Source: a virus | Lineage: Duplodnaviria; Caudoviricetes | IMG/VR virus record: IMGVR_UViG_3300050510_000109 | Span: 1-64,000 of that record | Length of the DNA: 64,000 nt | Strand: one strand, 5' to 3' | Part shown: positions 1-64,000 of the stretch, piece by piece | Layout: each line of letters opens with the position of its first letter | Position numbering within the stretch: the stretch's first letter is position 1 | Notes under the pieces: generated by a model | Told to the model about the DNA's origin: nothing | What the model saw: the letters and a program-made list of their open reading frames with translations, nothing else | Databases searched by the model: none | Program-made: the position numbers and the translations under genes

Positions 1-195
1 CCAACGCTTACAAGTAGTCACCATGGCTGCATGTCTGCCGGACTTCCATATGCAGTATAGCAGACCTGGACAGCCATATTGTCCAGTTATTCTTCCGGAT
101 AATTTAGGCAAATCTCCTGGATCAGGATTTGTTGGTAACAGTTCCTGAACTGTTAGAGTATTGCCTGGTGGCCAATGGTGTTGTAGGGCCATGGG

Positions 196-1449
196 TCACC
201 CCACGAGCAATAGGTTGCGCTTAGCCCTCGTTATCGCAGTATAAAGCCATCGACTATATGATTGTCTTCCCAACCAGTTAGCGAATCCCTTAGGAGGTTC
301 AAATACCACTACCGATTCAAACTCTGATCCCTGTGCAGTGTGGCAGGTGAGTCCATATCCGAAATCCCATTTATCCAGATGTTGTCTTCCCCAAATGGCT
401 TTGTTTTGGCCAAGCTGCTCACGGGAAATCAGTGCTTCGTACTCTCGTTCGTCATCAAGAAACATTTCGACTCGATACGATTCAGCATCTTTTATTTGTA
501 TTGATTCGACAATGCCCATGGTTCCCTTGGGGATTCCCAGTCTGCGAATATACTCACGACAAACTAGGCGCTCCCCGAGGTTTGGTTGGGTTCCCTCTAT
601 TCCTAGATTTGCTCGCCAGATCTGGTTGAGATCGGTGACTGACAACCTCCCGCGATGTTGCGGATTAGTATGGTCAGCGTTGGCGAAGTACGTAATTCCT
701 ACGATGTTAGGGTCGTCGGCATCAAAGTCCAGTTCATCGCTTAGTCGGATTTTGTCCACACCTGGACCATAGTTTCCGTAATCAATATCCAAGCCCTTAC
801 GAGCCTGGTAGGCCAATTTTAGGATTGCTGAATCCTTAGCCTGCCGTTGAATTTCAACTAAGGTGAAGTCTGGATATCGCATAAGCTCGAACTTGCCCAT
901 GATCTTTGAAACTTCGACGTTGTCCTCGATCGCCTCTAGCTGTCCATGGTCGCCAACGAACAAAATTCGTACTCGCTTAGGCAACGAATACAGTAGGTCT
1001 TCGTAAACTTCTCGATTAACCATGGAACTTTCGTCACAGATGATGAGCTTTATTGTGGAGTTTATCATGACCCGTGCATGGAAGTCCAGATAACACCCAC
1101 AAACATTGAAGCCTGATCTGCCGTGACAGATGTTACGGAGAGATTCCTTTAGTGGACAAGCATCACAGTGACGCTCTTCTTTGCGGTAGAAGGTCTTGTG
1201 GATGGTCATAGCGTTTGCTACGATATCGTTTAGACTCAGTCTATTCTGGACTACCAGTGCTGCTTTGTTCGTTGGAGCGGCGTAGATTATTTCTGACGGC
1301 TCCAATCCCAAGTACATATGCACCAGTGGGATAATTGAGCTTTTACCTGTACCGGCCAAACCTCCAAGCTTGAAGACCCTATTTGTGGTTTGGTGGAACC
1401 ACTTATGGATTTGCGTAAGCGCTTCCTCCTGGTCACCTGTAGGAATCAC
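196..1449 (-). CDS. RecD/Dda-like SF1B helicase
   Basis: Walker A GLAGTGKS, DESSMV, GDHGQL, IQRQ, YGLTCHTAQGSEF and LYTAITRA helicase motifs. Confidence 0.85.
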   Translation of the reverse strand: MIPTGDQEEALTQIHKWFHQTTNRVFKLGGLAGTGKSSIIPLVHMYLGLEPSEIIYAAPTNKAALVVQNRLSLNDIVANAMTIHKTFYRKEERHCDACPLKESLRNICHGRSGFNVCGCYLDFHARVMINSTIKLIICDESSMVNREVYEDLLYSLPKRVRILFVGDHGQLEAIEDNVEVSKIMGKFELMRYPDFTLVEIQRQAKDSAILKLAYQARKGLDIDYGNYGPGVDKIRLSDELDFDADDPNIVGITYFANADHTNPQHRGRLSVTDLNQIWRANLGIEGTQPNLGERLVCREYIRRLGIPKGTMGIVESIQIKDAESYRVEMFLDDEREYEALISREQLGQNKAIWGRQHLDKWDFGYGLTCHTAQGSEFESVVVFEPPKGFANWLGRQSYSRWLYTAITRAKRNLLLVG

Positions 1450-2489
1450 GTTAACCTGCCTCGCTTGCCTGTTAGGTAGCGAATGGCTCTGAACTGAGGA
1501 ATCCCAGCTCTAACTAGTAGGGATATTTCAGCCATCAGTGCATTCACTTCAATTTTTATTTCACTGTAGTTTGGTATACTTAATTCACAGACATCTACTT
1601 GACTAGTTTCGTTGGTTGGAATGTTAGCTAAAGCCCAATCGAGGAGGTTATTCCACTCTGCACCTAAGTCACGAGCCCGATTTGGTGCACAGCAAAATAC
1701 CTCTGATACCTCTTCCATGGATTCGACAACCCCGGCATGTCCATTTACCGCTGCGGTCAGCAAGGTAAATATCACGGATATACCAGTATCATGCAGACCA
1801 GAGTCATAGGCCGCGAGGAGCTTTTCCTTGCACATCTCAGTTAGAGTGTTCATGTAAGTGCAAGGTGGGTCTTGATTGAAGGAATCTAGACCGAAGTTAC
1901 TCACCTCTGAGTTAGAGTCGAATATCATTCGGTCTTCCTTCTTAAGCGCGAGCGCCCATGCGTGTGGCAACTCGGCTATGTCATCTATCGATGGTATGTG
2001 GAAGTCCGGAACTAAATCGCCGCCCAGACCATAGTACCACATATATCGGGATTCCGATTCCCTGTTATAGGACGGAAGTACCATCACGTAACGATGGGTG
2101 TGTTGAACTATAGTAATTCCGCCGATGTTACTTCGCCACTTTTTCGACTCAACTGATGCAGGGATTCGATATAGTAACTTACCGCCCTTGCCACCACGGG
2201 AGTCCGAATTCCATGTAACGGGTAGCGGTCCTAGTTCTTCTTCAAGCTTTGCTAGTCTCTCAAGATCTCCCTTGTAAGCATCTATGTCAATCGCTATCAC
2301 GTTGGGTGGGAGCCTTAGGGCGACATTAGATGACTTGTGGGTGATCAGCCATTTTTTTATTCTGTCAATGTCTGCTAGTGGATACCTGCCGGAAGCTTCC
2401 TTAACTGCGAGCAGCTTGCCGATTGCTGGTAGTGGGCTGAATCCAGCCTCATAATATGCTACAGCACTAATCTCATATGGGTTAAACAA
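1446..2489 (-). CDS. Bifunctional DNA primase/polymerase (Prim-Pol) domain protein
   Basis: N-terminal YYEAGFSPLP...NVALRLPPNVIAIDID...HRYVMVLPS pattern typical of Prim-Pol; lies in the replication cluster. Confidence 0.7.
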   Translation of the reverse strand: MFNPYEISAVAYYEAGFSPLPAIGKLLAVKEASGRYPLADIDRIKKWLITHKSSNVALRLPPNVIAIDIDAYKGDLERLAKLEEELGPLPVTWNSDSRGGKGGKLLYRIPASVESKKWRSNIGGITIVQHTHRYVMVLPSYNRESESRYMWYYGLGGDLVPDFHIPSIDDIAELPHAWALALKKEDRMIFDSNSEVSNFGLDSFNQDPPCTYMNTLTEMCKEKLLAAYDSGLHDTGISVIFTLLTAAVNGHAGVVESMEEVSEVFCCAPNRARDLGAEWNNLLDWALANIPTNETSQVDVCELSIPNYSEIKIEVNALMAEISLLVRAGIPQFRAIRYLTGKRGRLT

Positions 2490-2509
2490 CTTTCACCGTG
2501 TCAATGTTA

Positions 2510-2546
2510 TACAACCCAGTAAGGTACTAGACCTTACTGGGTTGTA
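2510..2546. terminator. Perfect 16-bp hairpin, probable terminator
   Basis: TACAACCCAGTAAGGT-ACTAG-ACCTTACTGGGTTGTA between genes. Confidence 0.6.
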
Positions 2547-2561
2547 GGGTTAGCCGATTAA

Positions 2562-3050
2562 TTAGGAAGGAATTGGCAATCCGCCAGTTGCGGACTTCGA
2601 ATCACTCTTGGTAGAGCGGTAGCGCACGTTGAATTCATCAAACTCGCGGGTGGAGCTGTCCTTGCGGCGAGTACCAGCAGCCAGCTTGGTACCCTTGATC
2701 TTCACTAGCTGTCCCAGCCACGGATCGGGATCTGGAGCGCCATTCTCAATCGATGGGAGCTTGATCTCTTTACCATCAATGAATTCTGGGTGAAGCGCTT
2801 CACATAGCTGCTTAATGGAATACAGTGCGCCTGCGTAAAGCATGACTGTAGTTGGAATGGTAGAACCCTTGTACTGACCTTCCTCAACCACGAGGGTGAG
2901 TTTCCAGTATGGGTTGCCGAAGTTGTCGCCAGCCTTGGCCACAGACTTTAGTTCGATATCAGTAATCCTGCAAATATATTCGCCACTCGGAGGATACTCG
3001 AATTCTTTCGACTCTGCCTCTTTGTCCGACATATTAAGCTTAAAACTCAC
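2562..3050 (-). CDS. DUF669-like ssDNA-binding protein
   Basis: PPSGEYICRITDIELK...GNPYWKLTLVVEEGQYKG pattern; directly downstream of the Sak4-like ATPase. Confidence 0.6.
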   Translation of the reverse strand: MSFKLNMSDKEAESKEFEYPPSGEYICRITDIELKSVAKAGDNFGNPYWKLTLVVEEGQYKGSTIPTTVMLYAGALYSIKQLCEALHPEFIDGKEIKLPSIENGAPDPDPWLGQLVKIKGTKLAAGTRRKDSSTREFDEFNVRYRSTKSDSKSATGGLPIPS

Positions 3051-3055
3051 TGAGA

Positions 3056-3790
3056 TCAGCCTTCCTGATTAACGTGCTTGTAAATATCAGCCATAGTAGG
3101 GTTAGCCATAAGCATCGGTAAGAAATTCGATCGGTCTTTGGCTATTGTTCCTGGAGTGTTTCCTGTCTGCAAGATTCTAGTCGGTACCTTATCCACTTCC
3201 TCCATACCCAAATATGTGACGATATCTAGGAATCCACACACTTCGTCAGCAACTTTACCATTAAGCGAAGGCTTCTTTCTGGACATACCAGTTCGCTTAT
3301 CTACATCCACCCGGACAAGTGCTGTGAAAAGTGTATTAACTCCTTCGAGATCCCGAAATGCCCTAACGTATCTGCGGACTTGTTCGATGTTGATGTTCCA
3401 CTCTTTCAATTCAGGAACAACTTGATCGTCTCCACCCTTGCGGGTGAGCATGGTATAGTCCATACCAATTTTTTGCATTTCGGTTATACTATCGATGATG
3501 ATAGTTTTGTAGCCATGATCCGGGGATTGCTTCAGCCTAGCATGAACCTTCTTCAGCTTATCCCAAGTGTCGATACGGACGCATTCAAGTTCAGGGTATA
3601 TGGATCGTAGGGTTAGACTTCCACCTTCGACATCAAGTAGGAGTGCCGGACACAATTCTGGGACATCACATACAGTTCCACAGAACCTAGTCTTTCCAAC
3701 TCCACTCTCACCATAAACCAGAAAATTGAATTTTGGCTCTTTGTCTTTTACCTGATAGATTGGCAAATCAGCAATTTGTTTGACTGACAC
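3056..3790 (-). CDS. AAA_24 / Sak4-like ATPase (recombination)
   Basis: LVYGESGVGKT Walker A, LLLDVEGG, TIIIDSITE Walker B. Confidence 0.75.
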   Translation of the reverse strand: MSVKQIADLPIYQVKDKEPKFNFLVYGESGVGKTRFCGTVCDVPELCPALLLDVEGGSLTLRSIYPELECVRIDTWDKLKKVHARLKQSPDHGYKTIIIDSITEMQKIGMDYTMLTRKGGDDQVVPELKEWNINIEQVRRYVRAFRDLEGVNTLFTALVRVDVDKRTGMSRKKPSLNGKVADEVCGFLDIVTYLGMEEVDKVPTRILQTGNTPGTIAKDRSNFLPMLMANPTMADIYKHVNQEG

Positions 3791-3848
3791 ATTGTCGCCT
3801 TTGTCCGTCGTGTTGTCACAGGTGTCAGTAGCCTATCATGGGCCAGTC

Positions 3849-4175
3849 TCACTGTCCAGGCATGGGTTCATATCGATCGGTACCTATCTTAGTGTACTGT
3901 TCATAAGCCAAAACGCCAGCAAGCATTGCTGAATGCCGTTCCACTTCACCCTTCCAGAAAGAGTATTTGCTAAACACATCTTTCAGGGTTCGTGCCTTGT
4001 CTTTAACATCTGTAATTCTGTCGCCAAGAGTCACTTTGTCAAGTCCAACGTTCTCTGCGTAGATCCTCTCACGTTGCTTAATTGCATCGCTGAGTTGGTT
4101 CCACTCGTCGGACGCGGCAGATGCCTTGTTATATGCTTTAATTAAGTCTCTATATACATCGTGTGGAGTAGTCAT
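3849..4175 (-). CDS. Hypothetical protein
   Basis: ORF overlaps the neighbouring gene end by 4 bp in the operon. Confidence 0.55.
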   Translation of the reverse strand: MTTPHDVYRDLIKAYNKASAASDEWNQLSDAIKQRERIYAENVGLDKVTLGDRITDVKDKARTLKDVFSKYSFWKGEVERHSAMLAGVLAYEQYTKIGTDRYEPMPGQ

Positions 4176-5416
4176 AGTCTGCTCTCAGTAAACATAGATT
4201 CTAGGGTATACTTGTAATCCTCCCCACGGTTTTGTCCATCACACGGAACCCGATACATACAAGAGCTGCAACTGAATCGGGAAGGTTGTGGGTAAACTCG
4301 TGGATTGCCGAGGATATCCTTGGCCTCGTTAATTAGATCGTTCCAGAAGTTTTGAATTTGTATATCAGTCTTGTATATAACGTGGCGCTGGTAGAACTTC
4401 GGTGCCATCTTACCTTGCAAGAATTCCAGGTATTCGTCGTAGCATCCCATGTTATAACCGCGAACGTCTTCGGCCATAATGGTGTTAATGAAAGTTTCGT
4501 ATTCCATGGGAGCATTTCTGTCTGTACTGAAAGCTCTTCCTTTATACTCTCGTTGTAAGCGCTTGGGCTTCTCCGGTACTGCCTTGCGCTGTTCGTGGTA
4601 AATGAAGCCGTCCACGCGCCTGCCAAGCTTGCGAATCGCTACCGGGTAGCCTGCAACCTGGTCGTCCAGTTCTAGGAAGGCAGCTTCGTCGAAATCATCT
4701 AGAATTCTGGCGGTTGTTTTCCAATCCACACAAAGTATCCTGTGGTCGGAGTCTTCGAAAATGGCATCGATTCGTCCACCAAAGGTGACAGGTAAACCAG
4801 CCCATAGTTTCCAGTAGTTGGATTCTGTTGCGCAGAACTGCCGGGCTTTGTCGGGTCCTCGTCCCTTGTTGATGAAGTACTGGTAAGTTTCCTCTTGCCA
4901 TTTGTCATGGTGAGCAATCCCATCGGAAGAAGTTTTCCATCTCACCTTGCAAGCTTCACAACCACAATTGAAGCCCAAGCTTACCTCGAAGGGAATCTCT
5001 ACAGCTAGTGGAGTCAAACCCTGATCAATCTTGGGGCTTATCTTTGTAGTATAATACTTCACCATGTCTATGCCTAGTGACAGGCTGTGTTTGTATCGCT
5101 CAATGACATCATCTTCAGGTCTACCATTAAGCTCAATGTATCTGCTGTATTGGTCCTGAACCGTGTCCTTGAAAGCATCAATTGCGTTGCGCGACTTTGT
5201 CCAGTTATCTTCTGCCCAAGTGTCCGGGTTATAGTAGGTCTCCATGGCAACGTGATAAGCCGTACCAAATTCCAGAGGTGCGGGCGTTACCGTGGGGTGA
5301 TAATTTTGCCGATAAGCCCAGTCCCAACGGCGACGACAGCCACGAAAAGCTCTGCGCTCAGAGGTGTGAATTGAATGGATCAGTCCTTTATCGATGTACT
5401 CCTGAATTTCCATCAT
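4172..5416 (-). CDS. Cas4/RecB-like PD-(D/E)XK exonuclease
   Basis: HTSERRAFRGCRR, GRIDAIF, VDWKT, QVAGY and C-terminal CSSCMYRVPC Fe-S cysteines. Confidence 0.75.
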   Translation of the reverse strand: MMEIQEYIDKGLIHSIHTSERRAFRGCRRRWDWAYRQNYHPTVTPAPLEFGTAYHVAMETYYNPDTWAEDNWTKSRNAIDAFKDTVQDQYSRYIELNGRPEDDVIERYKHSLSLGIDMVKYYTTKISPKIDQGLTPLAVEIPFEVSLGFNCGCEACKVRWKTSSDGIAHHDKWQEETYQYFINKGRGPDKARQFCATESNYWKLWAGLPVTFGGRIDAIFEDSDHRILCVDWKTTARILDDFDEAAFLELDDQVAGYPVAIRKLGRRVDGFIYHEQRKAVPEKPKRLQREYKGRAFSTDRNAPMEYETFINTIMAEDVRGYNMGCYDEYLEFLQGKMAPKFYQRHVIYKTDIQIQNFWNDLINEAKDILGNPRVYPQPSRFSCSSCMYRVPCDGQNRGEDYKYTLESMFTESRL

Positions 5417-5579
5417 CCCTCTTTGTTTGTTTCTTGTATGCTCTACGTGCAGCTCTGTTGCCGTTGGGATCTGGTGCTTGATCTAGGGCTTCATTTTTCA
5501 GAAGCTTACGCCAGTTCGTTGTGTTAAGCAGCTTTGCTCTGGGTGCTGGGTTCACCTGTCGAATCCTCCGGAAGGACAT
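5388..5579 (-). CDS. Small basic hypothetical protein
   Basis: ORF track 5388-5609; trimmed to internal ATG (MSFRRIRQ). Confidence 0.3.
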   Translation of the reverse strand: MSFRRIRQVNPAPRAKLLNTTNWRKLLKNEALDQAPDPNGNRAARRAYKKQTKRDDGNSGVHR

Positions 5580-5814
5580 ATTGAGTTTTGGGAGTTTCGT
5601 TCCAAGCAATGTGCTCTTGCTTGAAGTTCCTGGCTATCCTTGACAGCTCTTGCCAAAGATTGTGCTTGAGGAAGTTCTCAGAGTTAGGTAACTCAATACA
5701 CCAGTGACAATTCATCGTGTGCGAGGTTGGTTGAGAGTGAACCATGCTGGCAAAGGTAGCTATTGCATGAGTCCGAACTACTCGATCAACTGCTTTTATG
5801 TACTCTGCCCACAA
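5524..5814 (-). CDS. Hypothetical protein
   Basis: ORF on the coding strand; start uncertain. Confidence 0.35.
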   Translation of the reverse strand: MWAEYIKAVDRVVRTHAIATFASMVHSQPTSHTMNCHWCIELPNSENFLKHNLWQELSRIARNFKQEHIAWNETPKTQYVLPEDSTGEPSTQSKAA

Positions 5815-5861
5815 AGGTTGTGAGAGCTGGTCGTGTGAATTGTCTATGCTGATCCAAACTA

Positions 5862-6071
5862 TTATAGAAATTTGACTCTCTCCTTAGTTCCATCTTCGTA
5901 TTGGAAGAATAGAGTTGCACCTTCATTTTGAGCTTCTATAAAGTACGCATAGGCTTTGAGAGATTTGGCGACTACATCAGTCTTATTAATTCCTTCGCTC
6001 TCAGCTACTGTACTCAAGGCTATGGCAGCGCTCTTGGTAAGGTTTACTGTGATTCGCTCGCCGTTTTCCAT
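5862..6071 (-). CDS. Ribbon-helix-helix (CopG-like) DNA-binding protein
   Basis: ERITVNLT beta strand followed by two helices (INKTDVVAKSLKAY). Confidence 0.6.
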   Translation of the reverse strand: MENGERITVNLTKSAAIALSTVAESEGINKTDVVAKSLKAYAYFIEAQNEGATLFFQYEDGTKERVKFL

Positions 6072-6206
6072 CTATCACGACCTCGTTGACACTCAGTGCA
6101 GTATATGACGTAATTGTAAGGATCTCTTGCTACTAGTTGATTCTCATATTCCGTAAGAATCTTTATCACTCGACCACAGTCTTGACATTCTAGAATTTTT
6201 GTGAAT

Positions 6207-6419
6207 TCATTCATCGACGTCAACCCAGTGCCACTTCTTTAATGCCGTGAGTGGATACGACCCTAAGTGCTTTCTTGTTGGGTACGAGTTGTAGTTATTA
6301 TCTTCTATGTATTCAAGTTGGTCATAGACCCTGAGTACGCCTTCTTTGACTTCAGTTCTGCGCGCACCTTCTACAACTTCATCCGTCCCATCTATATACC
6401 ATATTTTTAATTTCCTCAT
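6207..6419 (-). CDS. Hypothetical protein
   Basis: ORF immediately downstream of tRNA-Gln. Confidence 0.5.
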   Translation of the reverse strand: MRKLKIWYIDGTDEVVEGARRTEVKEGVLRVYDQLEYIEDNNYNSYPTRKHLGSYPLTALKKWHWVDVDE

Positions 6420-6420
6420 G

Positions 6421-6493
6421 CTGGAGTACTAGGGTTCGAACCTAGAGTCTTCAGATCCAAAATCTGACGTGTTGCCAATTACACCATACTCCA
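6421..6493 (-). tRNA. tRNA-Gln (UUG)
   Basis: Cloverleaf: TGGAGTA/TACTCCA acceptor, TCAGA-TTTTGGA-TCTGA anticodon arm, TTCGAAC T-loop. Confidence 0.9.
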
Positions 6494-6497
6494 TAGT

Positions 6498-6624
6498 GGA
6501 GGCGCCTCTTGAGCCTAGTCGTATCGTTGGAGCCAGGGGCCAGAACGGTCGCAAACCCCAACACACCCCTGCATCAATCAGTTCATCGATTCGGTTATGA
6601 GCCGACAACGATAAAGGCGCCTCC
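6498..6624 (-). ncRNA. Unassigned structured RNA
   Basis: GGAGGCGCCT/AGGCGCCTCC terminal stem, inner TATCGTTG/CAACGATA and CAGGGG/CCCCTG stems; no ORF; 4 nt upstream of the tRNA. Confidence 0.45.
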
Positions 6625-6694
6625 TGCTTAATTGGTGATAAGAACCATCTAACGAGGTCAGCGTCCGATCAGCCCGACACTATGGTTCTTATTC

Positions 6695-6886
6695 TTACCT
6701 GGCTGCCCAGACCAAAAAGAACATAGACAGACCAAATAAGCAGTTAATTACCATCAAAACTGCTAGTAATAACCCGGCCTTGCCATCGTTGGATAGACCG
6801 TTAAACCAGCTTCGGCCAGCACCAAGTGCCTGGCGGAATTTTCCCATCCTCCTGTGGAGTCCCATGGGATACATTGAATTCTTCAA
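6695..6886 (-). CDS. Small membrane protein
   Basis: C-terminal hydrophobic helix; start uncertain. Confidence 0.35.
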   Translation of the reverse strand: MKNSMYPMGLHRRMGKFRQALGAGRSWFNGLSNDGKAGLLLAVLMVINCLFGLSMFFLVWAAR

Positions 6887-7079
6887 AATGTCCTCTGGCC
6901 CCCGGAGTGATCACATGCAAGTGAACATGCATTTCATCATCCAGATCTGAAATATTTCCATCCAGGACATTTTGCTGATCCAACTCTTCGAGTGTACAAG
7001 AAACGATTGCCGCGCGAAGCGCTTGCACGCCTTCCTTGCCGCGATAGTGGACAGTTCTACCTAACGTTGGAACTTTCAC
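6801..7079 (-). CDS. Conserved phage hypothetical protein
   Basis: GTG start after GAAGGAG SD; VPTLGRTVHY...PPGTWCWP; ORF track extends to 7202. Confidence 0.55.
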   Translation of the reverse strand: MKVPTLGRTVHYRGKEGVQALRAAIVSCTLEELDQQNVLDGNISDLDDEMHVHLHVITPGARGHFEEFNVSHGTPQEDGKIPPGTWCWPKLV

Positions 7080-7195
7080 TTCTTCTCCTTCGAAGGCTTC
7101 CAAAATGACTTGGACGGACTTCATTAAATCTTCTAGAAGCTGTCTACTTGCTTCATCTAAGACAGCCTTGAGCTTAATTAACAGGTTGGCTTCTT

Positions 7196-7891
7196 TTACC
7201 ATTTGGTCCGCCTAACCTTGTCGGAGTCGATATCAAACTGCTTGCCATTTTTCCAGGCGCGGAAGGCTCGCAGATCCGCCCCGATATTCTCGCTAGCCTC
7301 GATGTAAGTCTTGTCAATTTCCGACTTTTCCACGACTGGGTGCAAGTGCTCAACGACTACCTGTGGTACATAAGATATTCGCTTAGTTTCGGTACCCAAC
7401 TCCATAATGACATTATCCACATACATGTGTCTGCATGAGGGCAACATCATCCAGTTAAGTTCCTCGACCACTTTAGCAGATGACATCCAGGCTGTACATA
7501 GTCCAGAACCATTGATCATATCATCGCCATAGGCGAAGCCTGGACCATCAAGTTTCTTGATTGCTTCAGCTAATTTCTTGTTCCAGAAACTTGTGTTTAC
7601 TTTGTGGTCGTCTCCCATGGAAACCAGAAATACATCGTCGATGCCATAGCTACTGATAGCTGCCTCGGCTAGGAAATTTGTCCAGCCAGACAGGGTATCT
7701 CTAGGACCACCGAATACTTGTAGGTTTTCGTATTTCAATGGGAGCTTAAAGTAGGAATCGCAGTTCGGATCATCCTGGTCAACCGCAGCCATTACGATTG
7801 TTTCCCCGAATGAATAAGCCGAGATCGAAGTTACCGTCCTAGCTAGCTTCCGGGGTCTTCCCCGAGACGGGATCAGAACTACTGTTTTCAC
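7196..7891 (-). CDS. Glycosyltransferase (GT-A / family 2-like)
   Basis: VVLIPSRGRP start, MGDDH DxD-like motif, AYGDD, HMYVDN, VVEHLH. Confidence 0.75.
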   Translation of the reverse strand: MKTVVLIPSRGRPRKLARTVTSISAYSFGETIVMAAVDQDDPNCDSYFKLPLKYENLQVFGGPRDTLSGWTNFLAEAAISSYGIDDVFLVSMGDDHKVNTSFWNKKLAEAIKKLDGPGFAYGDDMINGSGLCTAWMSSAKVVEELNWMMLPSCRHMYVDNVIMELGTETKRISYVPQVVVEHLHPVVEKSEIDKTYIEASENIGADLRAFRAWKNGKQFDIDSDKVRRTKW

Positions 7892-8096
7892 TCATCGCCT
7901 CATTAAACGCTTTGGCTGCTTGAAATCCCAAACGCATGAATTCCTCTAGCTTACTTTTGCGTGTGGTTAGGGCAGACTCAACTACCCTAAGGATTCCAAG
8001 GATTACTTGCTCTTCGGTTGCATTCTCGATGTTCAATGCATATTCCTCGCGGAACTTTACATCGTCATCAATGAACAGACTAATAGATGTAGTCAT
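7839..8096 (-). CDS. Hypothetical protein
   Basis: ORF in operon. Confidence 0.45.
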   Translation of the reverse strand: MTTSISLFIDDDVKFREEYALNIENATEEQVILGILRVVESALTTRKSKLEEFMRLGFQAAKAFNEAMSENSSSDPVSGKTPEAS

Positions 8097-8220
8097 GAAA
8101 AGATCTTATGTCCTTTGCGATGGAAGGTCTTGAACACCTTTTCGGTATCCATCTTGAACCATTCTTGCAACAGATAAAGAAAGATTGGTGTATCATACAG
8201 CTCAACGCATTTTTTGCAAC

Positions 8221-8406
8221 TCATTCGAATGGCTCCATCATGACACTTCGACTCTTCGACACTGATTGAACTGCTTGTATTTTCTGCATAACCAGAGTAA
8301 CCCGCTTTGCTTGTTCATCATGGCTAAACCTCTTCAGGTATGCTCCATGTCTAATCAAAGCTTCGTCGATAAGGTCGAGTTCTTCCTCAGACAGCTTTGC
8401 CTTCAT
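8221..8406 (-). CDS. Hypothetical protein
   Basis: Internal ATG (MKAKLSEEE) of ORF-track 8221-8721, overlapping the end of the previous gene. Confidence 0.4.
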   Translation of the reverse strand: MKAKLSEEELDLIDEALIRHGAYLKRFSHDEQAKRVTLVMQKIQAVQSVSKSRSVMMEPFE

Positions 8407-8968
8407 CTGCCTTCTCTCCGTGAGTGGGGCAGTGATAGCTGCCACAGGTAATGATTCCGACCCCGACATCAACCTCGCAACAGGGCGAATCACACGAACA
8501 GATTTGTGCTTTCTGTGGTGGAAGGTCATAGCATGACTTGCAAAGTCGATGTCCACAGTCGTCGCAATTTTGATCATCTGCGGCGATGTGACCTTCTTTG
8601 TTAAGTGCAGCGCAAGCGCAACACAAGTTGCATAAAGGCATGCCAAGACGAGCAAACTCCATGTCTTTGCAGATGTAGCAATTATCACGGAAGACCTTTG
8701 GGGTAGTTTTGAAGTCGTCACTTAATAAGTGACGTGCAGGATCGTGTGGGCCAATGCGAGGTGTCCCGTGCCTACTAGTTGTTGCTAACCATTCATCTAT
8801 AAGTTCTGGGAATTCGACTACTTTATCTATATTTCCTTTTTCACCGAACCATGACCCTTTACACCTGCATACATGAGGTACATCTTTGTCGTGTGGGTCT
8901 AATATACAACGGCAGGTAACATACATTCCGTGTGATAATACGTATTCAAGGCATTTTTTATCGCTCAT
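8387..8968 (-). CDS. Cys-rich (zinc-binding) hypothetical protein
   Basis: Many CxC/CxxC pairs; 4-bp overlap with the upstream gene. Confidence 0.5.
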   Translation of the reverse strand: MSDKKCLEYVLSHGMYVTCRCILDPHDKDVPHVCRCKGSWFGEKGNIDKVVEFPELIDEWLATTSRHGTPRIGPHDPARHLLSDDFKTTPKVFRDNCYICKDMEFARLGMPLCNLCCACAALNKEGHIAADDQNCDDCGHRLCKSCYDLPPQKAQICSCDSPCCEVDVGVGIITCGSYHCPTHGEKADEGKAV

Positions 8969-9171
8969 GATATTTTAACCCAAATTCTATCCCTATTTTT
9001 GTGTGGTGCGAGTGTGAGTAAGATATGTGAGAATAACAGTCTTCGCTTGATGCATTTCCATCTAGCTCCACATTCTTCGCACTCTACTACGGTGCCTAAT
9101 GGAGAGTTTCCCATGCACCATAATCCGTTTGTGCAGCTATGGAATTGCTTCTCTTCCGCCACTATTCTCAT
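8965..9171 (-). CDS. Small zinc-finger-like protein
   Basis: HSC...CEECG; 4-bp overlaps at both ends. Confidence 0.45.
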   Translation of the reverse strand: MRIVAEEKQFHSCTNGLWCMGNSPLGTVVECEECGARWKCIKRRLLFSHILLTLAPHKNRDRIWVKIS

Positions 9172-10712
9172 AGCTCACCTAGCAACTTCTTAATTACTTG
9201 CCAGTCAAGTGCGATATCCAGATTTCGGCTTTCGTCCAGCGCATCTTCGGTGACCACATCGATAACGTGGACAGCGTTCTTTTGTCCGATACGATGTGCG
9301 CGGTCAATAGCCTGCTCGTTAAGGGCTTCTGCCCACTCACGATTGAGCAATATCACAGTTGATGAGGCAGTCAAAGTCAAACCCTGACCACCGGCCTTAA
9401 TACTTCCAGCAAATACCTTCAGCTTGCCCGCTTGGAAATCTCTAACCACTTGGTCACGTTCAGCTTTGGGAACCTTGCCAGTGTAAAGCCCACAGCTAAT
9501 TCCTAGTTTTTCGCATCGCTTGGCTAGTAGTTCGGCCATCTGGGCAAATTGACTGAACACGATTACTGGCTCGTCAGTCTCTTGAATCTTGGCAATTGCT
9601 TCGTCAATCTTACAGCTTGGCTCAGACAACTGCACGAATTCGAATGGGTGGCCAGTACACTTCACAATCTTCAGATCTTCACAGGGACTCTCAAAATCAG
9701 GAAGCTCATCATCCTCTTCGATCTCGTAAGCACTAAGCTCATATTCTCGATATAGAGGCAGACACACTTCACAGTTGTTGATGTGTTCCTGTGCGCACTC
9801 AGCGCAGTTTCTGCGCTTCTTTGTAGTCTTGATGATTTCAGCGTAAGCCGAGGCAAACTGCTGAAGCCTGGTGAGCTGAGCGAGGACCACTGGTGCATTG
9901 ATAGGGTCACTCTCGTGCTCACCTACCCAAGCCAGCATATCTTTCTTCATTTGCTGATAAGCCTTGGCCTGCTTGGGATGCATCTTGGATGTTATTGTGC
10001 TGAAGTACTTGTTCGGCAGATCCTTGACAACGTCTTCTTTCTTGACTCGACTGTAGAATCCACCGATAATGCTTTGCAGTTCTTCTTCGTTGTCCACACC
10101 AATTATGGTCCGGTACCCATCGTATTCAACCCACTTGATATACCGCTTGAAGTAGTTCCAATAGCTGGTCCAGTACTTCGGATACAGCCAATTGAGGATC
10201 GACCAAAGGTCATCTGGCTTGTTGAATACAGGTGTTCCGGAGAGTCCAGTTTTATAAAATGCCGATATTTTCTTGACTGCTTTTGTTTGGGAGGATTTTC
10301 TGTCTTGCAAGCTATGTACTTCATCACAAACAACATGAAACCATGGATACCTTGCAACGTCTGGCTCAAGTCTTACGGCTGCGTAATGCATAATGAACAC
10401 ATCGTAACCGACTTCTTGAGCCTTTTGGAATGAGGCATCCATGGCTTCCATAAACGGTCGCCTATTTTTGTTGTTAACAGCTATAACGTTCAGATGTGGC
10501 GCCCACGCTTTGAAGTGTTGAATCCACGACTCAATAACAGCTAAGGGACAGATAATCAGTGTCTTGGCTGGGTTATCAAAATTGGCTCTTCTTTTCTTAT
10601 CCAGTGCAATTGCGGTAACTGTCTTGCCTGTTCCCATGTCATGGGCAATAAGCGCACCACGTTTAGGTTCAAGCTTAGTTGCCGTCTGCTCTTGAAAGTC
10701 AAACAGTTCCAT
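9168..10712 (-). CDS. SNF2-family (SF2) helicase
   Basis: HDMGTGKT, CDEVH, GLSGTP, FSQF, GGQGLTLT, QAIDRAHRIGQ motifs. Confidence 0.9.
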   Translation of the reverse strand: MELFDFQEQTATKLEPKRGALIAHDMGTGKTVTAIALDKKRRANFDNPAKTLIICPLAVIESWIQHFKAWAPHLNVIAVNNKNRRPFMEAMDASFQKAQEVGYDVFIMHYAAVRLEPDVARYPWFHVVCDEVHSLQDRKSSQTKAVKKISAFYKTGLSGTPVFNKPDDLWSILNWLYPKYWTSYWNYFKRYIKWVEYDGYRTIIGVDNEEELQSIIGGFYSRVKKEDVVKDLPNKYFSTITSKMHPKQAKAYQQMKKDMLAWVGEHESDPINAPVVLAQLTRLQQFASAYAEIIKTTKKRRNCAECAQEHINNCEVCLPLYREYELSAYEIEEDDELPDFESPCEDLKIVKCTGHPFEFVQLSEPSCKIDEAIAKIQETDEPVIVFSQFAQMAELLAKRCEKLGISCGLYTGKVPKAERDQVVRDFQAGKLKVFAGSIKAGGQGLTLTASSTVILLNREWAEALNEQAIDRAHRIGQKNAVHVIDVVTEDALDESRNLDIALDWQVIKKLLGEL

Positions 10713-11038
10713 TAGTTATCCAATGATTGTTGGACCAATCTGTCAAGTGATGCCCTCGCTCGATCAATTCTTGCACGAGCTACACCACGATCCTCCGGGA
10801 AGGATTTCTCACGATGCTTCGTTGGCTCTGGCACAGTTCCATCGGGTCGTACCTGAACTATCCAGTCCCTATCGAACTTCTTACAGCGTTGATTAGCACA
10901 TTTGAAGACATGCAGTTTTCCTTGACGCCTGCTCTCCATCGGCCTCACGCCCGCTGGCTGGCCCAGCTCACTACATACAGGGCATCTTCGGGCCTGGTCA
11001 AAGGTTGTGTCACTCATGCGCTTACCCAATCTTTCCAT
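10712..11038 (-). CDS. Zinc-ribbon hypothetical protein
   Basis: CPVC...CANQRC. Confidence 0.5.
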   Translation of the reverse strand: MERLGKRMSDTTFDQARRCPVCSELGQPAGVRPMESRRQGKLHVFKCANQRCKKFDRDWIVQVRPDGTVPEPTKHREKSFPEDRGVARARIDRARASLDRLVQQSLDN

Positions 11039-11226
11039 ATCCTTGTGGCAGCAATCAAAGAATCCTTCATATCTCGATCCTGCGCAAAAGCTTCCACAAG
11101 CTTGACAAATGCATCTATCTCAAGACACATTTGACAATCTATTATTGCATCAGTCCAGCTTTTATCTGACAGGTCTTGACCGCACAACGATTCATTGGGG
11201 TCGTCTTCCCATACCCAATGGTTCAT
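11014..11226 (-). CDS. Hypothetical protein
   Basis: ORF in operon with a 4-bp overlap. Confidence 0.45.
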   Translation of the reverse strand: MNHWVWEDDPNESLCGQDLSDKSWTDAIIDCQMCLEIDAFVKLVEAFAQDRDMKDSLIAATRIWKDWVSA

Positions 11227-11516
11227 TTTGCATCTTCATTTGTGTCAAAGCCAAACTTCTGCCACTTCTCGTACAGACGTTGGCGAGATAGCCCGACCAT
11301 ACGAGCGATTACTACGGTTGATAATAGTGGTCGGCAACGCCACAGGAAAGAAAGCATCCTGCGATCATAGTCCTCTAGTGTTTCTCTGTGAGACTCTTTG
11401 AGAACTTTTCTTCCCTCGACCATTGAGGAGATGACAGACTTTAGCTCCTGTGCATTGCTGCTTAATCTGTCGAAGATCTCTTCTTCTACTCTAGTTTCCT
11501 GGTTGCTGGTTATCAT
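11223..11516 (-). CDS. HTH DNA-binding protein
   Basis: STVVIARMVGLSRQRLYEKW HTH pattern. Confidence 0.55.
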   Translation of the reverse strand: MITSNQETRVEEEIFDRLSSNAQELKSVISSMVEGRKVLKESHRETLEDYDRRMLSFLWRCRPLLSTVVIARMVGLSRQRLYEKWQKFGFDTNEDAK

Positions 11517-11754
11517 GAATTTCCAAAACGTTTAAGACATCGGGACGGTAGAACCGGTGATGCCCGCCTGGCGTCTTGAACGACCTAACCTTACTGAATT
11601 GTAGATTTCCCTCAAGCCAGCGGTTCACCGTTCGAGACTTTACTTTGAACAGGTCTGCTACTTCTTTGGGTGTCATCCATTCATCAGGATTAAAGGCATC
11701 AATTAATGGCACTTTTTCATCGTACAGTTTCTCTTCAAAAGTTGGTGCGCTCAC
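11491..11754 (-). CDS. BldC-like / excisionase (MerR-type HTH_17) DNA-binding protein
   Basis: MTPKEVADLFKVKSRTVNRW...FKTPGGHHRFYRPDVLNVL parallels the BldC pattern LTPAEVATMFRVDPKTVTRW...RTLGGHRRY. Confidence 0.75.
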   Translation of the reverse strand: MSAPTFEEKLYDEKVPLIDAFNPDEWMTPKEVADLFKVKSRTVNRWLEGNLQFSKVRSFKTPGGHHRFYRPDVLNVLEIHDNQQPGN

Positions 11755-11776
11755 TTTTTCTCCTCTTGATAAAAGA

Positions 11777-11904
11777 TAGCAGAAGGTTATTCGCGGCTGC
11801 TAGCTTTAGGGAAAATCGGACAAAAAACCCAAAGCGAGCCGAAGAACAGAAACGTTGGCTGATTTCTGCGTTGCCATGAGCGTGGCAACAGTTCCCTTCT
11901 GCTA
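11777..11904 (-). ncRNA. Structured leader/ncRNA upstream of the BldC-like gene
   Basis: TAGCAGAAGG/CCTTCTGCTA closing stem with three internal hairpins; contains TGTCCGATTT. Confidence 0.4.
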
Positions 11905-11918
11905 CGCCTATAAACAAC

Positions 11919-11950
11919 TTAGGCGTGAGAGCTAATGCCCTCACGCCTAA
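11919..11950 (-). terminator. Probable intrinsic terminator
   Basis: 11-bp stem TTAGGCGTGAG/CTCACGCCTAA followed by GTTGTTT on the minus strand. Confidence 0.5.
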
Positions 11951-11975
11951 GTCTAGCGCGGTCCTTACACTGGTG

Positions 11976-12224
11976 TCAAGCCTCGACCGATTGACGATCG
12001 CCTATGCTGCTTGGGGCTTTGATCACAAATGTCCAGTCTTCCGCAAATGAATTGTCTGGTAAAACCACTTTCGGTTTTGGTTTCTCTTCTACCTTAGGTG
12101 GCTTGTAGGTGAAAGCCTTAACTATAAAGTAGATTGAGAGTACTATGATCCATAGTGGAATCAGAAGTCCACATGTTGCTACTGAGGATATGATTGCCAC
12201 GAAGACCAATTTTCTATCATCCAT
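11976..12224 (-). CDS. Membrane protein
   Basis: N-terminal hydrophobic segment. Confidence 0.5.
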   Translation of the reverse strand: MDDRKLVFVAIISSVATCGLLIPLWIIVLSIYFIVKAFTYKPPKVEEKPKPKVVLPDNSFAEDWTFVIKAPSSIGDRQSVEA

Positions 12225-12240
12225 GGCAAGCTCCTGTATG

Positions 12241-12507
12241 CTAAGGGATTATCTTCCAGGGCCAGTTGCCATGACGCAAGCCGTCCGAGATGGAGTTGCA
12301 CAGCATAATGACTACATCTCGGTTGGTTGCGCCTTCCAGTACCATGTTATTTACCAACTTGGCGCAGAGTCCTTGCTCTTTGTAGCTTGGAGCGTAACTC
12401 TGCAAAACGGCGAGTAGCTTGAGATAATTTTGCCTGTGGTCTCGCTCGGCGTTGATGCTATCAATCATCTGTGACGGTTCCCTTCTTGGGGATTTCAAAG
12501 TTACCAT
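12241..12507 (-). CDS. Hypothetical protein
   Basis: ORF on the coding strand. Confidence 0.45.
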   Translation of the reverse strand: MVTLKSPRREPSQMIDSINAERDHRQNYLKLLAVLQSYAPSYKEQGLCAKLVNNMVLEGATNRDVVIMLCNSISDGLRHGNWPWKIIP

Positions 12508-12751
12508 CTTCAGATTTGAAGACTTCTACATAAGTAGAGTCTTCCGTGAGTGCATAGAACCTCAGACAGTCGCATTGAATAACAGAGTTGGTACCTAAAA
12601 TATATGCCGAATGTTTAACTATAAGTTCCACAGTTGGGAGGCACTGTGTCTCATAGTCATCGTGTCCTATTTTACAAACGGCTCCCATTTTCATCCTTTC
12701 ATTGAAGAAAGGGTACGTGCACCTATGGGCGTATGAACCAGATATTTCCAA
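12461..12751 (-). CDS. Hypothetical protein
   Basis: ORF on the coding strand; start probably internal. Confidence 0.4.
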   Translation of the reverse strand: MEISGSYAHRCTYPFFNERMKMGAVCKIGHDDYETQCLPTVELIVKHSAYILGTNSVIQCDCLRFYALTEDSTYVEVFKSEDGNFEIPKKGTVTDD

Positions 12752-12772
12752 AAGTAAAACGTACCCTTTCAG

Positions 12773-12846
12773 TCTCCAGGATGGGATTCGAACCCATACG
12801 TTTACCCGTTTTAAGTGGGTCTCCTCTGCCGTTGGGATACCTGGAG
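12773..12846 (-). tRNA. tRNA-Leu (UAA), short variable loop
   Basis: CTCCAGG/CCTGGAG acceptor, ACCCA-CTTAAAA-CGGGT anticodon arm, TTCGAAT T-loop. Confidence 0.8.
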
Positions 12847-12953
12847 GAAAGGACCTTGGCCCGCTAATAATCGCACAAAGCCTGTGATCTGTGTAATTCG
12901 ATTACTATCCGGCGCGGGGCAAGGTCCATATTCTAGATCGGGGGATATCGGAA

Positions 12954-13157
12954 CTACCCAAGGCGCCCGATCAAGTCTTGAATTATGAGATATGCAGTTG
13001 GTGGTCCAAATATCCAAGTCACTGCCCACAGAGGGCAGCTACCCTTCTTTTTGTGTACTGTTCTACCTGGCGGAGGGTTTCTGACTCTGTTGTTTCCGCC
13101 ACTTCCTGCCCTGCCTGATCCACGCCCAGATGAACTATAGCGCGGATTGCTTGGCAT
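12954..13157 (-). CDS. Small Gly/Arg-rich membrane protein
   Basis: Internal ATG (MPSNPRY) of ORF-track 12954-13226. Confidence 0.3.
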   Translation of the reverse strand: MPSNPRYSSSGRGSGRAGSGGNNRVRNPPPGRTVHKKKGSCPLWAVTWIFGPPTAYLIIQDLIGRLG

Positions 13158-13174
13158 TTTTGGCAATGTATTCC

Positions 13175-13810
13175 TTAATTTAGTAGTGCAGTATCGAGGA
13201 CTGTATAGGAACCACGAGAGATCCAAACATATCCGTCGTTATTGCTGTCGTCAATCTTGAACATGGTGCTCTTGTCCACGTCGGTGGCGAAGCCAGTCAC
13301 GTGGTTGCTAGCAAAAGCTAGAATTGGATTGTTGTTCTGATCGCAAATCTGAGCAACTCTAGCAGTACCGACGAACTTATCCTTCACGCTGCGCCAAAGG
13401 AAGTTAACCAATGGAACGCCACGATCGTTGTTCTTAATCCGAAGGTTGTAGAACTGCTGTGAATTTGCCATCAGGTTGTCCATGGCACCATCTGTGATGT
13501 AAACCGAAGTGAATCCTACGGTTGAGAAAAGGTTATCTCCACAGGAGACCTTAACCACAGATGAATCTTCGATCTTCTTGCCTTCGGCATCATGCCGATC
13601 ATATTCCGTGTCGCGGGCGAAGTCAAGACTTCTACAACGCGCCTGAAATACGACTTGTCCGTCAGCACCATAATTGTAGAAGGTGCCTGGCGTTGATCCC
13701 AACACCCGCATGATGTCGTCGATTTCCTTCTCGCAAGCACTGGCCATAGTTAGCGGCAAGGCCGAGACAAGAAATGCAGCAAACAAGAGTTTCTTAATGC
13801 CCGTTTTCAT
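13175..13810 (-). CDS. Secreted/lipoprotein-like protein
   Basis: Signal peptide MKTGIKKLLFAAFLVSALPLTMASAC; AGAGG SD. Confidence 0.6.
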   Translation of the reverse strand: MKTGIKKLLFAAFLVSALPLTMASACEKEIDDIMRVLGSTPGTFYNYGADGQVVFQARCRSLDFARDTEYDRHDAEGKKIEDSSVVKVSCGDNLFSTVGFTSVYITDGAMDNLMANSQQFYNLRIKNNDRGVPLVNFLWRSVKDKFVGTARVAQICDQNNNPILAFASNHVTGFATDVDKSTMFKIDDSNNDGYVWISRGSYTVLDTALLN

Positions 13811-13846
13811 TCGTCCTCTTTAGGTTTTATTTCTTGTTTTATTGCG

Positions 13847-13918
13847 TGCCCCCGGCAGGACTCGAACCCGCGTCTATGCGTTAAAAGCGCACAGCTAAAC
13901 CATCTCAGCTACGGAGGC
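13847..13918 (-). tRNA. tRNA-Lys (UUU)
   Basis: GCCTCCG/CGGGGGC acceptor, GTGCG-CTTTTAA-CGCAT anticodon arm. Confidence 0.9.
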
Positions 13919-13928
13919 ATCTATTAAG

Positions 13929-14945
13929 TTATAGTGTCCAGAGGAACTTTGTGTCCTTCAGCAACTTGCGATTGACCGAAGTTGACTGGATGAAGATTGT
14001 GTAATCCGGATTGAAGTTTGCTTTGACTCGGACCTCCACATCCGGTGGCAAGCCAATCAAGTCGCGCGCCTCACGTCCAAGATAAATCTTACCAGTCTTG
14101 TCTTCCATCACAGCGACAAGCTTCTGTGGCTGGATGCTTACTGTGTTAGTGAGTTGGTAGTAGCCACGACCAAGAATGTAGGTCAAGCCGTGATCTTCCA
14201 CAAACTCGCGGATCTGACAATCGTCTTCCACATCAAACAGTCTGTATTGCTTCTTCAGCAGCGGCTTGACACCCATGGCAGTGACAGTTTTCTTGTTCAC
14301 TGCATCAGTGCCGGTGGAGAACAGTTGCCGTGTTCCACGAACGCCCTGTGACCTGCTGGTCATATAGGCATCAGTGGTCCGTCGGATCGTCTCGCCAACC
14401 TCAGTAATTCCAGATTCTGAATTGACATTCCAGACCATGATGTTACCTGGCCTGAAACCCCACTTCTTGGCTTCATGCATAGCTGGAATATCAGGAACGA
14501 AAACTCCTACTGTCCAGTGATCTGGCTGGTTGTTGAGCAAATTAGCCAACTCACTTGGCCGATGCCTGGACATGTTCTCTTGACCATCGGTGAAGATGTA
14601 GGTCAAGAATGAGTGATCTCCATAAATCTCAGGGGTCAATGCAAGATCCTGCTGAGATTTAATGGTTGCATCAATCAGTGCAGTCATGCCACTTGTGCGA
14701 TAAAACTGGGAAATCGACGGGAGTCGCAAAACATCCTTGTCGTATACGACGCACTTGACCGTGTCCGAAAAGACGTAGATTGTGACCCGCGTTTCTTGGT
14801 CTAGTTCTTGCGACCTTCGTGCTAGATGCTTGACTTGATCGTCAACTACCTTGATAACTTCACTAGCCCTATGACGCATCGAGTCGCTTTTGTCGATAAC
14901 AAATACAATGTGATTTACGTAATTAGGGATACTGTCATTCATCAT
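13929..14945 (-). CDS. von Willebrand factor A (vWA) domain protein
   Basis: MIDAS DKSDSM, MTALIDA, IFTDGQEN. Confidence 0.8.
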   Translation of the reverse strand: MMNDSIPNYVNHIVFVIDKSDSMRHRASEVIKVVDDQVKHLARRSQELDQETRVTIYVFSDTVKCVVYDKDVLRLPSISQFYRTSGMTALIDATIKSQQDLALTPEIYGDHSFLTYIFTDGQENMSRHRPSELANLLNNQPDHWTVGVFVPDIPAMHEAKKWGFRPGNIMVWNVNSESGITEVGETIRRTTDAYMTSRSQGVRGTRQLFSTGTDAVNKKTVTAMGVKPLLKKQYRLFDVEDDCQIREFVEDHGLTYILGRGYYQLTNTVSIQPQKLVAVMEDKTGKIYLGREARDLIGLPPDVEVRVKANFNPDYTIFIQSTSVNRKLLKDTKFLWTL

Positions 14946-14970
14946 ATTCCTTAGGGATTATTTCAATGCG

Positions 14971-15043
14971 CACCCTCAGTAGGATTCGAACCTACAACAT
15001 ACGGGGTAGAAACCCGCTGCTCTGTCCATTGAGCTATGAGGGT
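14971..15043 (-). tRNA. tRNA-Arg (UCU)
   Basis: ACCCTCA/TGAGGGT acceptor, GCGGG-TTTCTAC-CCCGT anticodon arm. Confidence 0.9.
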
Positions 15044-15139
15044 TTATGTGTGACCTCAGCCCCTAGTCACTGCGTCCGGCACGATCTTGCACTCTTTCTG
15101 CATGGCTTCCATTGCCCGGATTCACGCCCGCCTGTTATT

Positions 15140-15286
15140 TTACTCGTCGTCTTTTTCCCAGTCCTCCGAGTCATCACCCTCAAAGGTGAAATCGGCGAGA
15201 TCGTCTTCTTCTTCGGGAGTGGGAGTCGTGATGGCACCTTGGTCACCAACGACATTTTCGACAGTGGGGATCGTGTCATCCTGCAT
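15140..15286 (-). CDS. 48-aa highly acidic microprotein (not in the ORF track)
   Basis: AAAGGG SD + ATG; MQDDTIPT...EEEDDLADFTFEGDDSEDWEKDDE; 19/48 D/E. Confidence 0.55.
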   Translation of the reverse strand: MQDDTIPTVENVVGDQGAITTPTPEEEDDLADFTFEGDDSEDWEKDDE

Positions 15287-15316
15287 GGGGTTTCCCTTTC
15301 TAATGGGCTTTTGACG

Positions 15317-15390
15317 TGACCCTAGTAGGACTTGAACCTACGACCTTCGGATTATGAGTCCGCCGCTCTGACCGGCTGAGCTATAGGGTC
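15317..15390 (-). tRNA. tRNA-Met/Ile2 (CAU), elongator type
   Basis: GACCCTA/TAGGGTC acceptor, GCGGA-CTCATAA-TCCGA anticodon arm. Confidence 0.85.
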
Positions 15391-15576
15391 CTATTTAGAT
15401 CCCCAATTAGGATCATAAAAGTACTCGTAATAGGTTGTCAAGGCAGACTCCTCTTGCGGAGGTGGCTTTGTAGGTGGTCCGGCTATCTTGCAACCGCACC
15501 AAGTACAGAAGCCATCTCTATTCGGAACATTATGTTGTCCGAAAGCGCTACCAGCACAAGTCTTCCATACACTCAT
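15391..15576 (-). CDS. Small hypothetical protein
   Basis: CTWCG motif; 4-bp overlap with the upstream gene. Confidence 0.45.
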   Translation of the reverse strand: MSVWKTCAGSAFGQHNVPNRDGFCTWCGCKIAGPPTKPPPQEESALTTYYEYFYDPNWGSK

Positions 15577-15953
15577 CGTGGATATCTACGAGATGGCGTA
15601 GGAGATGGTGCCGAAGGTGAAGGGTGAACATTTCCACTAGGAAGTGGATGTGCTCCTCCACCTCCGCCCCCCACAGTTTCATTGGAAGCTGAAGGAGTTG
15701 GTGTGGGATTCGGCTCTGGTGTAGGTGTTGCCGTTGGTTCAGGCTCTGGAGTGGGAGTCGGCGTCGGCTCATCCACCAGAATCTGGAAACCAAATGGTTG
15801 TTCGTGGACAGTGCTGTTACTAACGACAACGTTAGGAGTTTCATTGGTTGAGTTGTCGCTAACTACAGCAAGTCCACCAGCCGTGAAGGCGCTCGCGCCC
15901 AAAACTGCCAGAGCAGCCACGACAGGTGGACTAAGTACATCTTTGAGCTTCAT
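15573..15953 (-). CDS. Membrane-anchored Pro/Thr-rich protein
   Basis: N-terminal TM helix, PT/PE low-complexity linker; AGGAAG SD. Confidence 0.6.
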   Translation of the reverse strand: MKLKDVLSPPVVAALAVLGASAFTAGGLAVVSDNSTNETPNVVVSNSTVHEQPFGFQILVDEPTPTPTPEPEPTATPTPEPNPTPTPSASNETVGGGGGGAHPLPSGNVHPSPSAPSPTPSRRYPR

Positions 15954-15972
15954 TTCTACTTCCTAAATTTAT

Positions 15973-16050
15973 GATGGAATAGGATGTTCACCCAAGCCGC
16001 ATAACTCGCCGATCCGGAGTTCTCCTCCGACTTCTATTTCCTATTCCATC
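15973..16050 (-). ncRNA. Long-stem structured element downstream of Ro60
   Basis: Perfect 12-bp GATGGAATAGGA/TCCTATTCCATC stem enclosing 54 nt. Confidence 0.35.
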
Positions 16051-16094
16051 CCGGTATATTGACCGCGATCAAATCAATATACCCTCAGTAACGC

Positions 16095-17711
16095 TTAGAT
16101 CTTTCCCTTACTAAACTCAGCAATGAGCTTAGGCAGGTTTGCGTCAGCTCCAACAACATCCAACATGCCCGAGTCGTTCGGGTCGGCAATGGTGAAGTTG
16201 CTCGCAGTTACACCAACCACCACAAGACGAGATGGGATTCCCATTGCCTTGCGGTATTTCTGAAGGGCAACGTGCGGGTGGACCTGACCAGACCACGTTT
16301 CGTTATCGGTGATGACGACGAACGTGTCGATTTCTATGCCTCGACTGTGCGCCCAAGTCATTGGCAACGAGCAGTCTGTAGAACCAAAGTTCTGGTCCTG
16401 TACTTTGCTCATTACCGACATGAGATCCATGTTTGCATGGATTCCCAGATCCTTGAACGTGTGGGCAAAGCCCATGATGTGATGGTAAGGCTCAGTCTTG
16501 GCGATAGCCGTAGCCATAACACCAGAGACCTGAGCTGCCGTCAAATCAAGACCCATGCCAATTGCGCCGGACATGGAACCCGAAACGTCCAACGCCAGCA
16601 GAGTGCGCTTGTTGGTTGGCTCAATGTGCTTGAACGCCAAATGAACCCCGGCATCAAGTGCACTGAGAATTTGTGGTGAGGAGACCCAATCCTTGGCGTT
16701 TCTGGCCCAAGGATTGTTGCGGTCTCGCTGTCCTTCCGTGTGAACAACCAAAGCGTTGAGGTAATTGAGAGGGTGAAGGCGCGTGCGCGCAATCATCTCC
16801 TCGTTCGTCAAGGCATTGGCGTAATCCGTGGCGAACACCAGGGAGTCAAAGGCTTTGAGCCTTGCCAACCGGGTGATGTTTCGCACCAGAGCCTGACCCT
16901 TAAGCTGTCCCGTGTAGAAAAGCTTTTGCCAAACTTCTGGGTTCTTGTGGAACTTGGTCGGCAAAGCCTCCCAAGGCAGTTTGGTGCGCTCCAGGATTTG
17001 AAGAACATCATGGACATTATCGGACTTTTGAACTTCCTCAAATGCTTGGATGACTTCTGGAAGCTGACCAATGTCTCCGTCGTACTTACCAAGAATCCAC
17101 TTGGCCACGTCGTCATAAAGATCCGTGTAGAACTTCGGACGAGACTGACGTAGTGAATCTCGGTGAGTCCAACCTTCACGTTGGCGGTACTTCACTGCCT
17201 GATAAGCAATGTCCTCCGGCGTCTTGTCCTGGTACCAAGAGGCAATTGCCTTGTTGCGCGAGCTTCCCAAGCCTGATCCAGGAGCGAGCGCCTTTAGGAA
17301 GGACTCGAACTGGAAAAGGTGAGTTGCCGTACGAACAATGCGGTTCACTTGCGAACGCGCGTAAACCTTGGCTTCCTCGTTTCCTACAGTCATAACGAAA
17401 GCCAGAACGAAAATGGCTGCATCGTTACGGTAAGAACGACCTTCGTCTGAGATTTGTGCAGCCAAATCGACAACAGCCTTTGGCTGAGTTGCCGTCAAGC
17501 TACGTAGGTTGTCCAGATTTTGCTTGGTCAAGTCCTTCTGGCCGATGTAGTACGTCCCACCCTCGGAACCAAGGATAAGGAATCGTGCCAGCCGATCCAT
17601 GGAAGAGACCTGGAACGAAAAACCTCCGGCAGAGTTAGCGATTTGCAATTGGCTCTCTGGCTCATTCTGTGGAATGTCTCTCGTCGCATGCATTCGTAGG
17701 TAGTTGCTCAC
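16095..17711 (-). CDS. rsr: Ro60 / TROVE-domain RNA-binding protein (TROVE + vWA)
   Basis: NSAGGF, RLARFLILGSEGGTYY, KYRQREGWTHRD, LPWE, LHP, LALDVSGSM, TDCSLPM, VITDNETW, MLDVVG. Confidence 0.93.
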   Translation of the reverse strand: MSNYLRMHATRDIPQNEPESQLQIANSAGGFSFQVSSMDRLARFLILGSEGGTYYIGQKDLTKQNLDNLRSLTATQPKAVVDLAAQISDEGRSYRNDAAIFVLAFVMTVGNEEAKVYARSQVNRIVRTATHLFQFESFLKALAPGSGLGSSRNKAIASWYQDKTPEDIAYQAVKYRQREGWTHRDSLRQSRPKFYTDLYDDVAKWILGKYDGDIGQLPEVIQAFEEVQKSDNVHDVLQILERTKLPWEALPTKFHKNPEVWQKLFYTGQLKGQALVRNITRLARLKAFDSLVFATDYANALTNEEMIARTRLHPLNYLNALVVHTEGQRDRNNPWARNAKDWVSSPQILSALDAGVHLAFKHIEPTNKRTLLALDVSGSMSGAIGMGLDLTAAQVSGVMATAIAKTEPYHHIMGFAHTFKDLGIHANMDLMSVMSKVQDQNFGSTDCSLPMTWAHSRGIEIDTFVVITDNETWSGQVHPHVALQKYRKAMGIPSRLVVVGVTASNFTIADPNDSGMLDVVGADANLPKLIAEFSKGKI

Positions 17712-17722
17712 TTTTTCCTCTT

Positions 17723-17743
17723 TCAGTCACTTTTCAGTAACAA
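17723..17743 (-). promoter_or_regulatory. Putative Ro-binding hairpin abutting the Ro60 SD sequence
   Basis: Minus strand UUGUUAC-UGAAAA-GUGACUGA reproduces the bulged helix of the Y-like RNAs, 2 nt 5' of the GAGG SD. Confidence 0.55.
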
Positions 17744-17748
17744 GGATG

Positions 17749-17833
17749 TGGTAGTTTGATTATAGCCACCAGATTCGGCAAACCCCCATGCCTTACTGGG
17801 CGCTGACGACTTACACTATCCGACAAACTACCA
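17749..17833 (-). ncRNA. Structured element upstream of the Ro60 leader
   Basis: 10-bp TGGTAGTTTG/CAAACTACCA closing stem; no ORF. Confidence 0.3.
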
Positions 17834-17843
17834 AAACGGGTCG

Positions 17844-17916
17844 CTGCCAGGGCAGGAATCGAACCTGCTGCTTCCATACCGTCCTGGACTGCGCAGTCAA
17901 GCAGGACATCCTGGCA
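17844..17916 (-). ncRNA. D-armless tRNA-like RNA A
   Basis: TGCCAGG/CCTGGCA acceptor, GCAGG-TTCGATT-CCTGC T arm, single central GTCCTG/CAGGAC stem. Confidence 0.55.
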
Positions 17917-17936
17917 ATGTTCTTTTAATTTTCGTG

Positions 17937-18020
17937 TGGGAAGAACAGGATTCGAACCTGCGCAAGGGCAACCACATTTCTGTGGATTCGGTACCATCTC
18001 CTCATTATGCCTATCTTCCC
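17937..18020 (-). ncRNA. Atypical tRNA-like RNA B
   Basis: GGGAAGA/TCTTCCC acceptor, GCAGG-TTCGAAT-CCTGT T arm; no canonical D or anticodon arm; CCACA-GAAA-TGTGG hairpin. Confidence 0.5.
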
Positions 18021-18126
18021 TTTGGGTGGGCTTTTTTACCGACTCCAACGGCTAGGTGCCCACTTGAACCTAGTGTTTCCCATTCTTTACTGGGCAAGAT
18101 AGGTGCGACCTATCCTAAACGCATTG

Positions 18127-18203
18127 AGGCTAGTAGGGACTCGAACCCAATTGTTCCTCCAGTATTGCATGACTCTCGCGAAAGTCAACTGGATAACCTA
18201 GCC
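18127..18203 (-). ncRNA. D-armless tRNA-like RNA C
   Basis: GGCTAG/CTAGCC acceptor, GGG-TTCGAGT-CCC T arm, central TCCAGT/ACTGGA plus TGACTTT/AGAGTCA stems. Confidence 0.5.
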
Positions 18204-18330
18204 ATGGTGAGGAATCCTTATTCCCTCATAGGGCACCATGGTTGCACATGGGCCTCGGGAAATGGCCGATCAAACCATCTATATAGCAGATAGGCGCCTA
18301 GCTGCAATTTATATATTTCTGGATTCCCCG

Positions 18331-18403
18331 TGCGCTATGTAGGACTCGAACCCACAACTTCTGCTTGGAAGGCAGACGTGTTACCATTAAACACTAATAA
18401 CGC
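18331..18403 (-). tRNA. tRNA-Gly (UCC)
   Basis: GCGTTAT/ATAGCGC acceptor, TCTGC-CTTCCAA-GCAGA anticodon arm. Confidence 0.9.
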
Positions 18404-18406
18404 TAA

Positions 18407-18479
18407 GTGAGGATGAAGGATTCGAACCTCCTCGCCGGGCCTAATCGGCTTTAACCGTGATGCCTAGGACATCTCCTCA
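18407..18479 (-). ncRNA. D-armless tRNA-like RNA D
   Basis: TGAGGA/TCCTCA acceptor, GGAGG-TTCGAAT-CCTTC T arm, central CCTA/TAGG stem. Confidence 0.45.
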
Positions 18480-18512
18480 ACCCTTACCATCCCAACCTGC
18501 CAGCCAGGAAGT

Positions 18513-19520
18513 TTACTGCATAATCAAGTTGCCGTCAGAGCCGATGATAAGTCGGCATTCCTTGGCAACCTTACAGGCTTCAATAATAGCCTTGGTATTT
18601 TCAATTGTCTTCTGAAGTGCGACCCAACCAGGCGAATTGTACAATGCCTGAAGCTGTCGAGCCGACTCAGCTTCGCCTCTTGCCTTTTCGATCAGGGCAT
18701 TGGCAATACCTTGAGCTTCAGCAAGTTTCGCTGCGGCAAGTTCGAGCTGCTTTTGCTTCTCATTACGCGCCGCACGAATGCCGGGGTCGGCATAGTCAAC
18801 GTCGATAATCAAAAGCTCAAGCGGTGGACAATCTTCCTTTGTTCGGTCGAAGGACGGACCACAGAAGAAGTTACCTCCCGCAGTACGATTAAACTCGACC
18901 GCAAGTTGCTCGCCAATCTTCTTTTGTAGAGTTGCTTGAACGCCATCAGCGTTTGCCACGAGGGCATCTGCCGATGTATCTGAACCGCGAACCACATCAC
19001 GAACAATCGTGCGTAGCGTTGGGGCCAGAATTGCCTCAAGCATGTCCTTCCACCAAGTTTGGGGATTGGCAACGTAATAACGTCGTCCAATCTTTTCCCA
19101 AAAGACCTTGGCTACTCCGCCCTTGTCATCACAGAATGTGTTGAGCTGGAATGCAGTCTTGGTGGCAACCTTGACTTGAATTCCGGACGGCTGGTCCTTT
19201 TCTGGCTTTGCCGAAATGACCGTGACATCGGCCGAATCGGCACCTGGAGTGATGATGAATTTGCCAGGATTTGCTGGGTCTGGCATGTCATCAATCGTCC
19301 AAGTCCGCATGTTCGCGGGCAAGTAATAAACTTGATTGTTCCATTCAGGAGAACCAGTTTCGCCCGGCTTAATGCACTCGCCGAAATGGTCTCCATCGCT
19401 AGGTCCCTGCATGTAGTAAAGACCAACCTCATCAGGGGCTGAAGTCGTACTGCACGCTCCCAGCATTAGCATTACGCCTGCTCCCGCAGTAATCGCGGTT
19501 GCACGGAGGAACTTGTTCAC
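18513..19520 (-). CDS. SPFH / band-7 family lipoprotein
   Basis: Lipobox LGAC, SPFH-like core, C-terminal coiled coil (AEAQGIANALIEKARGEAE). Confidence 0.7.
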   Translation of the reverse strand: MNKFLRATAITAGAGVMLMLGACSTTSAPDEVGLYYMQGPSDGDHFGECIKPGETGSPEWNNQVYYLPANMRTWTIDDMPDPANPGKFIITPGADSADVTVISAKPEKDQPSGIQVKVATKTAFQLNTFCDDKGGVAKVFWEKIGRRYYVANPQTWWKDMLEAILAPTLRTIVRDVVRGSDTSADALVANADGVQATLQKKIGEQLAVEFNRTAGGNFFCGPSFDRTKEDCPPLELLIIDVDYADPGIRAARNEKQKQLELAAAKLAEAQGIANALIEKARGEAESARQLQALYNSPGWVALQKTIENTKAIIEACKVAKECRLIIGSDGNLIMQ

Positions 19521-19666
19521 CTGTAGTCTCCGATTTGTTTTCTTTTCTCGGCTCTGTAATGGTTAATTCGCGCGATCCGCTTACGTGCTCCATTAATCAG
19601 GATCACAGCTACCCATGTACATAGCCCAAGTCCAACAAATCCTGTGGCCACGTAAAGTGCCTTCAT
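19517..19666 (-). CDS. 49-aa membrane protein coupled to the SPFH gene (not in the ORF track)
   Basis: GGAAGG SD, MKALYVATGFVGLGLCTWVAVILING...; 4-bp overlap. Confidence 0.55.
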   Translation of the reverse strand: MKALYVATGFVGLGLCTWVAVILINGARKRIARINHYRAEKRKQIGDYR

Positions 19667-19685
19667 TTTTCCTTCCTTATAGAAG

Positions 19686-19826
19686 GATGCCGAACAAGTT
19701 GGCTACTATCGAAAGTTTTTGTGCTATCCGTTACACCACTGGCCCATGAGCGGGCCAGCCAGGAGTCGAACCTGGACCTTCTAATTAGCAGTTAGATGAT
19801 AATCGATAATAATTCAGTCCGACATC
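19686..19826 (-). ncRNA. yrlA: Y RNA 1, YrlA type
   Basis: GAUGUCG-GACUGA...CUUGUU-CGGCAUC stem; internal T arm CCAGGTTCGACTCCTGG, closed acceptor CTGGCCC/GGGCCAG, D arm. Confidence 0.85.
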
Positions 19827-19827
19827 G

Positions 19828-19904
19828 TGGGATTAGCAGGATTCGAACCTGCACTATGGACTTGGCATGTCCACGCCAGCGTCTACCAATTGCGCCACAA
19901 TCCC
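19828..19904 (-). tRNA. Atypical tRNA (possibly Gly-GCC; anticodon arm ambiguous)
   Basis: GGGATTG/TAATCCC acceptor, Leu-like D arm, canonical T arm; TGGAC-ATGCCAA-GTCCA competes with TGGCG/TGCCA. Confidence 0.5.
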
Positions 19905-19918
19905 ATTTGTATTGCACG

Positions 19919-20018
19919 TAGGAACGACAAGAATCGAACTTGTACCTTCTGGCTTAAGGGGCCAGTGCTCTAAATCCTCGGTTTCGGATATCACTCCACC
20001 TTGTTAAGCTACGTTCCC
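19919..20018 (-). tRNA. tRNA-Lys (CUU) with a 35-nt expanded D-loop
   Basis: GGGAACG/CGTTCCT acceptor, CTGGC-CCCTTAA-GCCAG anticodon arm, ACAAG-TTCGATT-CTTGT T arm. Confidence 0.7.
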
Positions 20019-20155
20019 ATGTTTTTGTGTACCGTATTGGGCCACGTACGGTACCAGACGTGGATACCATCCCCCGGAAGGGGCATCGCCCGTTTTGGTT
20101 TCCCTCATAGAAATCCGCCCAACGGCGAAGCAAGACAAACCCCAAGAGAGAACCG

Positions 20156-20228
20156 CTGGCCCAACAGGACTCGAACCTGTAACCCGTTGATTAACAATCA
20201 ACTGCGCTGCCAATTGCGCCATGAGCCA
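20156..20228 (-). tRNA. tRNA-Asn (GUU)
   Basis: TGGCTCA/TGGGCCA acceptor, GTTGA-TTGTTAA-TCAAC anticodon arm. Confidence 0.9.
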
Positions 20229-20234
20229 TTAATA

Positions 20235-20284
20235 GGGGATCAGCGTTCCCTTTTACGTTGTGGCTAGCCGTTACGCTGATCCCC
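20235..20284. other. 12-bp inverted repeat (terminator or RNA-processing stem)
   Basis: GGGGATCAGCGT/ACGCTGATCCCC. Confidence 0.45.
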
Positions 20285-20307
20285 GATCCTTCCGCGACCG
20301 CAGAAGT

Positions 20308-20694
20308 TTAACCTACGGTATAAGAACCATAGAAATCTATAAACCTTAGACCTTCATGATTCTCACAATCAGCCAGGTCATCTTCAGCCCAGTGATCGTA
20401 AAAGTCATTTTCTTGCCAGTAGTAAAGGTCTGTTTTCCATTGCTTGATTAAGCTCTGACGCTCGTGGCGCCAGTTCATTCTTTCACGACCATCTTCAAAG
20501 TAGAAAGCATATTTCTGACTACAGCACCAGCATTTGTGCTTAGCAAATAATGGCTTCCAAGTCCATTCGTAGAGTTCGTAAAGTCCAGTTTTCATATCGA
20601 ACGCTCTGCGAATGTGTCCAACCATGCGAAACCTACGGTTCAATGGGTCTTTCTCTTGAACCCACCATGGTCGCGTTTTGTCTGTATGAGACAT
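20308..20694 (-). CDS. Hypothetical protein (MSHTDKTRPWW...)
   Basis: AGGAGG SD; sole ORF between tRNA/ncRNA genes. Confidence 0.6.
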   Translation of the reverse strand: MSHTDKTRPWWVQEKDPLNRRFRMVGHIRRAFDMKTGLYELYEWTWKPLFAKHKCWCCSQKYAFYFEDGRERMNWRHERQSLIKQWKTDLYYWQENDFYDHWAEDDLADCENHEGLRFIDFYGSYTVG

Positions 20695-20851
20695 GATAAC
20701 CTCCTGTGCCGGTTAGGTACCGGCTAGACTAGGTTTCTCATGTCTTTCTCCTTTCTACTTTAAGTTTGGCGGGCAGGACTACGACCTACTAAAGCAATTT
20801 ATCCGGAACATCCTAGGTTCGGTCTCGGGTGCTACCCAACCTGCCTCGCTG

Positions 20852-20923
20852 TACCCCCACTAGGATTCGAACCTAGAACCTGATAGTTAAGAGCTACCAG
20901 CTCTACCCTTGAGCTATGGAGGC
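20852..20923 (-). tRNA. tRNA-Lys (CUU)
   Basis: GCCTCCA/TGGGGGT acceptor, GGTAG-CTCTTAA-CTATC anticodon arm. Confidence 0.9.
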
Positions 20924-21173
20924 TTGACCCTAGTATGTAGTATTTTGAAGCTGACGAGTAACTACATACTAGGGGGATCGTACTGTACCACAGACTTCTG
21001 ACTTAGCATTGGAGAGGGTTACTTTATCTAGAATTTTTCGCCCCCCACGCTTTCTCCCGCACTCCGTTAACACTCGACGTTGGAGAGTATAGGGTTGAGC
21101 GTTAGTTATACTTTGGTCATTCCGTCCATCCTGGTCGAGACAATTCACGTCTATGACAAAGTAAAAACTACCG

Positions 21174-21247
21174 TCTGGATAGCAGGATTCGAACCTGCAA
21201 TCGCTAGCTCCCAAAGCTAGTGCCCTACCAAGTTAGGCCATATCCAG
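21174..21247 (-). tRNA. tRNA-Pro (UGG)
   Basis: CTGGATA/TATCCAG acceptor, CTAGC-TTTGGGA-GCTAG anticodon arm. Confidence 0.9.
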
Positions 21248-21251
21248 ATTA

Positions 21252-21334
21252 GATGCTGAACAAGTATTTGCATCGGAGGGATATCTTCATTCATTACAAG
21301 TGAATTGATAACCGATACAATTCAGTCCAGCATC
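21252..21334 (-). ncRNA. Y-like RNA 2 (no tRNA module)
   Basis: GAUGCUG-GACUGAA-UUGUAUCGGUUAUC...CCGAUGCAA-AUA-CUUGUU-CAGCAUC. Confidence 0.8.
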
Positions 21335-21337
21335 GGG

Positions 21338-21405
21338 GTACCTAACAAGTCGCAAATATCGGGTTATTTTGGCTGGAGGATAACCGATATTCTTCAGTCA
21401 GGCAC
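21338..21405 (-). ncRNA. Y-like RNA 3 (minimal, 68 nt)
   Basis: GUGCCU-GACUGAA-GAAUAUCGGUUAUC...CCGAUAUU...CUUGUU-AGGUAC. Confidence 0.8.
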
Positions 21406-21408
21406 TCG

Positions 21409-21480
21409 CCCGAACGACAGGAGTCGAACCTGCATCTTCCGGTTTTGGAGACCGGCGCTTTTCCATTAAGCTACGTTCGA
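21409..21480 (-). tRNA. tRNA-Trp (CCA)
   Basis: TCGAACG/CGTTCGG acceptor, CCGGT-CTCCAAA-ACCGG anticodon arm. Confidence 0.9.
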
Positions 21481-21483
21481 AGG

Positions 21484-21560
21484 CTCCGCAACCTCACATT
21501 TGTGGAAACAACAAACCAGGCGGAGGTAAAGTGACCTTTGGCGCTTGTGAGGTTGCGGAG
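21484..21560 (-). ncRNA. Long-stem structured RNA
   Basis: Perfect 15-bp CTCCGCAACCTCACA/TGTGAGGTTGCGGAG stem enclosing 47 nt, between tRNA-Trp and Y-like RNA 4. Confidence 0.45.
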
Positions 21561-21567
21561 GTTAAAC

Positions 21568-21675
21568 AGCCAAACAAGTTACGACAATTGCTAGATTAAA
21601 CATTAGCTGCGAGCCATGCTTCATCCACTAGTAATTAAACTTTTGCAGTGATAAGCGATCGTCTTCAGTCTGACT
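21568..21675 (-). ncRNA. Y-like RNA 4
   Basis: AGUCA-GACUGAA-GACGAUCGCUUAUC...CUUGUU-UGGCU; overlaps the stop codon of the upstream ORF. Confidence 0.7.
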
Positions 21676-22075
21676 TGCGCTTTGGTCTTTCTCGTTTAAT
21701 TCTGTCTTGCGGGTTGTTCATTGAATCAGTGATCAGTTTTTCTATGTGTTCTGGGAGCCTATCGGGTGGTCCTTGTGTGCGTTCAAGCTCAATTCGTCTT
21801 GCCTCTTCGGTTATTACCTTCATAGCACAAATCTTAGCCTTGTCCAAGGACATCATGCGCAGTGTATATTCTAGTGTCGTCTTGCATATCACTATCGCTT
21901 CCATTGCGCCTGCTGCTGGTCTGTACCAGACTAACTCAGTGCCTACTTCAGAGCTAAAAGCTGAACTTGCTTGAGTATCCATAAGCAGTCGTTGCTGTTG
22001 ATCTGCACTTCGCAATTCAACATCGATCGTTATTGATACAAACCAATTTTTTCTTATATCGTCCCACTTTGTCAA
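21665..22075 (-). CDS. Hypothetical protein embedded in the Y RNA array
   Basis: TTG start after AAGGAG SD; the longer ORF-track version runs through Y RNA 5. Confidence 0.55.
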   Translation of the reverse strand: MTKWDDIRKNWFVSITIDVELRSADQQQRLLMDTQASSAFSSEVGTELVWYRPAAGAMEAIVICKTTLEYTLRMMSLDKAKICAMKVITEEARRIELERTQGPPDRLPEHIEKLITDSMNNPQDRIKRERPKRKSD

Positions 22076-22092
22076 TCTTGCTCTCCTTTTGA

Positions 22093-22231
22093 TACTGCCG
22101 AACAAGTGTAAGCAATCGGTATTTTTGGCGCTCTCCCACTGAGCTACATCCCGAAAATCAGGATGACAGGACTCGAACCTGCGACCTCCCACTCCGAATG
22201 TGATAACCAATTAGCATTCAGTCCGGCAGTA
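22093..22231 (-). ncRNA. yrlA: Y RNA 5, YrlA type
   Basis: UACUGCCG-GACUGAA...GGUUAUC; T arm GCAGGTTCGAGTCCTGT, closed acceptor CATCCTG/CGGGATG, D arm TAGCTCAGTGGGAGAGC; CUUGUU-CGGCAGUA. Confidence 0.85.
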
Positions 22232-22238
22232 CGTATGG

Positions 22239-22316
22239 GTATTGAACAAGTGGCTAGATTCGGCCTGTGGTCGGCATCAAATAGTTGTCGATAACCAAAT
22301 CTATTCAGTCCAATAC
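22239..22316 (-). ncRNA. Y-like RNA 6
   Basis: GUAUUG-GACUGAA-UAGAUUUGGUUAUC...CCGAAUCUA...CUUGUU-CAAUAC. Confidence 0.8.
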
Positions 22317-22328
22317 TTGGAGCTTTTA

Positions 22329-22438
22329 GTGTTGAACAAGCTATCGTAATCGTCCATTGCCCTACCATTAGGCGATATCCGGCGTGCGGATAAAAAGATT
22401 CGAACTTTTAAGATAAACAATTACTATCAGTCCAACAC
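22329..22438 (-). ncRNA. yrlA: Y RNA 7, YrlA type
   Basis: GUGUUG-GACUGA...UUUAUC; T arm AAAAGTTCGAATCTTTT, closed acceptor TATCCG/CGGATA, D arm TCGCCTAATGGTAGGGC; CUUGUU-CAACAC. Confidence 0.8.
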
Positions 22439-22447
22439 CAAGTTGGG

Positions 22448-22549
22448 TGTACCTAACAAGGTGGAGAATTCGGTCTTACTTAATAGACGCTCAATATATC
22501 GAGCTTCCTTCTATCCATCCTGATAACCAAATTCAATCAGTCAGGCACA
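22448..22549 (-). ncRNA. Y-like RNA 8
   Basis: UGUGCCU-GACUGAU-UGAAUUUGGUUAUC...ACCGAAUUC...CUUGUU-AGGUACA. Confidence 0.8.
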
Positions 22550-22557
22550 ACGTTTGG

Positions 22558-22679
22558 ATGTCTAACAAGTTATTAAGATTTCGGGTGGCCTACCTCGTGG
22601 TGGTTAGCTTCGAGGCTAGATTTCGCATGTCTAACGGCCGAGTCTGGTGCGGTAACCGAATTCTAATTCAGTCAGACAT
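22558..22679 (-). ncRNA. Y-like RNA 9
   Basis: AUGUCU-GACUGAA-UUAGAAUUCGGUUACC...CCGAAAUCU...CUUGUU-AGACAU. Confidence 0.75.
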
Positions 22680-22684
22680 TACCA

Positions 22685-22759
22685 GGTGATTGTTGGGGGT
22701 CGAACCCAAACCTCTAGATTCACAGTCTAGTGTGCACGAGCCGGTACACTACAACCACC
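22685..22759 (-). tRNA. tRNA-His (GUG)
   Basis: G-1:C73 pair, GTGGTTG/CAATCAC acceptor, CTAGA-CTGTGAA-TCTAG anticodon arm. Confidence 0.88.
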
Positions 22760-22762
22760 ATG

Positions 22763-22839
22763 AGTTGCAAACAAGTTGACAGGTATCGGTATAGTTCCAT
22801 ACCAATTATAGATAACCGAAACCAATTCAGTCTGCAACT
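22763..22839 (-). ncRNA. Y-like RNA 10
   Basis: AGUUGCA-GACUGAA-UUGGUUUCGGUUAUC...ACCGAUACC...CUUGUU-UGCAACU. Confidence 0.8.
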
Positions 22840-22977
22840 GAGAACCATTTAGCTTCCGCTGTTTAGTTCTCAAGATACATTATTCATTTGCTGCATGGGT
22901 AACCCTTTATGGCTAGGCCCTGGAGAACCACCACGTTCCCACCCATGTATATCAAAGGTAAGATTTCTACCTTCAAG

Positions 22978-23070
22978 AGGGGGTGAGAGGAATCGAACCT
23001 CTCTAGCATACCAAGTTGGGACCGAGATACCGTTTGCGCGCCGCGCGAATATCCTAGACCAACTACCCCC
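22978..23070 (-). ncRNA. D-armless tRNA-like RNA E
   Basis: GGGGGT/ACCCCC acceptor, AGAGG-TTCGATT-CCTCT T arm, central GTTGG/CCAAC stem. Confidence 0.5.
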
Positions 23071-23189
23071 AAAAAACGTCCTAGTAACTGGACGTTCCTA
23101 CGGTATTTCTCCGTGTCGTTTTGTGCTTGAGGTTTTGTACGGCATTCCCTACGTTTTTGTCCTCAAGCCGACCGAAATAACACTGTATT

Positions 23190-23327
23190 AAGCGTACATC
23201 CGGCTTCGAACCGAACACCCAATCGGACAGATAGGGGCTTTACGTGGTGAAGCTTTGTTTCGTGGTCCAGGTTGCCTGTCGCTCATGCTGGGACGTATTT
23301 AGGATCTCCCTAAATCACCATACGCTT
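23190..23327 (-). ncRNA. Enlarged tRNA-like RNA F (138 nt)
   Basis: AAGCGTAT/GTACGCTT acceptor-like stem, TTCGG-TTCGAAG-CCGGA T arm, ATTTAGG/CCTAAAT hairpin. Confidence 0.4.
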
Positions 23328-23336
23328 CACCACTAG

Positions 23337-23407
23337 TGGCAGGCGTCCGATTCGAACGGCGTCTCCGGGTTATGAGCCCGGTATGGGACCTCTCCACCAC
23401 GCCTGCG
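23337..23407 (-). tRNA. tRNA-Met (CAU), initiator-like anticodon stem
   Basis: CCGGG-CTCATAA-CCCGG with three G-C pairs; GCAGGCG/CGCCTGC acceptor; weak T stem. Confidence 0.7.
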
Positions 23408-23557
23408 ACGATTATTTAATTGGCGCTAGCCTAACCCCCACTAGCATATGGACCCTTTGGTGACCACTTAGACGTTTGGGGGGACTATTCTCAATGGGGA
23501 TCTCGGGGAGGGCCATCAACAACAGACCTTACGTCTTAGTCCAATTCCAACCTTTTG

Positions 23558-23971
23558 CTAATTCAGGTGTGCGTTGAGTAGCTTCTCAATGTCCGCATCG
23601 GTGAGCTTAGCTCCGCATTGGCAAGGGGTCAAGTCTTTCGTGCTGACTCCATGCTTGAGTGCATACTGACCAAATTCGAACATGTTTGCGAGAAGCTGTC
23701 CAAGTGTTTGCTCATCAAGGGCAACAGCAAAGCCACCCTCAATTTCATGGAGTCGTTGCATAAGCCCCATGAAGATCTGAGCACATGCTTTCAGCAATGC
23801 AGGAGGGAAATGTTCTACCTCCGAACCATTGACCTGTTCATTGATGAACTGTTGCCAGACTTCGTAAATCTTGTCAACATCTCTATCGAACAGATCTCGC
23901 TGCTCATCAGAGAAATGCATTGGTGTCCTTTTTCGTGCTTCTGGGCGACCCCTCCGGGCCACCTCCAACAT
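23558..23971 (-). CDS. Hypothetical protein
   Basis: ORF on the coding strand; start probably at internal MHFSDEQ. Confidence 0.5.
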   Translation of the reverse strand: MLEVARRGRPEARKRTPMHFSDEQRDLFDRDVDKIYEVWQQFINEQVNGSEVEHFPPALLKACAQIFMGLMQRLHEIEGGFAVALDEQTLGQLLANMFEFGQYALKHGVSTKDLTPCQCGAKLTDADIEKLLNAHLN

Positions 23972-24048
23972 TACATGCTCTTGACGGAGCTGTCAAGTGT
24001 ACTCTGACCTGCTATGATGCATAAATGATCTTGGTCGGCCTCGACCGG

Positions 24049-24363
24049 CTAAGATTGTTTTTCTCCTGCCCACAACAAATGTCCCTCATTTATCATTACA
24101 ACTGGTTCGGGACCATTTCGTCTGGCTTGGATTATTTCAACTATTACATTGGCCAATTCGGTTTCGTTGCTGCACGAACAAATCGCTTCCATTTCCCTTG
24201 GCCAAATATCATGAATGACATATACAGTATCGTATAGTTCATCCATACTAACGGAAACGTCTATCTTTTTTCGATTACGAAATCGTCCAGAGCAGAACTT
24301 TATCTCACCTACTCCGGGTTTGTGTAGTACCTTATGTTTGTGGGTTATTTTGTGTAGCATCAT
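24049..24363 (-). CDS. Hypothetical protein
   Basis: GAGGAG SD. Confidence 0.55.
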   Translation of the reverse strand: MMLHKITHKHKVLHKPGVGEIKFCSGRFRNRKKIDVSVSMDELYDTVYVIHDIWPREMEAICSCSNETELANVIVEIIQARRNGPEPVVMINEGHLLWAGEKQS

Positions 24364-24415
24364 TCTCCTCAGTAAGTTTTAGTGAACGCACACCTGAGTG
24401 TGCGCTCAATGAAAC

Positions 24416-24727
24416 CTACCCACGCTCTAGGATCTTCTTTCGACACAAGATAGCGAAATCTACCGCCGCGTCGCGCACGTCCGCCAACTCGCTCAATGTC
24501 AACAAGTCTAGGTTGTCGGAAGCTTCCGTTTTTCGCGATCTTAACATAGCTTGGAACGCAAGTACGGCTTCGCTTGTAAGACTAATAAGCGAGAGAATTC
24601 TTACGTCGTTTGTGATGAGCTGGACCTCTTGGGTGAGATGATCCATCACCATCATTTGATTCAACTTGCCAGGTCCAGTTTTTTCCATCCCAAGTGTACT
24701 TTCCCTTGTGTGCCCTGACCAAATCAA
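24416..24727 (-). CDS. Hypothetical protein
   Basis: ORF on the coding strand; start uncertain. Confidence 0.4.
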   Translation of the reverse strand: MIWSGHTRESTLGMEKTGPGKLNQMMVMDHLTQEVQLITNDVRILSLISLTSEAVLAFQAMLRSRKTEASDNLDLLTLSELADVRDAAVDFAILCRKKILERG

Positions 24728-24869
24728 TCATGACGATTCCGTCCCAAGTCTGGGAAGCCGTTAGCTTGATTCCGTCTCTTGGTCCACCTATGGCTTTTCC
24801 AGTCACCATGGGTGCATGCGGTCTAGGACGATATGGTGTGAGATCTAGATCTGGGTCGGGCTTTTTCAT
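24582..24869 (-). CDS. Hypothetical protein
   Basis: ORF on the coding strand; overlaps the next ORF. Confidence 0.4.
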   Translation of the reverse strand: MKKPDPDLDLTPYRPRPHAPMVTGKAIGGPRDGIKLTASQTWDGIVMIDLVRAHKGKYTWDGKNWTWQVESNDGDGSSHPRGPAHHKRRKNSLAY

Positions 24870-25291
24870 TTACTAGACTCCGTTGGTTTTGGCTGCTTGC
24901 CTTGTTGTAGGCCACAGCAGGATGGAGACTGACTAGGTTCAGATTTTCCCTTTGTACAGTCTGCCGCCCCCAAAAGAATCGCCACTGCCATAAGTGCGGC
25001 AATGAACGTTGTTACTAGAATTCCTTTTCTCAATTTTATCCAATCGAATAGGTGCCAACCTCGTCATCACGATCCAGCAAGACACTAGCTATCGCCTCGC
25101 CGGTAATCATGAGTCCAACAAAGCTGGTCGGTGCCATGTAGTAATAACGTCCGGTCTCTTCGTCTACAACGCAGAAAGCCAAACCTTCTGACACCAACTC
25201 ATCCAACATTTCTTTTATTGATTGCATACTTTCCCCTAATGTTGAACTTATTGGACATACCTCATTTGAGGTACATCCAATGAACCCAACA

Positions 25292-25498
25292 TTAACTCGT
25301 CTTCCAGTCATCTGGAAGCGTCTTGTAGCGCTTGATCCAACGGTCCAGGGCTTCAAAGCACGCCTGCGCCGCGCCGTAGGCCGAAGCCATGGCGGTATTC
25401 TCGCCGCCAAAGGCGTGAGACTGTGCCTGCTCGAAGTACCTTCTAGTAAGTTCAAGCTGTTCGTTTACCGTATTTTGGATCTTGATTTCATCCAGCAT
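25292..25498 (-). CDS. Hypothetical protein
   Basis: AAGGGTG SD. Confidence 0.5.
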   Translation of the reverse strand: MLDEIKIQNTVNEQLELTRRYFEQAQSHAFGGENTAMASAYGAAQACFEALDRWIKRYKTLPDDWKTS

Positions 25499-25510
25499 GA
25501 TTACACCCTT

Positions 25511-25831
25511 TTAGTTGCTTGGTGCCTTGAACTTCTTGGCAGCTTCGTCTATCGCTCGTCCTACATCGCGGGCGATACGTTCCGCAGCGACAATTTGATC
25601 CACTGCCTCGCCCATTTCCTTGCACAGACTGTCACGAAACTGCATCAGTCCTTGTTCGTCGTTCATTCCTTCAACAAGAGCCGACACCATAGCCATAGCG
25701 CAGGCGTCACACTTGCCTTGGCCAACCTTGTACTTGTGTGCAGTGAAGAACTTGTAAGCGTTAAACCCATCGACCATAGACGCCAGAAGCTGCAACATCT
25801 TGGTCTCACGCTCGACTTGCACGGGGTCCAA
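25511..25831 (-). CDS. Hypothetical protein
   Basis: GGAGAG SD with TTG start; CDAC motif. Confidence 0.5.
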   Translation of the reverse strand: MDPVQVERETKMLQLLASMVDGFNAYKFFTAHKYKVGQGKCDACAMAMVSALVEGMNDEQGLMQFRDSLCKEMGEAVDQIVAAERIARDVGRAIDEAAKKFKAPSN

Positions 25832-25954
25832 TTTTCTCTCCCTGTCAAACGAAAAGGGGCCTGGTCAGCCCCTATTTGTTTTGCGTTTTATCTGGTCCTC
25901 AGCCCGACCAATCTATTACCATTCTAACAGATCAACTTGTAGCCTGCTAGACAT

Positions 25955-26293
25955 TTACTCGATCCTTCCGCTTTCACCTACAGTACATCCGTAAGCAACT
26001 TCCTCGGAAGGATCAAACAGTATTTCCCTATCGCAGTTGTCGCACCATATGCCCACGCTCGGCTTCATCACAGGTATCTGTTCATCATCCGAACACGGAC
26101 AGTAGTGGAAATTACAATCAGTTACGAACCCGTTCATATCCAGGTTCGCCCATTCATGGTCATGCATGTGAAGATTACACACCTCACACGCCCGACCTGT
26201 TGAATCTAACCCGCGTAACTCTTCTTTGTGGAATATCATTTGAGCCACCATTGTGTTGTGGATGTTACGTGGTGTGCACCACAGTATCGGCAA
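25955..26293 (-). CDS. Cys-rich hypothetical protein
   Basis: CEVC, CPC and CDNC motifs. Confidence 0.45.
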   Translation of the reverse strand: MPILWCTPRNIHNTMVAQMIFHKEELRGLDSTGRACEVCNLHMHDHEWANLDMNGFVTDCNFHYCPCSDDEQIPVMKPSVGIWCDNCDREILFDPSEEVAYGCTVGESGRIE

Positions 26294-26494
26294 TGGTAAA
26301 CGTTGGTAAGTTTTGCATTTTTCGCAAGGATCTTATCCGCGACTAGTCTAGTCAGCTTTGTCTTACCGGTCACCTTGCACGTGTTGCTTTTCTTTTTCGG
26401 CATGGATTATATCCCAACGGAACATTGCCATACAATTTAAATTTTAATGAACCTGCACCCTTTAGAGTACAGGTTCAATGAAACCGAAATTGCA

Positions 26495-27268
26495 TTAGCG
26501 CGAACGCCAAGGCGGAAGAGCCTTAGACCGCTTCATCTTGTTGTATGTCTCAACGGCAAGATCAGCGACTGCATTGGCCACATTCTTATTGTAAGCCGTG
26601 TGCACGCCACGCGCCATACCCAGGAACTTGTCTGGACCACCCTCAAAGAGGGCAAGCCGCTCGACAAGAGACTTGTCGTTGATTTCCTCGCCGTAACGGG
26701 TGTACACAAGTCCGATACCCTCAACGAGAGAACCATTGACGGCCGAACTGTTGTGACCCCACGCACGAGTGATGGTGGAAATGGTGCGCTCCACCGCATT
26801 CTGATCACGGTTCCAGATTTTCTCGATCGAGCTTACGGCCGCAAAGCAGCCCTCGCCCGTTCCCGCAACTACCTTCCAACCATGCTGGTTAAGCACAGCG
26901 TTGATGGCGACTGCGGAAGGCTCCTGCTCCTCAATCCTAACGAGGAACTTGGTCAGAGCCTGGAGCTTTGCCGTGTTGTTGTAGAGTCGGAACAGCCGCG
27001 CTTCGTCTTCCTTGGTAAGATCCATGAAGACTCGACAATCGACCTTTGCCTCATCGCCCTCGGCGATACGAACCGTTTCGGTCCTGTGCTGTCCGTCGAT
27101 GATATGGAAGTATCCATTTCCACGATCGGAAACGACAAACGTTCCCAGCGCATCCCGATCGAATTCCGCAGCCATCCTGTTGACTCGACGCCAATCAAGA
27201 CCTCGCTGCAACTTCGCATCAACAATCAGCTTAGAAATCGGAAGCTCTCTTTTAACTGACTTGTGCAT
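26495..27268 (-). CDS. ParB/Srx-fold protein (DUF6551-like)
   Basis: LIVDAKLQRGLD...LGTFVVSDRG...IIDGQHR. Confidence 0.7.
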   Translation of the reverse strand: MHKSVKRELPISKLIVDAKLQRGLDWRRVNRMAAEFDRDALGTFVVSDRGNGYFHIIDGQHRTETVRIAEGDEAKVDCRVFMDLTKEDEARLFRLYNNTAKLQALTKFLVRIEEQEPSAVAINAVLNQHGWKVVAGTGEGCFAAVSSIEKIWNRDQNAVERTISTITRAWGHNSSAVNGSLVEGIGLVYTRYGEEINDKSLVERLALFEGGPDKFLGMARGVHTAYNKNVANAVADLAVETYNKMKRSKALPPWRSR

Positions 27269-28145
27269 TCTTCTTGTCCTTTAGCCTTCTGATGATTTGT
27301 TCGATATTTCGGCGAGTGTCCGACAGGCTCTTGATCCATTGATCCAGTTCGTCGTCCGTTATTTCTGAATTGATTTTTTCAATTCTTTGGAGCAACATTA
27401 CCGTACCAGACATACTCGGCAACCCTCTTTCAAAGGCATACCTTTGCTCTCTGGCTTCGGCACTGGTTGACTTCCTTTTGCTCAACGTTGGTTGAGGCTT
27501 GGTAATTTCCAAAATCTTGTTGTAACTCGTACTTACTATTCCACTAGCGTTCATCTCTGCTAGTGCCTGCTTAGCTACGGCTTGCTGCTTGGGATTAAGA
27601 CTTTCATCGTTGGCAGCTTTAACCACAGCTTTTGCTCTTGCGTAGGTTGTCCGAGATAGCCCAATGGCATCCCCAACAATCTCGTTTGTCCTAGTTGAAT
27701 TTCTGTTTTTAGGCGATTCGTCTGACTCAGTTGACATCGGTCTCACCTGAGACCGATGTTTGTCCAAGTCTGTGCGTGCGCCTTGTCGTCCTTTGGCTTT
27801 CGGTCTTTCTAGCTCTTCCAATGCCAAACCAAGATTGACCAACTCTTCAGGGGTCATCTCTTTGCGTTCGGTATTTTCGTCGCGTTCCGCAGTCAACTTT
27901 GTTGCTGCGGATTCCAGGTCATCTGTTACATAACATGCGATTATCCGCCATCCAAGGTGTTTGCATGCTTCCAAACGACGCTCACCAGCAATGAGTAAAC
28001 CTTCACTGGTCAAGGTAATAGGATTGAGCAAACCAACTTTCGCAATGGATGCAGCCAGACTGGGAATATCTCCCAAATCCTGCCGATGTCTTGGTCCGAC
28101 CTTAATTGAGTCTATCGTCCGTTTGATTAGTCTGCGATCTCTCAT
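27252..28145 (-). CDS. ParB N-terminal domain protein with HTH
   Basis: IKVGPRHRQDLGDI...GLLNPITL...LIAGERRLEA; central IVGDAIGLSRTTYARAK HTH. Confidence 0.8.
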   Translation of the reverse strand: MRDRRLIKRTIDSIKVGPRHRQDLGDIPSLAASIAKVGLLNPITLTSEGLLIAGERRLEACKHLGWRIIACYVTDDLESAATKLTAERDENTERKEMTPEELVNLGLALEELERPKAKGRQGARTDLDKHRSQVRPMSTESDESPKNRNSTRTNEIVGDAIGLSRTTYARAKAVVKAANDESLNPKQQAVAKQALAEMNASGIVSTSYNKILEITKPQPTLSKRKSTSAEAREQRYAFERGLPSMSGTVMLLQRIEKINSEITDDELDQWIKSLSDTRRNIEQIIRRLKDKKNAQVS

Positions 28146-28366
28146 CGATCAGACTTTCTCGGCCCTTCCACACTGTCAATGTGGTTCTGAAGAATCTGTG
28201 CCACCAACTTACTCATGTCGGTGTTCGATTCAGCAGCTTTTACCTTTAGCCAGTGGCGTGTGTTCGCGGGCAAGTTCAGCCCCACACGCACCATGGCTTG
28301 CTGTTCATTGGTGCTCATACCACTAGCGTAGCACACGCACACGCACTCGACAAGTGTGTAGCACAC
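28142..28366 (-). CDS. Ribbon-helix-helix protein
   Basis: VRVGLNLPANTRHWLKVKAAESNTDMSKLVAQIL; probable start at MSTNEQ. Confidence 0.6.
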   Translation of the reverse strand: MCYTLVECVCVCYASGMSTNEQQAMVRVGLNLPANTRHWLKVKAAESNTDMSKLVAQILQNHIDSVEGPRKSDR

Positions 28367-28374
28367 ACGCGTTT

Positions 28375-28404
28375 TGTCCGAATTGCGTGGAATTTTTCCG
28401 ATTT
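28375..28404. promoter_or_regulatory. Three 10-bp direct repeats upstream of the RHH-ParB operon
   Basis: TGTCCGAATT-GCGTGGAATT-TTTCCGATTT; same motif as the 37-41 kb zone. Confidence 0.45.
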
Positions 28405-28416
28405 TGCGATCTTAAT

Positions 28417-28447
28417 AAAAAGGACCACCAAAAAGGTGGTCTTTTTT
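28417..28447. terminator. Bidirectional intrinsic terminator
   Basis: AAAAGGACCACC-AAAAA-GGTGGTCTTTTTT. Confidence 0.7.
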
Positions 28448-28448
28448 G

Positions 28449-28564
28449 TGGGTTAAAAGGGAATCGAACCCAAACTACATATCTGATTGGTTGCCAGACC
28501 TCACAGATACGGTGAGAAATATGAATCGCTGGCACAATTCATACCCACGGTACCATACTAACCC
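28449..28564 (-). ncRNA. Enlarged tRNA-like RNA G (116 nt)
   Basis: GGGTTAG/TTAACCC acceptor, GGG-TTCGATT-CCC T loop, three internal hairpins. Confidence 0.4.
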
Positions 28565-28745
28565 ATGATGCTGGAATCACCCACTATCCAGCGTTCTGCC
28601 ACCATCACCACGCAACAACCAACAGGGTTGATAGTGCCTAAGCTTCAACGTCTCCCACTTGCTCAACGTATGTGGTCTCTCAGTGTTGACTCCACTTAGG
28701 CGCTCAAGCTGATTGCTATTGGCAGTCCCTTTATTCATATATTTT

Positions 28746-28824
28746 AGCGAGTGGCGATTCTTATCGAATCTTTAAACCGTTGACTAGACGGCCCTATCCG
28801 GGAGTCAGCCGGACCACCCTCGCT
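28746..28824 (-). ncRNA. Cloverleaf-like structured element
   Basis: AGCGA..GTGG/CCACTCGCT stem enclosing TCCGG/CCGGA, GGCCGT/ACGGTT and GATTC/GAATC hairpins. Confidence 0.3.
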
Positions 28825-28958
28825 TACGAGCTTTGCTAGAAGCTCAATTGCCCGCTGCCTCCACCGGGTTTTGGTGGACGTTAACGCCACCTTAGACAGA
28901 TTCCACTAGCAAAGCTCTAGACGAAAGGGGCGGTTTCCCGCCCCTGTCATCTGGAACC

Positions 28959-29630
28959 TTACTCGTCGCCGTTCTTCTCGTTCTTCTCGGCGTCGGCAAT
29001 TTCCTTCTTGCCGTCTTCAGTCTCAAGGTACTGGTTGTATGCCTCATCGGCATCGGCCCAAGTAGCTCCGACCTCATTGAGCAGTTCCGTGATTCGTGCA
29101 TAGCGCTTCTTCATCTTCTCAAGTTGCGCCTTGAACTTACCAGCTCGCAGAATGCGGGTTTCACGCCGCTCAGGAGTCATCGAAGCCCCACCACCAGTGC
29201 CACGCTCCGGCCGGGTGTCCCAAGCCTCCAGACCCTCGCTCAGGGGGATAACGACCCCAAGCTTGGTGCCATCGGCAGTGACTGCCTCAAGCGATGGGAG
29301 CGCCCAGCGCTTGCCGCGCGTGGCGGCGTAGACGGCCTGAGTGTCAACCATGTCGTTCTGGCCAGGCGTGCGCCCTTCCTTCATGGCCTGCTCAAGGTTT
29401 CGCTGAGTCAATGCCCAAGCGAAACCACGAACATCGACAAATCCCGTAGGAAGCTTGTCGATCGACTCAACCTCAAGAGTCTTGCGTGGCTCAGTGTTGG
29501 TGTCCGAATTCTCATCAGTCTCAGTGGCAACCACAGTCGCCTGCTTGTCCGATTCGTCTGGAGTTGGCTGCTCGACCTGCTCAGACGGCTTAACCTCAGT
29601 GTCCATCAGGTCGTCAAACATCCCACCCAT
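28959..29630 (-). CDS. Hypothetical protein
   Basis: AGAGGAG SD; followed by a GC hairpin near 28925-28943. Confidence 0.65.
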   Translation of the reverse strand: MGGMFDDLMDTEVKPSEQVEQPTPDESDKQATVVATETDENSDTNTEPRKTLEVESIDKLPTGFVDVRGFAWALTQRNLEQAMKEGRTPGQNDMVDTQAVYAATRGKRWALPSLEAVTADGTKLGVVIPLSEGLEAWDTRPERGTGGGASMTPERRETRILRAGKFKAQLEKMKKRYARITELLNEVGATWADADEAYNQYLETEDGKKEIADAEKNEKNGDE

Positions 29631-30102
29631 GATAACTGTTCTCCTCTTATTGTTTGGGGATTGCTTGCTTGTGACTTAAGCGTATCTCGGTTTCTCCGGA
29701 TCGTCAAGTCGAAACAGCCCATAATCTCAAGATTTTTTCTTGCTCTTATGGGCCGTGTCCACTGGGCGCTTCTGGTCTTCTCCGCGCATGTGCAGATACT
29801 CTCCGTACAACCATATAGGCAAGGTGAAGATGATAGCTAAACCGCAGCTAAGAACGGTAGCGCCCAGCATGCACCAACGGAGCGTGTTGATATTCTTCAT
29901 ATCCTCGATTATCTCTGTAGCCTCCTGACATAACTAGGACTGTGCCCATTATGATCAGGATGGCGGCGAATATCCAGATTAGTACGATTATTATCACTTT
30001 TATGAGCTTGTCGTAGAAGTCCACTATCTTTTTGATCCTCGTTTTTGCCTCAAGACCAACCATAGCTCGGTAAGGTGGCTGGTCTCCATGAGGACTAGTC
30101 GC

Positions 30103-30537
30103 TCACGTAGTATTTGCGCCATCATGGCGCGCAACCGTGCTTCCGTTTCCTTGTCCATTTATCTTCACCATGTACGTCCACAGATGATTGTCAGATTGAA
30201 CAGAAGCCATGATGTCTTCTGGGTCGGTAACGGTATTCATCACGCCCCAATGAGACTGCCATAGCTTGATGAAGTAATCTAGATCTTTCGTTGTCATGAG
30301 TTCTTTCCACCACCAAGCCCTATAGAGCTTTTGTTGGCGTTCCAAGCGCTTGGCATTGCGGTGGTATTTCGTGGCTACAGCCGCGTCACCCTCATGTTTG
30401 TGTCCGTTTATGTGCTTGTGACGTTTGCCTGAACCGGTATTGCAGGTCAGGCAATGCCAAAACCAGTGTCCGTCTTTCTCGTAGTAGTGAGTGACGCATT
30501 CCTCAACAGGAAAATCACTCATCTTTTTCAGCACCAT
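30103..30537 (-). CDS. Hypothetical protein
   Basis: ORF on the coding strand; WHCLTC motif. Confidence 0.5.
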   Translation of the reverse strand: MVLKKMSDFPVEECVTHYYEKDGHWFWHCLTCNTGSGKRHKHINGHKHEGDAAVATKYHRNAKRLERQQKLYRAWWWKELMTTKDLDYFIKLWQSHWGVMNTVTDPEDIMASVQSDNHLWTYMVKINGQGNGSTVARHDGANTT

Positions 30538-30797
30538 CTAAGTCCGCTCCAAACACATTTGACCAATCGGCCAAACTTACAGCTTGGACAAGTAGAGCCG
30601 TCCCTTGCGGTAAAGCCGTGTTGGCCACAATGACCACAGTGGTAACGGACAGGATAACGCTTAGTGCTCATCTTAGCGTCTCCTAACTATTATCTTGTAG
30701 AACGCCTCCTAGATGCGAATCGAACGCACCGCGACGCTACTGCGATCCAATATCTACAGTCGTGCGCCTCGCCAAACCAGCAGGAGTCCCTTCTGAG

Positions 30798-31025
30798 TCA
30801 CCCCTCAGGAGTTATTGCCTCGATATTTTCCGAGTATTGCAAATTTTCATCTCTCACATACGGTAGTTCTTCCATGAAGCTACCGATCTTTTCTGACCTT
30901 TCCATATCACGCTCAAAGGCAATGGCTTGCTCTTTGGTCATGTCTGGATAAGCCTTGCTGCTCAGTGTGCGAGTTATACTAATTGTCTGATTTATCTTAA
31001 TTTGCCAGTCGCGGTTCTCGCTCAT
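30798..31025 (-). CDS. Hypothetical protein
   Basis: TAGGA SD. Confidence 0.5.
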   Translation of the reverse strand: MSENRDWQIKINQTISITRTLSSKAYPDMTKEQAIAFERDMERSEKIGSFMEELPYVRDENLQYSENIEAITPEG

Positions 31026-31034
31026 GTTCCTATC

Positions 31035-31343
31035 CTACACGTAGAATCCAGGATTGTCCACGGCAGTTTTCACCAATGATTGGTGCTGTGCCGTGGTGGT
31101 GGAAAACTTCGTAGTGGGAATAATCCATGTGTCTTTGCTGAGTGCCCACGCAATCGGCGTAGCGTAACTACGGATCACATAAACAGCTTTATCAATGGCG
31201 TGAGCTTCTTTTTTGGGCATACGTCCAAGGTCTACTTTTTCTCCTCGGACGCGCGGCTTACCCGTCAAGCTGCCAACGTTGAATTCAGTCAGGCTGTCAA
31301 TGCCTTTTTGAACCAGCTTCAGTGACTGCTGTCCAAGTGCCAT
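31035..31343 (-). CDS. Conserved phage hypothetical protein
   Basis: YVIRSYATPIAW...FSTTTAQHQ; AAAGGG SD. Confidence 0.6.
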   Translation of the reverse strand: MALGQQSLKLVQKGIDSLTEFNVGSLTGKPRVRGEKVDLGRMPKKEAHAIDKAVYVIRSYATPIAWALSKDTWIIPTTKFSTTTAQHQSLVKTAVDNPGFYV

Positions 31344-31507
31344 GTTAACCCTTTCTTGTGACCAACCAAATCATAATTAAAAAGGTAGCGCATGGGGCAA
31401 TCATTAGTGTCGCCCACACAAACGCCTCTGGCCAATTCATTTTGTTGCTCCTTAATGGTACATGACGACCGACAAGCCTGCAACGGTTTGTCAGCCATCA
31501 TGAAACA

Positions 31508-31801
31508 TTAAACCTCTTCTGGCACCGATCTCAGTTGCCCGATCTTTTCCACCCATAGAGCGGTCAGCTCACGGGCTGTGTGCGAACTGCCAGGACCGGC
31601 CGCAACGTCAAAGCCATACCACATTCCGTTACCGATGTCCAAATCATCTAGACCATAGCCATAGAAGCCGTAAAGCTGCCCCAATAGGCAATCGTGCGGA
31701 TCACCCATATTTAGCGTGTCAAGGTTGATTTCATCGATCCAGTCTGGGTTTGCTTTGTTGAGCTTACGCACGCCGCGCCAGATGAAGAACTTACGTAGCA
31801 T
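31508..31801 (-). CDS. Paralog family member 3 (CxLGQL-G motif)
   Basis: NPDWIDEINLDTL...CLLGQLYG...YGF. Confidence 0.65.
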   Translation of the reverse strand: MLRKFFIWRGVRKLNKANPDWIDEINLDTLNMGDPHDCLLGQLYGFYGYGLDDLDIGNGMWYGFDVAAGPGSSHTARELTALWVEKIGQLRSVPEEV

Positions 31802-32072
31802 TTCGCCTCTTCTCGATTTCGTTTTTCCATGCTTGCTCTAACTCCCCATCGCTCACGGCGATTTGAGAATTGAACCCATAAAAGCACCCTCCACCGAACG
31901 GAATCCGCAATTGGCATAGGCCATTGAAGAAGTCTCCGTACAGTTGCCCGAGAATGCACACGAGGCCATCGGTTATGTCGAGGGTTTCGAGATCTATCTC
32001 ATTTTCCCAGCCTGGCCGGTCGGCATCCAGCAGAGAAATTCCTCTTGTCACACTTTCAACGGTTTTGTCCAT
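31791..32072 (-). CDS. Paralog family member 2 (CxLGQL-G motif)
   Basis: RPGWENEIDLETL...CILGQLYG...YGF. Confidence 0.65.
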   Translation of the reverse strand: MDKTVESVTRGISLLDADRPGWENEIDLETLDITDGLVCILGQLYGDFFNGLCQLRIPFGGGCFYGFNSQIAVSDGELEQAWKNEIEKRRNAT

Positions 32073-32143
32073 TTTATCCGTTCCTCACTTTGCCTGGTGT
32101 TCCCCAATGCTGAGGCCTTTTGTTCCCTCAGCAAAGGGCAAAA

Positions 32144-32431
32144 TCAGGATCGCCGTGCGGTTATTTCCTTGATCCATTCATCACGCAAGTCGGGGTGACT
32201 CGACGCTGAAATTAGATCAGGACAGAAACCCAGATTCACAGCTTGCCCGTGCTGGTTGATAACGTTCATGCCGCGCACAAAGTCTCCAAAGAGTTGGCCA
32301 AGTACGCAGTCAGTTCCGCTGATCAGATCGAGTCTTTCCAGGTCGATCTTAGATTCCCAGCCGGGGTAATAAATGTCCAGGATCTTGCTTCCTCGATCAA
32401 CAGCCTGAGCTGCAAACTGTTGTGATTCCAT
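32144..32431 (-). CDS. Paralog family member 1 (CxLGQL-G motif)
   Basis: YPGWESKIDLERL...CVLGQLFG...LGF. Confidence 0.65.
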   Translation of the reverse strand: MESQQFAAQAVDRGSKILDIYYPGWESKIDLERLDLISGTDCVLGQLFGDFVRGMNVINQHGQAVNLGFCPDLISASSHPDLRDEWIKEITARRS

Positions 32432-32449
32432 TATGCCGACTTTCTTGTT

Positions 32450-32668
32450 TCACTTGGCTGCCATGTAGTATGACACGTCGCCGCGCGCACACATGTAGCA
32501 GGTTATCTTAGGGTTGTTGGCTCGATCCTTCATACAGATACGCTCTTGCGGTTCATAGTGAACAAGGCTCCCTTGATCTTTCAGTTCGAAAGCCTTTACT
32601 CTATCGTAAACGTACCCGATGCTTTCGGTATTCCTCACGAGCCATGCTGGGATCACATGAATTCTCAT
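32450..32668 (-). CDS. Hypothetical protein
   Basis: 4-bp overlap with the upstream gene. Confidence 0.45.
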   Translation of the reverse strand: MRIHVIPAWLVRNTESIGYVYDRVKAFELKDQGSLVHYEPQERICMKDRANNPKITCYMCARGDVSYYMAAK

Positions 32669-32928
32669 GATCCACGTGTCCAGTAGTCATCTGGCAACCA
32701 CTGGAGTTGTACGTTTCGATCCGTTTTCACCAACTCTAGGAACTTCGCTAAGGCATCGACAGTTTCATTGCCGGTTACCTCTTCAAACTTCCACATATCC
32801 AGCGGGCTAGGCCCGTGCGTGCCGATGTACCACTTACCAGGGGATTTCATTTCTTTCATGACTCGACCAACTCTCTTGCGGTTGGTGCCGTTTTGTACAG
32901 GGTAACCCACTTGTATGGGTAACTCCAC
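32665..32928 (-). CDS. Hypothetical protein
   Basis: ORF in operon. Confidence 0.45.
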   Translation of the reverse strand: MELPIQVGYPVQNGTNRKRVGRVMKEMKSPGKWYIGTHGPSPLDMWKFEEVTGNETVDALAKFLELVKTDRNVQLQWLPDDYWTRGS

Positions 32929-33158
32929 AACATCACGTAATTGCCCTGTTCATACAGTCCAGTGAAGCCGGACTCAGGTAGGGGCATTACCTGTGCAGGT
33001 TGGCTCTGCTCTTTTGCGATCTCAATAAGCCGCTTGAGCGCAGCTTTGCGGGTCTTCTCATTGCCGTTAGCGTTGCCTACGGGATAGAGGATATCAAAGA
33101 TTTCTTGAGCTAGCTCACTCCCTACGGCGGTTAGTCGTTTCATGTACATCATTACCAT
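32856..33158 (-). CDS. Hypothetical protein
   Basis: AGAGG SD. Confidence 0.45.
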   Translation of the reverse strand: MVMMYMKRLTAVGSELAQEIFDILYPVGNANGNEKTRKAALKRLIEIAKEQSQPAQVMPLPESGFTGLYEQGNYVMLWSYPYKWVTLYKTAPTARELVES

Positions 33159-33180
33159 TCCTCTAACTAGTTACCAAGAC

Positions 33181-33214
33181 GGTACATATCTACTGAACTC
33201 AGTAGATATGTACC
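33181..33214. other. Perfect 16-bp palindrome/hairpin
   Basis: GGTACATATCTACTGA-AC-TCAGTAGATATGTACC. Confidence 0.55.
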
Positions 33215-33224
33215 ATTTTGATGA

Positions 33225-33443
33225 CTAGTAGTTGGGATGATCCTCGTCTTCGTCATCTTCTTTGCCATTTTCGGACACATGCCACTCAATGTCATCAAAG
33301 ATGCACTCTTGGGCAAAGTCGTCGATAGTGTCCTGTCGTTGCTTTTCGGACATTTCTGCCCATTCCTGGTCGTCTACGTCCAACTCCCAGGTACCACGGT
33401 AGGAGATGTTAGATGACGCTGAGTAGTTGATTAAGATCTTCAT
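33225..33443 (-). CDS. Acidic hypothetical protein
   Basis: GAGAGG SD; D/E-rich. Confidence 0.55.
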   Translation of the reverse strand: MKILINYSASSNISYRGTWELDVDDQEWAEMSEKQRQDTIDDFAQECIFDDIEWHVSENGKEDDEDEDHPNY

Positions 33444-33542
33444 TGCAACCTCTCATCTCACTTTTTCCTAAACGTGCAAGAATGGCCATAAACCTGATTG
33501 TATGTCCGTTTATGTATACGGTTTATGGCCAAACTAACGCAT

Positions 33543-33962
33543 TTAGTTACAGTCTGCCGCGATCTCTTGCAAGGCTTCCGCTACATACTCGTCTGCCTGC
33601 TCATCGGGCAAGCCGCTGAGCCATTGGTAAAGCAGAGAAAGCCCATCGAACAGGGTAGCTTCGCGCTTACCTACCTTGAGTTGACAAAGTAGATGAAACG
33701 CATCCATTGCCGTCTTTGGTGGACTTTCCTCGATGACGATACCGGGAACCAGGATCTTTAGCGGTTCCGGCACGCCTGCGAGCTTTTCCGCGTCCTGCGC
33801 GGTAAGTACAATTACCCTGGCGTTTCGTGGGTAAAGGACGTTTCCGCTTCTGGACTCACGGACCTTAGGCCGGGCCTCATCATATCCGGGAGCTTCGAGA
33901 ACTTCGCCGGTAAGCGTGATTCCCATGCCGTTTGTCCATTCAACCATGTCGCCGGTCTTCAT
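33543..33962 (-). CDS. Hypothetical protein
   Basis: AAGGA SD. Confidence 0.55.
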   Translation of the reverse strand: MKTGDMVEWTNGMGITLTGEVLEAPGYDEARPKVRESRSGNVLYPRNARVIVLTAQDAEKLAGVPEPLKILVPGIVIEESPPKTAMDAFHLLCQLKVGKREATLFDGLSLLYQWLSGLPDEQADEYVAEALQEIAADCN

Positions 33963-34103
33963 ATTCCCGTCCTTTAGAATTCGCCAGTATTGACCACGCC
34001 TCGACCTTTACAGGCTGTACAGGTTGTTTCTTCGTATGTCTTCTTTTTCGGATTCCATGCAGTTACTGTCTTATTGCCTTTACAGTACTGACAAACAACG
34101 TTT

Positions 34104-34499
34104 CTACCCATTTTGTTTCCAATCTTGCGGCAACTCTCCCTTGCTGGCTAGAGAGTCCAACGCCTCGAATCGCTGCACCCATGAGGGCGGCAATTTGTCT
34201 TGCGCTTCTAGCTTGAGAGCGTTTGCGTATGCACGGATCTTACGCAGGATTTCGTCTGGACTTTCGTCGGCAGAGGGTTCCGGTACCCGTTGCAGGTCCA
34301 CAATTCGGCCTGCCTTAGATAGGAACACCTGAACCTCGCCCGTTATTCCCTCGATCCCATACACGAACGATTGATCTGACTGCGTTGTGAACGTGCTGGC
34401 GTTGTCGAATCCTACCTCATATCGGGGATTGCCGTTGACACTGTTCTTAAGCCGATTGAGGCGGGTGATTGTCGCTGTGAACGCGTACCGTTTTGCCAT
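34104..34499 (-). CDS. Hypothetical protein
   Basis: GGGAG SD; NSVNGNPRY motif. Confidence 0.55.
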   Translation of the reverse strand: MAKRYAFTATITRLNRLKNSVNGNPRYEVGFDNASTFTTQSDQSFVYGIEGITGEVQVFLSKAGRIVDLQRVPEPSADESPDEILRKIRAYANALKLEAQDKLPPSWVQRFEALDSLASKGELPQDWKQNG

Positions 34500-34806
34500 T
34501 TTCGATCACTCCCTTGAGATATTTCCGGATAAGCAACCGTTTGTAGTTTTCTAGCTGAATTGCGTCTATTGCGTCACAAAGGGTGATTCCGCCATCTTTA
34601 TCATGGATCTCGACGGATTTCATCTTTGTGTCCAATTCGTCCAGAACTGCTAGGGCAAACCATATGAGAGTACGCTTAGGCACAATCCATTGAAGTTTGC
34701 AGGCAATTCTAGAGAATATCGGGAACTTATACTTTCGTCCCATTTCGTCGCCTTTCTGATGGTTCAAGACGATACACCACTTTTGTGATGCATCATCTAA
34801 AAACAT
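34447..34806 (-). CDS. Hypothetical protein
   Basis: ORF on the coding strand; start probably internal (MGRKYKF). Confidence 0.4.
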   Translation of the reverse strand: MFLDDASQKWCIVLNHQKGDEMGRKYKFPIFSRIACKLQWIVPKRTLIWFALAVLDELDTKMKSVEIHDKDGGITLCDAIDAIQLENYKRLLIRKYLKGVIENGKTVRVHSDNHPPQSA

Positions 34807-35246
34807 CAGGGAATGCGCAGGTGTGCCAGGCTTTCGCTGTTATCGTCCGATTCGTCCTTATACCTGAGGATGCCTACCTGCTCGGCGTGCTCATCACGCC
34901 ACGCGAGTTGTTCGGCCGAATAGCCGTCGAAATACTCGCTGTCTGTGTCGCCATCTTGCAAGGTGAAGAAACCCAGTGCCGTTGCTGCGACGCTGTCAAC
35001 GTCCGACCATTCCGGTGCGGCGATCCTCTCATCAAAAAGGATCTCAGCTTTACTGACCGGCCAGAACATCAATGCACGCCAGAGTTTTTTGTGATCTGAA
35101 TCGTACTCTTGCAAATCCTGAACGACCAGCAAGCCGACCGGACCCTCAAGATACGGCTCTAGCTTGTAGAATTCCGAGTTTTTCACTTTTCCTCCCAATC
35201 GGTACATAAATGTGTACTTTGCGAGAGCTAGATCTGCTTTATCCAT
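34806..35246 (-). CDS. Hypothetical protein
   Basis: TAGGA SD. Confidence 0.55.
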   Translation of the reverse strand: MDKADLALAKYTFMYRLGGKVKNSEFYKLEPYLEGPVGLLVVQDLQEYDSDHKKLWRALMFWPVSKAEILFDERIAAPEWSDVDSVAATALGFFTLQDGDTDSEYFDGYSAEQLAWRDEHAEQVGILRYKDESDDNSESLAHLRIP

Positions 35247-35312
35247 TTTGTCCGTTTCCTAACTAATGTTCCAAGAAGGTGTGTATCAGTGGATACACAC
35301 CAACTAAGCACA

Positions 35313-35519
35313 TTAGTCCGATTTGCGGAATTCCTGAGTCAATTCATCTAAAAGGTTGTCCGGCAGCAATCGCCAGTATGCTTTTGCCAAGTCATCCCAA
35401 TGAATGAGGTTGAACAGCGCGTCTAGCGCTTCGATTGCCCCATCAGTGAATTGAACGGTCACTAGTTCAGGTTGTAGGTCTTGAGAATCCCAGTCGTTTT
35501 CCATGTCTCCATTGTACAT
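35313..35519 (-). CDS. Acidic hypothetical protein
   Basis: ORF in operon. Confidence 0.45.
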   Translation of the reverse strand: MYNGDMENDWDSQDLQPELVTVQFTDGAIEALDALFNLIHWDDLAKAYWRLLPDNLLDELTQEFRKSD

Positions 35520-35525
35520 CGCGTT

Positions 35526-35726
35526 TCAGATACCGCCAAGCTTTTTCACGATGATTTCAATAACGTCTGCGCCTTCCACGTCGAAATCCTGAATGTATGT
35601 GTGGATATGGTATTTACAGGTGTAATCGTCCGTGTTGGTGGTTCCGGCGTCGGCCCAGCGGTCATCTAGTGTGTAAATGACATCGACGTAGTGACTCGCG
35701 GTTCTGTCGCATTTAATGCACTTCAC
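35526..35726 (-). CDS. Small zinc-binding protein
   Basis: CIKC...CKYH; GGGAGGG SD. Confidence 0.55.
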   Translation of the reverse strand: MKCIKCDRTASHYVDVIYTLDDRWADAGTTNTDDYTCKYHIHTYIQDFDVEGADVIEIIVKKLGGI

Positions 35727-36280
35727 AATTTCCCTCCCTTTTGCATTTTCCCAGCCTGCACCCGTATCCTAGGATGCTCGCCACATAGTAAATCAAACAT
35801 AAGTGCAGGTCAAGCCACGATTGGACCGTTCGTAGATTCACCAACATTGATGTTCTAAAACTCGCTGACCTGTGCTGATCCTTTTTCCTCTTTATTATAG
35901 AGCGCGGCTACCTGATAGACGATCATGGGTCGATCAATCGCTTTCGATCCGAAACCGTGGTGTCCTACTCCAGTGTACACCACTGTCACCCCCAATCCAA
36001 AATAAAACTTAAGTTATTTTATTTCATGTAATGTCGGAATATTAACACTTATACGAGGTTAGGGTACCCTGCAAAGACATAGACGGTTACAAGATAATCT
36101 TCTATTCTGGTCAGGGCCGGTCCTTTTTTCCCCACTGAAAGATCAATCCCACTATGTGGACAAAAAGTTAGGGTGACCTTAGTTGAGAGTCGAAACTAAA
36201 TGGTGATCAAGGCGGGCGCCTGCGGCGCGGTCGCGGCGCTGCGCGCCACTCTTATCTAGTTGCTCGTTCCACTTAGGTAT

Positions 36281-36447
36281 AGAGAAAAAGGGATCAGGAT
36301 CTTGACGGGGCGATGAGCTGGTGAAAGGTTGATTGGTGATAGTGGAGGGTATCGATGTGATCTTGGTGAGTTGGCGCTGAGCTGCGGGTATGTGTTTCGG
36401 GTGAAGTTGATCTCTTTTGGTCTATAATACAGAGAAAAAGGGATCAG
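36281..36447. repeat. 17-bp direct repeat, 150 bp apart
   Basis: AGAGAAAAAGGGATCAG at 36281-36297 and 36431-36447. Confidence 0.7.
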
Positions 36448-36537
36448 AGCTGATCAGATGGTGTTAGTGGACTATGTTTGGTAGACTATGTGGGTTTTGG
36501 GTGTGACCAGGGGAGATGTTGCCTCCCCTGATCGGGG

Positions 36538-36999
36538 TTAGTCGATGGTTAATTGTCCGTATTTGGTCAGGATGGCGGCAATCCACATGAGTTGTCGCTC
36601 TCCGTGGGGGGTGACGACGAAAGCCGGGCCGGTGCGGGTCGTGCGGCAGGGCTGGCCCACGTCGGCTTTGCAGCGTCTACAGGGCACCTCTCGCAGGCTG
36701 GCAGCGTGGCGCAGTAGTTCGGCCATGCCTGCCAGGGTTCGGGGCGCTACCGGCGTGCTGGGTGCCTCGGGCGCGGTGGGCTCGATGGCCCACTCGATGG
36801 CGTGCAGGAGTCGATCATGTGTGCCCTGGCGGATCTCGATCATGTTTGAGGCGATCAGTCGATCAAGCGTTTGTTGACCATGGTTGATTCTGATCAAGGC
36901 TTCGCTGCACCAAGGGTGAGAGGAGATGTAGTCCCACGCGGCAAGCATGCGTTTGCCGGGCCGTAGTGGACGCTGAGCGCTGTTGATCTCGTTTTGCAC
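36538..36999 (-). CDS. Zinc-finger domain protein
   Basis: VPCRRCKADVGQPCRTT...H; GAAGG SD; more GC-rich than its neighbours. Confidence 0.55.
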   Translation of the reverse strand: MQNEINSAQRPLRPGKRMLAAWDYISSHPWCSEALIRINHGQQTLDRLIASNMIEIRQGTHDRLLHAIEWAIEPTAPEAPSTPVAPRTLAGMAELLRHAASLREVPCRRCKADVGQPCRTTRTGPAFVVTPHGERQLMWIAAILTKYGQLTID

Positions 37000-37433
37000 A
37001 GTCGTGTCTACCTTCGCTGTTGATATTGGTTAGGGACGCCCTGAGCGGGTACACCCATGTTGACCAGTATACACGCTGTAATACACAAGTGTACACACCC
37101 GCACACACGCCTTGATCAAAAAGCGTTTTGCCTGGCCACCGGAATTTTCGAGTTTTCGCGATCTATGTAAATAGATCTATGCCCTAGATCATAATCATTT
37201 CATGATCATCTGTTCCGGCTGAATCCACGCAATTGCCACAAATCGTGACAAATCCGACAATCCTCACAAATCGGACATTTGCCCTAGATCACCTAATGTC
37301 AGGACAAAATAGGACAAACACCCATACCCCATGACCGATGCTGATCAACTAGGACCAGCCGGTCATGGGGTACAAAATGCTACAAATCCGGACATATACG
37401 TACATACCCGGACATAGACCACCTTACTACGGT

Positions 37434-37685
37434 TTATAGCCTGATCAGCGGATATTGGTTAATATGGATGAATTCGATCGCTATTGCGGAGAATGTCCGA
37501 GTTCTCCCTTCAGAGTCGATACCGTCGAACTGTCCCCAAATGTCCGGTTCGCCCAGAGCTACGCAGTAACGCTCGTTTTGGGTGTCGAAGACCGTTCCGA
37601 GCGTAATGCCTGACTCGTGCTGTTCGGGCTGAATGTCCGGTTTCTCCCGGAATGGCTTCAATGGGTCATAAGGCATGTTCGTCAC
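37434..37685 (-). CDS. Hypothetical protein
   Basis: 4-bp overlap with the upstream ORF. Confidence 0.45.
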   Translation of the reverse strand: MTNMPYDPLKPFREKPDIQPEQHESGITLGTVFDTQNERYCVALGEPDIWGQFDGIDSEGRTRTFSAIAIEFIHINQYPLIRL

Positions 37686-37894
37686 ATCCGGACGTATTGT
37701 CCGTCTTGCCCGATGAATACCCTTTGTCCGTTTCTGTTACGAAACATCTCAAAGAAGCCGGTAAAGTTGGTTCCGGTCGATTTGGAGTGTTTGTCCGTAG
37801 TCGCGGGCATATGGCACGGTAGCGGCCATTTTGTCGGCACACGCTCCTCTTGGGACTTTTGCTCCACATAGCGCATTTCTTCATAGAAGTTCAT
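37682..37894 (-). CDS. Hypothetical protein
   Basis: ORF in the repeat zone. Confidence 0.4.
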   Translation of the reverse strand: MNFYEEMRYVEQKSQEERVPTKWPLPCHMPATTDKHSKSTGTNFTGFFEMFRNRNGQRVFIGQDGQYVRM

Positions 37895-38196
37895 CTATTG
37901 TCCCGTCCGTCCGTTTTGGGATACACGCCCGATATGCGCTATATTGACCTAGATCTATGCACTTATAGACACTCATCTCTGGAATTCGTACGATTAAGCG
38001 ATCTAAATGCATGGATGGATGGATCATTGATCTTATTTCAGTCAATATCCGCATATCGTAGTGTTTGACCGATTTGTCCTACTTGACCCATTTCTGGGTG
38101 GTATGCACTACTATGCGCAGTAAGGTGGCCTATGACTGGGTATGTTCTACTTTGTCAGCATGGGTGGCTTATGCGTGCCATGTCCGGTTTAGGATA

Positions 38197-38499
38197 CTAT
38201 CCGCCAATAAGCAGGTCTCGCACCAATTCGCCGTGTTTGCGCCATCTGACCAGTTTGCTCAGTTCGTCCTGTGTGCCCAGTTCGACGCATCTGACGTAGT
38301 TTAGGGCGAAAGCTTCCACGGTGTCCCATTTGTCATAATGTGCCTGCCATAGGGTGTATGCGTGGTCTAGGACGTAACCTCCCACACTGGGCGAATCCCA
38401 CCGAAATGTGCTGAAACGGTTGGATGTGTCCGACTGTGCGGCTTTGATGAACGTTTGGACGAATTGGACCAGATCGACGCTTTTGTCCGAATTTGTCAT
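38197..38499 (-). CDS. Hypothetical protein
   Basis: 4-bp overlap with the upstream ORF. Confidence 0.45.
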   Translation of the reverse strand: MTNSDKSVDLVQFVQTFIKAAQSDTSNRFSTFRWDSPSVGGYVLDHAYTLWQAHYDKWDTVEAFALNYVRCVELGTQDELSKLVRWRKHGELVRDLLIGG

Positions 38500-38780
38500 G
38501 ATTGGGCCGCCTTGTCGCGCATCGCCTTAATCATCCCAGATGTCAGAACTACGACATCATCCCACGTTCGGGCGCTTTGTCCGTATTCAGCGTTAAATGC
38601 CTTAATTGTCCAACCTTTGCGCGGTTCGAAGGCATATTTACGCATATAGCCGGTAGTGCGCCAATAGTGCAGTCTTGCGATGGCTTGTACGGCTCTGACG
38701 TTTTCCTCACCAGAGATCACGATTGTCTCGTTTGACATGACATGTCCTATCTGTCCGATTTGGATGATATGTGTGGACAT
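38496..38780 (-). CDS. Hypothetical protein
   Basis: ORF in the repeat zone; start uncertain. Confidence 0.45.
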   Translation of the reverse strand: MSTHIIQIGQIGHVMSNETIVISGEENVRAVQAIARLHYWRTTGYMRKYAFEPRKGWTIKAFNAEYGQSARTWDDVVVLTSGMIKAMRDKAAQS

Positions 38781-38885
38781 GGCACGTATGAGCCAACCAT
38801 ACTGATTTGGGTAGATACAGCAGCTTTTATCCGGACATGTCCGCTTTGTTACGCTATTGTCCTAGATGTCCGATTTGTAGCTTAT

Positions 38886-39161
38886 TTACCTTGTTTCGTA
38901 CTTTCGGGCGAGCGCAGCGTCGTGGTGTGCTTGCTCCACAAATGTCCGCTCGTGTCCGTGATCGTGGTCATGTACGTGATTGTCCGGATTGTCCTGTTCT
39001 GCCACGAATTCGCCGAATTGCTCCAGAAAGATGGCGTATGCCCGATGTAGCAGGTCTTGCGCCTCATCGACCAGTTTGACGTGTTCGCCCGCTTTGCGCG
39101 CTAGGAGCAATTTGCGGAACATGTCCAGATCGCGCTCTATGGTCGATGTGTTGTGAGCCAT
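38886..39161 (-). CDS. His-rich hypothetical protein
   Basis: Internal ATG (MAHNTS) of ORF-track 38886-39509; HVHDHDHGH. Confidence 0.35.
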   Translation of the reverse strand: MAHNTSTIERDLDMFRKLLLARKAGEHVKLVDEAQDLLHRAYAIFLEQFGEFVAEQDNPDNHVHDHDHGHERTFVEQAHHDAALARKYETR

Positions 39162-40475
39162 GGCTTGCGCGACAGTTGCGGTATTTTGTCCGGCTCGTAC
39201 TTCCATGATACACATTATGGCTTTTCTCCCTCTATGTCCGATTTTGTAGTACTTTGAACGGACATGTCCAGATAGAAGCTGCTGTGTCCCGATATCCAAC
39301 CATTGCCCGCCATGTCCGGTTTGGTACCTCTCGTCACACTTTGTGGCGAGTTGTCCCCCGTTAAGGGGTTTGTGCCGGAATGGGAGGGTTAGTGTGTCAT
39401 GCCCAACATGAGCAGAATGGGCGATTTCTCCAAAATGACCAAAGCTGCCGCATGTAGGCTGACAAGGGTGAGAATGTGCGTTGCGTGGTGAGTTGCCACC
39501 CTTGCACACCTACGTCCGATTTGGCTGGCTTTGGGGTGATTGCGCGGAGCTTCGTGCTTGCCCATGATTGTCTCCAATGTCCGATTTTGCACTGGTTGGG
39601 TGTATTGTCGGACATGGCGAGTAATGGCTGGATATCAGGGGATATGTCGCAATCGTGGTGCTCTGACCCAACATGCCGTATTTGTGCTAGTTGTCCGATT
39701 CTTCCGGCTTGGGCTTTGTGGCCACCTCTGAGGCAATAATCCCAGAGATCACAAGTGCGGTAATGATGACGATTTCCACGGGATTCTCCTAAATGTCCGA
39801 ATTGTCAGGTATGCACCAAGTATCGTCTTCGACCTGTCTGTACTGTCCGTCCACAAACACGAACAATAGCCCGAATATCAGGATTGTCAGGTTTATGCCT
39901 ACTTGTCCGATTTGTCCTACAACGTGCATTCCGGCCAGATTGTGGACGGTTTGGGCTAGATCGCGTGCAATCCAGCTAGAATCATCCATATTGGACCATA
40001 AATGCGCATATACGTCGGTATGGGGGTTTTGCGCCAGCACGTGCGGTTTAGGTACGTACATGACTTACGCCCCGGTATCAGGTGAGTTGTCCGGAATGTA
40101 GCAGAGTGCGAAGATTGATGCCTTTGGCGTCACTTCGACCCCTATGTGACAACTTTCCGTTCCGAGAACTATGCCCGAATTGTCCGACCCGTTGTAGAAC
40201 GTCACGAAGAATGCCAGTATGACCAGAAGAATCACGATATGCTCCCTTATGTCCGATTATGCCCGTATATACACCCCTATCTAATATTTTGTCCGATTTC
40301 ATGATCGCGGGCTCCGGAATTTTCGGACTTTTGCGATCTATTATACTAAATAGGGGTACCTCAGGTCATTTCCGGACATGTCAGGCCAAAGCACCATGAA
40401 TGCGACATATCCTACCCAGCTACGACATACTAGGACAAAACCCGACATGTACGGACATGTCCGATTTTTCCGAAA

Positions 40476-40712
40476 TTAGACGCTTATGCCCCATGTCAGC
40501 TCAACGTACGCTATAACGGCATCTTCCTCGTTATCGTACGATTTAGCGGATATTTCGGACTCGCCGGAACTGTCCCATTCTACTACGTTAAAGTACTCTT
40601 TGTCCGGCAATTCGTACATTGTCACGGTATTTCCGGACATGTCGTACTTATACGCATCTGCTACGATACGTCCGTGATCGTGCATTTGTCCGACTTTGTG
40701 CTGACTTGTCAT
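40476..40712 (-). CDS. Acidic hypothetical protein
   Basis: AGGGAG SD; YDMSGN...ELPD. Confidence 0.5.
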   Translation of the reverse strand: MTSQHKVGQMHDHGRIVADAYKYDMSGNTVTMYELPDKEYFNVVEWDSSGESEISAKSYDNEEDAVIAYVELTWGISV

Positions 40713-40852
40713 TACTTCTCCCTAAATGTCCGTTTTTGTCCGGACATGTCGAGATTTGTCCCAGTATGTCTAGCCATTTCGTGACAAAGGGTAATTTCTT
40801 GCAACTTATCCTGATGCATCCAGATATGCCGGGATATGTCCGATTTTTCTAC

Positions 40853-41179
40853 TTAAATCCCAACAATTCCGTACGAATCGGAATTATCGGTTATTTTGAG
40901 AATTATCGGCTCATTTCCGACATCTTCCCCATTTTCGTCTACTTCCAGACATTTCAGGACATGGGTGACAATTACGACATCTCCGGGTTTTTCCTGATAT
41001 GTGGTAACTGTCATGATTTCGTACTCTTTGTCCTGATATTGCAGGTAATATCCGATTTGGGGGAGATATCCCAGATTAACCCCTAAGTACGTGTTTTTCC
41101 CGAAATATGCGGGAATTTCCGGCAATTCCTCATTTGAGATGAGATTTCCGGACTTGTCGTACATAGTGTCATATGCCAT
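40853..41179 (-). CDS. Acidic hypothetical protein
   Basis: AAGGGG SD before MAYD; YDKSGN...ELPE. Confidence 0.5.
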   Translation of the reverse strand: MAYDTMYDKSGNLISNEELPEIPAYFGKNTYLGVNLGYLPQIGYYLQYQDKEYEIMTVTTYQEKPGDVVIVTHVLKCLEVDENGEDVGNEPIILKITDNSDSYGIVGI

Positions 41180-41883
41180 GGTATGTCCCCTTATGTCCGT
41201 TTTTATCCTGATTTGTACGGACATACCCCGACATAACCGGATACATCAGGATTTTCCCGTCATTCCACGGAAAATCCGCCTTTGTCCGATTTATCCACTC
41301 TTTAGTTCTCAAAGGACCATTTTGTGCATTTTTCGGACATTTCCTGTATGTCCGTTTTTCCCCTTTTGCCCCCTTTCGCCGCTTCCTACCTATATTATAC
41401 TGCGAGCTAAGTCGACTAAGTCTATCGTACCAAATCCGGACATATCCCCATATAGCGGGACAGGCATATCCGCATATATCCAGATAAATCGGACATATCA
41501 GCCTATACCGGAAGTTGATCTGTGACGTGCGACACACCACTATATCCGGATATAGTGTATATATCCCCATATGTCCGATTTATACCCCCTTACAAGATCA
41601 CCGCGGGGGTGATCTTGACCTATTATCCTCTTATTTCGTATAAATCCTGACAAATCGGACATATCGTATTTAAGCTGAAAAAAGGTAAAAAACTATATTA
41701 AAAATGATAAATCGGAAATGTCGGAATTTGGCGTCTGTCTTTTACATCGAGTTTCGTTTTTATACTTGGTTAAGTTAGTAATCTTAGTAATTTTAGTCGT
41801 TTTTCCTATTAGCGCATTAAGTACCAACATAGTCAACCTAGTACACACTATCCAATTGCCAATTCATCCTTTACACTCATGTC

Positions 41884-42612
41884 ATGACCGATCAAATCCA
41901 ATCTATCCAGCCTAAAGTTCAGATTGCATATATACATGGAGACTTCGTCTCGCACAGCTTTCATCACAGCATTATGGCTCTGTCAAATTCACCCAATGCA
42001 TCTCAGCTATATACCAAAGAACACATCTCAGCTCTCTCCGATGCTATGAGCATTCCGGAATCACGTAATGCCTTGATGAATTACTTCCTGGACGCTACCG
42101 ATGCCACCCACATTTTCTGGATCGACACAGATATGGGCTTTGCCCCCGACACTGTAGAAAAGCTACTGGAGACTGGCAAGGACGTGATCGGAGCTTTGTG
42201 CAAGGGATTGAGCAAATATCAAACAGATGGGTACGGAGGCTATCTCACCAAGGAATTTATTACTGCATACGATTTAACTCAGTACAAAGTTGGCGATTCA
42301 GATGACAGGCAAGATTTCATCGCTTTCACTTTAAAGCAGGACCTAGATCTTGACTCGGGTGAGCTGATATCAGTCGCCGCCACTGGTACGGCCGCTCTGT
42401 TGATCTCACGGGACGCTGCGTACCGTGTGCGCAACTTCTACGGCTCGCGCTTCTTTGAGCGCATCCAGATGCGCGACCCTGACCCCAAAGTTCGACCTCA
42501 CATTATCAGTGAGGACTTGAGTTTCTGTTACCGTCTGGCGACTGTGGGAATCCCAGTGTTCATACATCCTAAAGTGGTTACTACACATGCCAAGACTGTG
42601 TGGCTACAGTGA
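41884..42612 (+). CDS. Glycosyltransferase (GT-A fold)
   Basis: ESRNAL, HIFWIDTDMGF DxD motif, ATGTAALLISR, SEDLSFCYRL. Confidence 0.75.
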   Translation: MTDQIQSIQPKVQIAYIHGDFVSHSFHHSIMALSNSPNASQLYTKEHISALSDAMSIPESRNALMNYFLDATDATHIFWIDTDMGFAPDTVEKLLETGKDVIGALCKGLSKYQTDGYGGYLTKEFITAYDLTQYKVGDSDDRQDFIAFTLKQDLDLDSGELISVAATGTAALLISRDAAYRVRNFYGSRFFERIQMRDPDPKVRPHIISEDLSFCYRLATVGIPVFIHPKVVTTHAKTVWLQ

Positions 42613-42790
42613 AAGACAAACGAGCGGGTGCTTGTTTGCGCGGTCCTTGCAAATTACCTCGGCGTTGTTGGCAGTCCGATATATGTTTCTTGTTTGGTGA
42701 GCGATCAATAGATGAATCCGAAGAGCTAGTGGACCTTTACCCTTGCCCAAGCTGCGGAGCGGCTATGATGAAAGGTAAGCATGTAATGCC

Positions 42791-42994
42791 ATGGGGATTA
42801 GACAACTAACCTACATTTCAGTTTTCGAAATAATAACTTTCATTGCCGTAGACTGGATAACTGGCTGGACCATACTAGCCTTTGTCTGCGCAACTATTAG
42901 TGGGATTTTGGCCTCGAAGGATTGGCGAGATAATGAAAAGAATAACAGTGGATCAGGAACGCGCAATAGTAGTGGAGATAGTAGAATTACCTGA
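42791..42994 (+). CDS. Small membrane protein
   Basis: Two hydrophobic segments. Confidence 0.35.
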   Translation: MGIRQLTYISVFEIITFIAVDWITGWTILAFVCATISGILASKDWRDNEKNNSGSGTRNSSGDSRIT

Positions 42995-43110
42995 TGAGAT
43001 CTGCAACAAATGCAGCGGCTCGCTAATCGATGGCAAGCACTTGATTCCGTGGGATTGTCCGGACAGCAACCCACTAGAAGATATAAAAGAACAATTAAGG
43101 AAAGATAAAG

Positions 43111-43305
43111 ATGCATATCTTAGAGGTTGATTATGCCGGGAGGCATATCTGTAATAAGTTCTGTCGCTGTCCGGTTCACGGATCTGATATGTTGTACTCG
43201 CCCAGCGCAGATTTGCATGCGTGCGTTGACATCACCTGTCGCTACGCTCACGGGTACGAGATCCAAATCGTGGAAGAAATGAAGTCGTGGAAGAACTACA
43301 GGTAA
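43111..43305 (+). CDS. Small Cys/His-rich protein
   Basis: CRCPVHG...CVDITC. Confidence 0.4.
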   Translation: MHILEVDYAGRHICNKFCRCPVHGSDMLYSPSADLHACVDITCRYAHGYEIQIVEEMKSWKNYR

Positions 43306-43309
43306 TGCC

Positions 43310-43612
43310 ATGACCTTTGTGGACAAGCTGCCGTACCATGCAGTAAAGATTGGACCAAAGAATTGGTATTGTCCAGTTCTGGACAACGAAGATAATTGGG
43401 TGGCCATTACGGAATACCACCTGGAAATCACCGGGCGTATCTGTGCTGGGTTCGTGCCGTTTAATATCAAGAGCGAGATATTCACGCCCAGAGCAGCCAA
43501 GTGGAATGTACACAGCTACGACCCACTTACGCTTACTCCGTCGCTGTTGTGCAGGACTTGTGGTTCACATGGTTTTATTACGGAGGGGCGATGGGTGCAG
43601 GCAAGGAACTAG
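43310..43612 (+). CDS. DUF6527-like protein
   Basis: W...PLTLTPSLLCRTCGSHGFITEGRW. Confidence 0.55.
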   Translation: MTFVDKLPYHAVKIGPKNWYCPVLDNEDNWVAITEYHLEITGRICAGFVPFNIKSEIFTPRAAKWNVHSYDPLTLTPSLLCRTCGSHGFITEGRWVQARN

Positions 43613-43752
43613 CAAATGACCACATATTTCATTGGACACCGCACATAGAGATAAGGTTGCCTAAAGATCCAAAGAAGTTGGAAGAGTTAGCTAATTTGAT
43701 CAAGTCTATCCTCGAAGATAATAAACAAGAGTAGGAAGAGATAAGAAAAGAT

Positions 43753-43938
43753 ATGGCATTCTTCAGGGTATTAAGAGAGCAAGATGAGCAAATAGAGTTA
43801 CGGATCGAGTTTGACAGCCGCAAGGAAGCAGCACTGTTGTATTACGAGCTGATTGAGGCGAAATCCGAGTGGTCCCAAGCTGCCAAGACGTTTCTGTTGG
43901 CTATGCAAAGCGCTGCCGAAAGGCCCAAACTTCACTGA
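43753..43938 (+). CDS. Hypothetical protein
   Basis: ORF on the coding strand. Confidence 0.45.
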   Translation: MAFFRVLREQDEQIELRIEFDSRKEAALLYYELIEAKSEWSQAAKTFLLAMQSAAERPKLH

Positions 43939-43959
43939 CAACTCACTGACAACTCACTA
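43933..43959. repeat. 11-bp tandem repeat (about 2.5 copies)
   Basis: CACTGACAACT CACTGACAACT CACTA. Confidence 0.6.
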
Positions 43960-44149
43960 GCACTCGAAACCAGGTGGGCAAATTGAGGAATGAAAATCCG
44001 CTGGACTGCATCAAGTGTTGGGACTGGTACCTGACCCTGCCACTGCATATAGTCTCCAGTGCAGCCTCGGTAGGAATAAGTCGAGACATGAGCACAGCCA
44101 ACGTGTTAAGGGCGTATGTTCGTGATTACCACCAAAAAGGACATCGGGA

Positions 44150-44362
44150 ATGACCAACGACATGCTCTACTTCTACTGCGAGAAGTGCACAGCTCACCAC
44201 CCGATAATTTGTGCCAAGCAGGAAGCAAGAGATCTGGAAATTGCCGAGGCGCAAATTGAACGACTCAATGAAGAAGTGATTAGAGCCTGGCGCGAAGTCA
44301 GAACCCGTGATGAGCGCATCGCCCAACTTGAGGCTATCCTCAGGGATATAGGACGGGATTAG
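44150..44362 (+). CDS. Zinc-ribbon/coiled-coil protein
   Basis: CEKC...HH...C plus coiled coil; directly before terL. Confidence 0.5.
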   Translation: MTNDMLYFYCEKCTAHHPIICAKQEARDLEIAEAQIERLNEEVIRAWREVRTRDERIAQLEAILRDIGRD

Positions 44363-44364
44363 TT

Positions 44365-45789
44365 ATGGAGCGGCAACGGGTAGTCAGCAAGAGTAAGTTT
44401 TTCAATATGATTGGCTACCAACCGCATGCCCGGCAGGTGGAATTCCACAAGAGCAAGGCGCGGTTCAAGGTTGCTGCGTGTGGTCGTCGGGCGGGCAAGA
44501 CTTTTATGACTGCGAAGGACATCGAGCCGTTCCTCTTTGTTCCGGATAAGCGTATTTGGCTTGTCGGCCCGACTTATGTGCTTGGTGAAAAAGAGTTCCG
44601 AGTCATTTGGCAAGACATCATCATGAAGCTGGAGTTCGGTAAAGACCCGGAGGTAAAGAAGGCATATAACCTCAAGCAAGGTGACATGTTCATCGAGTTC
44701 CCGTGGGGAACAAGAGTTGAGGTGAGATCTGCCGAGCGTAAAGAGACTTTGGTTGGTGATGGACTTGACCTGGTGGTGATGTGCGAGGCGGCAAAACACC
44801 AGCGCGAGACGTGGGACCGCATGATTGAGCCTGCGCTGTCCGACAAGCGTGGTGGCGCGATATTTACCAGTACCCCAGAAGGGCAGAATTTCTTTTATGA
44901 TTTGTGGCAGCGTGGTCTGGACGACACTGAGCCGGATTATGAATCCTGGCAGTACCCGAGTTGGGACAACAGTGTAATTTTCCCCGGCGGATTTGAAGAC
45001 TCTGAGATCCAGCGCCTACGCCGCAACATGTCTCGGGATGCATTTGAGCAAGAAATTGCTGCGGACTTCACCAGCTTTACCGGTAAGATCTACAAGGAGT
45101 TCATGGAGCGCACTCATGTGCGTAACCACGAGTACCGGCCAGATTGGCCAAACTTCATGTCGATCGACTTCGGCTTCGTGAACCCGCTGGCTGCAATTGA
45201 ATTCCAAGTGAGCCCACAAGATACTGTCCACGTCTGGCGGGAGTACTACGAGCCACAGTTGACCCTGGACGAGCACATGCAAGCCTGGAGGGAGCGAGAG
45301 AATCCTACAGGTTATAACATTGATTTGATTTTCGGAGATGCCGCTGACCCCGAGGCGATCCAAGATATTTGCATTAAGTTCGGTCCATGTGTAGGCGACC
45401 CGCTGAGCAAGGAAAATTGGCGTGAGGGAATTGATCTGGTCAAAACGTTCCTCAAGAATAGGGGCGGTGGAGTACCAGGGTTCTATGTTGACCCAAGTTG
45501 TCGAAACACCATTCGGGAATTCAACAATTATAAGGCTGCTGAAGGCGGTAAGGACCGAGATCCACGCGAGCAGGCCAAAAAGTGTGAAGACCATGCTATG
45601 GATGCTATTCGATACGGTATTATGCACGTGTTTAAACTCGGCATGCGCGTACGCCTTGCTGATGTTATGGACGAATCCGAATTGAAAACAGGACTTTCGG
45701 ATAGTGGCTTTTTCACGCAAGACATCAGGGATAGATACCCTGCACTGTCCGGTGCCGGATTTGTCACCCTTGATGATGCTAGGTTCTAG
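44365..45789 (+). CDS. terL: Terminase large subunit
   Basis: ACGRRAGKT Walker A, VMCEAA Walker B, FTSTPEG, SIDFGF nuclease, EDHAMDAIRY. Confidence 0.92.
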   Translation: MERQRVVSKSKFFNMIGYQPHARQVEFHKSKARFKVAACGRRAGKTFMTAKDIEPFLFVPDKRIWLVGPTYVLGEKEFRVIWQDIIMKLEFGKDPEVKKAYNLKQGDMFIEFPWGTRVEVRSAERKETLVGDGLDLVVMCEAAKHQRETWDRMIEPALSDKRGGAIFTSTPEGQNFFYDLWQRGLDDTEPDYESWQYPSWDNSVIFPGGFEDSEIQRLRRNMSRDAFEQEIAADFTSFTGKIYKEFMERTHVRNHEYRPDWPNFMSIDFGFVNPLAAIEFQVSPQDTVHVWREYYEPQLTLDEHMQAWRERENPTGYNIDLIFGDAADPEAIQDICIKFGPCVGDPLSKENWREGIDLVKTFLKNRGGGVPGFYVDPSCRNTIREFNNYKAAEGGKDRDPREQAKKCEDHAMDAIRYGIMHVFKLGMRVRLADVMDESELKTGLSDSGFFTQDIRDRYPALSGAGFVTLDDARF

Positions 45790-45801
45790 TTGACAACATA
45801 A

Positions 45802-47346
45802 GTGCCCTTACCGGATAGTATTACCCAAATGCTGGATGGTGAGCGTGCGATGTCGGTTGAGAACATAGACAACCAAGCTGATGCGGTCGCAGCACTCGAA
45901 GAATTCAAAGCTGCACGTGAGGTTGAATTAGCCGAGGTGCTAAGCCGCTATGATGTCGTGCACGCTAACTATGATCCCTATGAGGGATCATTTATTGTAG
46001 TTAGCGATCGGACACAGAAAAACCTCACTGAGACCACTGGCTTTTCCGAGATGGCCAGCCTAGATCCATCGCCTTTTACTGCGTGGACACGTCTGGAAAA
46101 CTCTCCTGAGCTTAGGGATAAACGAGGAATTCGTACCTACTACGACATGGTTCGTAATGATGGTACAGTCAGATCTGCACTGAGAATTGTGAAGACTCCG
46201 GTTCAAGGTGCTGAATGGTACATGGAGCCGTTTAGTGATTCGGCCATTGACCAAAACATAGCTAAGTTTGTCCAAGACACGCTGTTTGACGACATGGAAT
46301 ACCCGTGGTCGTACTTTATTGAAGACAGCCTGCGCAGCTTGGACTATGGCTACTTTGCCTTTGAAAAAGTCTGGTACATAGATCCCAAGACTGGCAAGGT
46401 CAAAATCAACTTGCCGCCACTGCACCCGTTGGACATCCAAGGATGGATTTACGATGGGAAAAACCAGATTACTGGTTTGGCTATGGAGCCGTTGGCAGGA
46501 ACAGATTTTACCAAGCAGATTGTGATCCCGAGGGAAAAGGTTCTGCTCCAGGTCTTTGAGATGGAAGGCGGCGATCTGCGCGGCACATCTTTGCTGCGAA
46601 CCGCCTACAAGCATTGGTATTACAAAGACACCATGTACAAAATCGATGCCATCCAGAAGGAGCGGCACGGAATTGGTGTGCCGATCATCAAATTGCCCAT
46701 GGGCTTCACGCCTAAGGACAAGGATCTGGCCAATGATCTCGGGCGGAATCTGCGAACCAACGAGAAAGCCTACATTACTATCCCATGGAACTGGGAAGTC
46801 ATGTTCGCCAAGCTTGAAGGTCAACCAGTTGATCCCATTCCCTCCATACAGCATCACGACCACAAAATTTATGAGGCAATTCTGGCATCATTTATGGGTA
46901 GTGGTGAGGTGTCAACGGAAAGTCTGGACTCTTTCTACAAATCTACCCGATACATGGCCACGTGTATTGCCACAACAATCAATCGGGACATCATCCGACC
47001 GCTGGTCCAGATGAATTTCTTGAGATTCAATGGCTATCCAAAGCTTTGTGTGCGTCGCATGGGTGAATGGGAAGACACCAGAACCATGACGTTCGCACTA
47101 CGAAACTTGGTGGGCGCCAGAATCCTCACGCCGGATTTGCCGTTGGAGAACATCATTCGTGCCTCCATGAGCTTGCCTCCGCTGGATGAATCCACTGCCA
47201 GAGAGATGCCTTCGCCTAATGCGGGCGGTTTGGCTTCTCCCACAGGCAGTGTCAAGCCGTCTCCGGCAAAGGGTTCACGACAAACTGCCACTCCATATAC
47301 CAATGTACCGGCCAAAAACGCTGGAACGGATAAATCCGGTGGGTAA
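45802..47346 (+). CDS. Portal protein (DUF935 / Mu gp29-like)
   Basis: Follows terL; DGTVRSAL, RGTSLLRTAYKHWYYK, ERHGIGVP. Confidence 0.85.
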   Translation: MPLPDSITQMLDGERAMSVENIDNQADAVAALEEFKAAREVELAEVLSRYDVVHANYDPYEGSFIVVSDRTQKNLTETTGFSEMASLDPSPFTAWTRLENSPELRDKRGIRTYYDMVRNDGTVRSALRIVKTPVQGAEWYMEPFSDSAIDQNIAKFVQDTLFDDMEYPWSYFIEDSLRSLDYGYFAFEKVWYIDPKTGKVKINLPPLHPLDIQGWIYDGKNQITGLAMEPLAGTDFTKQIVIPREKVLLQVFEMEGGDLRGTSLLRTAYKHWYYKDTMYKIDAIQKERHGIGVPIIKLPMGFTPKDKDLANDLGRNLRTNEKAYITIPWNWEVMFAKLEGQPVDPIPSIQHHDHKIYEAILASFMGSGEVSTESLDSFYKSTRYMATCIATTINRDIIRPLVQMNFLRFNGYPKLCVRRMGEWEDTRTMTFALRNLVGARILTPDLPLENIIRASMSLPPLDESTAREMPSPNAGGLASPTGSVKPSPAKGSRQTATPYTNVPAKNAGTDKSGG

Positions 47347-47560
47347 GATGGCAGTCTTCTATGATTCCACCAGGAGAATAGATACCGGTCGGTGGGTAAT
47401 CAAAATGGAGGCAGAAGATTACGCCGGTGAAGTACATAGTCTGCAAGTAGCATTCAAGCGCAAACCAAATCGAGCCGAACGTGATGACGCGATTACCTTG
47501 CTAGAAGACAAACTTCATTTGGCAGTTCAAGTAGCTAACCAAAAACTTCAGGGGTTCTAA
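47347..47560 (+). CDS. Hypothetical protein
   Basis: ATG directly after the portal stop (MAVFYD). Confidence 0.45.
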
Positions 47561-47814
47561 TGCCGACACCAGGACAGAAGGCACTGGCTGCACGTAGGAG
47601 TGACAACGGTGTCAACCTCGCGGAGAAAGGCATGGGATTCGCCAAGGCAGCGGCGTCCGTGTCGAAAAAGCAAGGGGTAACATCAAAGCGAGCACGTGCT
47701 ATTATCGCTGCGGGCGCGCAGAAAGCTTCGGCGAAGGCCAAGAAGGCAAATCCCAACTTGAAAAAGGTTCCTACTAAAGGATCAAAAAAGCAGTCCGGCG
47801 GGACCTATAGATAA
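47560..47814 (+). CDS. Small very basic protein
   Basis: K/A-rich; KAKKANPNLKKV. Confidence 0.6.
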   Translation: MPTPGQKALAARRSDNGVNLAEKGMGFAKAAASVSKKQGVTSKRARAIIAAGAQKASAKAKKANPNLKKVPTKGSKKQSGGTYR

Positions 47815-49151
47815 TGTCTGTTTATAGCCCCTCCGGTTCTGGCGAAGTCCATATCGACAAATCTATCTCGGGAGGCACTGTGCCTTACGAAATACGAATG
47901 GACAACGGCAGGCACTGCGTTTACAAAAAGGGAACCAACACTGAAATCGGCTGCCACGATACTCATGGTCAAGCTTTGGAGCAGATGCAAGCGCTATATG
48001 CCAAGGAAGGAGGCAAAATGAGTGAGAGTCTTAGCTACCTCGTTAACCTTTCCGACGTTAAGTTGGAGAATAATTCGACCTGGATTCATGCTCTCCCATT
48101 TGGCCAATACAAGCACCCAATCTTCGGCGTAATCGATGCAAGTCTACAAAAGATTAATGGGCTTGCTGAGAGTGTTAAGAAGAAGATCCGTGGGATCGAT
48201 CCCAGCATCAATCTCAATCACGACAACAATAGCCCTGATGGTGCAGCGGCTTGGGTGAAAGACTCTCAAGTGCGCTCCGATGGACTTTGGCTCTTTGTCG
48301 AGTTTGTTAAGGATGCGGCCGAGAAGGTTAAAGAGAAGAAGTTCAAGTACTTCTCGATTGAATTTGCTGACGAGTGGGAAGACCCAGAAGGCAACAAGTT
48401 CAAGGACGTAGTTGTGGGCGGAGCACTTACGAACCGTCCCTTCATGAAGAACCTGGTTCCAATCAACTTGGCAGAATCTGTGATAGAGAATGCCTTTGAT
48501 TTGGTTTCGGGAGTTACTGGCAAAGACGTCACTTCCCTTAAGGATGGAAGCGTGGACGATAAGGATCTGCAAAAGATCATTGACGGGGTGGCGACTAAAC
48601 TCACTGAGCAGTTCACGCCCCGCAAGGACGAGAAAGACACCAAGTCTGAGGTGGCAAAGCTGGCTGAAATTGAGGAGTTCCGTCAACTGGCGGAATCTAA
48701 CCCAGTGGCCAAGTCTCTGCTTGCACACTTCGAGCTTCAAGCCAAGGCTATTGCCGATGGCAACAAGCGCATGCGTGAAACTCTGGTGGACTCGCAACTT
48801 GCTGAGTTTGACAATTCCAAGATGGCCCTGACTCCAGCAGCGAAAGATCTGGCTCGGGAAATCATGCTGGGAATGCCGGACGAGATCTCTGACAAGTTCC
48901 TCAAGTTCATGGAGAATGTCCGTACTTCGGCCAACTTTATGGTCGAGCTGGGTGAGCGTTCGGGCGCGGCTGTTCGGCGTGGGCATTCCGTGATTGAGAA
49001 GACTGCGGTGCAGGAGTTCAGTGAGCGGACTAATGAGCTAATGCTCAATGAGAAGATTGACTTCCTCACTGCGGCAGAGAAAGTTGCGGCTCAAGACCCG
49101 GACCTGTACGCACGTTACCGCACGGGCGATGGCGCCCCGGCGAGTAAGTAA
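47814..49151 (+). CDS. Capsid maturation protease / scaffold (Mu I-like) fusion
   Basis: GQYKHP, INLNHD, AAAWV, KFKYFSIEF, GGALTNRPFMKNL, C-terminal coiled-coil scaffold. Confidence 0.8.
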   Translation: MSVYSPSGSGEVHIDKSISGGTVPYEIRMDNGRHCVYKKGTNTEIGCHDTHGQALEQMQALYAKEGGKMSESLSYLVNLSDVKLENNSTWIHALPFGQYKHPIFGVIDASLQKINGLAESVKKKIRGIDPSINLNHDNNSPDGAAAWVKDSQVRSDGLWLFVEFVKDAAEKVKEKKFKYFSIEFADEWEDPEGNKFKDVVVGGALTNRPFMKNLVPINLAESVIENAFDLVSGVTGKDVTSLKDGSVDDKDLQKIIDGVATKLTEQFTPRKDEKDTKSEVAKLAEIEEFRQLAESNPVAKSLLAHFELQAKAIADGNKRMRETLVDSQLAEFDNSKMALTPAAKDLAREIMLGMPDEISDKFLKFMENVRTSANFMVELGERSGAAVRRGHSVIEKTAVQEFSERTNELMLNEKIDFLTAAEKVAAQDPDLYARYRTGDGAPASK

Positions 49152-49165
49152 GGGAGTAATTACAC

Positions 49166-49555
49166 ATGGCTAATTTTGTGCTAGATGTAGGCCGTATTCC
49201 AGATGGTTCTTCGGCGGCAGTGAAATACCGCTTTTGCTCCATCGGGACGGATTCGCAGCACATTGACCTGACGCCAACGCTTGCTCAGCTTTGCCTTGGT
49301 GTTGTCATGGACGACATGGACGCCTCCAAAGTTGTTGAGGGTGGCGTGGTGGATGTGCGGGTGCTGGGAATTGCTCCCGTCATGTTGGGTACCGGTGGCG
49401 CCGCTCCAGGTGACCGTTTGGTTTCTGCCGTTGATGGCAAGGCAATTTTGGGTACTGCTGCGGCCAACTTTGTTGCAGGTATTGCGTTGCAAACGGGTTC
49501 GGCTGGAACGGTTATTGATGTTCTGCTCACGCCTGGTACCAAGTGGGTCAGCTAG
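49166..49555 (+). CDS. Capsid decoration / head fiber protein (DUF2190-like)
   Basis: LGVV...VDVRVLGIAPV...AAPGDRLVSAVDGKA...GIALQ...GTVIDVLL; just before the capsid gene. Confidence 0.7.
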   Translation: MANFVLDVGRIPDGSSAAVKYRFCSIGTDSQHIDLTPTLAQLCLGVVMDDMDASKVVEGGVVDVRVLGIAPVMLGTGGAAPGDRLVSAVDGKAILGTAAANFVAGIALQTGSAGTVIDVLLTPGTKWVS

Positions 49556-49572
49556 TTAAAGAGGAGCTTTAA

Positions 49573-50532
49573 ATGGTCTACAGTCCAAGTGGCTCTGGAG
49601 AAGTGCATGTTGATCAAGTACTTACCCAGATCAGCATTGGCTGGCCAAATAACGGGATGGTCGGCGACCGCCTGTTTCCAGCGCTAAATGTGCAGAAACA
49701 ATCTGACAAGTACTACACCTTTGGTCGTGAAGGTTGGCTTCCAGAGGACGACGTGCGCGCTCCAGGTGCGATTGCCCGTGAGGTTACGGGTGCCACCGTT
49801 TCTACCGATACTTATTTCTGCATTGAGCACGCCTTGCAGATTTACGTTACCGATGAAGAGCGGCGTAACGCTGATTCTCCTCTGGCACCAGACCGAGACG
49901 GCACGGAAATCATCACTTCCAAGATCATGCTTGGGCGTGAACGCATTATCCAAACGATGGTGACCACGGCGGGTAACTACGCTTCTGGTAACACCACTAC
50001 GTTGTCGGGTACTTCGCAGTGGAATGACTACGCAAACTCTGACCCGATTTCGAATCTGCGTACGGGTAAGCGCGCCATTCACTCGAAGATCTTCCTTGAG
50101 CCAAACGTTTTGCTGGTGCCTTACACCACGATGTCGATCCTTGAGGATCACCCAGATTTCCTTGAGCGTATTAAGTACTCCGAGCGAGCGATTTTCTCGC
50201 AGGAGCTGCTTGCTGCGGTTCTGGGCTTCCAATCTGTGATCGTGCCGGGTGCGGGAGTTAACACTGCTCCTTTGGGTCAGACAGAATCTCTGGCTTATCT
50301 GTGGGGCAATGACGTTCTGATGGCCTATGTGCCTTCGCGTCCAGGTTTGAAGATTCCTGCTTTCGGGTACGAGTTCGTGTGGAATGGTCAGGTTGTTGAC
50401 CGGTGGCGCGAGAACCCGCGCAAGAGTGATGTTATTCGGGTTTCGCGTTCCTACGATCACAAGATGACTGCGCTGGATGCTGCTGACAAGCAGATAGCCG
50501 GTTACCTGATCCTGGATGCAACGAACATCTGA
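49573..50532 (+). CDS. Major capsid protein
   Basis: Size and position; DQVLTQISIG, QSDKYY, SGTSQWNDYANSDPI, KIPAFGYEF. Confidence 0.85.
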   Translation: MVYSPSGSGEVHVDQVLTQISIGWPNNGMVGDRLFPALNVQKQSDKYYTFGREGWLPEDDVRAPGAIAREVTGATVSTDTYFCIEHALQIYVTDEERRNADSPLAPDRDGTEIITSKIMLGRERIIQTMVTTAGNYASGNTTTLSGTSQWNDYANSDPISNLRTGKRAIHSKIFLEPNVLLVPYTTMSILEDHPDFLERIKYSERAIFSQELLAAVLGFQSVIVPGAGVNTAPLGQTESLAYLWGNDVLMAYVPSRPGLKIPAFGYEFVWNGQVVDRWRENPRKSDVIRVSRSYDHKMTALDAADKQIAGYLILDATNI

Positions 50533-50546
50533 TCTGAGGAGTCGTA

Positions 50547-50894
50547 ATGGCTAAGCAAGTAGTGGCAACAATGGACATCATGCACGATGGGGAGAAATTC
50601 CCAGCGGGCGAGCCAGTTGACCCGAAGAAGTTTTCTAAGGATCAACTGACCCGTCTTTACGAGCGCGGTGCCGTAAGAATTGAAGAGCCTAAGCAGAAGA
50701 ACGAGCCTGAGCCAACTCTCGAAGATGTAAATCGCGAGCAGGACAAGCAGGATAACGAGCAGGCCAACATAAGCTCTGCTCCTGCTGAGACCCTTGAGCC
50801 TGGTGCCAAGAAAGAGGCAGCGGCTAAGGGAACTGAGGCGCAAGTCAAGGAAACTCGTGGCACGACCGACGCCAAGGGAACTGACAAAAAGTAG
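50547..50894 (+). CDS. Hypothetical virion protein
   Basis: GAGGAG SD; HDGEKFPAGE N-terminus, low-complexity tail. Confidence 0.55.
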   Translation: MAKQVVATMDIMHDGEKFPAGEPVDPKKFSKDQLTRLYERGAVRIEEPKQKNEPEPTLEDVNREQDKQDNEQANISSAPAETLEPGAKKEAAAKGTEAQVKETRGTTDAKGTDKK

Positions 50895-50901
50895 GTAGTC
50901 A

Positions 50902-51354
50902 ATGGCGAGAGTGACGTTAGCTGAGATACAAGGGTGGCTTGATCCGATCAAGCTCACCCTTGCCAGCATTGACACAGAACTTCTTGCTAACTTGGAAGCA
51001 GAGACGCTGGCCAAGATATCTACTGTTTATGACGTAACCACTTGGGTGGATGTAGCAAGTACCCCGAAACTGATCCGAACGGTGATATCCAAGTACTACG
51101 CATCTTGGATTATGGATCGGTTTTACAGCGAGAACCAAGATGAAGGTAGCGACTACGCTAAGCGTCTTTGTGACAATGCAGACAGCGTAGTTGCTTCAAT
51201 TCTCAATAGAACAATTATCATTCCTGAAGTGCCTGAGCCTACAGCATCTGAAGCAGCCAGCTATTACCCCAATGATGCCAGTTCTGCACAAACGCCTACG
51301 ATAGATAATCCTTCTTTGGGTGGGCCTTACTTTAGTTTGGGGAGGTCCTTCTAA
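50902..51354 (+). CDS. Head-to-tail adaptor
   Basis: Position after the capsid gene; helical Mu gp36-like size. Confidence 0.55.
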   Translation: MARVTLAEIQGWLDPIKLTLASIDTELLANLEAETLAKISTVYDVTTWVDVASTPKLIRTVISKYYASWIMDRFYSENQDEGSDYAKRLCDNADSVVASILNRTIIIPEVPEPTASEAASYYPNDASSAQTPTIDNPSLGGPYFSLGRSF

Positions 51355-51896
51355 TGGCGATAAAGGCTGGTACTGGCCCGCGAATTTCAAGCTTTCCACT
51401 AGAGATTGATGTTAGAGCCTTTCAGCTAAATGCGAATCTTCTACGGGACAGTGTGTTTCGTATGGCTCGTCAGTTTGGCGATATGACTGCACCGTTGACT
51501 GATTCTGTGCGCAAAGTAGTTACTCCGTCGATAATTCGTAATATCGCTTCAGGTGGTAGGCCAAAGTGGCAACCACTATCTCAGTCTAGAATAGAAGCTC
51601 GCCTACGCGGGCCAAATCCTAGCCTGAGGATATTGGTAGACACTGAGGCTTTGGCACTTGCAGCGGCATCCCGAGTTATTTGGCGGATTTCACCAACACA
51701 AGCAGACATGGAAGCGCTGGACAACCTTGTTCCATACGCTAAGTTCCACCAAACTGGAACATTCAAAATGCCAGCTCGTCCGTTCGCGTTGTTGCAAAGT
51801 AATGAAGTAGATCAGATAGTTGAGATCTTTGATAAGTGGATTGAGTCGATGACCAACAAGCGCGACTTCTGGCCGTACTTTGATCGGGGCTTCTAA
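51354..51896 (+). CDS. Virion morphogenesis / tail completion protein (Mu gpG-like)
   Basis: GGRPKWQPLS, ILVDT, VPYAKFHQTGT, MPARPF. Confidence 0.75.
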   Translation: MAIKAGTGPRISSFPLEIDVRAFQLNANLLRDSVFRMARQFGDMTAPLTDSVRKVVTPSIIRNIASGGRPKWQPLSQSRIEARLRGPNPSLRILVDTEALALAAASRVIWRISPTQADMEALDNLVPYAKFHQTGTFKMPARPFALLQSNEVDQIVEIFDKWIESMTNKRDFWPYFDRGF

Positions 51897-52348
51897 TGCC
51901 ACATACCGATAAAAGTACCGTAGTGGCGCAATACATCTTTAACTTGATTACAACCAACAAAGTAGCTTTGGGATTGGACAATGTTCTTTATGGTGACCAG
52001 AATGAAATTACTCCAGGCAAGGTAGCGGTAGTAGCTACGGGACGCAAAGACAGAACCCTTGCCCGAGTGGCGTTTCCTGGTGCAGGAACGCTCAACCGAA
52101 TGATTATTTTGGTTACCATATACAACAACACAGTTGGTGGAGAGGCTACAAAGTCGCTCGAAACTGACCAACTAGCTGAAGCTGTGGAACATTTGCTACA
52201 TCAGAATACCACCATGGGCGGCAACATTATTCATGGGTTCGTCGAGACGTTCGATCCAGGGTACAACTTCCGAAGGGGATCAATGTTCCGTGCAACCCAG
52301 CTAGTGTTTGTTGGCCAGACAAAAACCAACCTTACCGACATACCGTAG
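51896..52348 (+). CDS. Tail terminator-like protein
   Basis: Position before the major tail gene. Confidence 0.5.
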   Translation: MPHTDKSTVVAQYIFNLITTNKVALGLDNVLYGDQNEITPGKVAVVATGRKDRTLARVAFPGAGTLNRMIILVTIYNNTVGGEATKSLETDQLAEAVEHLLHQNTTMGGNIIHGFVETFDPGYNFRRGSMFRATQLVFVGQTKTNLTDIP

Positions 52349-52355
52349 GTGGGAT

Positions 52356-52574
52356 ATGCAGTTCTTCGCAGTTATTACTTCGGACCTAACTGGAACCATC
52401 CCAGATTTCGGTAAGGTCCAACCAGATAAGCCGCTGATCATCGACGACTTCAAGATGGTGCGAATAGAAGCGAAGCGTCGTTTGGCTTTTGGAGATATCC
52501 AGTTGCCAGTAGGCGTGAAGTGCACTATGTACATTCTTGAAGATGGCGACGAGCTTGAAATAAAAGGGGCTTAA
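52356..52574 (+). CDS. Hypothetical protein
   Basis: GGTGGG SD before MQFF. Confidence 0.45.
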   Translation: MQFFAVITSDLTGTIPDFGKVQPDKPLIIDDFKMVRIEAKRRLAFGDIQLPVGVKCTMYILEDGDELEIKGA

Positions 52575-52577
52575 GAA

Positions 52578-53843
52578 ATGACCCAACCTGGAATTGGTGG
52601 CGGCGGATTTATGGGTCTTGCCATAGAAATGCTGACGCCACCAGTGATCGCGGGTACTGCTACTGCCGGTGGTGCGCTTACTGCTGGTGCGTACAAGTAC
52701 TACGTTACTGCAACTAATGCCGTGGGAGAATCTACCGTCAGCAATGAGGTAACTGTTACCACTTCTGCCGGTAACCTCACTGCACATATAACTTGGGTTG
52801 CTGTTCCTGGAGCAACTGGATACAAGATTTACCGTACCGCTGCTGCTGGCGCATCCAACTCGGAGCTGCTTCGGGCAACGGTAGGTAACGTGCTTCTGTA
52901 TGACGACATTGCTGTTGGTGTTCCGTCCGGTGCCTTTCCTACCGTCAATACCGCATTGGCATATGGAACATATACTGCACCAACGAAGTTCTTCCCGTTC
53001 AATACCGAATCGCTGAAGTTCGACCAGGCTACCGTGTGGCGTCGGCCTATTCGGCAAAGTGTTGACGTTCTTAGTGGTGTTCCAGGCAACGTTCATATCA
53101 ATGGCGACATTGAAATGGAGGCGATGGAGGATGTGCTCATTTACTTTCTCCTTGCCTCGCGTGTTTCGGCCACAAAGACAGGCACCACTGACAAGGTTTA
53201 TACCTTCGACCCAACGCCAAACGCTACCCCGGCGCTATCGCTCTCGTTGACGGTTGTACGAAACAATGAGGTTTTCGGTTACGTCGGCTGCGTGGTAAGT
53301 TCGTTTACTTTCACACCAAGTGATGGTTTGCTCATGTTCAACGTGAGCATTATCGGTAGTGACGAGACCGAGCAGTCGGCTCCATCGCCGGTTTACACCA
53401 CGACAGAGCCGTTTGGTGCTGGCGAATACCAAGTCAGCATTGCAGCCACGCAGGTATTTGATACCGATACGTTCGAGTTCACTGTCAACGACAATGCTGA
53501 GCCACAGTTCCGGTTGAAGAACACTGGACGTGGTGCACAGTATGTCAAATTTGGTGAGCGGGAATGTACCATCACGATGGAGCGCGATTTCTTCAACCGT
53601 GATGATTACGACGCCTTCAAGTTGCTAACTGCGCAGGCGATTTTCCTTCGCGCGCAACGCTCTGCTACCAACTATGTTCAGATCAATGCGCCGGTCTCAA
53701 TCAAGAACACCTACGAAGTGGGCTTGAGTGGGCAGGGTGATTTGGTTCGGGCATCGATTGAGTACATGAACGTTATTGACAGCAGCGGAAACTCGTACAC
53801 CATCGAGGTCGGTACTCAACAGAATATTCCACAGGTGACGTGA
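52578..53843 (+). CDS. Major tail tube protein with an inserted Fn3/Ig-like domain
   Basis: GIGGGGFMGLAIE...[YKYYVTATNAVGES...WVAVPGATGYKIYR]...GTYTAPTKFFP; tail tube core. Confidence 0.8.
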   Translation: MTQPGIGGGGFMGLAIEMLTPPVIAGTATAGGALTAGAYKYYVTATNAVGESTVSNEVTVTTSAGNLTAHITWVAVPGATGYKIYRTAAAGASNSELLRATVGNVLLYDDIAVGVPSGAFPTVNTALAYGTYTAPTKFFPFNTESLKFDQATVWRRPIRQSVDVLSGVPGNVHINGDIEMEAMEDVLIYFLLASRVSATKTGTTDKVYTFDPTPNATPALSLSLTVVRNNEVFGYVGCVVSSFTFTPSDGLLMFNVSIIGSDETEQSAPSPVYTTTEPFGAGEYQVSIAATQVFDTDTFEFTVNDNAEPQFRLKNTGRGAQYVKFGERECTITMERDFFNRDDYDAFKLLTAQAIFLRAQRSATNYVQINAPVSIKNTYEVGLSGQGDLVRASIEYMNVIDSSGNSYTIEVGTQQNIPQVT

Positions 53844-54364
53844 TGTCTAACAGAAACGCAAAGCTATTCGAGTCTGTCTCGTACCGTAATGCTGCGGGCG
53901 AGACAACTGACGTGGTGGTTACTGCCATTCAGGGTTCAGCTCCATCTAACGCAGGATTTACCGCAACTCCCTCTGCTTCAGGTGGAACCCTGGCCAGTGC
54001 TACGTATTCATACAGAATTTCGCTTGTGGTGAATACGGTGGAGACACCTGCAAGTACAGCAAAGACTGCGGTGGTTACCGGTCCTACCGGCTCGGTTGCC
54101 ATCGACGCCACCGTTATGCTTGCGGCAAATCCACTGGCAACTTCGTGGAAGCTTTTTGGTCGTACTGGAGGTACAGAAGCTCTGATTGCCACTACGGCTA
54201 GGGCAACTCCTACTTTTACCGATACCGGTGCGGTTACCCCGTCAGGTGCGGTAAAAGCTGCTACTGGAGCTATTGCGGCCAAAAACCGTGGGACCAGAGC
54301 AACGCTTACACAGATTCCCAAGGCAACAGCCGCAAAGCAGACAAACGTTTACTACCACGTGTAG
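53840..54364 (+). CDS. Virion accessory protein with a related Fn3/Ig-like domain
   Basis: GGTLASATYSYRIS...SWKLFGRT...TFTDTG resembles the tail tube insertion. Confidence 0.55.
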   Translation: MMSNRNAKLFESVSYRNAAGETTDVVVTAIQGSAPSNAGFTATPSASGGTLASATYSYRISLVVNTVETPASTAKTAVVTGPTGSVAIDATVMLAANPLATSWKLFGRTGGTEALIATTARATPTFTDTGAVTPSGAVKAATGAIAAKNRGTRATLTQIPKATAAKQTNVYYHV

Positions 54365-54371
54365 GTGAGTT

Positions 54372-55124
54372 ATGGTCGCCGAGCGATTGATTGGCAATGC
54401 AACCATAGATCAATCACTCGCCATTGATAATACAAATAGGCAACTAGGTTGGAACTTCAAGACGAGTGCAGCGGGCAAAGTAGTAACACGTGCATTTGTT
54501 AGAATTCCACCCTCAGGTGGTTTTGTAGCTGGATCTTTTTGGCAGTTGTGGAAACGGGCAGCTCCCATCTCAGCATCCACGAGATTACAGAATATAGATA
54601 TCTCTGGGATAACGGGAGCTTCCGGTTCCTGGTCAGTAGTACCAGGAGTTTCCAGTACAGCTCTGTTACAAGATAACTTTTACTTTACCACCATTTTTAT
54701 GCCTCACACGGACCCTGGAGTATATCTATTCAAGAGTGGGTTTGGTAACCCGACAAGCGGGTCATTATCGGGCAACTGTATTTTTAAGAACACTATCGAT
54801 ACCACACCAAACCCTGATACGATCGCTCCGGACGACGAGACATTCGCCAACGGTGCCTTCGCCGTTGACATAGAGATAGACAACGCTGGAGGTTCATCCA
54901 TGGCAGGAGGTTGGCTCCCGAAGGTTGGACGCCACTGTATATATCTGCAACAGAAGACTGTTGGTGGCAATACCCAATATGTCAAACGTCGTCCAGCTAT
55001 AATCACTGCTGTTGCCGGAGTCAATGTCACTGTACGTATAGTCCACTCTGGCGAAACCTACGCAGGAGTTGTCCCTCGGACAGATCCAGATTCCAATTCC
55101 GTTGGAATTTACGTCTCTTACTAG
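54372..55124 (+). CDS. Virion accessory / carbohydrate-binding-like protein
   Basis: LGWNFKT, FYFTT, FAVDIE beta-sandwich pattern (DUF4082-like). Confidence 0.45.
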   Translation: MVAERLIGNATIDQSLAIDNTNRQLGWNFKTSAAGKVVTRAFVRIPPSGGFVAGSFWQLWKRAAPISASTRLQNIDISGITGASGSWSVVPGVSSTALLQDNFYFTTIFMPHTDPGVYLFKSGFGNPTSGSLSGNCIFKNTIDTTPNPDTIAPDDETFANGAFAVDIEIDNAGGSSMAGGWLPKVGRHCIYLQQKTVGGNTQYVKRRPAIITAVAGVNVTVRIVHSGETYAGVVPRTDPDSNSVGIYVSY

Positions 55125-55133
55125 GAGGACGCC

Positions 55134-55289
55134 ATGGACATCCTAGCATTGATTCTAATAATTGGTGCACTCGTGTGCTTCATTGTTGAAACTGTCCGGT
55201 CCGGATTTAGCCTGCTTGCTCTTGGTTTAGCTTGTTTGGCCGGTTATTTTCTTATCATCGCAGTTAATGCGCTTGGCGCTGGAGGTTAG
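55134..55289 (+). CDS. 51-aa two-TM membrane protein (holin-like; not in the ORF track)
   Basis: AGGAGG SD; MDILALILIIGALVCFIVETVRSGFSLLALGLACLAGYFLIIAV. Confidence 0.55.
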   Translation: MDILALILIIGALVCFIVETVRSGFSLLALGLACLAGYFLIIAVNALGAGG

Positions 55290-55296
55290 GTACAAA

Positions 55297-55680
55297 ATGC
55301 CCGTTGCTGTTGTAATCCAAAACACACAAGAATTCAAGCTTAAGTCTTGTCAAGGTGGCGTAGTCGAAATTCGACGGATGACTTTCGGTGAGTCGCTGAT
55401 TCGTAAGGACATGATGGCTTCTGTTGCCATGGAAATGCAGAACAGATCCAAGGGCAACGAGTCCATGAAGATTCAGATGGATCTGTTGCAGGAGAAGACT
55501 ACACTTTGGGAATTCTCGAATCTGGTGATGAAGCACAACCTCACCGATGCCAATGAGAAGCTGCTGGACTTCAAAAACCCAGCGCACGTCAAGGCGTTGG
55601 AGGGTAAGATCGGCGACGAAATTCAGCAATACATCAACGAGCTAAACTCTTTCGAAGAGGATGAAGAGATAAAAAACTAG
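55297..55680 (+). CDS. Tail assembly chaperone G
   Basis: Precedes the tape measure gene; ends in an A AAA AAC slippery heptamer. Confidence 0.8.
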   Translation: MPVAVVIQNTQEFKLKSCQGGVVEIRRMTFGESLIRKDMMASVAMEMQNRSKGNESMKIQMDLLQEKTTLWEFSNLVMKHNLTDANEKLLDFKNPAHVKALEGKIGDEIQQYINELNSFEEDEEIKN

Positions 55681-55898
55681 CTAGGCGGCTCAGAGCTGCC
55701 ATCCTGACAAAAGCCAAAAAAGTTGATATAGATGTTAGCTTGATAATTCAGCTGATAAATGACTGCCAGGAATTTGGTGTAATGCCCAGACCTGGCGGTT
55801 TATTACAGCAAGATGCGTTGTTCATGCATCTGTTCCATGGCGTTCAGGAAGCTAGGGCCACCAGGGCTGAATTGGATAACCCAAAGCCAAAGACGTAA
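55671..55898 (+). CDS. Tail assembly chaperone GT extension (-1 frameshift)
   Basis: -1 frame open from the slippery site to TAA at 55898; MPRPGGLLQQD motif. Confidence 0.7.
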   Translation, partial: KKLARRLRAAILTKAKKVDIDVSLIIQLINDCQEFGVMPRPGGLLQQDALFMHLFHGVQEARATRAELDNPKPKT

Positions 55899-55906
55899 GG
55901 TGCTAA

Positions 55907-58666
55907 ATGGCAATTACCCGTGATCTATGGATTGTGCTTCGGGCTCGCGACGAAGCCAGCAGGATCATACGCTCATTTGGCCAGAACGTTTCCGGAGCAG
56001 CAAATAGTGCTGCCTCTAACATGACTAATTTCGAACGTACCATGCAGAGTCTAGGATTGAGGTTGCAGCAATTTGCTATGACCTCAATGCTAGCCGGTAC
56101 GGCTCTTGCCGGTATGGGCGCGGCAGGAATTGCATTTCTTAAGTCTGCCTCAGATGTTGCCGTGGCGTACGAAAAGCAAGTCCGTGCCACCAAAACTCAG
56201 GTCGATGACATAACAGTAAGTCTGGATGATCTGGCTGCGGTGGGTAGAAGAGTTGCCCGCGAGGTAGAGATTCCGTTCGAGCAGATGCAAGATACTCTGT
56301 TCTTCATCTTCTCTTCTATGAATGTTACCTTAGCTGAGTCCGAACAATTGCTGAAAGGTTTTGCTAAGGAGGCAGTTGCTGGTCAAACCAGCATTGAGAA
56401 CGCTGCTCGATCTAACATTGCCATTATGAACTCATTAGGTCTTACAACCAAAGATCTAGGTAGAATTCAAGATGTGCAGTTTCAAGTAGTTCGTAAAGGT
56501 GTTATTACCTACGAGGAACTTTCCAACGTTATTGGTCGAGCCCTGCCCGCTGCTGCCCGTTCAGGACAGTCGATAGAGACGCTGGGCGCCATGATGGCGT
56601 TCCTTACCCGTAACGGTCTGTCCGCTGCTATGGCGTCGGCTTCTGCCGCGCGAGCGTTGGAATCTTTTGCCCACCCGACGACAGTCAAACGACTTGAGCA
56701 GATTGGTATTACAGTTAGAGATGCCAAGGGCGAATTCTTGCCCTTGCTCGACGTTATGACTCAAATGAACAAAAAGCTGAAAGATATGGCGCAACCTGAG
56801 CGAGCCAAATTCTTCCAGGAATTGTTCAAAGGCGCGGGTGGTACCATCCAGGCCAGGCGTTTTTGGGATACAGCATTTAAGAACTTTGACGATTTCACCG
56901 AGATGATGGGGTTCATGACCAACTCATCTGGTGTGTTCGAAAATGCTTATGAAAACATGGCCAACAGTGTGGCCAACAAGTCTGTATTGCTTGAGAACAA
57001 GTGGATGCTCATCAAGGAAACTCTTGGTCGAGCAGTTATGCCACACTTGCTCAAGCTTATGGATCTGTTGGGTCAGGTGATGGATTGGTTTGATCGCCTT
57101 CCTGAGCCAACAAAGAACATGATTGCACAGTTTATTCTGTGGGGATCAATAATAGCTATTGCTGTTGGTGCACTGATGATTCTTATTGGTGTGTTGGCGT
57201 TCTTTGTTTCTGGTGTCATGCTGGCGGGCGAGGCACTGATAATTATTCTGGCTGCGCTAGTTGGGGTAACTGCGGCAGTCATTGGGCTAGGTGCTGGGTT
57301 CTATTACGCTTGGCAAAGAGCCGAAGAATTCCGAGCGATAATATCTGACGTTGGTCAGATCTTGAAGGATCTGTGGCAAGGCGTAGTTAATGTTGCTCAG
57401 GACATTCAGAAGTCTTTCGATGATAAGGTACGACCAGCACTGGAACACCTGTGGGAAGTAGTTGAAACTAAGGTTTTGCCTGCGGTCAGGGAATTCATTC
57501 GGATGTGGAAGGAAGAGGTATTCCCTAAGCTTCAGGAAGCTGGTCGGATAATCAAGGACATGGTCGTCAAGACCTTTGAGCTTGTTGCTGAAACCATTGA
57601 GAATTACATCATCCCAGCGATAAATAAGCTTACTGAGTGGTGGGAGAAAAACGGCGACACTCTTCGTCCGTTGCTGGCTTACTTCGGTGAGCTGGTCAAG
57701 TGGCTGCTCATTGTTGGCGCAGCGTTGGTCTTGGCACCAATCATTGCCTTCTTCACTGCCATCGCAGCAATAATCATTGCGGTCTACAACTTTATTGAAT
57801 CTCTCAAGACCTTGTGGAGTTGGATCACTACAGCGTTCAATGCGGTGGTCAGTTTCTTCAAGGGAATGATTGACTTCATTGTTAGCTTTGTTACTGGAGT
57901 TTACAATACAGTTGACCAAGCCCTGCGACCACTGACCAACCTGATCAAGGCAGTGTTCGGTTTGATATTTGAAATCATCAGGTTCTTCACCGTTCTGGCC
58001 CGCGAAGTTATCAAGGACTGGATCATTCCATTTGTCAAAGACTTCATCGACGGTTTCATGAAGCTCTACAACATGGTGTCGAAGTTTGTCATGGATATCT
58101 ACACAACCATCAGAGATTTCTTCGCCAAGATATTTGGTGAGGCGGAAAAACAAGGCAAGCCATTCTTCGATGTTATTGCCAAAATTTGGAATGACCTGAA
58201 GCAGTACATCAAGGGCACGATTGATGGCATTGTCAAGCTCTTCGCTGACGCAGGCAAGTGGCTTTTCGAGGCAGGCAAGAACATCATTACCGGTCTGCTC
58301 AACGGTATTACCGAGAAGATTAATGACCTGAAGAAGAAGCTCAAAGAGATAACCGACATGATCCCGAAGATTAAGGGACCAAAGTCTGTTGACCTTCAAC
58401 TTCTGGTCCCAGTTGGTAAGAACATCATGCAGGGATTCATGAACGGTATCGAAAGTCAGATACCAATGATAAAGGCTCAGCTTCAGGGCATAACCGCACA
58501 AATTGGTGGGCTGTCCGTACCAACGCTTACCATGCCAACACCAGCCTTCGCCGGTACTCCGGTACAGCAAAAGAACATCACGCAAAACATAACTGTCAAC
58601 ACGCAAGAAATTAATCCCAGAATTCAAGCCGAGCAATTGGGCTTCGAACTTGGCGATAGGCTATGA
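55907..58666 (+). CDS. Tape measure protein
   Basis: 919 aa; LRARDEAS N-terminus, TP901-like core, Trp/Phe-spaced helical repeats. Confidence 0.92.
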   Translation: MAITRDLWIVLRARDEASRIIRSFGQNVSGAANSAASNMTNFERTMQSLGLRLQQFAMTSMLAGTALAGMGAAGIAFLKSASDVAVAYEKQVRATKTQVDDITVSLDDLAAVGRRVAREVEIPFEQMQDTLFFIFSSMNVTLAESEQLLKGFAKEAVAGQTSIENAARSNIAIMNSLGLTTKDLGRIQDVQFQVVRKGVITYEELSNVIGRALPAAARSGQSIETLGAMMAFLTRNGLSAAMASASAARALESFAHPTTVKRLEQIGITVRDAKGEFLPLLDVMTQMNKKLKDMAQPERAKFFQELFKGAGGTIQARRFWDTAFKNFDDFTEMMGFMTNSSGVFENAYENMANSVANKSVLLENKWMLIKETLGRAVMPHLLKLMDLLGQVMDWFDRLPEPTKNMIAQFILWGSIIAIAVGALMILIGVLAFFVSGVMLAGEALIIILAALVGVTAAVIGLGAGFYYAWQRAEEFRAIISDVGQILKDLWQGVVNVAQDIQKSFDDKVRPALEHLWEVVETKVLPAVREFIRMWKEEVFPKLQEAGRIIKDMVVKTFELVAETIENYIIPAINKLTEWWEKNGDTLRPLLAYFGELVKWLLIVGAALVLAPIIAFFTAIAAIIIAVYNFIESLKTLWSWITTAFNAVVSFFKGMIDFIVSFVTGVYNTVDQALRPLTNLIKAVFGLIFEIIRFFTVLAREVIKDWIIPFVKDFIDGFMKLYNMVSKFVMDIYTTIRDFFAKIFGEAEKQGKPFFDVIAKIWNDLKQYIKGTIDGIVKLFADAGKWLFEAGKNIITGLLNGITEKINDLKKKLKEITDMIPKIKGPKSVDLQLLVPVGKNIMQGFMNGIESQIPMIKAQLQGITAQIGGLSVPTLTMPTPAFAGTPVQQKNITQNITVNTQEINPRIQAEQLGFELGDRL

Positions 58667-59528
58667 GATGCCACTGACTGAGGATCTTACGTTTATGCTT
58701 GGGAGTACTGGAGTTGTATTAAACTCCAGTACCTCGGGTGTGCCATTCATCGATGTCCTGTCGGTTATTGGATTGGATAATGCTCCCTATCGTGAGACCA
58801 GACGAGAGCATGAAGGTACCGATGGTGGCTTCATGGATGCTGAGTTTGAGCGAGGCAGAGACGTACTGATAAATGCAGAGATCTATGCTGATTCAAGTAG
58901 CATGGAAGACTACTTGGATTCGTTGAAAGAGAACTATGCGCCCAGCACATCGGTAATACCCTTCTACTTCAAGGCTCCAGGTGTGGACGAGCGACTTGTC
59001 TATGTGAAGCCGTTAGGGGTAAAGTACGATTGGGAGCAGATCCGTAGAATTGGTCAGGCCAAGGCGCAGTTCAAGATGTTCGCGGAAGATCCCAGGATCT
59101 ATGCAGCAACGGAAACAAGTACTAACATTCCCTTCTCTGCTGGTGCGCTGACTGGTTTTGGATTCAACCTTAGCTTCAACTTTGGTTTCGGTGGTGCAGC
59201 CACTACAGATGGAGCTATCGTCACCAACACAGGCAACAGATCCACTCCAGCAACATTTACCATAACCGGTCCTTGCGATGGACCGTCAATACGAGACGAA
59301 ACCTACGGGCATATATTAGCTTTTAACACGTCCTTGGCTGCGGGTGAGACACTAGTTATTGACACGCAGTTCAAGACAGTAAGACTAAATGGAACTACCA
59401 ACAGGCGTAACACAATGACCAACTTTGATTGGTTCTCGCTGCAACCCGGTGAGACTTTCATACGCTACGGAGCTTCCGTCGGTACTGGAAGTTCGCTAAA
59501 CGTAAGATTCCGTTCGGCTTGGAGATAG
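58650..59528 (+). CDS. Distal tail protein (Dit)
   Basis: Follows the tape measure gene; FAEDPRIY, TNTGN, GETLVIDT, LQPG. Confidence 0.75.
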   Translation: MAIGYEMPLTEDLTFMLGSTGVVLNSSTSGVPFIDVLSVIGLDNAPYRETRREHEGTDGGFMDAEFERGRDVLINAEIYADSSSMEDYLDSLKENYAPSTSVIPFYFKAPGVDERLVYVKPLGVKYDWEQIRRIGQAKAQFKMFAEDPRIYAATETSTNIPFSAGALTGFGFNLSFNFGFGGAATTDGAIVTNTGNRSTPATFTITGPCDGPSIRDETYGHILAFNTSLAAGETLVIDTQFKTVRLNGTTNRRNTMTNFDWFSLQPGETFIRYGASVGTGSSLNVRFRSAWR

Positions 59529-59532
59529 CAGA

Positions 59533-60696
59533 ATGACAATTCAGAACCCGCCTGGCTGGATTCAAGCGCTGAGTACACACACCGCAGCTCAGTTGCGGAC
59601 GTATCTGGCTTCTTTCCAAGCTGGCGGATTTCCCGATAACACTTCCCTTCGTGCCAGGGGTGGGGTTCATCCTACGTTAGGTAACCATTTCTTGGTTGCC
59701 CAAGCTGGCTCGCCAAACATGACGGTAATCGTTTCGTCTGGTGTTTGTTCTATACCTGGATCGGAAAACTCACTGCAAGGTAACTATATTGCAGTTAATG
59801 ATGCTCCAGTAACGCTGTCAATTTCGGCGGCACATGCGTCGCTGGCAAGAATTGACATTGTTGTCGTTAACGTCAGAGATGCACAATACAGTGGCGTAAG
59901 CAATGATGTGCAGCTTCAGGTAATTACTGGTACCCCTGCATCGAGCCCGGCTGTTCCTACTGCTCCAGCTAATTCGATAACTATTGCGCAGATAGCCGTG
60001 GGCGCTGGTGTGACCTCTATCGTTACCGCAAATATCACGGACACCAGAGATTACATGACTGCTACTGGTGGTGTGATGCAGATCCGCAACCTTGCGGCTG
60101 CTCCATCATCGTCCATTATACAAGAAGGCCAGCTTCTTTGGGCGATGGACACCAACACTCTGTATCTGCATGATGGATCTGCCAACAACCAAGTGTATCC
60201 GCACGCAGTAACACAGTTTGTTCGCAAGACTGCTGACGAGACGATAAACAACTCTGCTTCGCAACAAGATGATGACCATCTCACTTTACCAATTGCTGCC
60301 AACACTACCTACACCTTTGAAGTCTATTGTTCGATAAACGTGTTCAGTGCTAACGGTTGGAAAGCTGGGTTCTCATTCCCGTCAAGTCCGACTGAAGTCT
60401 CTTGGATGCAATTTGGACCTTTGGCAAATGGTGATGGTGGTAACTCTTCTGGTTCTCAACAAGCACACTGGACATCTGGTGCTCTGGGACAAACTTCGTC
60501 TCCAGCGTCGTCGGCTGCCAATACCGGTGGTTTGAGTCAGGGTACTGCTTTCGATACATGGCACTGGATAAAAGGTCACATCGTTAATGGAGCTAACGCA
60601 GGCAACTTGCGGCTCCGTTGGGCAATGAATGCTGCTTCGGGAAACAACTTGATTGTGCGAACCAACTCATGGATGGAAGTTAGGAGAATTGGATAA
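59533..60696 (+). CDS. Minor tail / baseplate protein
   Basis: RIDIVVV, PTAPANSITIAQI, ITDTR pattern common in actinophage minor tail proteins. Confidence 0.7.
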   Translation: MTIQNPPGWIQALSTHTAAQLRTYLASFQAGGFPDNTSLRARGGVHPTLGNHFLVAQAGSPNMTVIVSSGVCSIPGSENSLQGNYIAVNDAPVTLSISAAHASLARIDIVVVNVRDAQYSGVSNDVQLQVITGTPASSPAVPTAPANSITIAQIAVGAGVTSIVTANITDTRDYMTATGGVMQIRNLAAAPSSSIIQEGQLLWAMDTNTLYLHDGSANNQVYPHAVTQFVRKTADETINNSASQQDDDHLTLPIAANTTYTFEVYCSINVFSANGWKAGFSFPSSPTEVSWMQFGPLANGDGGNSSGSQQAHWTSGALGQTSSPASSAANTGGLSQGTAFDTWHWIKGHIVNGANAGNLRLRWAMNAASGNNLIVRTNSWMEVRRIG

Positions 60697-60944
60697 TGGC
60701 TAAGCATACTTACGGTTTTGACATGTCTCATGATGAAGAAGATGCTAAGCAAATTGCTGTACAGAAGTGCAAGGCTGATGGATTCCTTCTGCTTGATAGT
60801 GAGTTTGAGGTGGAAGTTGTTCACAGCGAAGAGTTAGACGCAAATAACGAGTTTCACGTAGTGATACGATCTGACCGCGAAGGCCATGTAATGCCAATTC
60901 CAACAGAAGTTGTACCGCTTGAGGCTGAGCCAAAAGATGCCTAA
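60696..60944 (+). CDS. Hypothetical protein
   Basis: Overlapping stop/start in the tail operon. Confidence 0.5.
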   Translation: MAKHTYGFDMSHDEEDAKQIAVQKCKADGFLLLDSEFEVEVVHSEELDANNEFHVVIRSDREGHVMPIPTEVVPLEAEPKDA

Positions 60945-62007
60945 TGTCTCTTATATATTTGGTGACGTTCTCACCGGAGGGATAATTGAGGAGATCTCCC
61001 TCCAAGGTGTGTCAATGACCCGTGGGTTTGGTCAGGGTGAGCTGCGTGGTTCATTTCAGTTAGACCAAACTGGCAAAAACAATAGCGACTTGATGTCCGC
61101 CACAGAAGAGGGCAGAAGCTTCGTCATATGTACCCGCGACACCCAACCAGTATGGGGCGGCATCGTATGGACGAGGACATATCAAAGTCAAGCAAAGGTG
61201 TACGAACTTTACTGCAAGGCTTTTGAGCATTACCCAGAAAATAGGATTATGCTCGAAGACTTCTCTAGCACCAACATAGAACAGCGAGTAATATTTTTGG
61301 ATCTGTGGGCGACAATGATGGCAGATCCAAACAGCCTACAGGTAACTCTGCCTGCAACCCCTGCTACGGTAGTACCAAAGACGCTAGATGTAAAAGGTGT
61401 TGAGTATAAGAAGTTCCGACAGGCGATGGATTCAATCTCCAACGGAGATGATGGGTTTGACTGGACCATCGACATAGCTCTGGTTGGTGGAGTATTCACC
61501 AAAACATTGCGGATTGGTTATCCCACCTTGGGTTCGGTGGAGCCGCAGGTATTGTATTACGATGGTGAAATCACCAACTATTGGAACAATGGCACCATGG
61601 GCGGGCGTGCCACTCATCTTTATGGCGTGGGAGCTGGTGAAGGATCTGCGGGCTTGGTCCAGGAAGTTATCCATACCGATTTAGTAAGTGCTGGATTCCC
61701 AAGATACGATTTAGCACTCAGCTATAAGGACATAACTGACGCTACCATTCTTTCCAGCCTAACTGCACAAGCAGCTAGATTCCGAAAAGCTGGCGTTCCC
61801 ATCTATACAATAGAAGTCAAGGGGGATTTGGAACCTCAGTTTGGTAGCTACGGCCTAGGTGACCGGGTACAAATACACTTCAATGATCCATCACACATTG
61901 GAACAAATTCGGTTTACGAATCCAGAATTGTCGGTTGGGAATACTATCCGCCAAGCGATGACCATGTTGAGTATGCCAGACTTGTGTTTGAAGGTGATTT
62001 CTCATGA
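60937..62007 (+). CDS. Minor tail protein (baseplate hub-like)
   Basis: VWGGIVW, GFDW, RIGYPTLG, YGLGDRV, RIVGW. Confidence 0.7.
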   Translation: MPNVSYIFGDVLTGGIIEEISLQGVSMTRGFGQGELRGSFQLDQTGKNNSDLMSATEEGRSFVICTRDTQPVWGGIVWTRTYQSQAKVYELYCKAFEHYPENRIMLEDFSSTNIEQRVIFLDLWATMMADPNSLQVTLPATPATVVPKTLDVKGVEYKKFRQAMDSISNGDDGFDWTIDIALVGGVFTKTLRIGYPTLGSVEPQVLYYDGEITNYWNNGTMGGRATHLYGVGAGEGSAGLVQEVIHTDLVSAGFPRYDLALSYKDITDATILSSLTAQAARFRKAGVPIYTIEVKGDLEPQFGSYGLGDRVQIHFNDPSHIGTNSVYESRIVGWEYYPPSDDHVEYARLVFEGDFS

Positions 62008-62744
62008 GCGATAGGTATGAATCCAATCCTCTCAGACGCCGTGGTCGTCCGGATATTGTTGAGCACATTAAAGATCTCAGTGAACGACTTGGTACGTCTG
62101 AGGTTGGACTGAGAATTGGTCACACATCGATTGAAGATGGTGACCTGATCGTGCTTAACGGTGACATCAGGGTTGCCGAATCTGATGGAACTACTGTGCT
62201 TCGTATTTTGCATGGAAGCACTCCGGAGATCCGGATGTACCCCTTGGGGGACACGGACACCCACGAAATTGCCATCTTTGGTTTCGACTTCGGAACACCA
62301 CCTGACACCGATCAAGCCATGATGTTCCAGGTGGAACGAATAGCTGATTTCTTCCAAGATGGTGGCAAGCTGTTCTTCACCAGAAAATATGCAATTATGT
62401 CTCACCTGGCTTTTGGTGGAGAAGAGACATATGTGTGGTGTAGTGCAGATGCAGTACTTCCAGAAATTCTTTTGTTCCGAGGAAAGCTTCGGGACTCTTG
62501 GCAATACGATACGCGCCAAACCTTTTATCCTGGTACGTTGACTGCGAGTGCGGGGTTTTCTACTTGGACACATACGTACTTCAGTGCCTTTGCTGACCAA
62601 ATGCTCCCAATTGTTACTGTGGTACAATCCGGTTCGGTGAACACTTGGGGACTAGATGGCTTTTCTACTTCAGCATTCACCGTAAGGTTCGGTAGCACTT
62701 CAGGTAGCAAAGTAGTTAACTTTTGGGTGGTGAGATGTAGCTAA
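62004..62744 (+). CDS. Minor tail protein
   Basis: 4-bp overlap; IKDLSERL coiled segment; position in the tail operon. Confidence 0.55.
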   Translation: MSDRYESNPLRRRGRPDIVEHIKDLSERLGTSEVGLRIGHTSIEDGDLIVLNGDIRVAESDGTTVLRILHGSTPEIRMYPLGDTDTHEIAIFGFDFGTPPDTDQAMMFQVERIADFFQDGGKLFFTRKYAIMSHLAFGGEETYVWCSADAVLPEILLFRGKLRDSWQYDTRQTFYPGTLTASAGFSTWTHTYFSAFADQMLPIVTVVQSGSVNTWGLDGFSTSAFTVRFGSTSGSKVVNFWVVRCS

Positions 62745-63340
62745 TGAGAGATATGAAGGTTATCTGTTCCAGATTCAATGAACAAGTCGATCGAATAGAA
62801 GTTGTCCGTGAGATAACCAACGACGATGGCTCAGTTGAATACAACTGCCTTTCTCTGCCATCCAACCGCCTCGAATGGATATCTGCGGAGTACGGAATCG
62901 ATGATGCAGACGAGTTGGCAGAAATTGCTGTATATGAGTCGTTCATGCCGCCTGCCGACACGTATAAGGATGAAGTTACCGCGCGCAACCAGGTGAGAAC
63001 TGGAGTGACGGTACTTAAAGCCAGACTTGGTCCTACGACTCCGGCCAACAACAAAGTGACACTGAAGTCGCGATTGCAAGCGGCAGGCATTCCCCGAGAA
63101 TTTGTCGATGCAGTTGATGACAATGCAATTGATGTAATAAAAAGACACTCGAACATCGATGCTGGTGCTGTAACGAAAAAGCGGAAATTGATTCGATCGA
63201 AGAGACTGGGCGAAGCTGTATCAGATTACCCATCGCCTTCGGAATCGGTTCCAGGAAAAGATCGTCTGCCAGCACAGGCGGCAAGGTCAATGGTTAAATT
63301 GCCCACTATTCAAATGGCAAAAGGTAAACGAATTGGGTGA
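62744..63340 (+). CDS. Hypothetical protein
   Basis: Overlapping stop/start. Confidence 0.5.
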   Translation: MRDMKVICSRFNEQVDRIEVVREITNDDGSVEYNCLSLPSNRLEWISAEYGIDDADELAEIAVYESFMPPADTYKDEVTARNQVRTGVTVLKARLGPTTPANNKVTLKSRLQAAGIPREFVDAVDDNAIDVIKRHSNIDAGAVTKKRKLIRSKRLGEAVSDYPSPSESVPGKDRLPAQAARSMVKLPTIQMAKGKRIG

Positions 63341-63590
63341 TGTTATGTACGAGGGTATGTGTCTCGGTGGTCCGATGAATGGTGAGTTTGGTCAGTCTAG
63401 GTTTCCAAAGGGATTTCTCCTAGTTGACAAGTCCACCAACCGTTGTTGGCTGTACGACTGGTCTCCAGAGTCTGGAACCTTTGCCGTACGAGACGAAGAA
63501 GCAATGGAAGTTTCAAAGCAAGGACGAATTCGAGCAGCAAACGAATCGGATTATGATGTGGTTGCAGCTCCTTGGGTAGGTGCATTGTGA
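63333..63590 (+). CDS. Hypothetical protein
   Basis: GMCLGGPMNG motif. Confidence 0.5.
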   Translation: MGDVMYEGMCLGGPMNGEFGQSRFPKGFLLVDKSTNRCWLYDWSPESGTFAVRDEEAMEVSKQGRIRAANESDYDVVAAPWVGAL

Positions 63591-64000
63591 GTACAAAGGC
63601 ACATGATGTTACCAAGTATATCGCAGATCAGTGGGAGAGCTACTTTGCCTCAGCAGTTTGTTCGGGCATTGTGGGAGATGCTGCTCACCAGCAAAAGAAC
63701 AGTTACCACAACTCCCTAGAAGACAACCCAGATCAGCATGGATTTAGCAACAGCCGTCCCGATGATGCAGCGCCTCCGGGAACGTGGCCAAGGAATTTGG
63801 CTGCGGCTATTGACATGTCCATGAGTGCAACTGATATGGCTCTGTGTTGTGGTCGGTTGTGGAATGTTTGGAATGACACTTCCGATCCACGTAGAGTTTA
63901 CATTAATGCCTTCAACGGGTGGTTTAACGAACCGAACGTTCCAGCCAAACGGTATGACTTTGTTTCTCAGGCTATATCTGAGACTAGTAGTGACCACAAA
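63587..64000 (+). CDS. Endolysin, N-terminal peptidase domain (partial; not in the ORF track)
   Basis: GTG start, open to the window end: SGIVGDAAH...SYH...AAAIDM...DPRR.Y...DHK, an M15-like zinc peptidase pattern. Confidence 0.65.
   Translation, partial: MSTKAHDVTKYIADQWESYFASAVCSGIVGDAAHQQKNSYHNSLEDNPDQHGFSNSRPDDAAPPGTWPRNLAAAIDMSMSATDMALCCGRLWNVWNDTSDPRRVYINAFNGWFNEPNVPAKRYDFVSQAISETSSDHK

What the first reader, a model, noticed from the sequence alone, without database searches (positions are those of the whole stretch)
16095..22839. Phage Ro60 with an array of ten Y-RNA genes sharing a variant Ro-binding helix
Seen in sequence: ten minus-strand elements of 68-141 nt (19686, 21252, 21338, 21568, 22093, 22239, 22329, 22448, 22558, 22763). 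Each has a different but complementary 5-8-bp terminal stem, then invariant GACUGA paired with UUGUU leaving a bulged U, a ~9-bp second stem, the motif (G)GUUAUC and a variable apex. The outer stems differ in sequence yet keep pairing, which is evidence for RNA structure. Six of them and tRNA-His are packed 3-12 nt apart from 22093 to 22839. Established knowledge: Ro60 binds a bulged helix in Y RNAs (GGUCCGA/UUGACU with a bulged C), and human Y4 begins GGCUGGUCCGAUGGUAGUGGGUUAUC, placing GGUUAUC at the same spacing. Bacterial and phage Ro loci usually carry one or a few Y RNAs. Inference: this is a modular Ro60 RNP system in which one protein is loaded with about ten interchangeable Y RNAs, possibly for RNA quality control or counter-defence.
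Basis: partly seen in the sequence, partly recalled or inferred. Interest (0 to 1): 0.95.

Follow-up and report, generated by a model that had tools for sequence, protein, structure and literature searches.

The report
Phage Ro60 with ten Y RNAs
A 72-kb uncultured phage carries a gene for the RNA-surveillance ring protein Ro60 preceded by ten genuine partner "Y RNA" genes mixed in with tRNA genes; this is a known kind of system, but it is the largest such set I could find.

Summary
Exactly ten minus-strand elements (68-141 nt) lie 2.0-5.1 kb upstream of a full-length Ro60 gene with TROVE and vWA_Ro60 domains.

Each element has these features:
- a covarying terminal stem;
- invariant GACUGA paired with CUUGUU, leaving a bulged U;
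- a covarying second stem;
- UUAUC (UUACC in one);
- a variable apex.

Three elements carry the circularly permuted tRNA-like domain of YrlA.

They are Y RNAs by homology. Rfam YrlA matches two of them below its threshold. A covariance model built only from other phages' Ro60-linked RNAs finds nine of the ten. The three tRNA-like ones have one-to-one orthologs, with compensatory changes, in a contig whose Ro60 is 65% identical.

Ro60 loci of Streptomyces, Mycobacterium and uncultured phages carry 3-7 unannotated Y RNAs, always on the Ro60 strand. This scan has already noted phage Ro60(-like) RNA arrays of 3-9 on other DNA.

I did not find the following in the papers I could search: ten copies, a two-stranded helix with a bulged U, seven non-tRNA apices, and a copy of the helix as a hairpin at the Ro60 ribosome-binding site. 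The hairpin is likely autoregulatory.

Function remains inferred.

The parts
16095..17711 (-). Ro60 (Rsr) gene, 538 aa, GTG start
   Evidence: Pfam TROVE 3.7e-29 and vWA_Ro60 7.4e-61. It aligns over its full length to D. radiodurans Rsr 2nvo (E 4.9e-91) and Xenopus Ro60 1yvp (E 2.5e-89).
17722..17744 (-). Hairpin CUUGUUAC-UGAAAA-GUGACUGAA. It rebuilds the Y-RNA helix (U-A, U-G, bulged U, G-C, U-A, U-G) with the strands in reverse order. It ends 1 nt before the GAGG Shine-Dalgarno (17720-17717) of Ro60. Candidate autoregulatory mimic.
   Evidence: Sequence, fold. The pattern alone is at chance level in the window. Relatives, however, carry the same hairpin built from their own helix variant at the same place.
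22763..22839 (-). Y RNA 1 (77 nt), short hairpin apex
   Evidence: R3 34.4 bits, E 7.8e-7.
22558..22679 (-). Y RNA 2 (122 nt), UUACC variant, branched non-tRNA apex
   Evidence: R3 27.3 bits, E 5.5e-5.
22448..22549 (-). Y RNA 3 (102 nt), long hairpin apex
   Evidence: R3 30.3 bits.
22326..22441 (-). Y RNA 4 (116 nt), YrlA type: T arm, closed acceptor-like stem, D arm
   Evidence: Rfam YrlA aligns over model positions 1-114, 34.3 bits, E 5e-5. Ortholog at L055:276-391.
22239..22316 (-). Y RNA 5 (78 nt), small apex
   Evidence: R3 43.3 bits.
22092..22232 (-). Y RNA 6 (141 nt), YrlA type with a 7-bp closed acceptor stem
   Evidence: Rfam YrlA 34.0 bits; R3 93.7 bits, E 2e-22. Ortholog at L055:398-532.
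21568..21675 (-). Y RNA 7 (108 nt), the most divergent (CGCUUAUC). Its 5' stem overlaps the stop codon of ORF 21665-~22075.
   Evidence: Not found by the relatives-only model R3.
21338..21405 (-). Y RNA 8 (68 nt), minimal apex, 2 nt after tRNA-Trp
   Evidence: R3 37.4 bits.
21252..21334 (-). Y RNA 9 (83 nt). The apex is an anticodon-arm-like 5-bp stem with a 7-nt loop CUUGUAA. It lies 4 nt before tRNA-Pro.
   Evidence: R3 50.3 bits.
19686..19826 (-). Y RNA 10 (141 nt), YrlA type: anticodon-arm-like stem-loop, AGGUC, T arm, 7-bp closed acceptor stem, D arm. It abuts the tRNA-like gene 19827-19904.
   Evidence: R3 83.3 bits; partial Rfam tRNA hit 19751-19821. Ortholog at L055:541-680.
18330..22759 (-). 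Interspersed tRNA genes on the same strand: His 22684-22759, Trp 21408-21480, Pro 21173-21247, Lys 20851-20923, Asn 20155-20228, odd tRNA 19827-19904, Gly 18330-18403. Several weaker tRNA-like elements are also present.
   Evidence: ARAGORN and Rfam tRNA.

Best explanation
This is a phage Ro60 ribonucleoprotein cassette. Ten Y RNA genes sit upstream of Ro60 on the same strand, packed 0-9 nt from tRNA genes or from each other.

Three are of YrlA type, with a circularly permuted tRNA-like domain. Seven have other apices.

Shown here:
- The elements are structured RNAs with covarying stems.
- They are homologous to the Ro60-linked Y RNAs of other phages and to Rfam YrlA.
- The three tRNA-like types are kept as separate orthologs in a related phage.

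Inferred:
- They are transcribed with the tRNAs as long precursors.
- They are cut out by the host's tRNA-processing nucleases (RNase P, RNase Z, exonucleases). The two with 7-bp acceptor stems may themselves be nicked by RNase P, as M. smegmatis YrlA is.
- Ro60 binds the invariant GACUGA/CUUGUU helix with its bulged U. This protects the RNA ends, and the different apices tether or gate Ro60 towards different partners, such as host PNPase in a RYPER-like complex.
- Free Ro60 binds the copy of the same helix next to its own Shine-Dalgarno sequence. This represses its translation, so Ro60 is matched to the Y RNA pool.
For: - Ro60 identity.
- Ten elements and no others.
- Covariation among the ten: 92.8% paired against 26-42% when slid, 11 pairs changed on both sides.
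- Independent homology: Rfam YrlA at E about 5e-5 for two elements, one of them aligned over the full model with a matching 3' CUUGU consensus. R3, built only from relatives, finds 9 of 10.
- Relatives: 174 hits and 105 hits, all on the Ro60 strand and mostly within 2 kb upstream of Ro60. Across 69 distinct relatives' RNAs, 87.3% of cells pair and 19 of 21 pairs covary. The C-G pair of the helix alternates with U-A.
- L055 (Ro60 65% identical) has the same GACUGA motif. It also has orthologs of Y4, Y6 and Y10 in the same order, with compensatory T-stem and acceptor-stem changes.
- The RBS hairpin tracks each phage's own helix variant: CUUGUU/GACUGA here, CAUGU/ACUGA in L055, AUGCCC/GGGCCGA in Streptomyces-type phages.
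- Literature: Y RNAs lie near Ro60 on the same strand, with a GNCGAA motif and a conserved YUAY. M. smegmatis YrlA and YrlB come from one precursor, and YrlA is cut by RNase P (PMC4201824). The Ro60 of Thermus phage phiLo binds two Yrls and host PNPase in vitro (PMC12135203).
Against: - There are no expression or binding data. The phage is uncultured and its host is unknown.
- Rfam YrlA scores (34 bits) are below the gathering threshold of 69.
- Y RNA 7 is not found by the relatives-only model.
- R3's training set was itself gathered by models seeded from the window, so its independence is partial.
- Six of the ten lie more than 4 kb from Ro60, outside Chen 2014's conservative distance criterion.
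- The promoter and terminator scan was uninformative.
- No RtcB is present, so the repair-operon context of Salmonella is absent.
- The non-tRNA apices have no detectable orthologs.
Confidence: 0.82

Rival explanations
1. The elements act mainly without Ro60. They would be tRNA or RNA decoys that soak up host tRNA-cleaving or tRNA-modifying enzymes, or serve as spare tRNA parts. The shared stem would be a stability and processing handle rather than a protein-binding site.
For: Three carry near-complete tRNA-like domains, and two apices look like anticodon arms. They lie inside a tRNA gene cluster. Chen 2014 shows that YrlA is recognised by tRNA enzymes.
Against: The invariant part is the Ro-helix homolog, not the tRNA part. 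Seven have no tRNA domain. The same helix is copied at the Ro60 RBS, and it changes together with the Y RNAs between phages. Linkage to Ro60 on the same strand holds in about 100 loci.
Confidence: 0.08
2. The elements are cis-acting punctuation: processing or stabiliser stem-loops of a polycistronic tRNA/mRNA transcript. They would have no life of their own as RNPs.
For: Gaps of 0-9 nt to tRNAs and to each other. One element overlaps the end of an ORF.
Against: Simple processing hairpins do not need a second covarying stem, UUAUC, tRNA-like domains or individually conserved apices. They are homologous to experimentally established Y RNAs.
Confidence: 0.05
3. The elements are DNA-level repeats (a miniature mobile element, recombination sites or iterons) whose palindromic ends only look like RNA stems.
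For: Ten copies share invariant 6-nt blocks.
Against: All copies are on one strand. The outer stems differ in sequence but keep pairing, including through G-U pairs, which work only in RNA. There are no target-site duplications or shared termini. Orthologs in other phages show compensatory changes.
Confidence: 0.02

Closest known systems
YrlA / YrlB Y RNAs of Salmonella Typhimurium, Mycobacterium smegmatis and mycobacteriophages (Rfam RF02553; Chen et al. 2014, PMC4201824)
   Same: - Encoded upstream of Ro60 on the same strand.
- A terminal stem carries the Ro motif, followed by a second stem and a conserved YUAY (here UUAUC).
- In three copies, a T arm, a closed acceptor-like stem and a D arm.
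- Shorter copies without the full tRNA domain also exist (as YrlB does).
- Likely processed from a common precursor.
   Different: - Ten copies instead of one to a few.
- The motif is GACUGA with a bulged U and a C-G pair instead of GNCGAA.
[quoted passage not shown]
- The copies are interleaved with real tRNA genes.
- Rfam score is only 34 bits against a threshold of 69.
Thermus phage phiLo Ro60 with Yrl1 and Yrl2 (PMC12135203)
   Same: A phage-encoded Ro60 with Y-like RNAs just upstream. That Ro60 binds them in vitro and forms a complex with host PNPase, which is the mechanism I infer here.
   Different: phiLo Ro60 is only distantly related (E 6e-4). It has two RNAs with a CGAA bulge, not ten with GACUGA/CUUGUU, and no tRNA cluster is reported.
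Vertebrate Y RNAs and nematode sbRNAs (PMC4726728)
   Same: - A two-stranded helix with a bulged pyrimidine flanked by C-G and G-U/A-U pairs (GUCCGA/UUGAC against GACUGA/UUGUU).
- UUAUC lies 10 nt after the helix, as in human Y4 (string verified).
- A variable loop domain.
   Different: - The bulge is U, not C.
- There is no La-binding U tail.
- Three copies have tRNA-like domains.
- The 2015 review calls bacterial Y RNAs 'not homologous' with the vertebrate clades.
- The shared motifs are short, so common descent is suggestive but not shown.
Deinococcus radiodurans Yrn1/Yrn2 and the RYPER complex (Ro60-Y RNA-PNPase)
   Same: Both helix strands are retained, several ncRNAs lie near rsr, and the Y RNA acts as a tether and gate.
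   Different: The order of the tRNA-like arms differs in Yrn1. PNPase tethering is not testable here.
Unannotated Y RNA arrays of Streptomyces BE-cluster phages (e.g. Karp), M. abscessus prophage prophiT37-1 and Bxz1-like phages
   Same: Same family, found by the same models, lying upstream of 'Ro-like RNA binding protein'. Karp has 5 (4 in the tRNA-rich stretch upstream of Ro60, 1 about 26 kb downstream of it), prophiT37-1 has 6 in an unannotated 1.4-kb gap, and Spud has 3.
   Different: They have fewer copies, and their helix variants are GGGUCGA/GGGCCGA with a bulged C. Their Ro60 is only 36-50% identical.

Membership tests
Y RNA (Ro60-associated ncRNA; YrlA/YrlB class) | Encoded near a Ro60 ortholog on the same strand (Chen 2014 used 4 kb or less). 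| tested here: met
   All ten are on the Ro60 strand, 1,975-5,128 nt upstream of its start. Four lie within 4 kb and six at 4.4-5.1 kb.
Y RNA (Ro60-associated ncRNA; YrlA/YrlB class) | The 5' and 3' ends pair into a stem carrying the conserved Ro-binding motif (GNCGAAN0-1G in bacteria, GGUCCGA/UUGACU in animals). | tested here: met
   A variant form, invariant GACUGA/CUUGUU with a bulged U. cmscan aligns it to the gaAUG / UuGuc consensus of RF02553. The C-G pair alternates with U-A in relatives.
Y RNA (Ro60-associated ncRNA; YrlA/YrlB class) | Conserved YUAY after the second stem. | tested here: met
   UUAUC in 9 of 10 and UUACC in 1. UUAUC occurs in 49 of 69 relatives' RNAs.
YrlA (Rfam RF02553) | tRNA-like domain: T arm, closed acceptor-like stem, D arm. 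| tested here: met
   Present in 3 of 10 (19826, 22232, 22441). Absent in the other seven, which are therefore Y RNAs but not YrlA.
YrlA (Rfam RF02553) | Score at or above the curated gathering threshold (69 bits). | tested here: not met
   Best scores are 34.3 and 34.0 bits, E about 5e-5. These are divergent members.
Y RNA (Ro60-associated ncRNA; YrlA/YrlB class) | Stable discrete transcript physically bound by Ro60. | not testable with these tools
   Needs Northern blot or small-RNA-seq and RIP or EMSA.
Ro60 / Rsr protein | TROVE HEAT-repeat ring plus a C-terminal vWA domain. | tested here: met
   PF05731 102.6 bits (cut-off 23) and PF25045 205.3 bits (cut-off 27.7). Full-length match to 2nvo and 1yvp.
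Canonical tRNA | Cloverleaf with open acceptor ends, called by ARAGORN or Rfam tRNA. | tested here: not met
   None of the ten is called as a tRNA. There is only a partial 27.6-bit hit inside Y19826.

The most novel reading that the evidence does not exclude
The phage would run a many-adaptor Ro60 machine. One ring protein is held at a set level by a Y-helix mimic on its own mRNA. It is loaded with ten non-redundant Y RNAs whose apices each direct it to a different host enzyme or RNA. Three are tRNA mimics kept for a long time, and seven are fast-evolving modules. The purpose would be to take over host RNA decay or to blunt tRNA- and RNA-targeting defences. In addition, the shared bulged helix, the 8-nt stem and UUAUC would mean that phage/bacterial and animal Y RNAs descend from one ancestor.
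Probability: 0.25. Interest if true: 0.8.

Novelty: new variant of a known kind. Interest (0 to 1): 0.55.

Why it matters
Y RNAs are understood as a constant Ro60 handle plus a variable module that decides what the particle does. What the modules do is still largely unknown.

This phage offers a natural library: ten modules on one invariant handle, with one Ro60, in 6.7 kb. Relatives show which modules are conserved (three tRNA mimics) and which turn over.

It also gives a simple, testable case of Ro60 binding its own mRNA through a Y-RNA look-alike.

Y RNA arrays appear to be widespread and unannotated in well-studied actinophages (Streptomyces BE cluster, Bxz1-like phages, M. abscessus prophages). 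In places they are annotated as small hypothetical proteins.

Finally, the helix and the UUAUC spacing tie the bacterial and phage RNAs more closely to animal Y RNAs than the reviews I read allow.

Tried and rejected
- Megablast of the 7-kb region against 50,697 phage records gave no match. The phage has no close sequenced relative.
- The strict GACTGA...TTGTT pattern found nothing in 49 related viral loci. It was too strict, and covariance models were needed.
- L002, the viral contig with the most similar Ro60 (56%), has tRNAs around Ro60 but no detectable Y RNA in its 3 kb of upstream sequence or its 73%-complete record. This is unexplained. The contig starts there.
- An earlier scan note pointed to a D-loop insertion in the tRNA-Lys-like gene at 19919-20018 that is antisense to Y RNAs. 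The 13-nt match to Y RNA 3 is real. However, two other 13-nt antisense matches to the Y set occur elsewhere on the minus strand (near 10007 and 63628), about what chance predicts, so I do not count it.
- The RBS hairpin pattern alone is not significant in the window: 1 found against 0.63 expected. Its weight comes from its position and from the relatives.
- The promoter and terminator scan found nothing above shuffled expectation.
- RtcB is absent from the genome. Neighbouring ORFs gave no RNA-repair domains.
- The non-tRNA apices gave no significant similarity to those of L055.
- The two reviews on bacterial Y RNAs (PMC10870794, PMC6047535) and the supplement of Chen 2014 were not available. 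I therefore could not check the largest number of Y RNAs per phage already published.


Full report
**What is there**

The window belongs to a 72,451-bp IMG/VR virus record that CheckV rates complete.

ORF 16095-17711 on the minus strand encodes a 538-aa protein. It has a TROVE domain (102.6 bits) and the Ro60-type vWA domain (205.3 bits). It aligns end to end with D. radiodurans Rsr (2nvo, E 4.9e-91) and with Xenopus and human Ro60. The closest named relatives are the 'Ro-like RNA binding proteins' of Streptomyces BE-cluster phages, at 46-50% identity. Mycobacterium and Gordonia phages follow at about 36%.

The portal protein is only 26-29% identical to actinophage portals, and megablast finds no similar phage. 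This is therefore a new phage whose host is unknown.

**The ten elements**

A strict scan for GACTGA ... TTGTT with at least four flanking complementary bases gives ten sites. All are on the minus strand between 19686 and 22839. There are none on the plus strand and none elsewhere.

MFE folds give the same plan for all ten:
- a 5-9-bp terminal stem;
- GAC paired with GUU, where the full helix G-U, A-U, C-G, bulged U, G-U, A-U can also form;
- an internal loop;
- a second stem of 8-10 bp;
- UUAUC (UUACC in one);
- an apex of 14-85 nt.

GACTGA and CTTGTT are invariant columns.

A covariance model of the ten (R1), run with filters off, finds only these ten in the window (next best 13 bits). It finds none in the rest of the genome.

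On the model-guided alignment, 92.8% of cells pair, against 26-42% when the 3' partners are slid by 1-3 columns. Eleven of 21 pairs change on both sides. The alignment is fitted to the structure, but the slide control and the G-U pairs make an RNA-level constraint the only reasonable reading.

**They are Y RNAs**

- Three elements (19826, 22232, 22441) contain a T arm, then a stem closed by a loop, then a D arm. This is the circularly permuted tRNA-like domain that defines YrlA (PMC4201824).
- Rfam YrlA (RF02553) aligns to 22327-22437 over the full model. The match includes the 5' ...CgaAUG... and 3' ...AcUuGucG... consensus. It also aligns to 22109-22201. Both score 34 bits at E about 5e-5, below the family's threshold of 69.
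- UUAUC is the 'conserved YUAY' that Chen et al. place at the start of the V loop.
- The Ro60 protein retrieved 49 viral and 80 metagenomic loci. A broader model (R2) gave 174 and 105 hits in them. Every hit is on the Ro60 strand, and nearly all lie within 2 kb upstream of Ro60.
- On 69 distinct RNAs from relatives, with the window excluded, 87.3% of cells pair (30-46% when slid). Nineteen of 21 pairs covary. That includes the C-G pair of the Ro helix, which alternates with U-A.
- A model built only from those relatives (R3) finds nine of the window's ten elements at E 2e-22 to 5.5e-5. It misses only Y RNA 7, the most divergent. The relatives were themselves collected with models seeded from the window, so this independence is partial.

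**The helix variant**

Relatives use GGGUCGA, GGGCCGA or GGGCUGA on the 5' side and UUAUCC or UUGCCC on the 3' side. The general form is N-C-(Y bulge)-G-A paired with U-U-G-N'.

The window's GACUGA/UUGUU has the same geometry as the vertebrate GUCCGA/UUGAC helix: an N-N' pair, C-G, a bulged pyrimidine, G-U, A-U. The bulge is U instead of C.

Chen et al. note that only the 5' strand is recognisable in Salmonella and M. smegmatis, while both strands are kept in Deinococcus and animals. In this phage both strands are invariant.

The bulged U is not unique. L015 has GCUGA/UUGC. L055, whose Ro60 is 65% identical, has GACUGA/AUGUU in four of its five Y RNAs.

UUAUC lies 10 nt after the helix in Y4, 10-11 nt after it in six of the ten window elements, and mostly 10-11 nt after it in relatives.

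UUAUC is also a conserved, functionally required motif of nematode sbRNAs and vertebrate Y RNAs (PMC4726728). That review calls bacterial Y RNAs 'not homologous' to the vertebrate clades. The shared helix, stem length and UUAUC argue for a closer link, but the motifs are short and I did not test this formally.

**How unusual is ten?**

Counts with R2:
- an M. abscessus-type provirus: 7 in tandem;
- prophiT37-1: 6, in an unannotated 1.4-kb gap in front of Ro60;
- Streptomyces phage Karp: 5, of which 4 lie among the tRNA genes upstream of Ro60 and 1 about 26 kb downstream of it;
- several soil contigs: 5-6;
- Bxz1-like phage Spud: 3, overlapping 'gp225'.

These counts are lower bounds. None of these RNAs is annotated in the records I looked at.

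In the papers I could search, phage Y RNAs are reported as present (22 phages in Chen 2014; two Yrls in phiLo). I found no description of large arrays. I could not read two key reviews or Chen's supplement.

Earlier notes of this scan describe phage Ro60 or Ro60-like genes with arrays of 3-9 small RNAs in many other genomes. The scan has therefore met this phenomenon before on other DNA.

**The paralogs are old and distinct**

In L055 the first three Y RNAs are one-to-one orthologs of Y4 (22441), Y6 (22232) and Y10 (19826), in the same order. Apex alignment scores are 64, 66 and 94, against a shuffled maximum of 27. There are compensatory changes in the T stems (CCAGG/CCUGG against CUAGG/CCUAG) and in the acceptor-like stems.

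The short, non-tRNA apices have no detectable counterparts. The picture is a conserved core of three tRNA mimics plus lineage-specific short Y RNAs. That argues against the copies being simply interchangeable.

Y6 and Y10 have 7-bp acceptor-like stems. [quoted passage not shown]

**Expression (inferred)**

All genes from about 24 kb down to Ro60 are on the minus strand. Gaps are 3-9 nt in the block Y1-tRNAHis-Y2-Y3-Y4-Y5-Y6, 2-4 nt in tRNATrp-Y8-Y9-tRNAPro, and 0-1 nt between a tRNA-like gene and Y10.

There is no room for separate promoters, and the consensus scan is uninformative. Co-transcription with the tRNAs, followed by release by tRNA-processing nucleases, is the simplest reading. It fits the single precursor shown for M. 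smegmatis YrlA and YrlB.

**A helix copy at the Ro60 ribosome-binding site**

An earlier scan note pointed to 17712-17744. I confirmed that the minus strand reads CUUGUUAC-UGAAAA-GUGACUGAA. This rebuilds the same six-position helix with its bulged U as a hairpin. The hairpin ends 1 nt before the GAGG Shine-Dalgarno, and the GTG start is at 17711.

The bare pattern is not significant in the window. The same arrangement, however, recurs in relatives with each phage's own helix variant:
- AUGCCC-loop-GGGCCGAA-AGGA in Streptomyces-type phages (16 of 78 distinct loci by a strict regex);
- AUGCUCGU...ACGAGCCGAA in L013;
- CAUGUCCC...GGGAACUGA in L055, whose Y RNAs also have AUGU rather than UUGU.

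This co-variation is the best in-silico evidence that the helix is a protein-binding site. It also suggests that Ro60 represses its own translation by molecular mimicry, as many ribosomal proteins do.

**Function**

The established roles of Y RNAs are to gate the Ro60 cavity and to tether Ro60 to PNPase (RYPER). The Ro60 of phage phiLo forms such a complex with host PNPase in vitro.

Nothing here tests function. The genome lacks RtcB, and the neighbouring ORFs give no RNA-repair domains.

I consider a multi-adaptor Ro60 RNP the most likely function. A Ro60-independent decoy role for the tRNA mimics is a minor rival.

**Verdict**

This is a known kind of system (Ro60 with Y RNAs in a phage) in an unusually expanded and tidy form. 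The added points of interest are the vertebrate-like helix, the conserved trio of tRNA mimics, and the RBS mimic.

Noticed in passing
window 17722-17744 (-); also L003-L014, L048, L055, L058, L063, L112 just upstream of Ro60: A hairpin that copies the Ro-binding helix of the Y RNAs sits directly against the Ro60 Shine-Dalgarno. Relatives have the same hairpin built from their own helix variant. This is a likely case of translational autoregulation of Ro60 by Y-RNA mimicry. I did not find it in the papers searched.
   Followed up: partly
L052 (Streptomyces phage Karp), L053 (Mycobacterium phage prophiT37-1), L054 (Mycobacterium phage Spud): Named, published actinophages carry 3-6 unannotated Y RNAs upstream of 'Ro-like RNA binding protein'. 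In Spud they overlap the annotated CDS gp225. In prophiT37-1 they fill a 1.4-kb gap that has no features.
   Followed up: partly
window 19919-20018 (-): A tRNA-Lys(CUU)-like gene has a roughly 35-nt insertion in its D loop. The insertion contains a 13-nt exact complement of Y RNA 3 (CUCCACCUUGUUA). Two other 13-nt antisense matches to the Y set occur elsewhere on this strand, so the complementarity is at chance level. The enlarged D loop itself remains unexplained.
   Followed up: partly
window 17744-18520, 19827-19904, 22840-23340 (-): Several further tRNA-like pieces lie here: T arms with GGUUCGA, a tRNA with an uncallable anticodon at 19827-19904, a borderline tRNA at 17937-18020, and a weak tRNA-Sec-like hit at 18407-18496. 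The cassette holds more tRNA-derived RNAs than the 13 that ARAGORN calls.
   Followed up: no
window 19780-19800 and 21290-21310 (-); L055:560-580: Directly after UUAUC, Y10 and Y9 carry a 5-bp stem with a 7-nt loop of the form CU-NNN-AA (CUGCUAA, CUUGUAA), like an anticodon arm. In Y10 and its ortholog it is followed by AGGUC or AGGAC and the T arm. In tRNA numbering this stem-loop is the anticodon arm rather than a variable arm, and the Ro stem is inserted at position 26/27.
   Followed up: partly
L002 / L056 / L057 (Ro60 56% identical): Ro60 is flanked by ten tRNA genes and has an RBS hairpin with GAGUCGA. No Y RNA is detectable in the 3 kb upstream, and the contigs all begin there.
   Followed up: partly
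window 13929-14945 and 13175-13810 (-): A second, separate vWA-domain protein and a DUF5052 protein lie 1-3 kb downstream of Ro60 among further tRNA genes. Any relation to the Ro60 system is unknown.
   Followed up: no

What the first reader, a model, noticed from the sequence alone, without database searches (positions are those of the whole stretch)
17712..17744. Ro-binding helix as a hairpin at the Ro60 ribosome-binding site: likely translational autoregulation
Seen in sequence: the minus strand just 5' of the Ro60 start reads CCUUGUUAC-UGAAAA-GUGACUGA-AA-GAGG-AAAAA-GUG. The same two strands as in the Y-like RNAs occur in reversed order (UUGUU first, GACUGA second). They rebuild the identical U-A, U-G, bulged U, G-C, U-A, U-G helix as a hairpin ending 2 nt before the GAGG SD. 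Inference: free Ro60 binds its own leader and blocks translation, while abundant Y RNAs relieve this. The hairpin also independently supports this helix as the Ro site.
Basis: partly seen in the sequence, partly recalled or inferred. Interest (0 to 1): 0.85.

Follow-up and report, generated by a model that had tools for sequence, protein, structure and literature searches.

The report
Y-RNA-mimic hairpin before phage Ro60
Just ahead of the ribosome-binding site of this phage's Ro60 gene is a small hairpin that copies, with its strands swapped, the stem by which Ro60 is thought to grip the phage's ten Y RNAs; similar copies sit before Ro60 genes in many other phages and bacteria, so Ro60 probably senses and limits its own synthesis, though this has not been tested.

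Summary
On the minus strand, 17743-17723 reads UUGUUACU-GAAA-AGUGAC[U]GA. It ends 2 nt before the SD GAGG (17720-17717), which lies 5 nt before the GUG start (17711) of a TROVE+vWA Ro60 gene. The two strands are exactly the invariant CUUGUU and GAC[U]GA(A) of the window's ten Y-like RNAs, in reversed order.

It is not chance. Across 191 Ro60 loci (101 clusters at 70% identity), a strict reversed-helix hairpin occurs in 15/191 Ro60 leaders against 11/1107 control RBS leaders (p=3e-7). A credible variant occurs within 30 nt of the start in 30/101 clusters, both phage and bacterial.

The leader copy mostly matches each genome's own Y RNAs. The matches include bulge U or C and the triplets UUG, AUG, ACG and CCG.

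The best reading is an autogenous translational operator that mimics the Y-RNA Ro site, with Y RNAs as competitors. There are three caveats:
- Binding and repression are untested.
- RNAfold does not predict the two post-bulge pairs. In this window it predicts UCCUU paired to the SD instead.
- The motif is absent from about two thirds of Ro60 lineages.

I found no publication. This scan has noted the same idea in at least 7 other genomes.

The parts
17723..17743 (-). Leader hairpin UUGUUACU-GAAA-AGUGAC[U]GA. It is the Y-RNA Ro helix in reversed strand order, with bulged U at 17725 and a GAAA tetraloop at 17735-17732.
   Evidence: Sequence. Fold (inner 6 bp P~1). The same strands occur in the ten Y RNAs.
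17717..17720 (-). Shine-Dalgarno GAGG. It lies 2 nt after the hairpin and 5 nt before the start codon.
   Evidence: Predicted to pair with UCCUU (17746-17742) in the free RNA, with unpaired probability <=0.03.
17742..17746 (-). UCCUU. It overlaps the CUU of the Y-type CUUGUU strand and is the alternative pairing partner of the SD region GAGGA (17720-17716).
   Evidence: pair probabilities 0.96-0.98. This pairing is not conserved in relatives.
16095..17711 (-). Ro60/Rsr orthologue, 538 aa, GUG start.
   Evidence: Pfam TROVE and vWA_Ro60. The N-terminus aligns with relatives L001 and L050. TROVE hit in own genome.
19687..22838 (-). Array of ten Y-like RNAs (about 68-139 nt each). Each has a variable terminal stem, GAC[U]GA paired to CUUGUU, and GGUUAUC. 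These are the presumed primary Ro60 ligands and competitors.
   Evidence: No Rfam family reaches threshold.
17745..17786 (-). Upstream Y-like half element GGGGUUUGC[C]GAAUCUGGUGG-CUAUAAUCAAA-CUACCAC. It contains TATAAT (17766-17761). It may be a promoter -10 box or a degenerate Y module. Its status is uncertain.
   Evidence: Sequence. Fold. The promoter scan did not call it.

Best explanation
The hairpin is a cis-acting Ro60 operator in the 5' leader of the Ro60 mRNA. It presents the Ro-contacted strand G-N-C-[bulged Y]-G-A-A and its U-U-G partner, the same module that forms the lower stem of the phage's Y RNAs. Here the module is closed by a loop on the terminal-stem side and is placed 2 nt from the SD.

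Inferred mechanism: when Ro60 exceeds the available Y RNA, it binds this weaker, mimic site. Its 60-kDa ring then occludes the SD and start region, the hairpin ending 11 nt before the start codon. This lowers its own translation. The ten Y RNAs compete for Ro60 and so relieve the block.

Shown here: the sequence identity to the Y strands, the position at the RBS, the recurrence, and the match to each genome's Y RNAs across lineages. Inferred: Ro60 binding, repression, and competition.
For: (1) The strands are exactly shared with ten of ten Y RNAs, including the flanking C and A.

(2) Position-specific enrichment. The a-priori descriptor is found in 15/191 Ro60 leaders (8/101 clusters) against 11/1107 control RBS leaders, p=3e-7. 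The generalised descriptor is found in 68/191 against 117/1107, p=2e-16. A credible hairpin ends a median of 12 nt before the start in 30/101 clusters: 20/59 phage or metagenome and 10/42 bacterial.

(3) With no constraint on the base opposite the post-bulge G, it is U in 22/36 clusters against 31/271 controls, p=1.7e-10. The final base is A in 20/36 against 59/271.

(4) The leader mostly matches the Y RNAs of the same genome:
- window: UUG and a U bulge in both
- L050, the closest relative at 65% identity: AUG and a U bulge in both
- Nocardia L181: ACG in both
- L090: CCG in both
- L012/L082 and L161: AUG in both
- L080, L197, L203 and L035: UUG in both
Over all 31 clusters scored automatically, the first base agrees in 21 and the bulge base in 25.

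(5) A covariance model built from 8 diverse seeds gave 30 hits in 1.57 Mb. Fifteen are Ro60 leaders, 13 of them non-seed.

(6) The motif equals the published Ro-contacted sequence: GGUCCGA in vertebrates and GNCGAA in YrlA. Ro60 contacts mainly that strand (PMC4201824).

(7) The same reversed-order hairpin occurs inside tRNA-shaped Y-like RNAs of bacteria. A loop-closed version is therefore a natural form of the module.
Against: - There are no binding or expression data.
- RNAfold does not predict the two post-bulge pairs (P<0.1 in 18 of 21 lineages). It does not predict them in the Y RNAs either.
- The free leader of this window is predicted to have its SD already paired to UCCUU. Ro60 capture of the Ro helix could therefore open the SD rather than close it.
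- About two thirds of Ro60 clusters lack the hairpin. These include the L010/L045 phages, the mycobacterial prophage group and Verrucomicrobia.
- In many phages the outermost pair is A.A or A.G, not U-A.
- The generalised descriptor was designed after seeing the relatives.
- The match between leader and Y RNAs is not universal. In BE-type phages the leader reads AUG..GG while one Y RNA reads UUG..GA. In the group C phages the pair beside the bulge is G-C in the leader and A-U in the Y RNAs.
- The sampled lineages are phylogenetically related, so the independent events behind the leader/Y agreement are fewer than the counts suggest.
Confidence: 0.55

Rival explanations
1. The element is a two-state switch with the opposite sign. 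The free leader hides its SD through UCCUU:GAGGA. Ro60 binding pulls U18 and U19 into the Ro helix with G37 and A38, which frees the SD. Ro60, or Ro60 released from Y RNA, would then activate its own translation.
For:: the SD-sequestered conformer is -10.6 kcal/mol, against -1.7 to -3.1 for the Ro-helix conformers. SD unpaired probability is <=0.03. The two pairings compete for the same two U residues.
Against: The anti-SD pairing is not conserved. SD accessibility ranges from 0.01 to 0.92 across 21 hairpin-bearing lineages. The CUU is already explained as part of the invariant Y-type CUUGUU strand. Positive autoregulation of an abundant RNA-binding protein would be unusual.
Confidence: 0.15
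2. The element is Ro60-independent. It could be a generic 5' stabilising or SD-modulating hairpin. It could also be a processing site for the same RNase that trims the Y RNAs. In that case the resemblance to Y stems would reflect a shared nuclease signal, not Ro60 binding.
For: The hairpin sits at or near the probable 5' end of the mRNA. The flanking region is full of processed tRNA-like and Y RNAs. Thermodynamics predicts only a plain hairpin.
Against: The conserved unpaired features are exactly the published Ro-contacted motif: the bulged pyrimidine, the G and A after it, and the U opposite. They are enriched relative to other RBS-proximal hairpins. They mostly match each genome's own Y RNAs.
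Confidence: 0.15
3. The element is an evolutionary relic without function. It would be a remnant of a junction between two tandem Y RNA genes, where the 3' strand of one is followed by the 5' strand of the next. Alternatively it is part of a decayed eleventh Y RNA that happens to abut Ro60.
For: Y-Y junctions in the array give the same strand order, UUGUU..GACUGA. A Y-like half element lies just upstream at 17786-17745.
Against: Junctions do not form hairpins, whereas the leader copy has complementary AC(U)/(A)GU and a GNRA loop. The arrangement recurs at the same distance from the start in 30/101 clusters spanning phages, Chloroflexota, Armatimonadota, Myxococcota and Actinomycetota. The stems differ widely and vary in a compensatory way.
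Confidence: 0.1

Closest known systems
Ro60-binding bulged helix of Y RNAs (vertebrate GGUC[C]GA/UUGACC; bacterial and phage YrlA motif GNCGAAN0-1G; Chen et al. 2014, PMC4201824)
   Same: The core is the same: a Watson-Crick pair, then a bulged pyrimidine, then G.U and A-U, then an A. It is identical to the helix of the window's own ten Y RNAs.
   Different: The strands are in reversed order and joined by a loop on the terminal-stem side. The element lies inside an mRNA leader, not at the paired ends of a small RNA. It has no upper stem, no GGUUAUC motif and no tRNA-like domain.
Autogenous translational operators that mimic the protein's main RNA ligand: E. coli thrS operator (tRNA-Thr anticodon-arm mimic), ribosomal protein leaders (S8, L1, S15, L20), the MS2 coat-protein hairpin at the replicase RBS, and T4 RegA and gp32 (from general knowledge)
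   Same: A copy of the protein's natural RNA site sits on or beside the SD of its own gene. The natural ligand is expected to act as a competitor.
   Different: The protein family is different, and no such operator is reported for Ro60 or Rsr in the literature I could search. Binding and repression are not demonstrated here.
tRNA-topology Y-like RNAs found here in bacterial Ro60 loci (for example the L209, L187 and L164 hits)
   Same: They carry the Ro helix as a loop-closed hairpin in the same reversed order, UUGCCC-loop-GGGC[C]G.
   Different: There the hairpin is part of a stable non-coding RNA and is followed by GGUUAUC and a T arm. Here it is followed by an SD and a coding region.

Membership tests
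Autogenous translational operator by ligand mimicry | The operator resembles the protein's primary RNA ligand | tested here: met
   The strands are identical to those of ten of ten Y RNAs of the window. The triplet and bulge mostly match each genome's Y RNAs in other lineages.
Autogenous translational operator by ligand mimicry | The operator overlaps or abuts the ribosome-binding site of the protein's own gene | tested here: met
   It ends 2 nt before GAGG and 11 nt before GUG. The median distance is 12 nt across 44 unique hairpins.
Autogenous translational operator by ligand mimicry | The protein binds the operator specifically | not testable with these tools
   Needs EMSA, filter binding or CLIP.
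Autogenous translational operator by ligand mimicry | Binding lowers translation and the natural ligand relieves it | not testable with these tools
   Needs reporter fusions and toeprinting. RNAfold leaves the sign open.
Y RNA (Ro60-associated small RNA) | A bulged helix carrying the Ro-contacted GNC[Y]GA strand | tested here: met
   GAC[U]GA is opposite UUG(UU). The motif is as in PMC4201824.
Y RNA (Ro60-associated small RNA) | The helix is formed by the 5' and 3' ends of a discrete small RNA with an upper stem and loop (GGUUAUC, often a tRNA-like domain) | tested here: not met
   The strand order is reversed, the loop is 4 nt, and the element is followed directly by an SD and an ORF. It is not a Y RNA.
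Any curated Rfam family | A match at or above the gathering score | tested here: not met
   Only tRNAs reach threshold in the window. Nothing meaningful covers 17712-17760 at E<=10.

The most novel reading that the evidence does not exclude
This is a widespread and previously undescribed cis-regulatory RNA of the Ro60/Rsr family. It is a strand-swapped Y-RNA mimic at the RBS, through which Ro60 measures the ratio of protein to Y RNA. Y RNAs would act as anti-repressor sponges. The element is conserved from actinophages to Chloroflexota, Armatimonadota, Myxococcota and Actinomycetota, and it evolves together with each genome's Y RNAs.
Probability: 0.45. Interest if true: 0.8.

Novelty: new member of a known kind. 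Interest (0 to 1): 0.72.

Why it matters
- It would be the first regulatory element described for Ro60/Rsr synthesis, and it would link Y-RNA abundance directly to Ro60 output.
- It gives a roughly 21-nt minimal candidate Ro60 ligand, defined by evolution independently of the Y RNAs. This helps define what bacterial and phage Ro60 recognises, a question Chen et al. 2014 left open.
- It is directly testable in cultured Streptomyces phages that carry the same hairpin (Moab gp106, Jay2Jay gp130).
- A phage with ten Y RNAs and one Ro60 gene is a natural system for studying the stoichiometry of Ro60 and Y RNA.

Tried and rejected
- Rfam scans, both gathering and E<=10, gave nothing at the site.
- The first covariance model, R1, was built from near-identical GCCC-type hairpins. 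It was too sequence-specific and recovered mainly close relatives. I replaced it with R2, built from diverse seeds. R2 still did not recover the window's own hairpin at E<=10.
- MAFFT misaligned hairpins of different geometry. I therefore counted pairs with my own scripts. Because the descriptors require pairing, I did not use those counts as evidence of covariation. I used control leaders and an unconstrained-position test instead.
- I considered an eleventh Y RNA ending in the leader's CUUGUU, with its 5' strand at 17786. I rejected it as a bona fide Y RNA because the terminal stem has two mismatches in five positions.
- I considered a uORF starting at the AUG of the AUGCCC-type hairpins. 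I rejected it because the frame and stop are not conserved between groups.
- An intrinsic terminator is rejected: there is no U-run, and the scan did not call one.
- The promoter scan did not call the TATAAT at 17766-17761 because there is no -35 match.
- The Boccitto & Wolin 2019 review and Green et al. 1998 are not held in the library.

Full report
**What is there.** The window is most of a 72-kb phage record. It is distantly related to Streptomyces Stanwilliamsviridae phages whose homologous gene is annotated 'Ro-like RNA binding protein'. ORF 16095-17711(-) is a Ro60/Rsr orthologue (TROVE 3.7e-29, vWA_Ro60 7.4e-61). It lies within a cluster of 13 tRNAs and several tRNA-like elements.

The hairpin is 17743-17723. 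The SD GAGG is 17720-17717 and the start codon is 17711-17709.

**The reference helix.** Ten minus-strand elements between 19687 and 22838 share four features:
- a variable but complementary terminal stem;
- an invariant GACUGA, followed by A in eight copies and U in two;
- a GGUUAUC motif;
- an invariant CUUGUU at the 3' side.

Their GAC[U]GA/UUGUU pairing is the phage's version of the vertebrate GGUC[C]GA/UUGACC helix. It also corresponds to the bacterial YrlA motif GNCGAA, the strand that Ro60 mainly contacts (PMC4201824). The leader contains CCUUGUU and GACUGAA in the opposite order, joined by AC(U)-GAAA-(A)GU.

**Is it chance?** The linear pattern TTGTT-N4-30-GACTGA is over-represented in the window, with 8 matches against 1.4 expected. 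Five of these are junctions between tandem Y genes and do not fold back. The strict hairpin form occurs about once per 11 kb in 739 kb of related DNA.

Folding energy alone is not remarkable (z=-1.76 and -0.88). The case therefore rests on comparison with other genomes.

**Comparative evidence.** I collected Ro60 loci from viral contigs, metagenomes and bacterial genomes. The 191 loci with an assigned start fall into 101 clusters at 70% protein identity.

A hairpin of the form (U/A)(U/C)(G/A)-stem-loop-stem-(C/U)[bulged C/U]G(A/G), followed by an A-rich spacer and the SD, lies just upstream of Ro60 in many of them. Examples:

| Source | Leader hairpin |
|---|---|
| L050 (closest relative, 65% identity) | AUGUCCC-cgaaa-GGGA[A]C[U]GA |
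| L001 | ACAUUCAU..GUGAGU[C]GA |
| Moab-type phages | AUGCCCA-aaa-UGGGC[C]GA-AAGGA |
| Jay2Jay/BE-type phages | AUGCCCU-aca-AGGGC[C]GG |
| L012 | AUGCUCGU..ACGAGC[C]GA |
| L014 | UUGACCC-gaau-GGGUC[U]GA |
| L080 | UUGUUCUCUU-gaa-AGGAGAGC[C]GC (SD inside the stem) |
| Chloroflexota L187, L191 | UUGCCCC..GGGGC[C]G(G/A)-AAGGAG |
| Armatimonadota L190, L194, L197, L203 | same UUG..C[C]GA form |
| Nocardia L181 | ACGCCCC..GGGGC[C]GA |
| Myxococcota L164, L171 | (C/U)(C/U)GCCC..GGGC[C]GG |

The named cultured phages Moab (gp106) and Jay2Jay (gp130) carry it.

**Statistics against a matched control.** The control set is RBS-like leaders of all other ORFs of at least 100 codons in the same loci.
- The a-priori descriptor, derived only from this window and the vertebrate helix, hits 15/191 Ro60 leaders (8/101 clusters) against 11/1107 controls. 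Fisher p=3e-7 and cluster-level binomial p=8e-6.
- The generalised descriptor with a stem of at least 4 hits 68/191 against 117/1107, p=2e-16. It was designed after seeing the data.
- A credible hairpin ends within 30 nt of the start, median 12 nt, in 30/101 clusters: 20/59 phage or metagenome and 10/42 bacterial. There are 44 unique sequences.
- A test that does not presuppose the post-bulge pair shows that the base opposite the post-bulge G is U in 22/36 clusters against 31/271 control hairpins, p=1.7e-10. The last base is A in 20/36 against 59/271.
- A covariance model built from eight diverse seeds returned 30 hits in 1.57 Mb of searched strand. Fifteen are Ro60 leaders, 13 of them not seeds.

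**The leader copy mostly matches the genome's own Y RNAs.**
- Window: UUG and a U bulge in both the Y RNAs and the leader.
- L050: AUG and a U bulge in both.
- L181: ACG in both. L090: CCG in both.
- L012/L082 and L161: AUG in both.
- L080, L197, L203 and L035: UUG in both.

Over all 31 clusters scored automatically, the first base agrees in 21 and the bulge base in 25. Most disagreements come from the weakest leader hits, with stems of 3-4 bp, long loops, or positions far from the start.

There are real exceptions. In BE-type phages the leader reads AUG..GG while one Y RNA reads UUG..GA. In the group C phages the pair beside the bulge is G-C in the leader and A-U in the Y RNAs.

The lineages are related, so the independent events are fewer than the raw counts. 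The window/L050 difference and the ACG and CCG cases are separate events.

**Mechanism.** The most economical reading is an autogenous operator. Free Ro60 binds the mimic next to the SD and hinders 30S binding, and Y RNAs compete for Ro60. This follows the logic of thrS and the ribosomal-protein and phage coat-protein operators (general knowledge).

Three things temper it.
1. Nothing here shows binding.
2. RNAfold predicts only the inner hairpin. The two post-bulge pairs have P<0.1 in 18 of 21 lineages. RNAfold also fails to predict them in the Y RNAs themselves. The bulged helix is therefore either protein-induced or not needed, which agrees with the remark in PMC4201824 that Ro60 mainly reads one strand.
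3. In this window, UCCUU upstream of the hairpin is predicted to pair with GAGGA (P~0.97, SD unpaired <=0.03). This competes with the Ro helix for U18 and U19. Ro60 binding could then in principle expose the SD. This anti-SD pairing is not conserved, since SD accessibility ranges from 0.01 to 0.92. I therefore rank the activating switch as a rival, not the main model.

**Distribution limits.** About two thirds of clusters lack the hairpin.
- Some have a Y RNA directly abutting the leader (L019, L022).
- Some have a different hairpin. Verrucomicrobia have GUGCCG..CGGCGC. L015 has the SD in a loop.
- Some have nothing obvious (L010/L045 and the mycobacterial prophage group).

**Related observation.** Several non-leader hits of the covariance model lie inside bacterial tRNA-shaped RNAs. 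In these the two ends form a 7-bp acceptor stem, and the anticodon arm is replaced by a Y module with the Ro helix as the same reversed-order hairpin. This shows that the loop-closed form of the module occurs naturally in presumed Ro60 ligands.

**Novelty.** Four full-text searches found no report of Ro60/Rsr autoregulation or of a leader element. Chen et al. 2014 do not mention one. Within this scan, at least seven notes on other genomes reached the same idea. I saw them only after my own comparative analysis, and they agree with it. I class the element as a new member of a known kind of regulator, the mimicry operators. It is of clear interest to the Ro60 field and is readily testable.

Noticed in passing
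window 17745-17786 (-): GGGGUUUGC[C]GAAUCUGGUGG-CUAUAAUCAAA-CUACCAC resembles the 5' strand plus upper stem of the Y RNAs (compare GAC[U]GAAUUGGUUUCGGUUAUC). Its TATAAT (17766-17761) could be a -10 box or a degenerate GGUUAUC. The leader's CUUGUU could in principle pair with this upstream GC[C]GA instead of the downstream GAC[U]GA.
   Followed up: partly
window 16085-16092 (-): The 8-mer GUUACUGA of the leader hairpin recurs directly after the Ro60 stop codon. It is followed by a 10-bp hairpin GGUAUAUUGA..UCAAUAUACC with no U-run.
   Followed up: no
L209 about 2233-2375; L187 about 2615-2760; L164 about 5080-5230; also L203 2142, L048 1863, L089 1194: These are bacterial tRNA-topology RNAs: an acceptor stem from the two ends, the D arm 5' and the T arm 3'. 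The anticodon arm is replaced by a Y module with the Ro helix as a reversed-order hairpin (UUGCCC-loop-GGGC[C]G), followed by GGUUAUC. This is a circular permutation of the published YrlA layout.
   Followed up: partly
L143, L149, L153, L158, L175, L178-L180, L185, L198 (about 60 nt upstream of Ro60): Verrucomicrobial rsr leaders share a different conserved hairpin, GUGCCG-agaguugg-CGGCGC. It lies between the Y-RNA 3' strand CAACUUGUCCGCAG and the SD.
   Followed up: no
L015, L016 about 2905-3000; L086 about 5905-6000: A Y RNA with a nearly vertebrate-type stem (GGCUGGU..UUUGACCAGCC-UUUUU) lies directly upstream of Ro60. It is followed by a hairpin ACGAC-UUGGGAGG-GUCGU that holds the SD in its loop.
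   Followed up: no
L211 1248-1267 (Streptomyces phage Jay2Jay): The Ro60 leader hairpin AUGCCUU-aaga-AAGGGC[C]GG overlaps the stop codon of the upstream gene 129. No separate SD is evident, and the purine run of the 3' strand may serve as one.
   Followed up: no
window 13175-14945 (-): Downstream of Ro60 on the same strand, beyond two tRNA genes, lie a second vWA-domain protein (13929-14945) and a DUF5052 protein (13175-13810), with a tRNA-Lys between them.
   Followed up: no
window 17844-18496 (-): Several tRNA-like elements with good T arms but aberrant D and anticodon regions lie between tRNA-Gly and the Ro60 leader. One, at 17937-18020, just reaches the Rfam tRNA threshold (29.1 bits).
   Followed up: no

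What the first reader, a model, noticed from the sequence alone, without database searches (positions are those of the whole stretch)
21252..22839. Seven Y-like RNAs carry non-tRNA, mutually unrelated apical domains
Seen in sequence: RNAs 2, 3, 4, 6, 8, 9 and 10 lack the T-acceptor-D module. Their apices range from about 15 nt (RNA 3) to about 60 nt (RNAs 4 and 9) and share no obvious sequence. RNAs 3 and 8 have identical termini (GUGCCUGACUGA...CUUGUUAGGUAC), suggesting duplication followed by apex swapping. Inference: this is a constant scaffold with a variable cassette. The apices might tether different proteins (in Deinococcus, Y RNA tethers Rsr to PNPase) or act as antisense guides or decoys.
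Basis: partly seen in the sequence, partly recalled or inferred. Interest (0 to 1): 0.8.

Follow-up and report, generated by a model that had tools for sequence, protein, structure and literature searches.

The report
Phage Y RNA array, diverse tips
A soil phage that carries its own Ro60 protein also encodes ten Y RNAs on one shared stem, and seven of them have tips that are not tRNA-like; five of those tips are kept in related phages, which suggests each gives the Ro60 particle a different partner.

Summary
The window is a 72-kb soil phage with a Ro60/Rsr gene (16095-17711, minus strand). Upstream, among tRNAs, lie exactly ten Y-like RNAs.

**Scaffold.** All ten share a covarying two-helix stem: 94% of cells paired, against 75% shuffled and about 40% slid. 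RNAs 2, 3, 4, 6, 8, 9 and 10 lack a T/acceptor/D module. They match no Rfam family and show no significant similarity to each other or to the phage's tRNAs.

**New here.**
- Two related phages (Rsr 73-75% identical) carry homologous arrays.
- Five of the seven apices are kept there, against a background of 48% identity at third codon positions. RNA8 has a 34-nt block that is 100% identical. RNA4 has a 13-nt block. RNA9 keeps a three-way fold with compensatory stems. RNA10 and RNA3 keep their loops.
- RNA2 and RNA6 are lineage-specific.
- Apices show no antisense match to the phage's own genome beyond chance.

**Reading.** This is an expanded, phage-borne Y RNA family with a constant Rsr-binding scaffold and selected, diversified effector modules. 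Binding, expression and partners are untested. It is a new variant of a known kind.

Other first-stage notes cover this same genome. None were found on other DNA.

The parts
21252..21334 (-). RNA2. Y-like RNA, 83 nt. The apex is an anticodon-arm-like hairpin at 21289-21305 (5 bp, 7-nt loop CUUGUAA). The apex is lineage-specific.
   Evidence: CM 64.6 bits. Fold z -4.6. Hairpin shown. Positional orthologues A6 and B5 have different apices.
21338..21405 (-). RNA3. Y-like RNA, 68 nt. P2 is extended by GGUUAU/AUAACC and closes a 12-nt C/A-rich loop. The loop core at 21368-21375 is kept in orthologue A5.
   Evidence: CM 63 bits. Fold z -4.3. Alignment with A5.
21568..21675 (-). RNA4. Y-like RNA, 108 nt. 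Two-hairpin apex. A 13-nt block at 21604-21616 is identical in orthologue B4.
   Evidence: CM 30 bits. Apex local similarity to B4 z 10.5. Block shown.
22239..22316 (-). RNA6. Y-like RNA, 78 nt. Short, weakly structured apex. No orthologue found.
   Evidence: CM 56 bits. Fold z -4.1. No apex match in relatives.
22448..22549 (-). RNA8. Y-like RNA, 102 nt. The apex is a stem, a purine-rich internal loop and a hairpin.
   Evidence: CM 43 bits. Fold z -3.7.
22481..22514 (-). Invariant 34-nt core of the RNA8 apex. It is 100% identical in the related phage G001 (RNA A4), while the flanking scaffold differs.
   Evidence: An exact scan of IMG/VR finds it only in G001.
22558..22679 (-). RNA9. Y-like RNA, 122 nt. 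The apex is a closing stem with two hairpins (22617-22633 and 22592-22616). A3 and B2 have the same topology with different stem sequences.
   Evidence: CM 38.5 bits. Independent folds. One compensatory pair in hairpin 2 by the tool; further stem differences read from the folds. Apex similarity to A3 z 10.2.
22763..22839 (-). RNA10. Y-like RNA, 77 nt. Apex hairpin right after UUAUC, with an AUUGG loop (22802-22807) kept in A1 and B1 while the stem varies.
   Evidence: CM 71 bits. Alignments and folds.
19686..19826 (-). RNA1. tRNA-like Y RNA, for context. It uses the same scaffold.
   Evidence: CM 50 bits. Sub-threshold tRNA match inside it. Orthologues A7 and B6 are 84% identical in the apex.
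22092..22232 (-). RNA5. tRNA-like Y RNA, for context.
   Evidence: Rfam YrlA 34 bits, below threshold. CM 46 bits.
22326..22441 (-). RNA7. tRNA-like Y RNA, for context.
   Evidence: Rfam YrlA 34.3 bits, below threshold. CM 41 bits.
16095..17711 (-). Phage Ro60/Rsr gene, the presumed protein partner of the scaffold.
   Evidence: Pfam TROVE 3.7e-29 and vWA_Ro60 7.4e-61. PHROG 850.
21665..22078 (-). 137-aa ORF of no known family, between RNA5 and RNA4. The block RNA5-ORF-RNA4 is shared with phage G002.
   Evidence: tblastn 32% identity, E 4e-9, at the same position in G002. No Pfam, PHROG or Atlas match.

Best explanation
The seven elements are genuine members of a phage-encoded, expanded Y RNA family.

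**Layout.** They lie with three tRNA-like Y RNAs and several tRNAs upstream of the phage Ro60/Rsr gene, all on the same strand. No terminator-like site lies within the RNA2-RNA10 stretch and the spacers are 3-10 nt. They are therefore probably cut from one long transcript; this is inferred.

**Scaffold.** Each RNA has a constant scaffold:
- a terminal helix containing an invariant bulged-U segment (GAC-U-GA paired with UUGUU);
- an internal loop;
- a second helix ending in GGUUAUC.

The covariation is shown. Binding to Rsr is inferred, by analogy with the bulged helix of known Y RNAs.

**Apical modules.** Beyond the scaffold each RNA carries a different module:
- RNA2: an anticodon-arm-like hairpin
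- RNA10: a D-loop-like hairpin
- RNA3: a C/A-rich loop
- RNA8: a stem, internal loop and hairpin
- RNA4: a two-hairpin domain
- RNA9: a three-way domain
- RNA6: a short orphan

Five of these modules are kept in related phages more strongly than neutral sites, so they are under selection (shown).

**Most likely role (inferred).** Each module docks a different protein or RNA partner. One phage Rsr would then be assembled into several distinct particles during infection. This is the modular tether-and-gate logic known from Deinococcus Yrn1-PNPase and from the loop domains of animal Y RNAs.
For: **The RNAs are real and Rsr-linked**
- Ten model hits in the genome, all on the Rsr strand.
- Scaffold covariation on 26 RNAs: 94.1% paired against 75.2% shuffled (0 of 500 shuffles reach it) and 27-42% when slid; 15 of 21 pairs change on both sides.
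- Conserved G-U pairs make the fold specific to the minus-strand transcript.
- In 54 further Rsr loci, 31 of 31 model hits lie on the Rsr strand, many within about 500 nt upstream of Rsr.
- The same helix, permuted into a hairpin, sits at the Rsr ribosome-binding site. It recurs in G002 with a compensatory change.

**The apices are selected**
- RNA8 34/34 nt, RNA4 13/13 nt, the RNA9 topology, and the RNA10 and RNA3 loops are all conserved.
- For comparison, Rsr third codon positions are 48% identical and tRNAs are 71-95% identical.

**Published model**
- Variable loop domains that specialise Y RNAs: PMC4726728.
- At least two Y RNAs per bacterium, one of them not tRNA-like: PMC4201824.
- A phage Ro60 that binds two phage Yrls and host PNPase: PMC12135203.
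Against: - No expression or binding data exist. The phage is known only from soil and rhizosphere metagenomes.
- Only two or three relatives are available, so apex conservation rests on pairs or triplets.
- For RNA8 there is no covariation, because the sequences are identical.
- The long apices of RNA4 and RNA9 fold no better than shuffles on their own (z 0.0 and -0.3).
- RNA2 and RNA6 apices are not conserved.
- The invariant RNA8 block is a near-palindrome and could in principle be a DNA site.
- The scaffold motif differs from the published bacterial GNCGAA motif.
Confidence: 0.6

Rival explanations
1. Only the scaffold matters. The seven RNAs serve as extra Rsr-binding copies, for dosage, gating or titration of Rsr. 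The apices are tolerated filler that merely closes the hairpin.
For: - Apices of RNA2 and RNA6 are not conserved, and array content differs between phages: 10, 7, 6 and at least 4 members.
- Long apices fold no better than shuffles.
Against: - The 34-nt identical block in RNA8 is more conserved than its own scaffold.
- Loops are conserved over varying stems in RNA10, and the fold is kept with compensatory stem changes in RNA9.
Confidence: 0.14
2. The apices are antisense guides or decoys for host RNAs. They would bring Rsr, and a recruited nuclease, to specific host transcripts, or soak them up.
For: - Loops are conserved and single-stranded in RNA3 and RNA10.
- The host could not be examined, so this remains open.
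Against: - There is no complementarity to the phage's own genome beyond shuffles.
- The conserved parts of RNA8 and RNA9 are mostly internally paired.
Confidence: 0.1
3. The apices mimic single tRNA arms: an anticodon arm in RNA2 and a D-loop in RNA10. They would act as decoys or sensors for tRNA-directed host enzymes such as anticodon nucleases or modification and repair enzymes. This would complement the phage's tRNA set.
For: - RNA2 has a 5-bp stem with a 7-nt loop of anticodon-loop form. The identical loop occurs in a Y RNA of a distant Rsr phage (locus L018).
- Hairpins with 7-nt loops directly after UUAUC occur in 15 of 58 RNAs, against 3.9 in shuffles.
- The RNA10 loop equals a D-loop octamer of a neighbouring tRNA.
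- The array is embedded among tRNAs.
Against: - Similarity to the phage's tRNAs is not significant (35 of 200 shuffles reach it).
- RNA2's apex is not kept in the closest relatives.
- No RtcB gene was found in the phage by a whole-genome search, and no Pfam RNA-repair family among the 20 ORFs scanned.
Confidence: 0.1
4. The elements are unrelated to Rsr. They would be processing or insulator hairpins of the tRNA operon, or a repeat family with inverted ends.
For: They sit between tRNAs with very short spacers.
Against: - Across 54 loci they track the Rsr gene and its strand.
- The helix mirrors the known Ro-binding bulged helix and recurs at the Rsr start.
- G-U pairs show selection at the RNA level.
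Confidence: 0.04

Closest known systems
Bacterial non-tRNA-like Y RNAs: Salmonella and M. smegmatis YrlB, Deinococcus Yrn2 (PMC4201824)
   Same: - Encoded beside Rsr on the same strand, together with a tRNA-like Y RNA.
- The termini pair into a long stem.
- There is no full tRNA-like domain.
- RNA3, with its small C-rich loop, resembles the described 'long hairpin with small pyrimidine-rich loop'.
   Different: - Seven such RNAs rather than one.
- Most have elaborate apices of 20-60 nt, not a small loop.
- The scaffold motif is GACUGA, not GNCGAA.
- They are phage-borne and interleaved with tRNAs.
YrlA (Rfam RF02553) and Deinococcus Yrn1
   Same: - The same locus logic and the same two-module design.
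- RNAs 1, 5 and 7 of this array are of this type.
   Different: - The seven lack the T, acceptor and D arms.
- They give no YrlA match even at E<=10.
Thermus phage phiLo Yrl1 and Yrl2 with phage Ro60 (PMC12135203)
   Same: - A phage-encoded Ro60 with phage-encoded Y-like RNAs just upstream.
- In phiLo these were shown to bind the phage Ro60 and host PNPase.
   Different: - Two RNAs with a CGAA motif, against ten with GACUGA.
- No diversity of apical modules was described there.
Animal Y RNAs (hY1, 3, 4, 5) and nematode stem-bulge RNAs (PMC4726728)
   Same: - A bulged lower helix of the same geometry: pairs, then one bulged pyrimidine, then G-U and A-U.
- A UUAUC motif at the start of the loop domain.
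- A paralogue family whose variable loop domains bind different proteins.
   Different: - The bulge is U, not C.
- No Rfam Y_RNA match.
- Probably cut from a long transcript (inferred), with no U-tail or La site.

Membership tests
Y RNA (Ro60-associated noncoding RNA, functional class) | Encoded close to a Ro60/Rsr gene, on the same strand. | tested here: met
   Rsr is at 16095-17711 (-). The RNAs lie 2-5 kb upstream on the same strand. The same holds for 31 of 31 hits in other Rsr loci.
Y RNA (Ro60-associated noncoding RNA, functional class) | The 5' and 3' ends pair into a stem that holds a conserved bulged helix, the Ro-binding site. | tested here: met
   12-pair helix P1, 96% paired, with 8 pairs changed on both sides. 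The C-G, bulged U, G-U and A-U are invariant.
Y RNA (Ro60-associated noncoding RNA, functional class) | Physically bound and stabilised by Ro60/Rsr. | not testable with these tools
   Needs immunoprecipitation or a gel shift.
Y RNA (Ro60-associated noncoding RNA, functional class) | A second, variable module distal to the Ro-binding stem. | tested here: met
   Apices of 11-63 nt, unrelated in sequence between paralogues.
YrlA (Rfam RF02553) | A tRNA-like domain (T arm, D arm, acceptor-like stem), scoring at or above 69 bits. | tested here: not met
   No match for the seven at E<=10. RNA5 and RNA7 reach only 34 bits.
YrlA (Rfam RF02553) | A GNCGAAN0-1G motif near the 5' end (PMC4201824). | tested here: not met
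   All ten read GACUGA at that place. More distant Rsr-phage Y RNAs found with the same model do read GGGYCGAA.
YrlB/Yrn2-type hairpin Y RNA | [quoted passage not shown] | tested here: inconclusive
   RNA3 fits loosely, with a 12-nt C/A-rich loop. The other six have larger or structured apices. No curated model exists to score against.
Animal Y RNA / sbRNA | A match to the curated Rfam models. | tested here: not met
   No Y_RNA or sbRNA match at E<=10 in 20200-24200.
Animal Y RNA / sbRNA | A UUAUC motif at the start of the loop domain (PMC4726728). | tested here: met
   UUA and the final C are invariant and the U before it nearly so in the ten-RNA alignment (RNA9 reads UUACC). GGUUAUC is invariant among the 11 short RNAs from four phages. 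It also occurs in the distant Streptomyces-phage-type group. Shared ancestry is not shown.

The most novel reading that the evidence does not exclude
The array is an adaptor library. Each conserved apical module programs the single phage Ro60 ring towards a different host target, for example tRNA-directed defence nucleases, PNPase or other RNA-decay enzymes, or particular host RNAs. The phage would then run a multi-specificity RNP system for host takeover or counter-defence, with modules gained, lost and recombined between phages through the shared scaffold.
Probability: 0.25. Interest if true: 0.85.

Novelty: new variant of a known kind. Interest (0 to 1): 0.62.

Why it matters
Bacterial and phage Y RNAs have mostly been found through their tRNA-like domain. 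The non-tRNA-like partners 'eluded bioinformatic discovery' (PMC4201824).

This work gives three things:
- A scaffold model that finds those partners. It shows a phage with ten Y RNAs where one to a few per species were known.
- Evidence that the variable tips are individually under selection. This is the prediction of the 'Y RNA as adaptor' model, which has been hard to test.
- A possible route to experiment. Cultured Streptomyces phages such as Karp carry a related Rsr (about 50% identical), and its motif recurs in unannotated gaps between their tRNAs. A related uncultured contig carries a five-member Y-like array. Rsr pull-downs could therefore be attempted in a laboratory system.

Tried and rejected
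**Searches that gave only chance or no signal**
- A duplex-energy scan for scaffolds was not discriminating.
- Counting 8-mers to find motifs in relatives was uninformative.
- A 14-base pattern scan of IMG/VR gave only single chance hits.
- A 20-base pattern scan of 596 Gb of genomes gave 68 single hits in unrelated taxa. My own estimate of chance is about 100, so it gives no clue to the host.
- The nucleotide search of GenBank phages matched only tRNA-Trp.
- The promoter and terminator scan was at chance level.

**Relatives and models**
- The Rsr protein search of IMG/VR missed the two closest relatives. They were found only through the RNA pattern.
- A quick descriptor for the GGGUCGGAU-type Y RNAs of the Streptomyces-phage group mis-set their 3' ends. 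For that group I rely on reading the sequence.
- The covariance model with default filters missed A7, and the looser genome search missed RNA1 and RNA5.

**Expression and population data**
- No RNA holder is listed among public runs.
- Contigs of a near-identical strain were laid on the region, but the difference list was cut. Three differences could be placed in Y RNAs: one wobble-preserving change in P2 of RNA4, one change in RNA5, and a 1-nt insertion in RNA10. This is too few for a population test.

**Proteins**
- There is no RtcB in the phage.
- The 137-aa ORF has no Pfam, PHROG or Atlas look-alike.

**Ideas dropped**
- A T-loop reading of the RNA9 motif was dropped. The orthologue does not keep it, and a different hairpin is supported by a compensatory change.
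- A promoter inside the RNA8 block was considered and dropped, because the hexamer spacing does not fit.
Full report
**What is there**

The window is the first 64 kb of a 72,451-bp IMG/VR virus record rated complete. The same sequence is held by soil and rhizosphere metagenomes.

On the minus strand it encodes a 538-aa Ro60/Rsr orthologue at 16095-17711. Pfam gives TROVE 3.7e-29 and vWA_Ro60 7.4e-61, and it matches PHROG 850. Thirteen tRNAs lie on the same strand.

The closest named relatives of this Rsr are 'Ro-like RNA binding proteins' of Streptomyces phages such as Karp and Daubenski, at 45-50% identity. Mycobacteriophages follow at about 36%. An actinobacterial host is therefore likely but not shown.

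**The observation**

A scan for the two invariant hexamers plus flanking complementarity finds ten elements, all on the minus strand:
- RNA1: 19686-19826
- RNA2: 21252-21334
- RNA3: 21338-21405
- RNA4: 21568-21675
- RNA5: 22092-22232
- RNA6: 22239-22316
- RNA7: 22326-22441
- RNA8: 22448-22549
- RNA9: 22558-22679
- RNA10: 22763-22839

Neighbours are separated by 3-10 nt or by a tRNA.

I built a covariance model from the eleven shortest members in four phages (alignment A2, model R1). It scores all ten at 30-71 bits (E 1e-6 to 1e-20), and nothing else in the window or the rest of the genome.

RNA5 and RNA7 give sub-threshold YrlA matches (34 bits against a cut-off of 69). RNA1 contains a sub-threshold tRNA match. 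The other seven give no Rfam match at all at E<=10.

The seven apices show no significant local similarity to each other (no pair at z>=5) or to the phage's tRNAs. RNA3 and RNA8 have identical termini.

**The scaffold is a real RNA structure**

I counted pairs on 26 RNAs aligned to the model: the window's ten, six from G001, six from G002, two from G003 and two from Streptomyces-phage-like contigs.
- The two helices are paired in 94.1% of cells. Shuffled partners give 75.2% (0 of 500 shuffles reach the observed value), and slid partners give 27-42%.
- 15 of 21 pairs change on both sides, in 112 cells.
- The segment C-G, bulged U, G-U, A-U is invariant or nearly so, and the flanking G-U occurs in 23 of 26.
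- These G-U pairs would be C-A mismatches on the other strand, so selection acts on the minus-strand RNA.

Read directly from the sequence, the helix has the geometry of the animal Ro-binding helix: four pairs, one bulged pyrimidine, then G-U and A-U. The details of the animal site are from my memory of the Xenopus work and are a lead, not a test.

The heptamer GGUUAUC ends the 5' strand of the second helix. It contains the UUAUC motif described for the loop domain of animal Y RNAs and nematode sbRNAs (PMC4726728).

**Link to Rsr**

In 54 other loci fetched through Rsr homologues, all 31 model hits at E<=0.01 lie on the Rsr strand, many within about 500 nt upstream of the gene. Those more distant RNAs carry the published GNCGAA-type motif.

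The window's own Rsr leader (17723-17744) rebuilds the same helix as a hairpin ending just before the Shine-Dalgarno sequence. G002 has it too, with an A-U to G-C compensatory change. This suggests that the helix is what Rsr recognises. It was first raised by another first-stage note (e1-5931644).

**Relatives and the test of neutrality**

A 20-base pattern taken from the scaffold found two phages that the protein-pattern search had missed:
- G001: 75 kb, Rsr 75% identical.
- G002: 52 kb, Rsr 73% identical.

It also found G003 (Rsr 43%). A metagenome contig, L185 (Rsr 65%), came from the protein search.

G001 has seven Y-like RNAs (A1-A7), G002 has six (B1-B6) and L185 has at least four. Synteny is kept: RNA10, tRNA-His, RNA9 and so on to tRNA-Pro. 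Content, however, is mosaic:
- RNA8 and RNA3 types occur in the window and G001.
- The block RNA5, 137-aa ORF, RNA4 occurs in the window and G002.

As yardsticks, the Rsr genes are 71% identical in DNA and 48% at third codon positions. Shared tRNAs are 71-95% identical.

| RNA | Orthologue(s) | What is kept | Calls |
|---|---|---|---|
| RNA8 | A4 | 34-nt block (22481-22514) 100% identical; the scaffold on either side is 82% and 71% | 38, 53 (z 25), 75 |
| RNA4 | B4 | identical 13-nt hairpin (21604-21616); apex 70% overall | 53 (z 10.5), 75 |
| RNA9 | A3, also B2 | separate folds give the same apex topology: a 4-bp closing stem, a hairpin with an 8-9-nt A/G-rich loop, and a 6-bp hairpin with a 13-14-nt loop in RNA9 and A3 (4 nt in B2). 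One compensatory pair in hairpin 2 by the tool; differing stem sequences read from the folds | 53, 66, 68 |
| RNA10 | A1, B1 | AUUGG loop kept, stem varies | 38, 68 |
| RNA3 | A5 | 8-nt loop core kept | 38, 75 |
| RNA2 | A6, B5 (positional) | apex only 41-50% identical | 75 |
| RNA6 | none found | not applicable | 37, 52 |

Five of seven apices therefore fail the 'neutral' refutation test. Two are lineage-specific.

**Refinements to 'non-tRNA, mutually unrelated'**

RNA2's apex is a 5-bp stem with a 7-nt loop of anticodon-loop form. The identical loop is found in a Y RNA next to an Rsr that is only 36% identical (L018).

Hairpins with 7-nt loops starting within 2 nt of UUAUC occur in 15 of 58 Y-like RNAs, against 3.9 in shuffles. 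This agrees with note e1-5931656. In the window they occur in RNAs 2, 6 and 10, and also in tRNA-like RNAs 1 and 5, so the two classes share their first apical element.

RNA10's loop equals a D-loop octamer of a neighbouring tRNA, but that match is not significant (35 of 200 shuffles).

**RNA3 and RNA8**

Only P1 is identical between them. P2 differs. Their orthologues A5 and A4 also share one P1, and that P1 differs from the window's at the same two positions.

The simplest reading is an old duplication whose termini have been kept alike by gene conversion. The conserved scaffold could also mediate module exchange. This is inference from two genomes.

**What the apices do**

- Antisense action on the phage's own transcripts is not supported. 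The longest perfect complementarity is 10-13 nt, matched or beaten by 12 to 196 of 200 shuffles depending on the RNA.
- Host targets could not be examined.
- No RtcB was found by a whole-genome search, and none of the 20 ORFs scanned against Pfam matched an RNA-repair family.
- The full RNAs fold better than shuffles (z -3.7 to -4.6 for five of the seven). The isolated long apices of RNA4 and RNA9 do not. Their structure rests on comparison alone.

The best-supported mechanism is the published modular one. The scaffold holds Rsr and the apex recruits a partner, as Yrn1 recruits PNPase and as animal loop domains bind different proteins (PMC4201824, PMC4726728, PMC12135203). Here this would be multiplied to ten adaptors in one phage. 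Binding, expression, processing and partners are all inferred.

**Novelty**

The papers I could search describe one to a few Y RNAs per species, 22 phages with YrlA-like RNAs, and two Yrls in phage phiLo. I found no description of a ten-member array or of conserved non-tRNA modules.

The two main reviews (PMC6047535, PMC10870794) were not available to me, so prior mention cannot be excluded.

I rate it a new variant of a known kind, interest 0.62.

Noticed in passing
window 17723-17744 (-): The Rsr leader carries the two strands of the Y RNA helix in reversed order. They form the same bulged helix as a hairpin ending just before the Shine-Dalgarno sequence and the GTG start. G002 has it too, with a compensatory change. 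This suggests Rsr represses its own translation.
   Followed up: partly
window 19918-20020 (-): A tRNA-Lys(CUU) has a D-loop insert of about 30 nt (19980-20006). The insert holds a 13-nt perfect complement to the 3' strand of RNA8 and a 12-of-13 complement to the P2/GGUUAUC region of RNA10. It is either an inverted piece of Y scaffold inside a tRNA or an anti-Y RNA.
   Followed up: partly
window 21483-21561 (-): An 80-nt hairpin with a perfect 15-bp terminal stem lies between tRNA-Trp and RNA4. It has no Ro-type motif. A near-identical strain differs at 21482 and 21549.
   Followed up: no
window 20925-20990: A perfect 17-bp hairpin lies in a noncoding stretch beside tRNA-Lys. The stretches 20700-20850, 21000-21170 and 22840-23340 also lack convincing ORFs and may hold further RNAs. 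There is a weak tmRNA-like match at 22935-23002.
   Followed up: no
window 21665-22078 (-): A 137-aa ORF of no known family lies inside the Y RNA array. It is inherited together with RNA5 and RNA4 in G002 (32% identity). It is a candidate partner protein.
   Followed up: partly
L003 4540-5865; L333 (Streptomyces phage Karp) about 5085-6210: Contig L003 (Rsr 50% identical to the window's) carries five Y-like RNAs with a GGGUCGGAU...AUAUCC helix and the same GUUAUC motif. Some are tRNA-like and some are not. The GGUCGGA motif also recurs in unannotated gaps between tRNAs of Streptomyces phage Karp.
   Followed up: partly
window 19827-19904 (-): ARAGORN cannot name the anticodon of a tRNA lying directly against RNA1. 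Rfam scores it at 46 bits.
   Followed up: no
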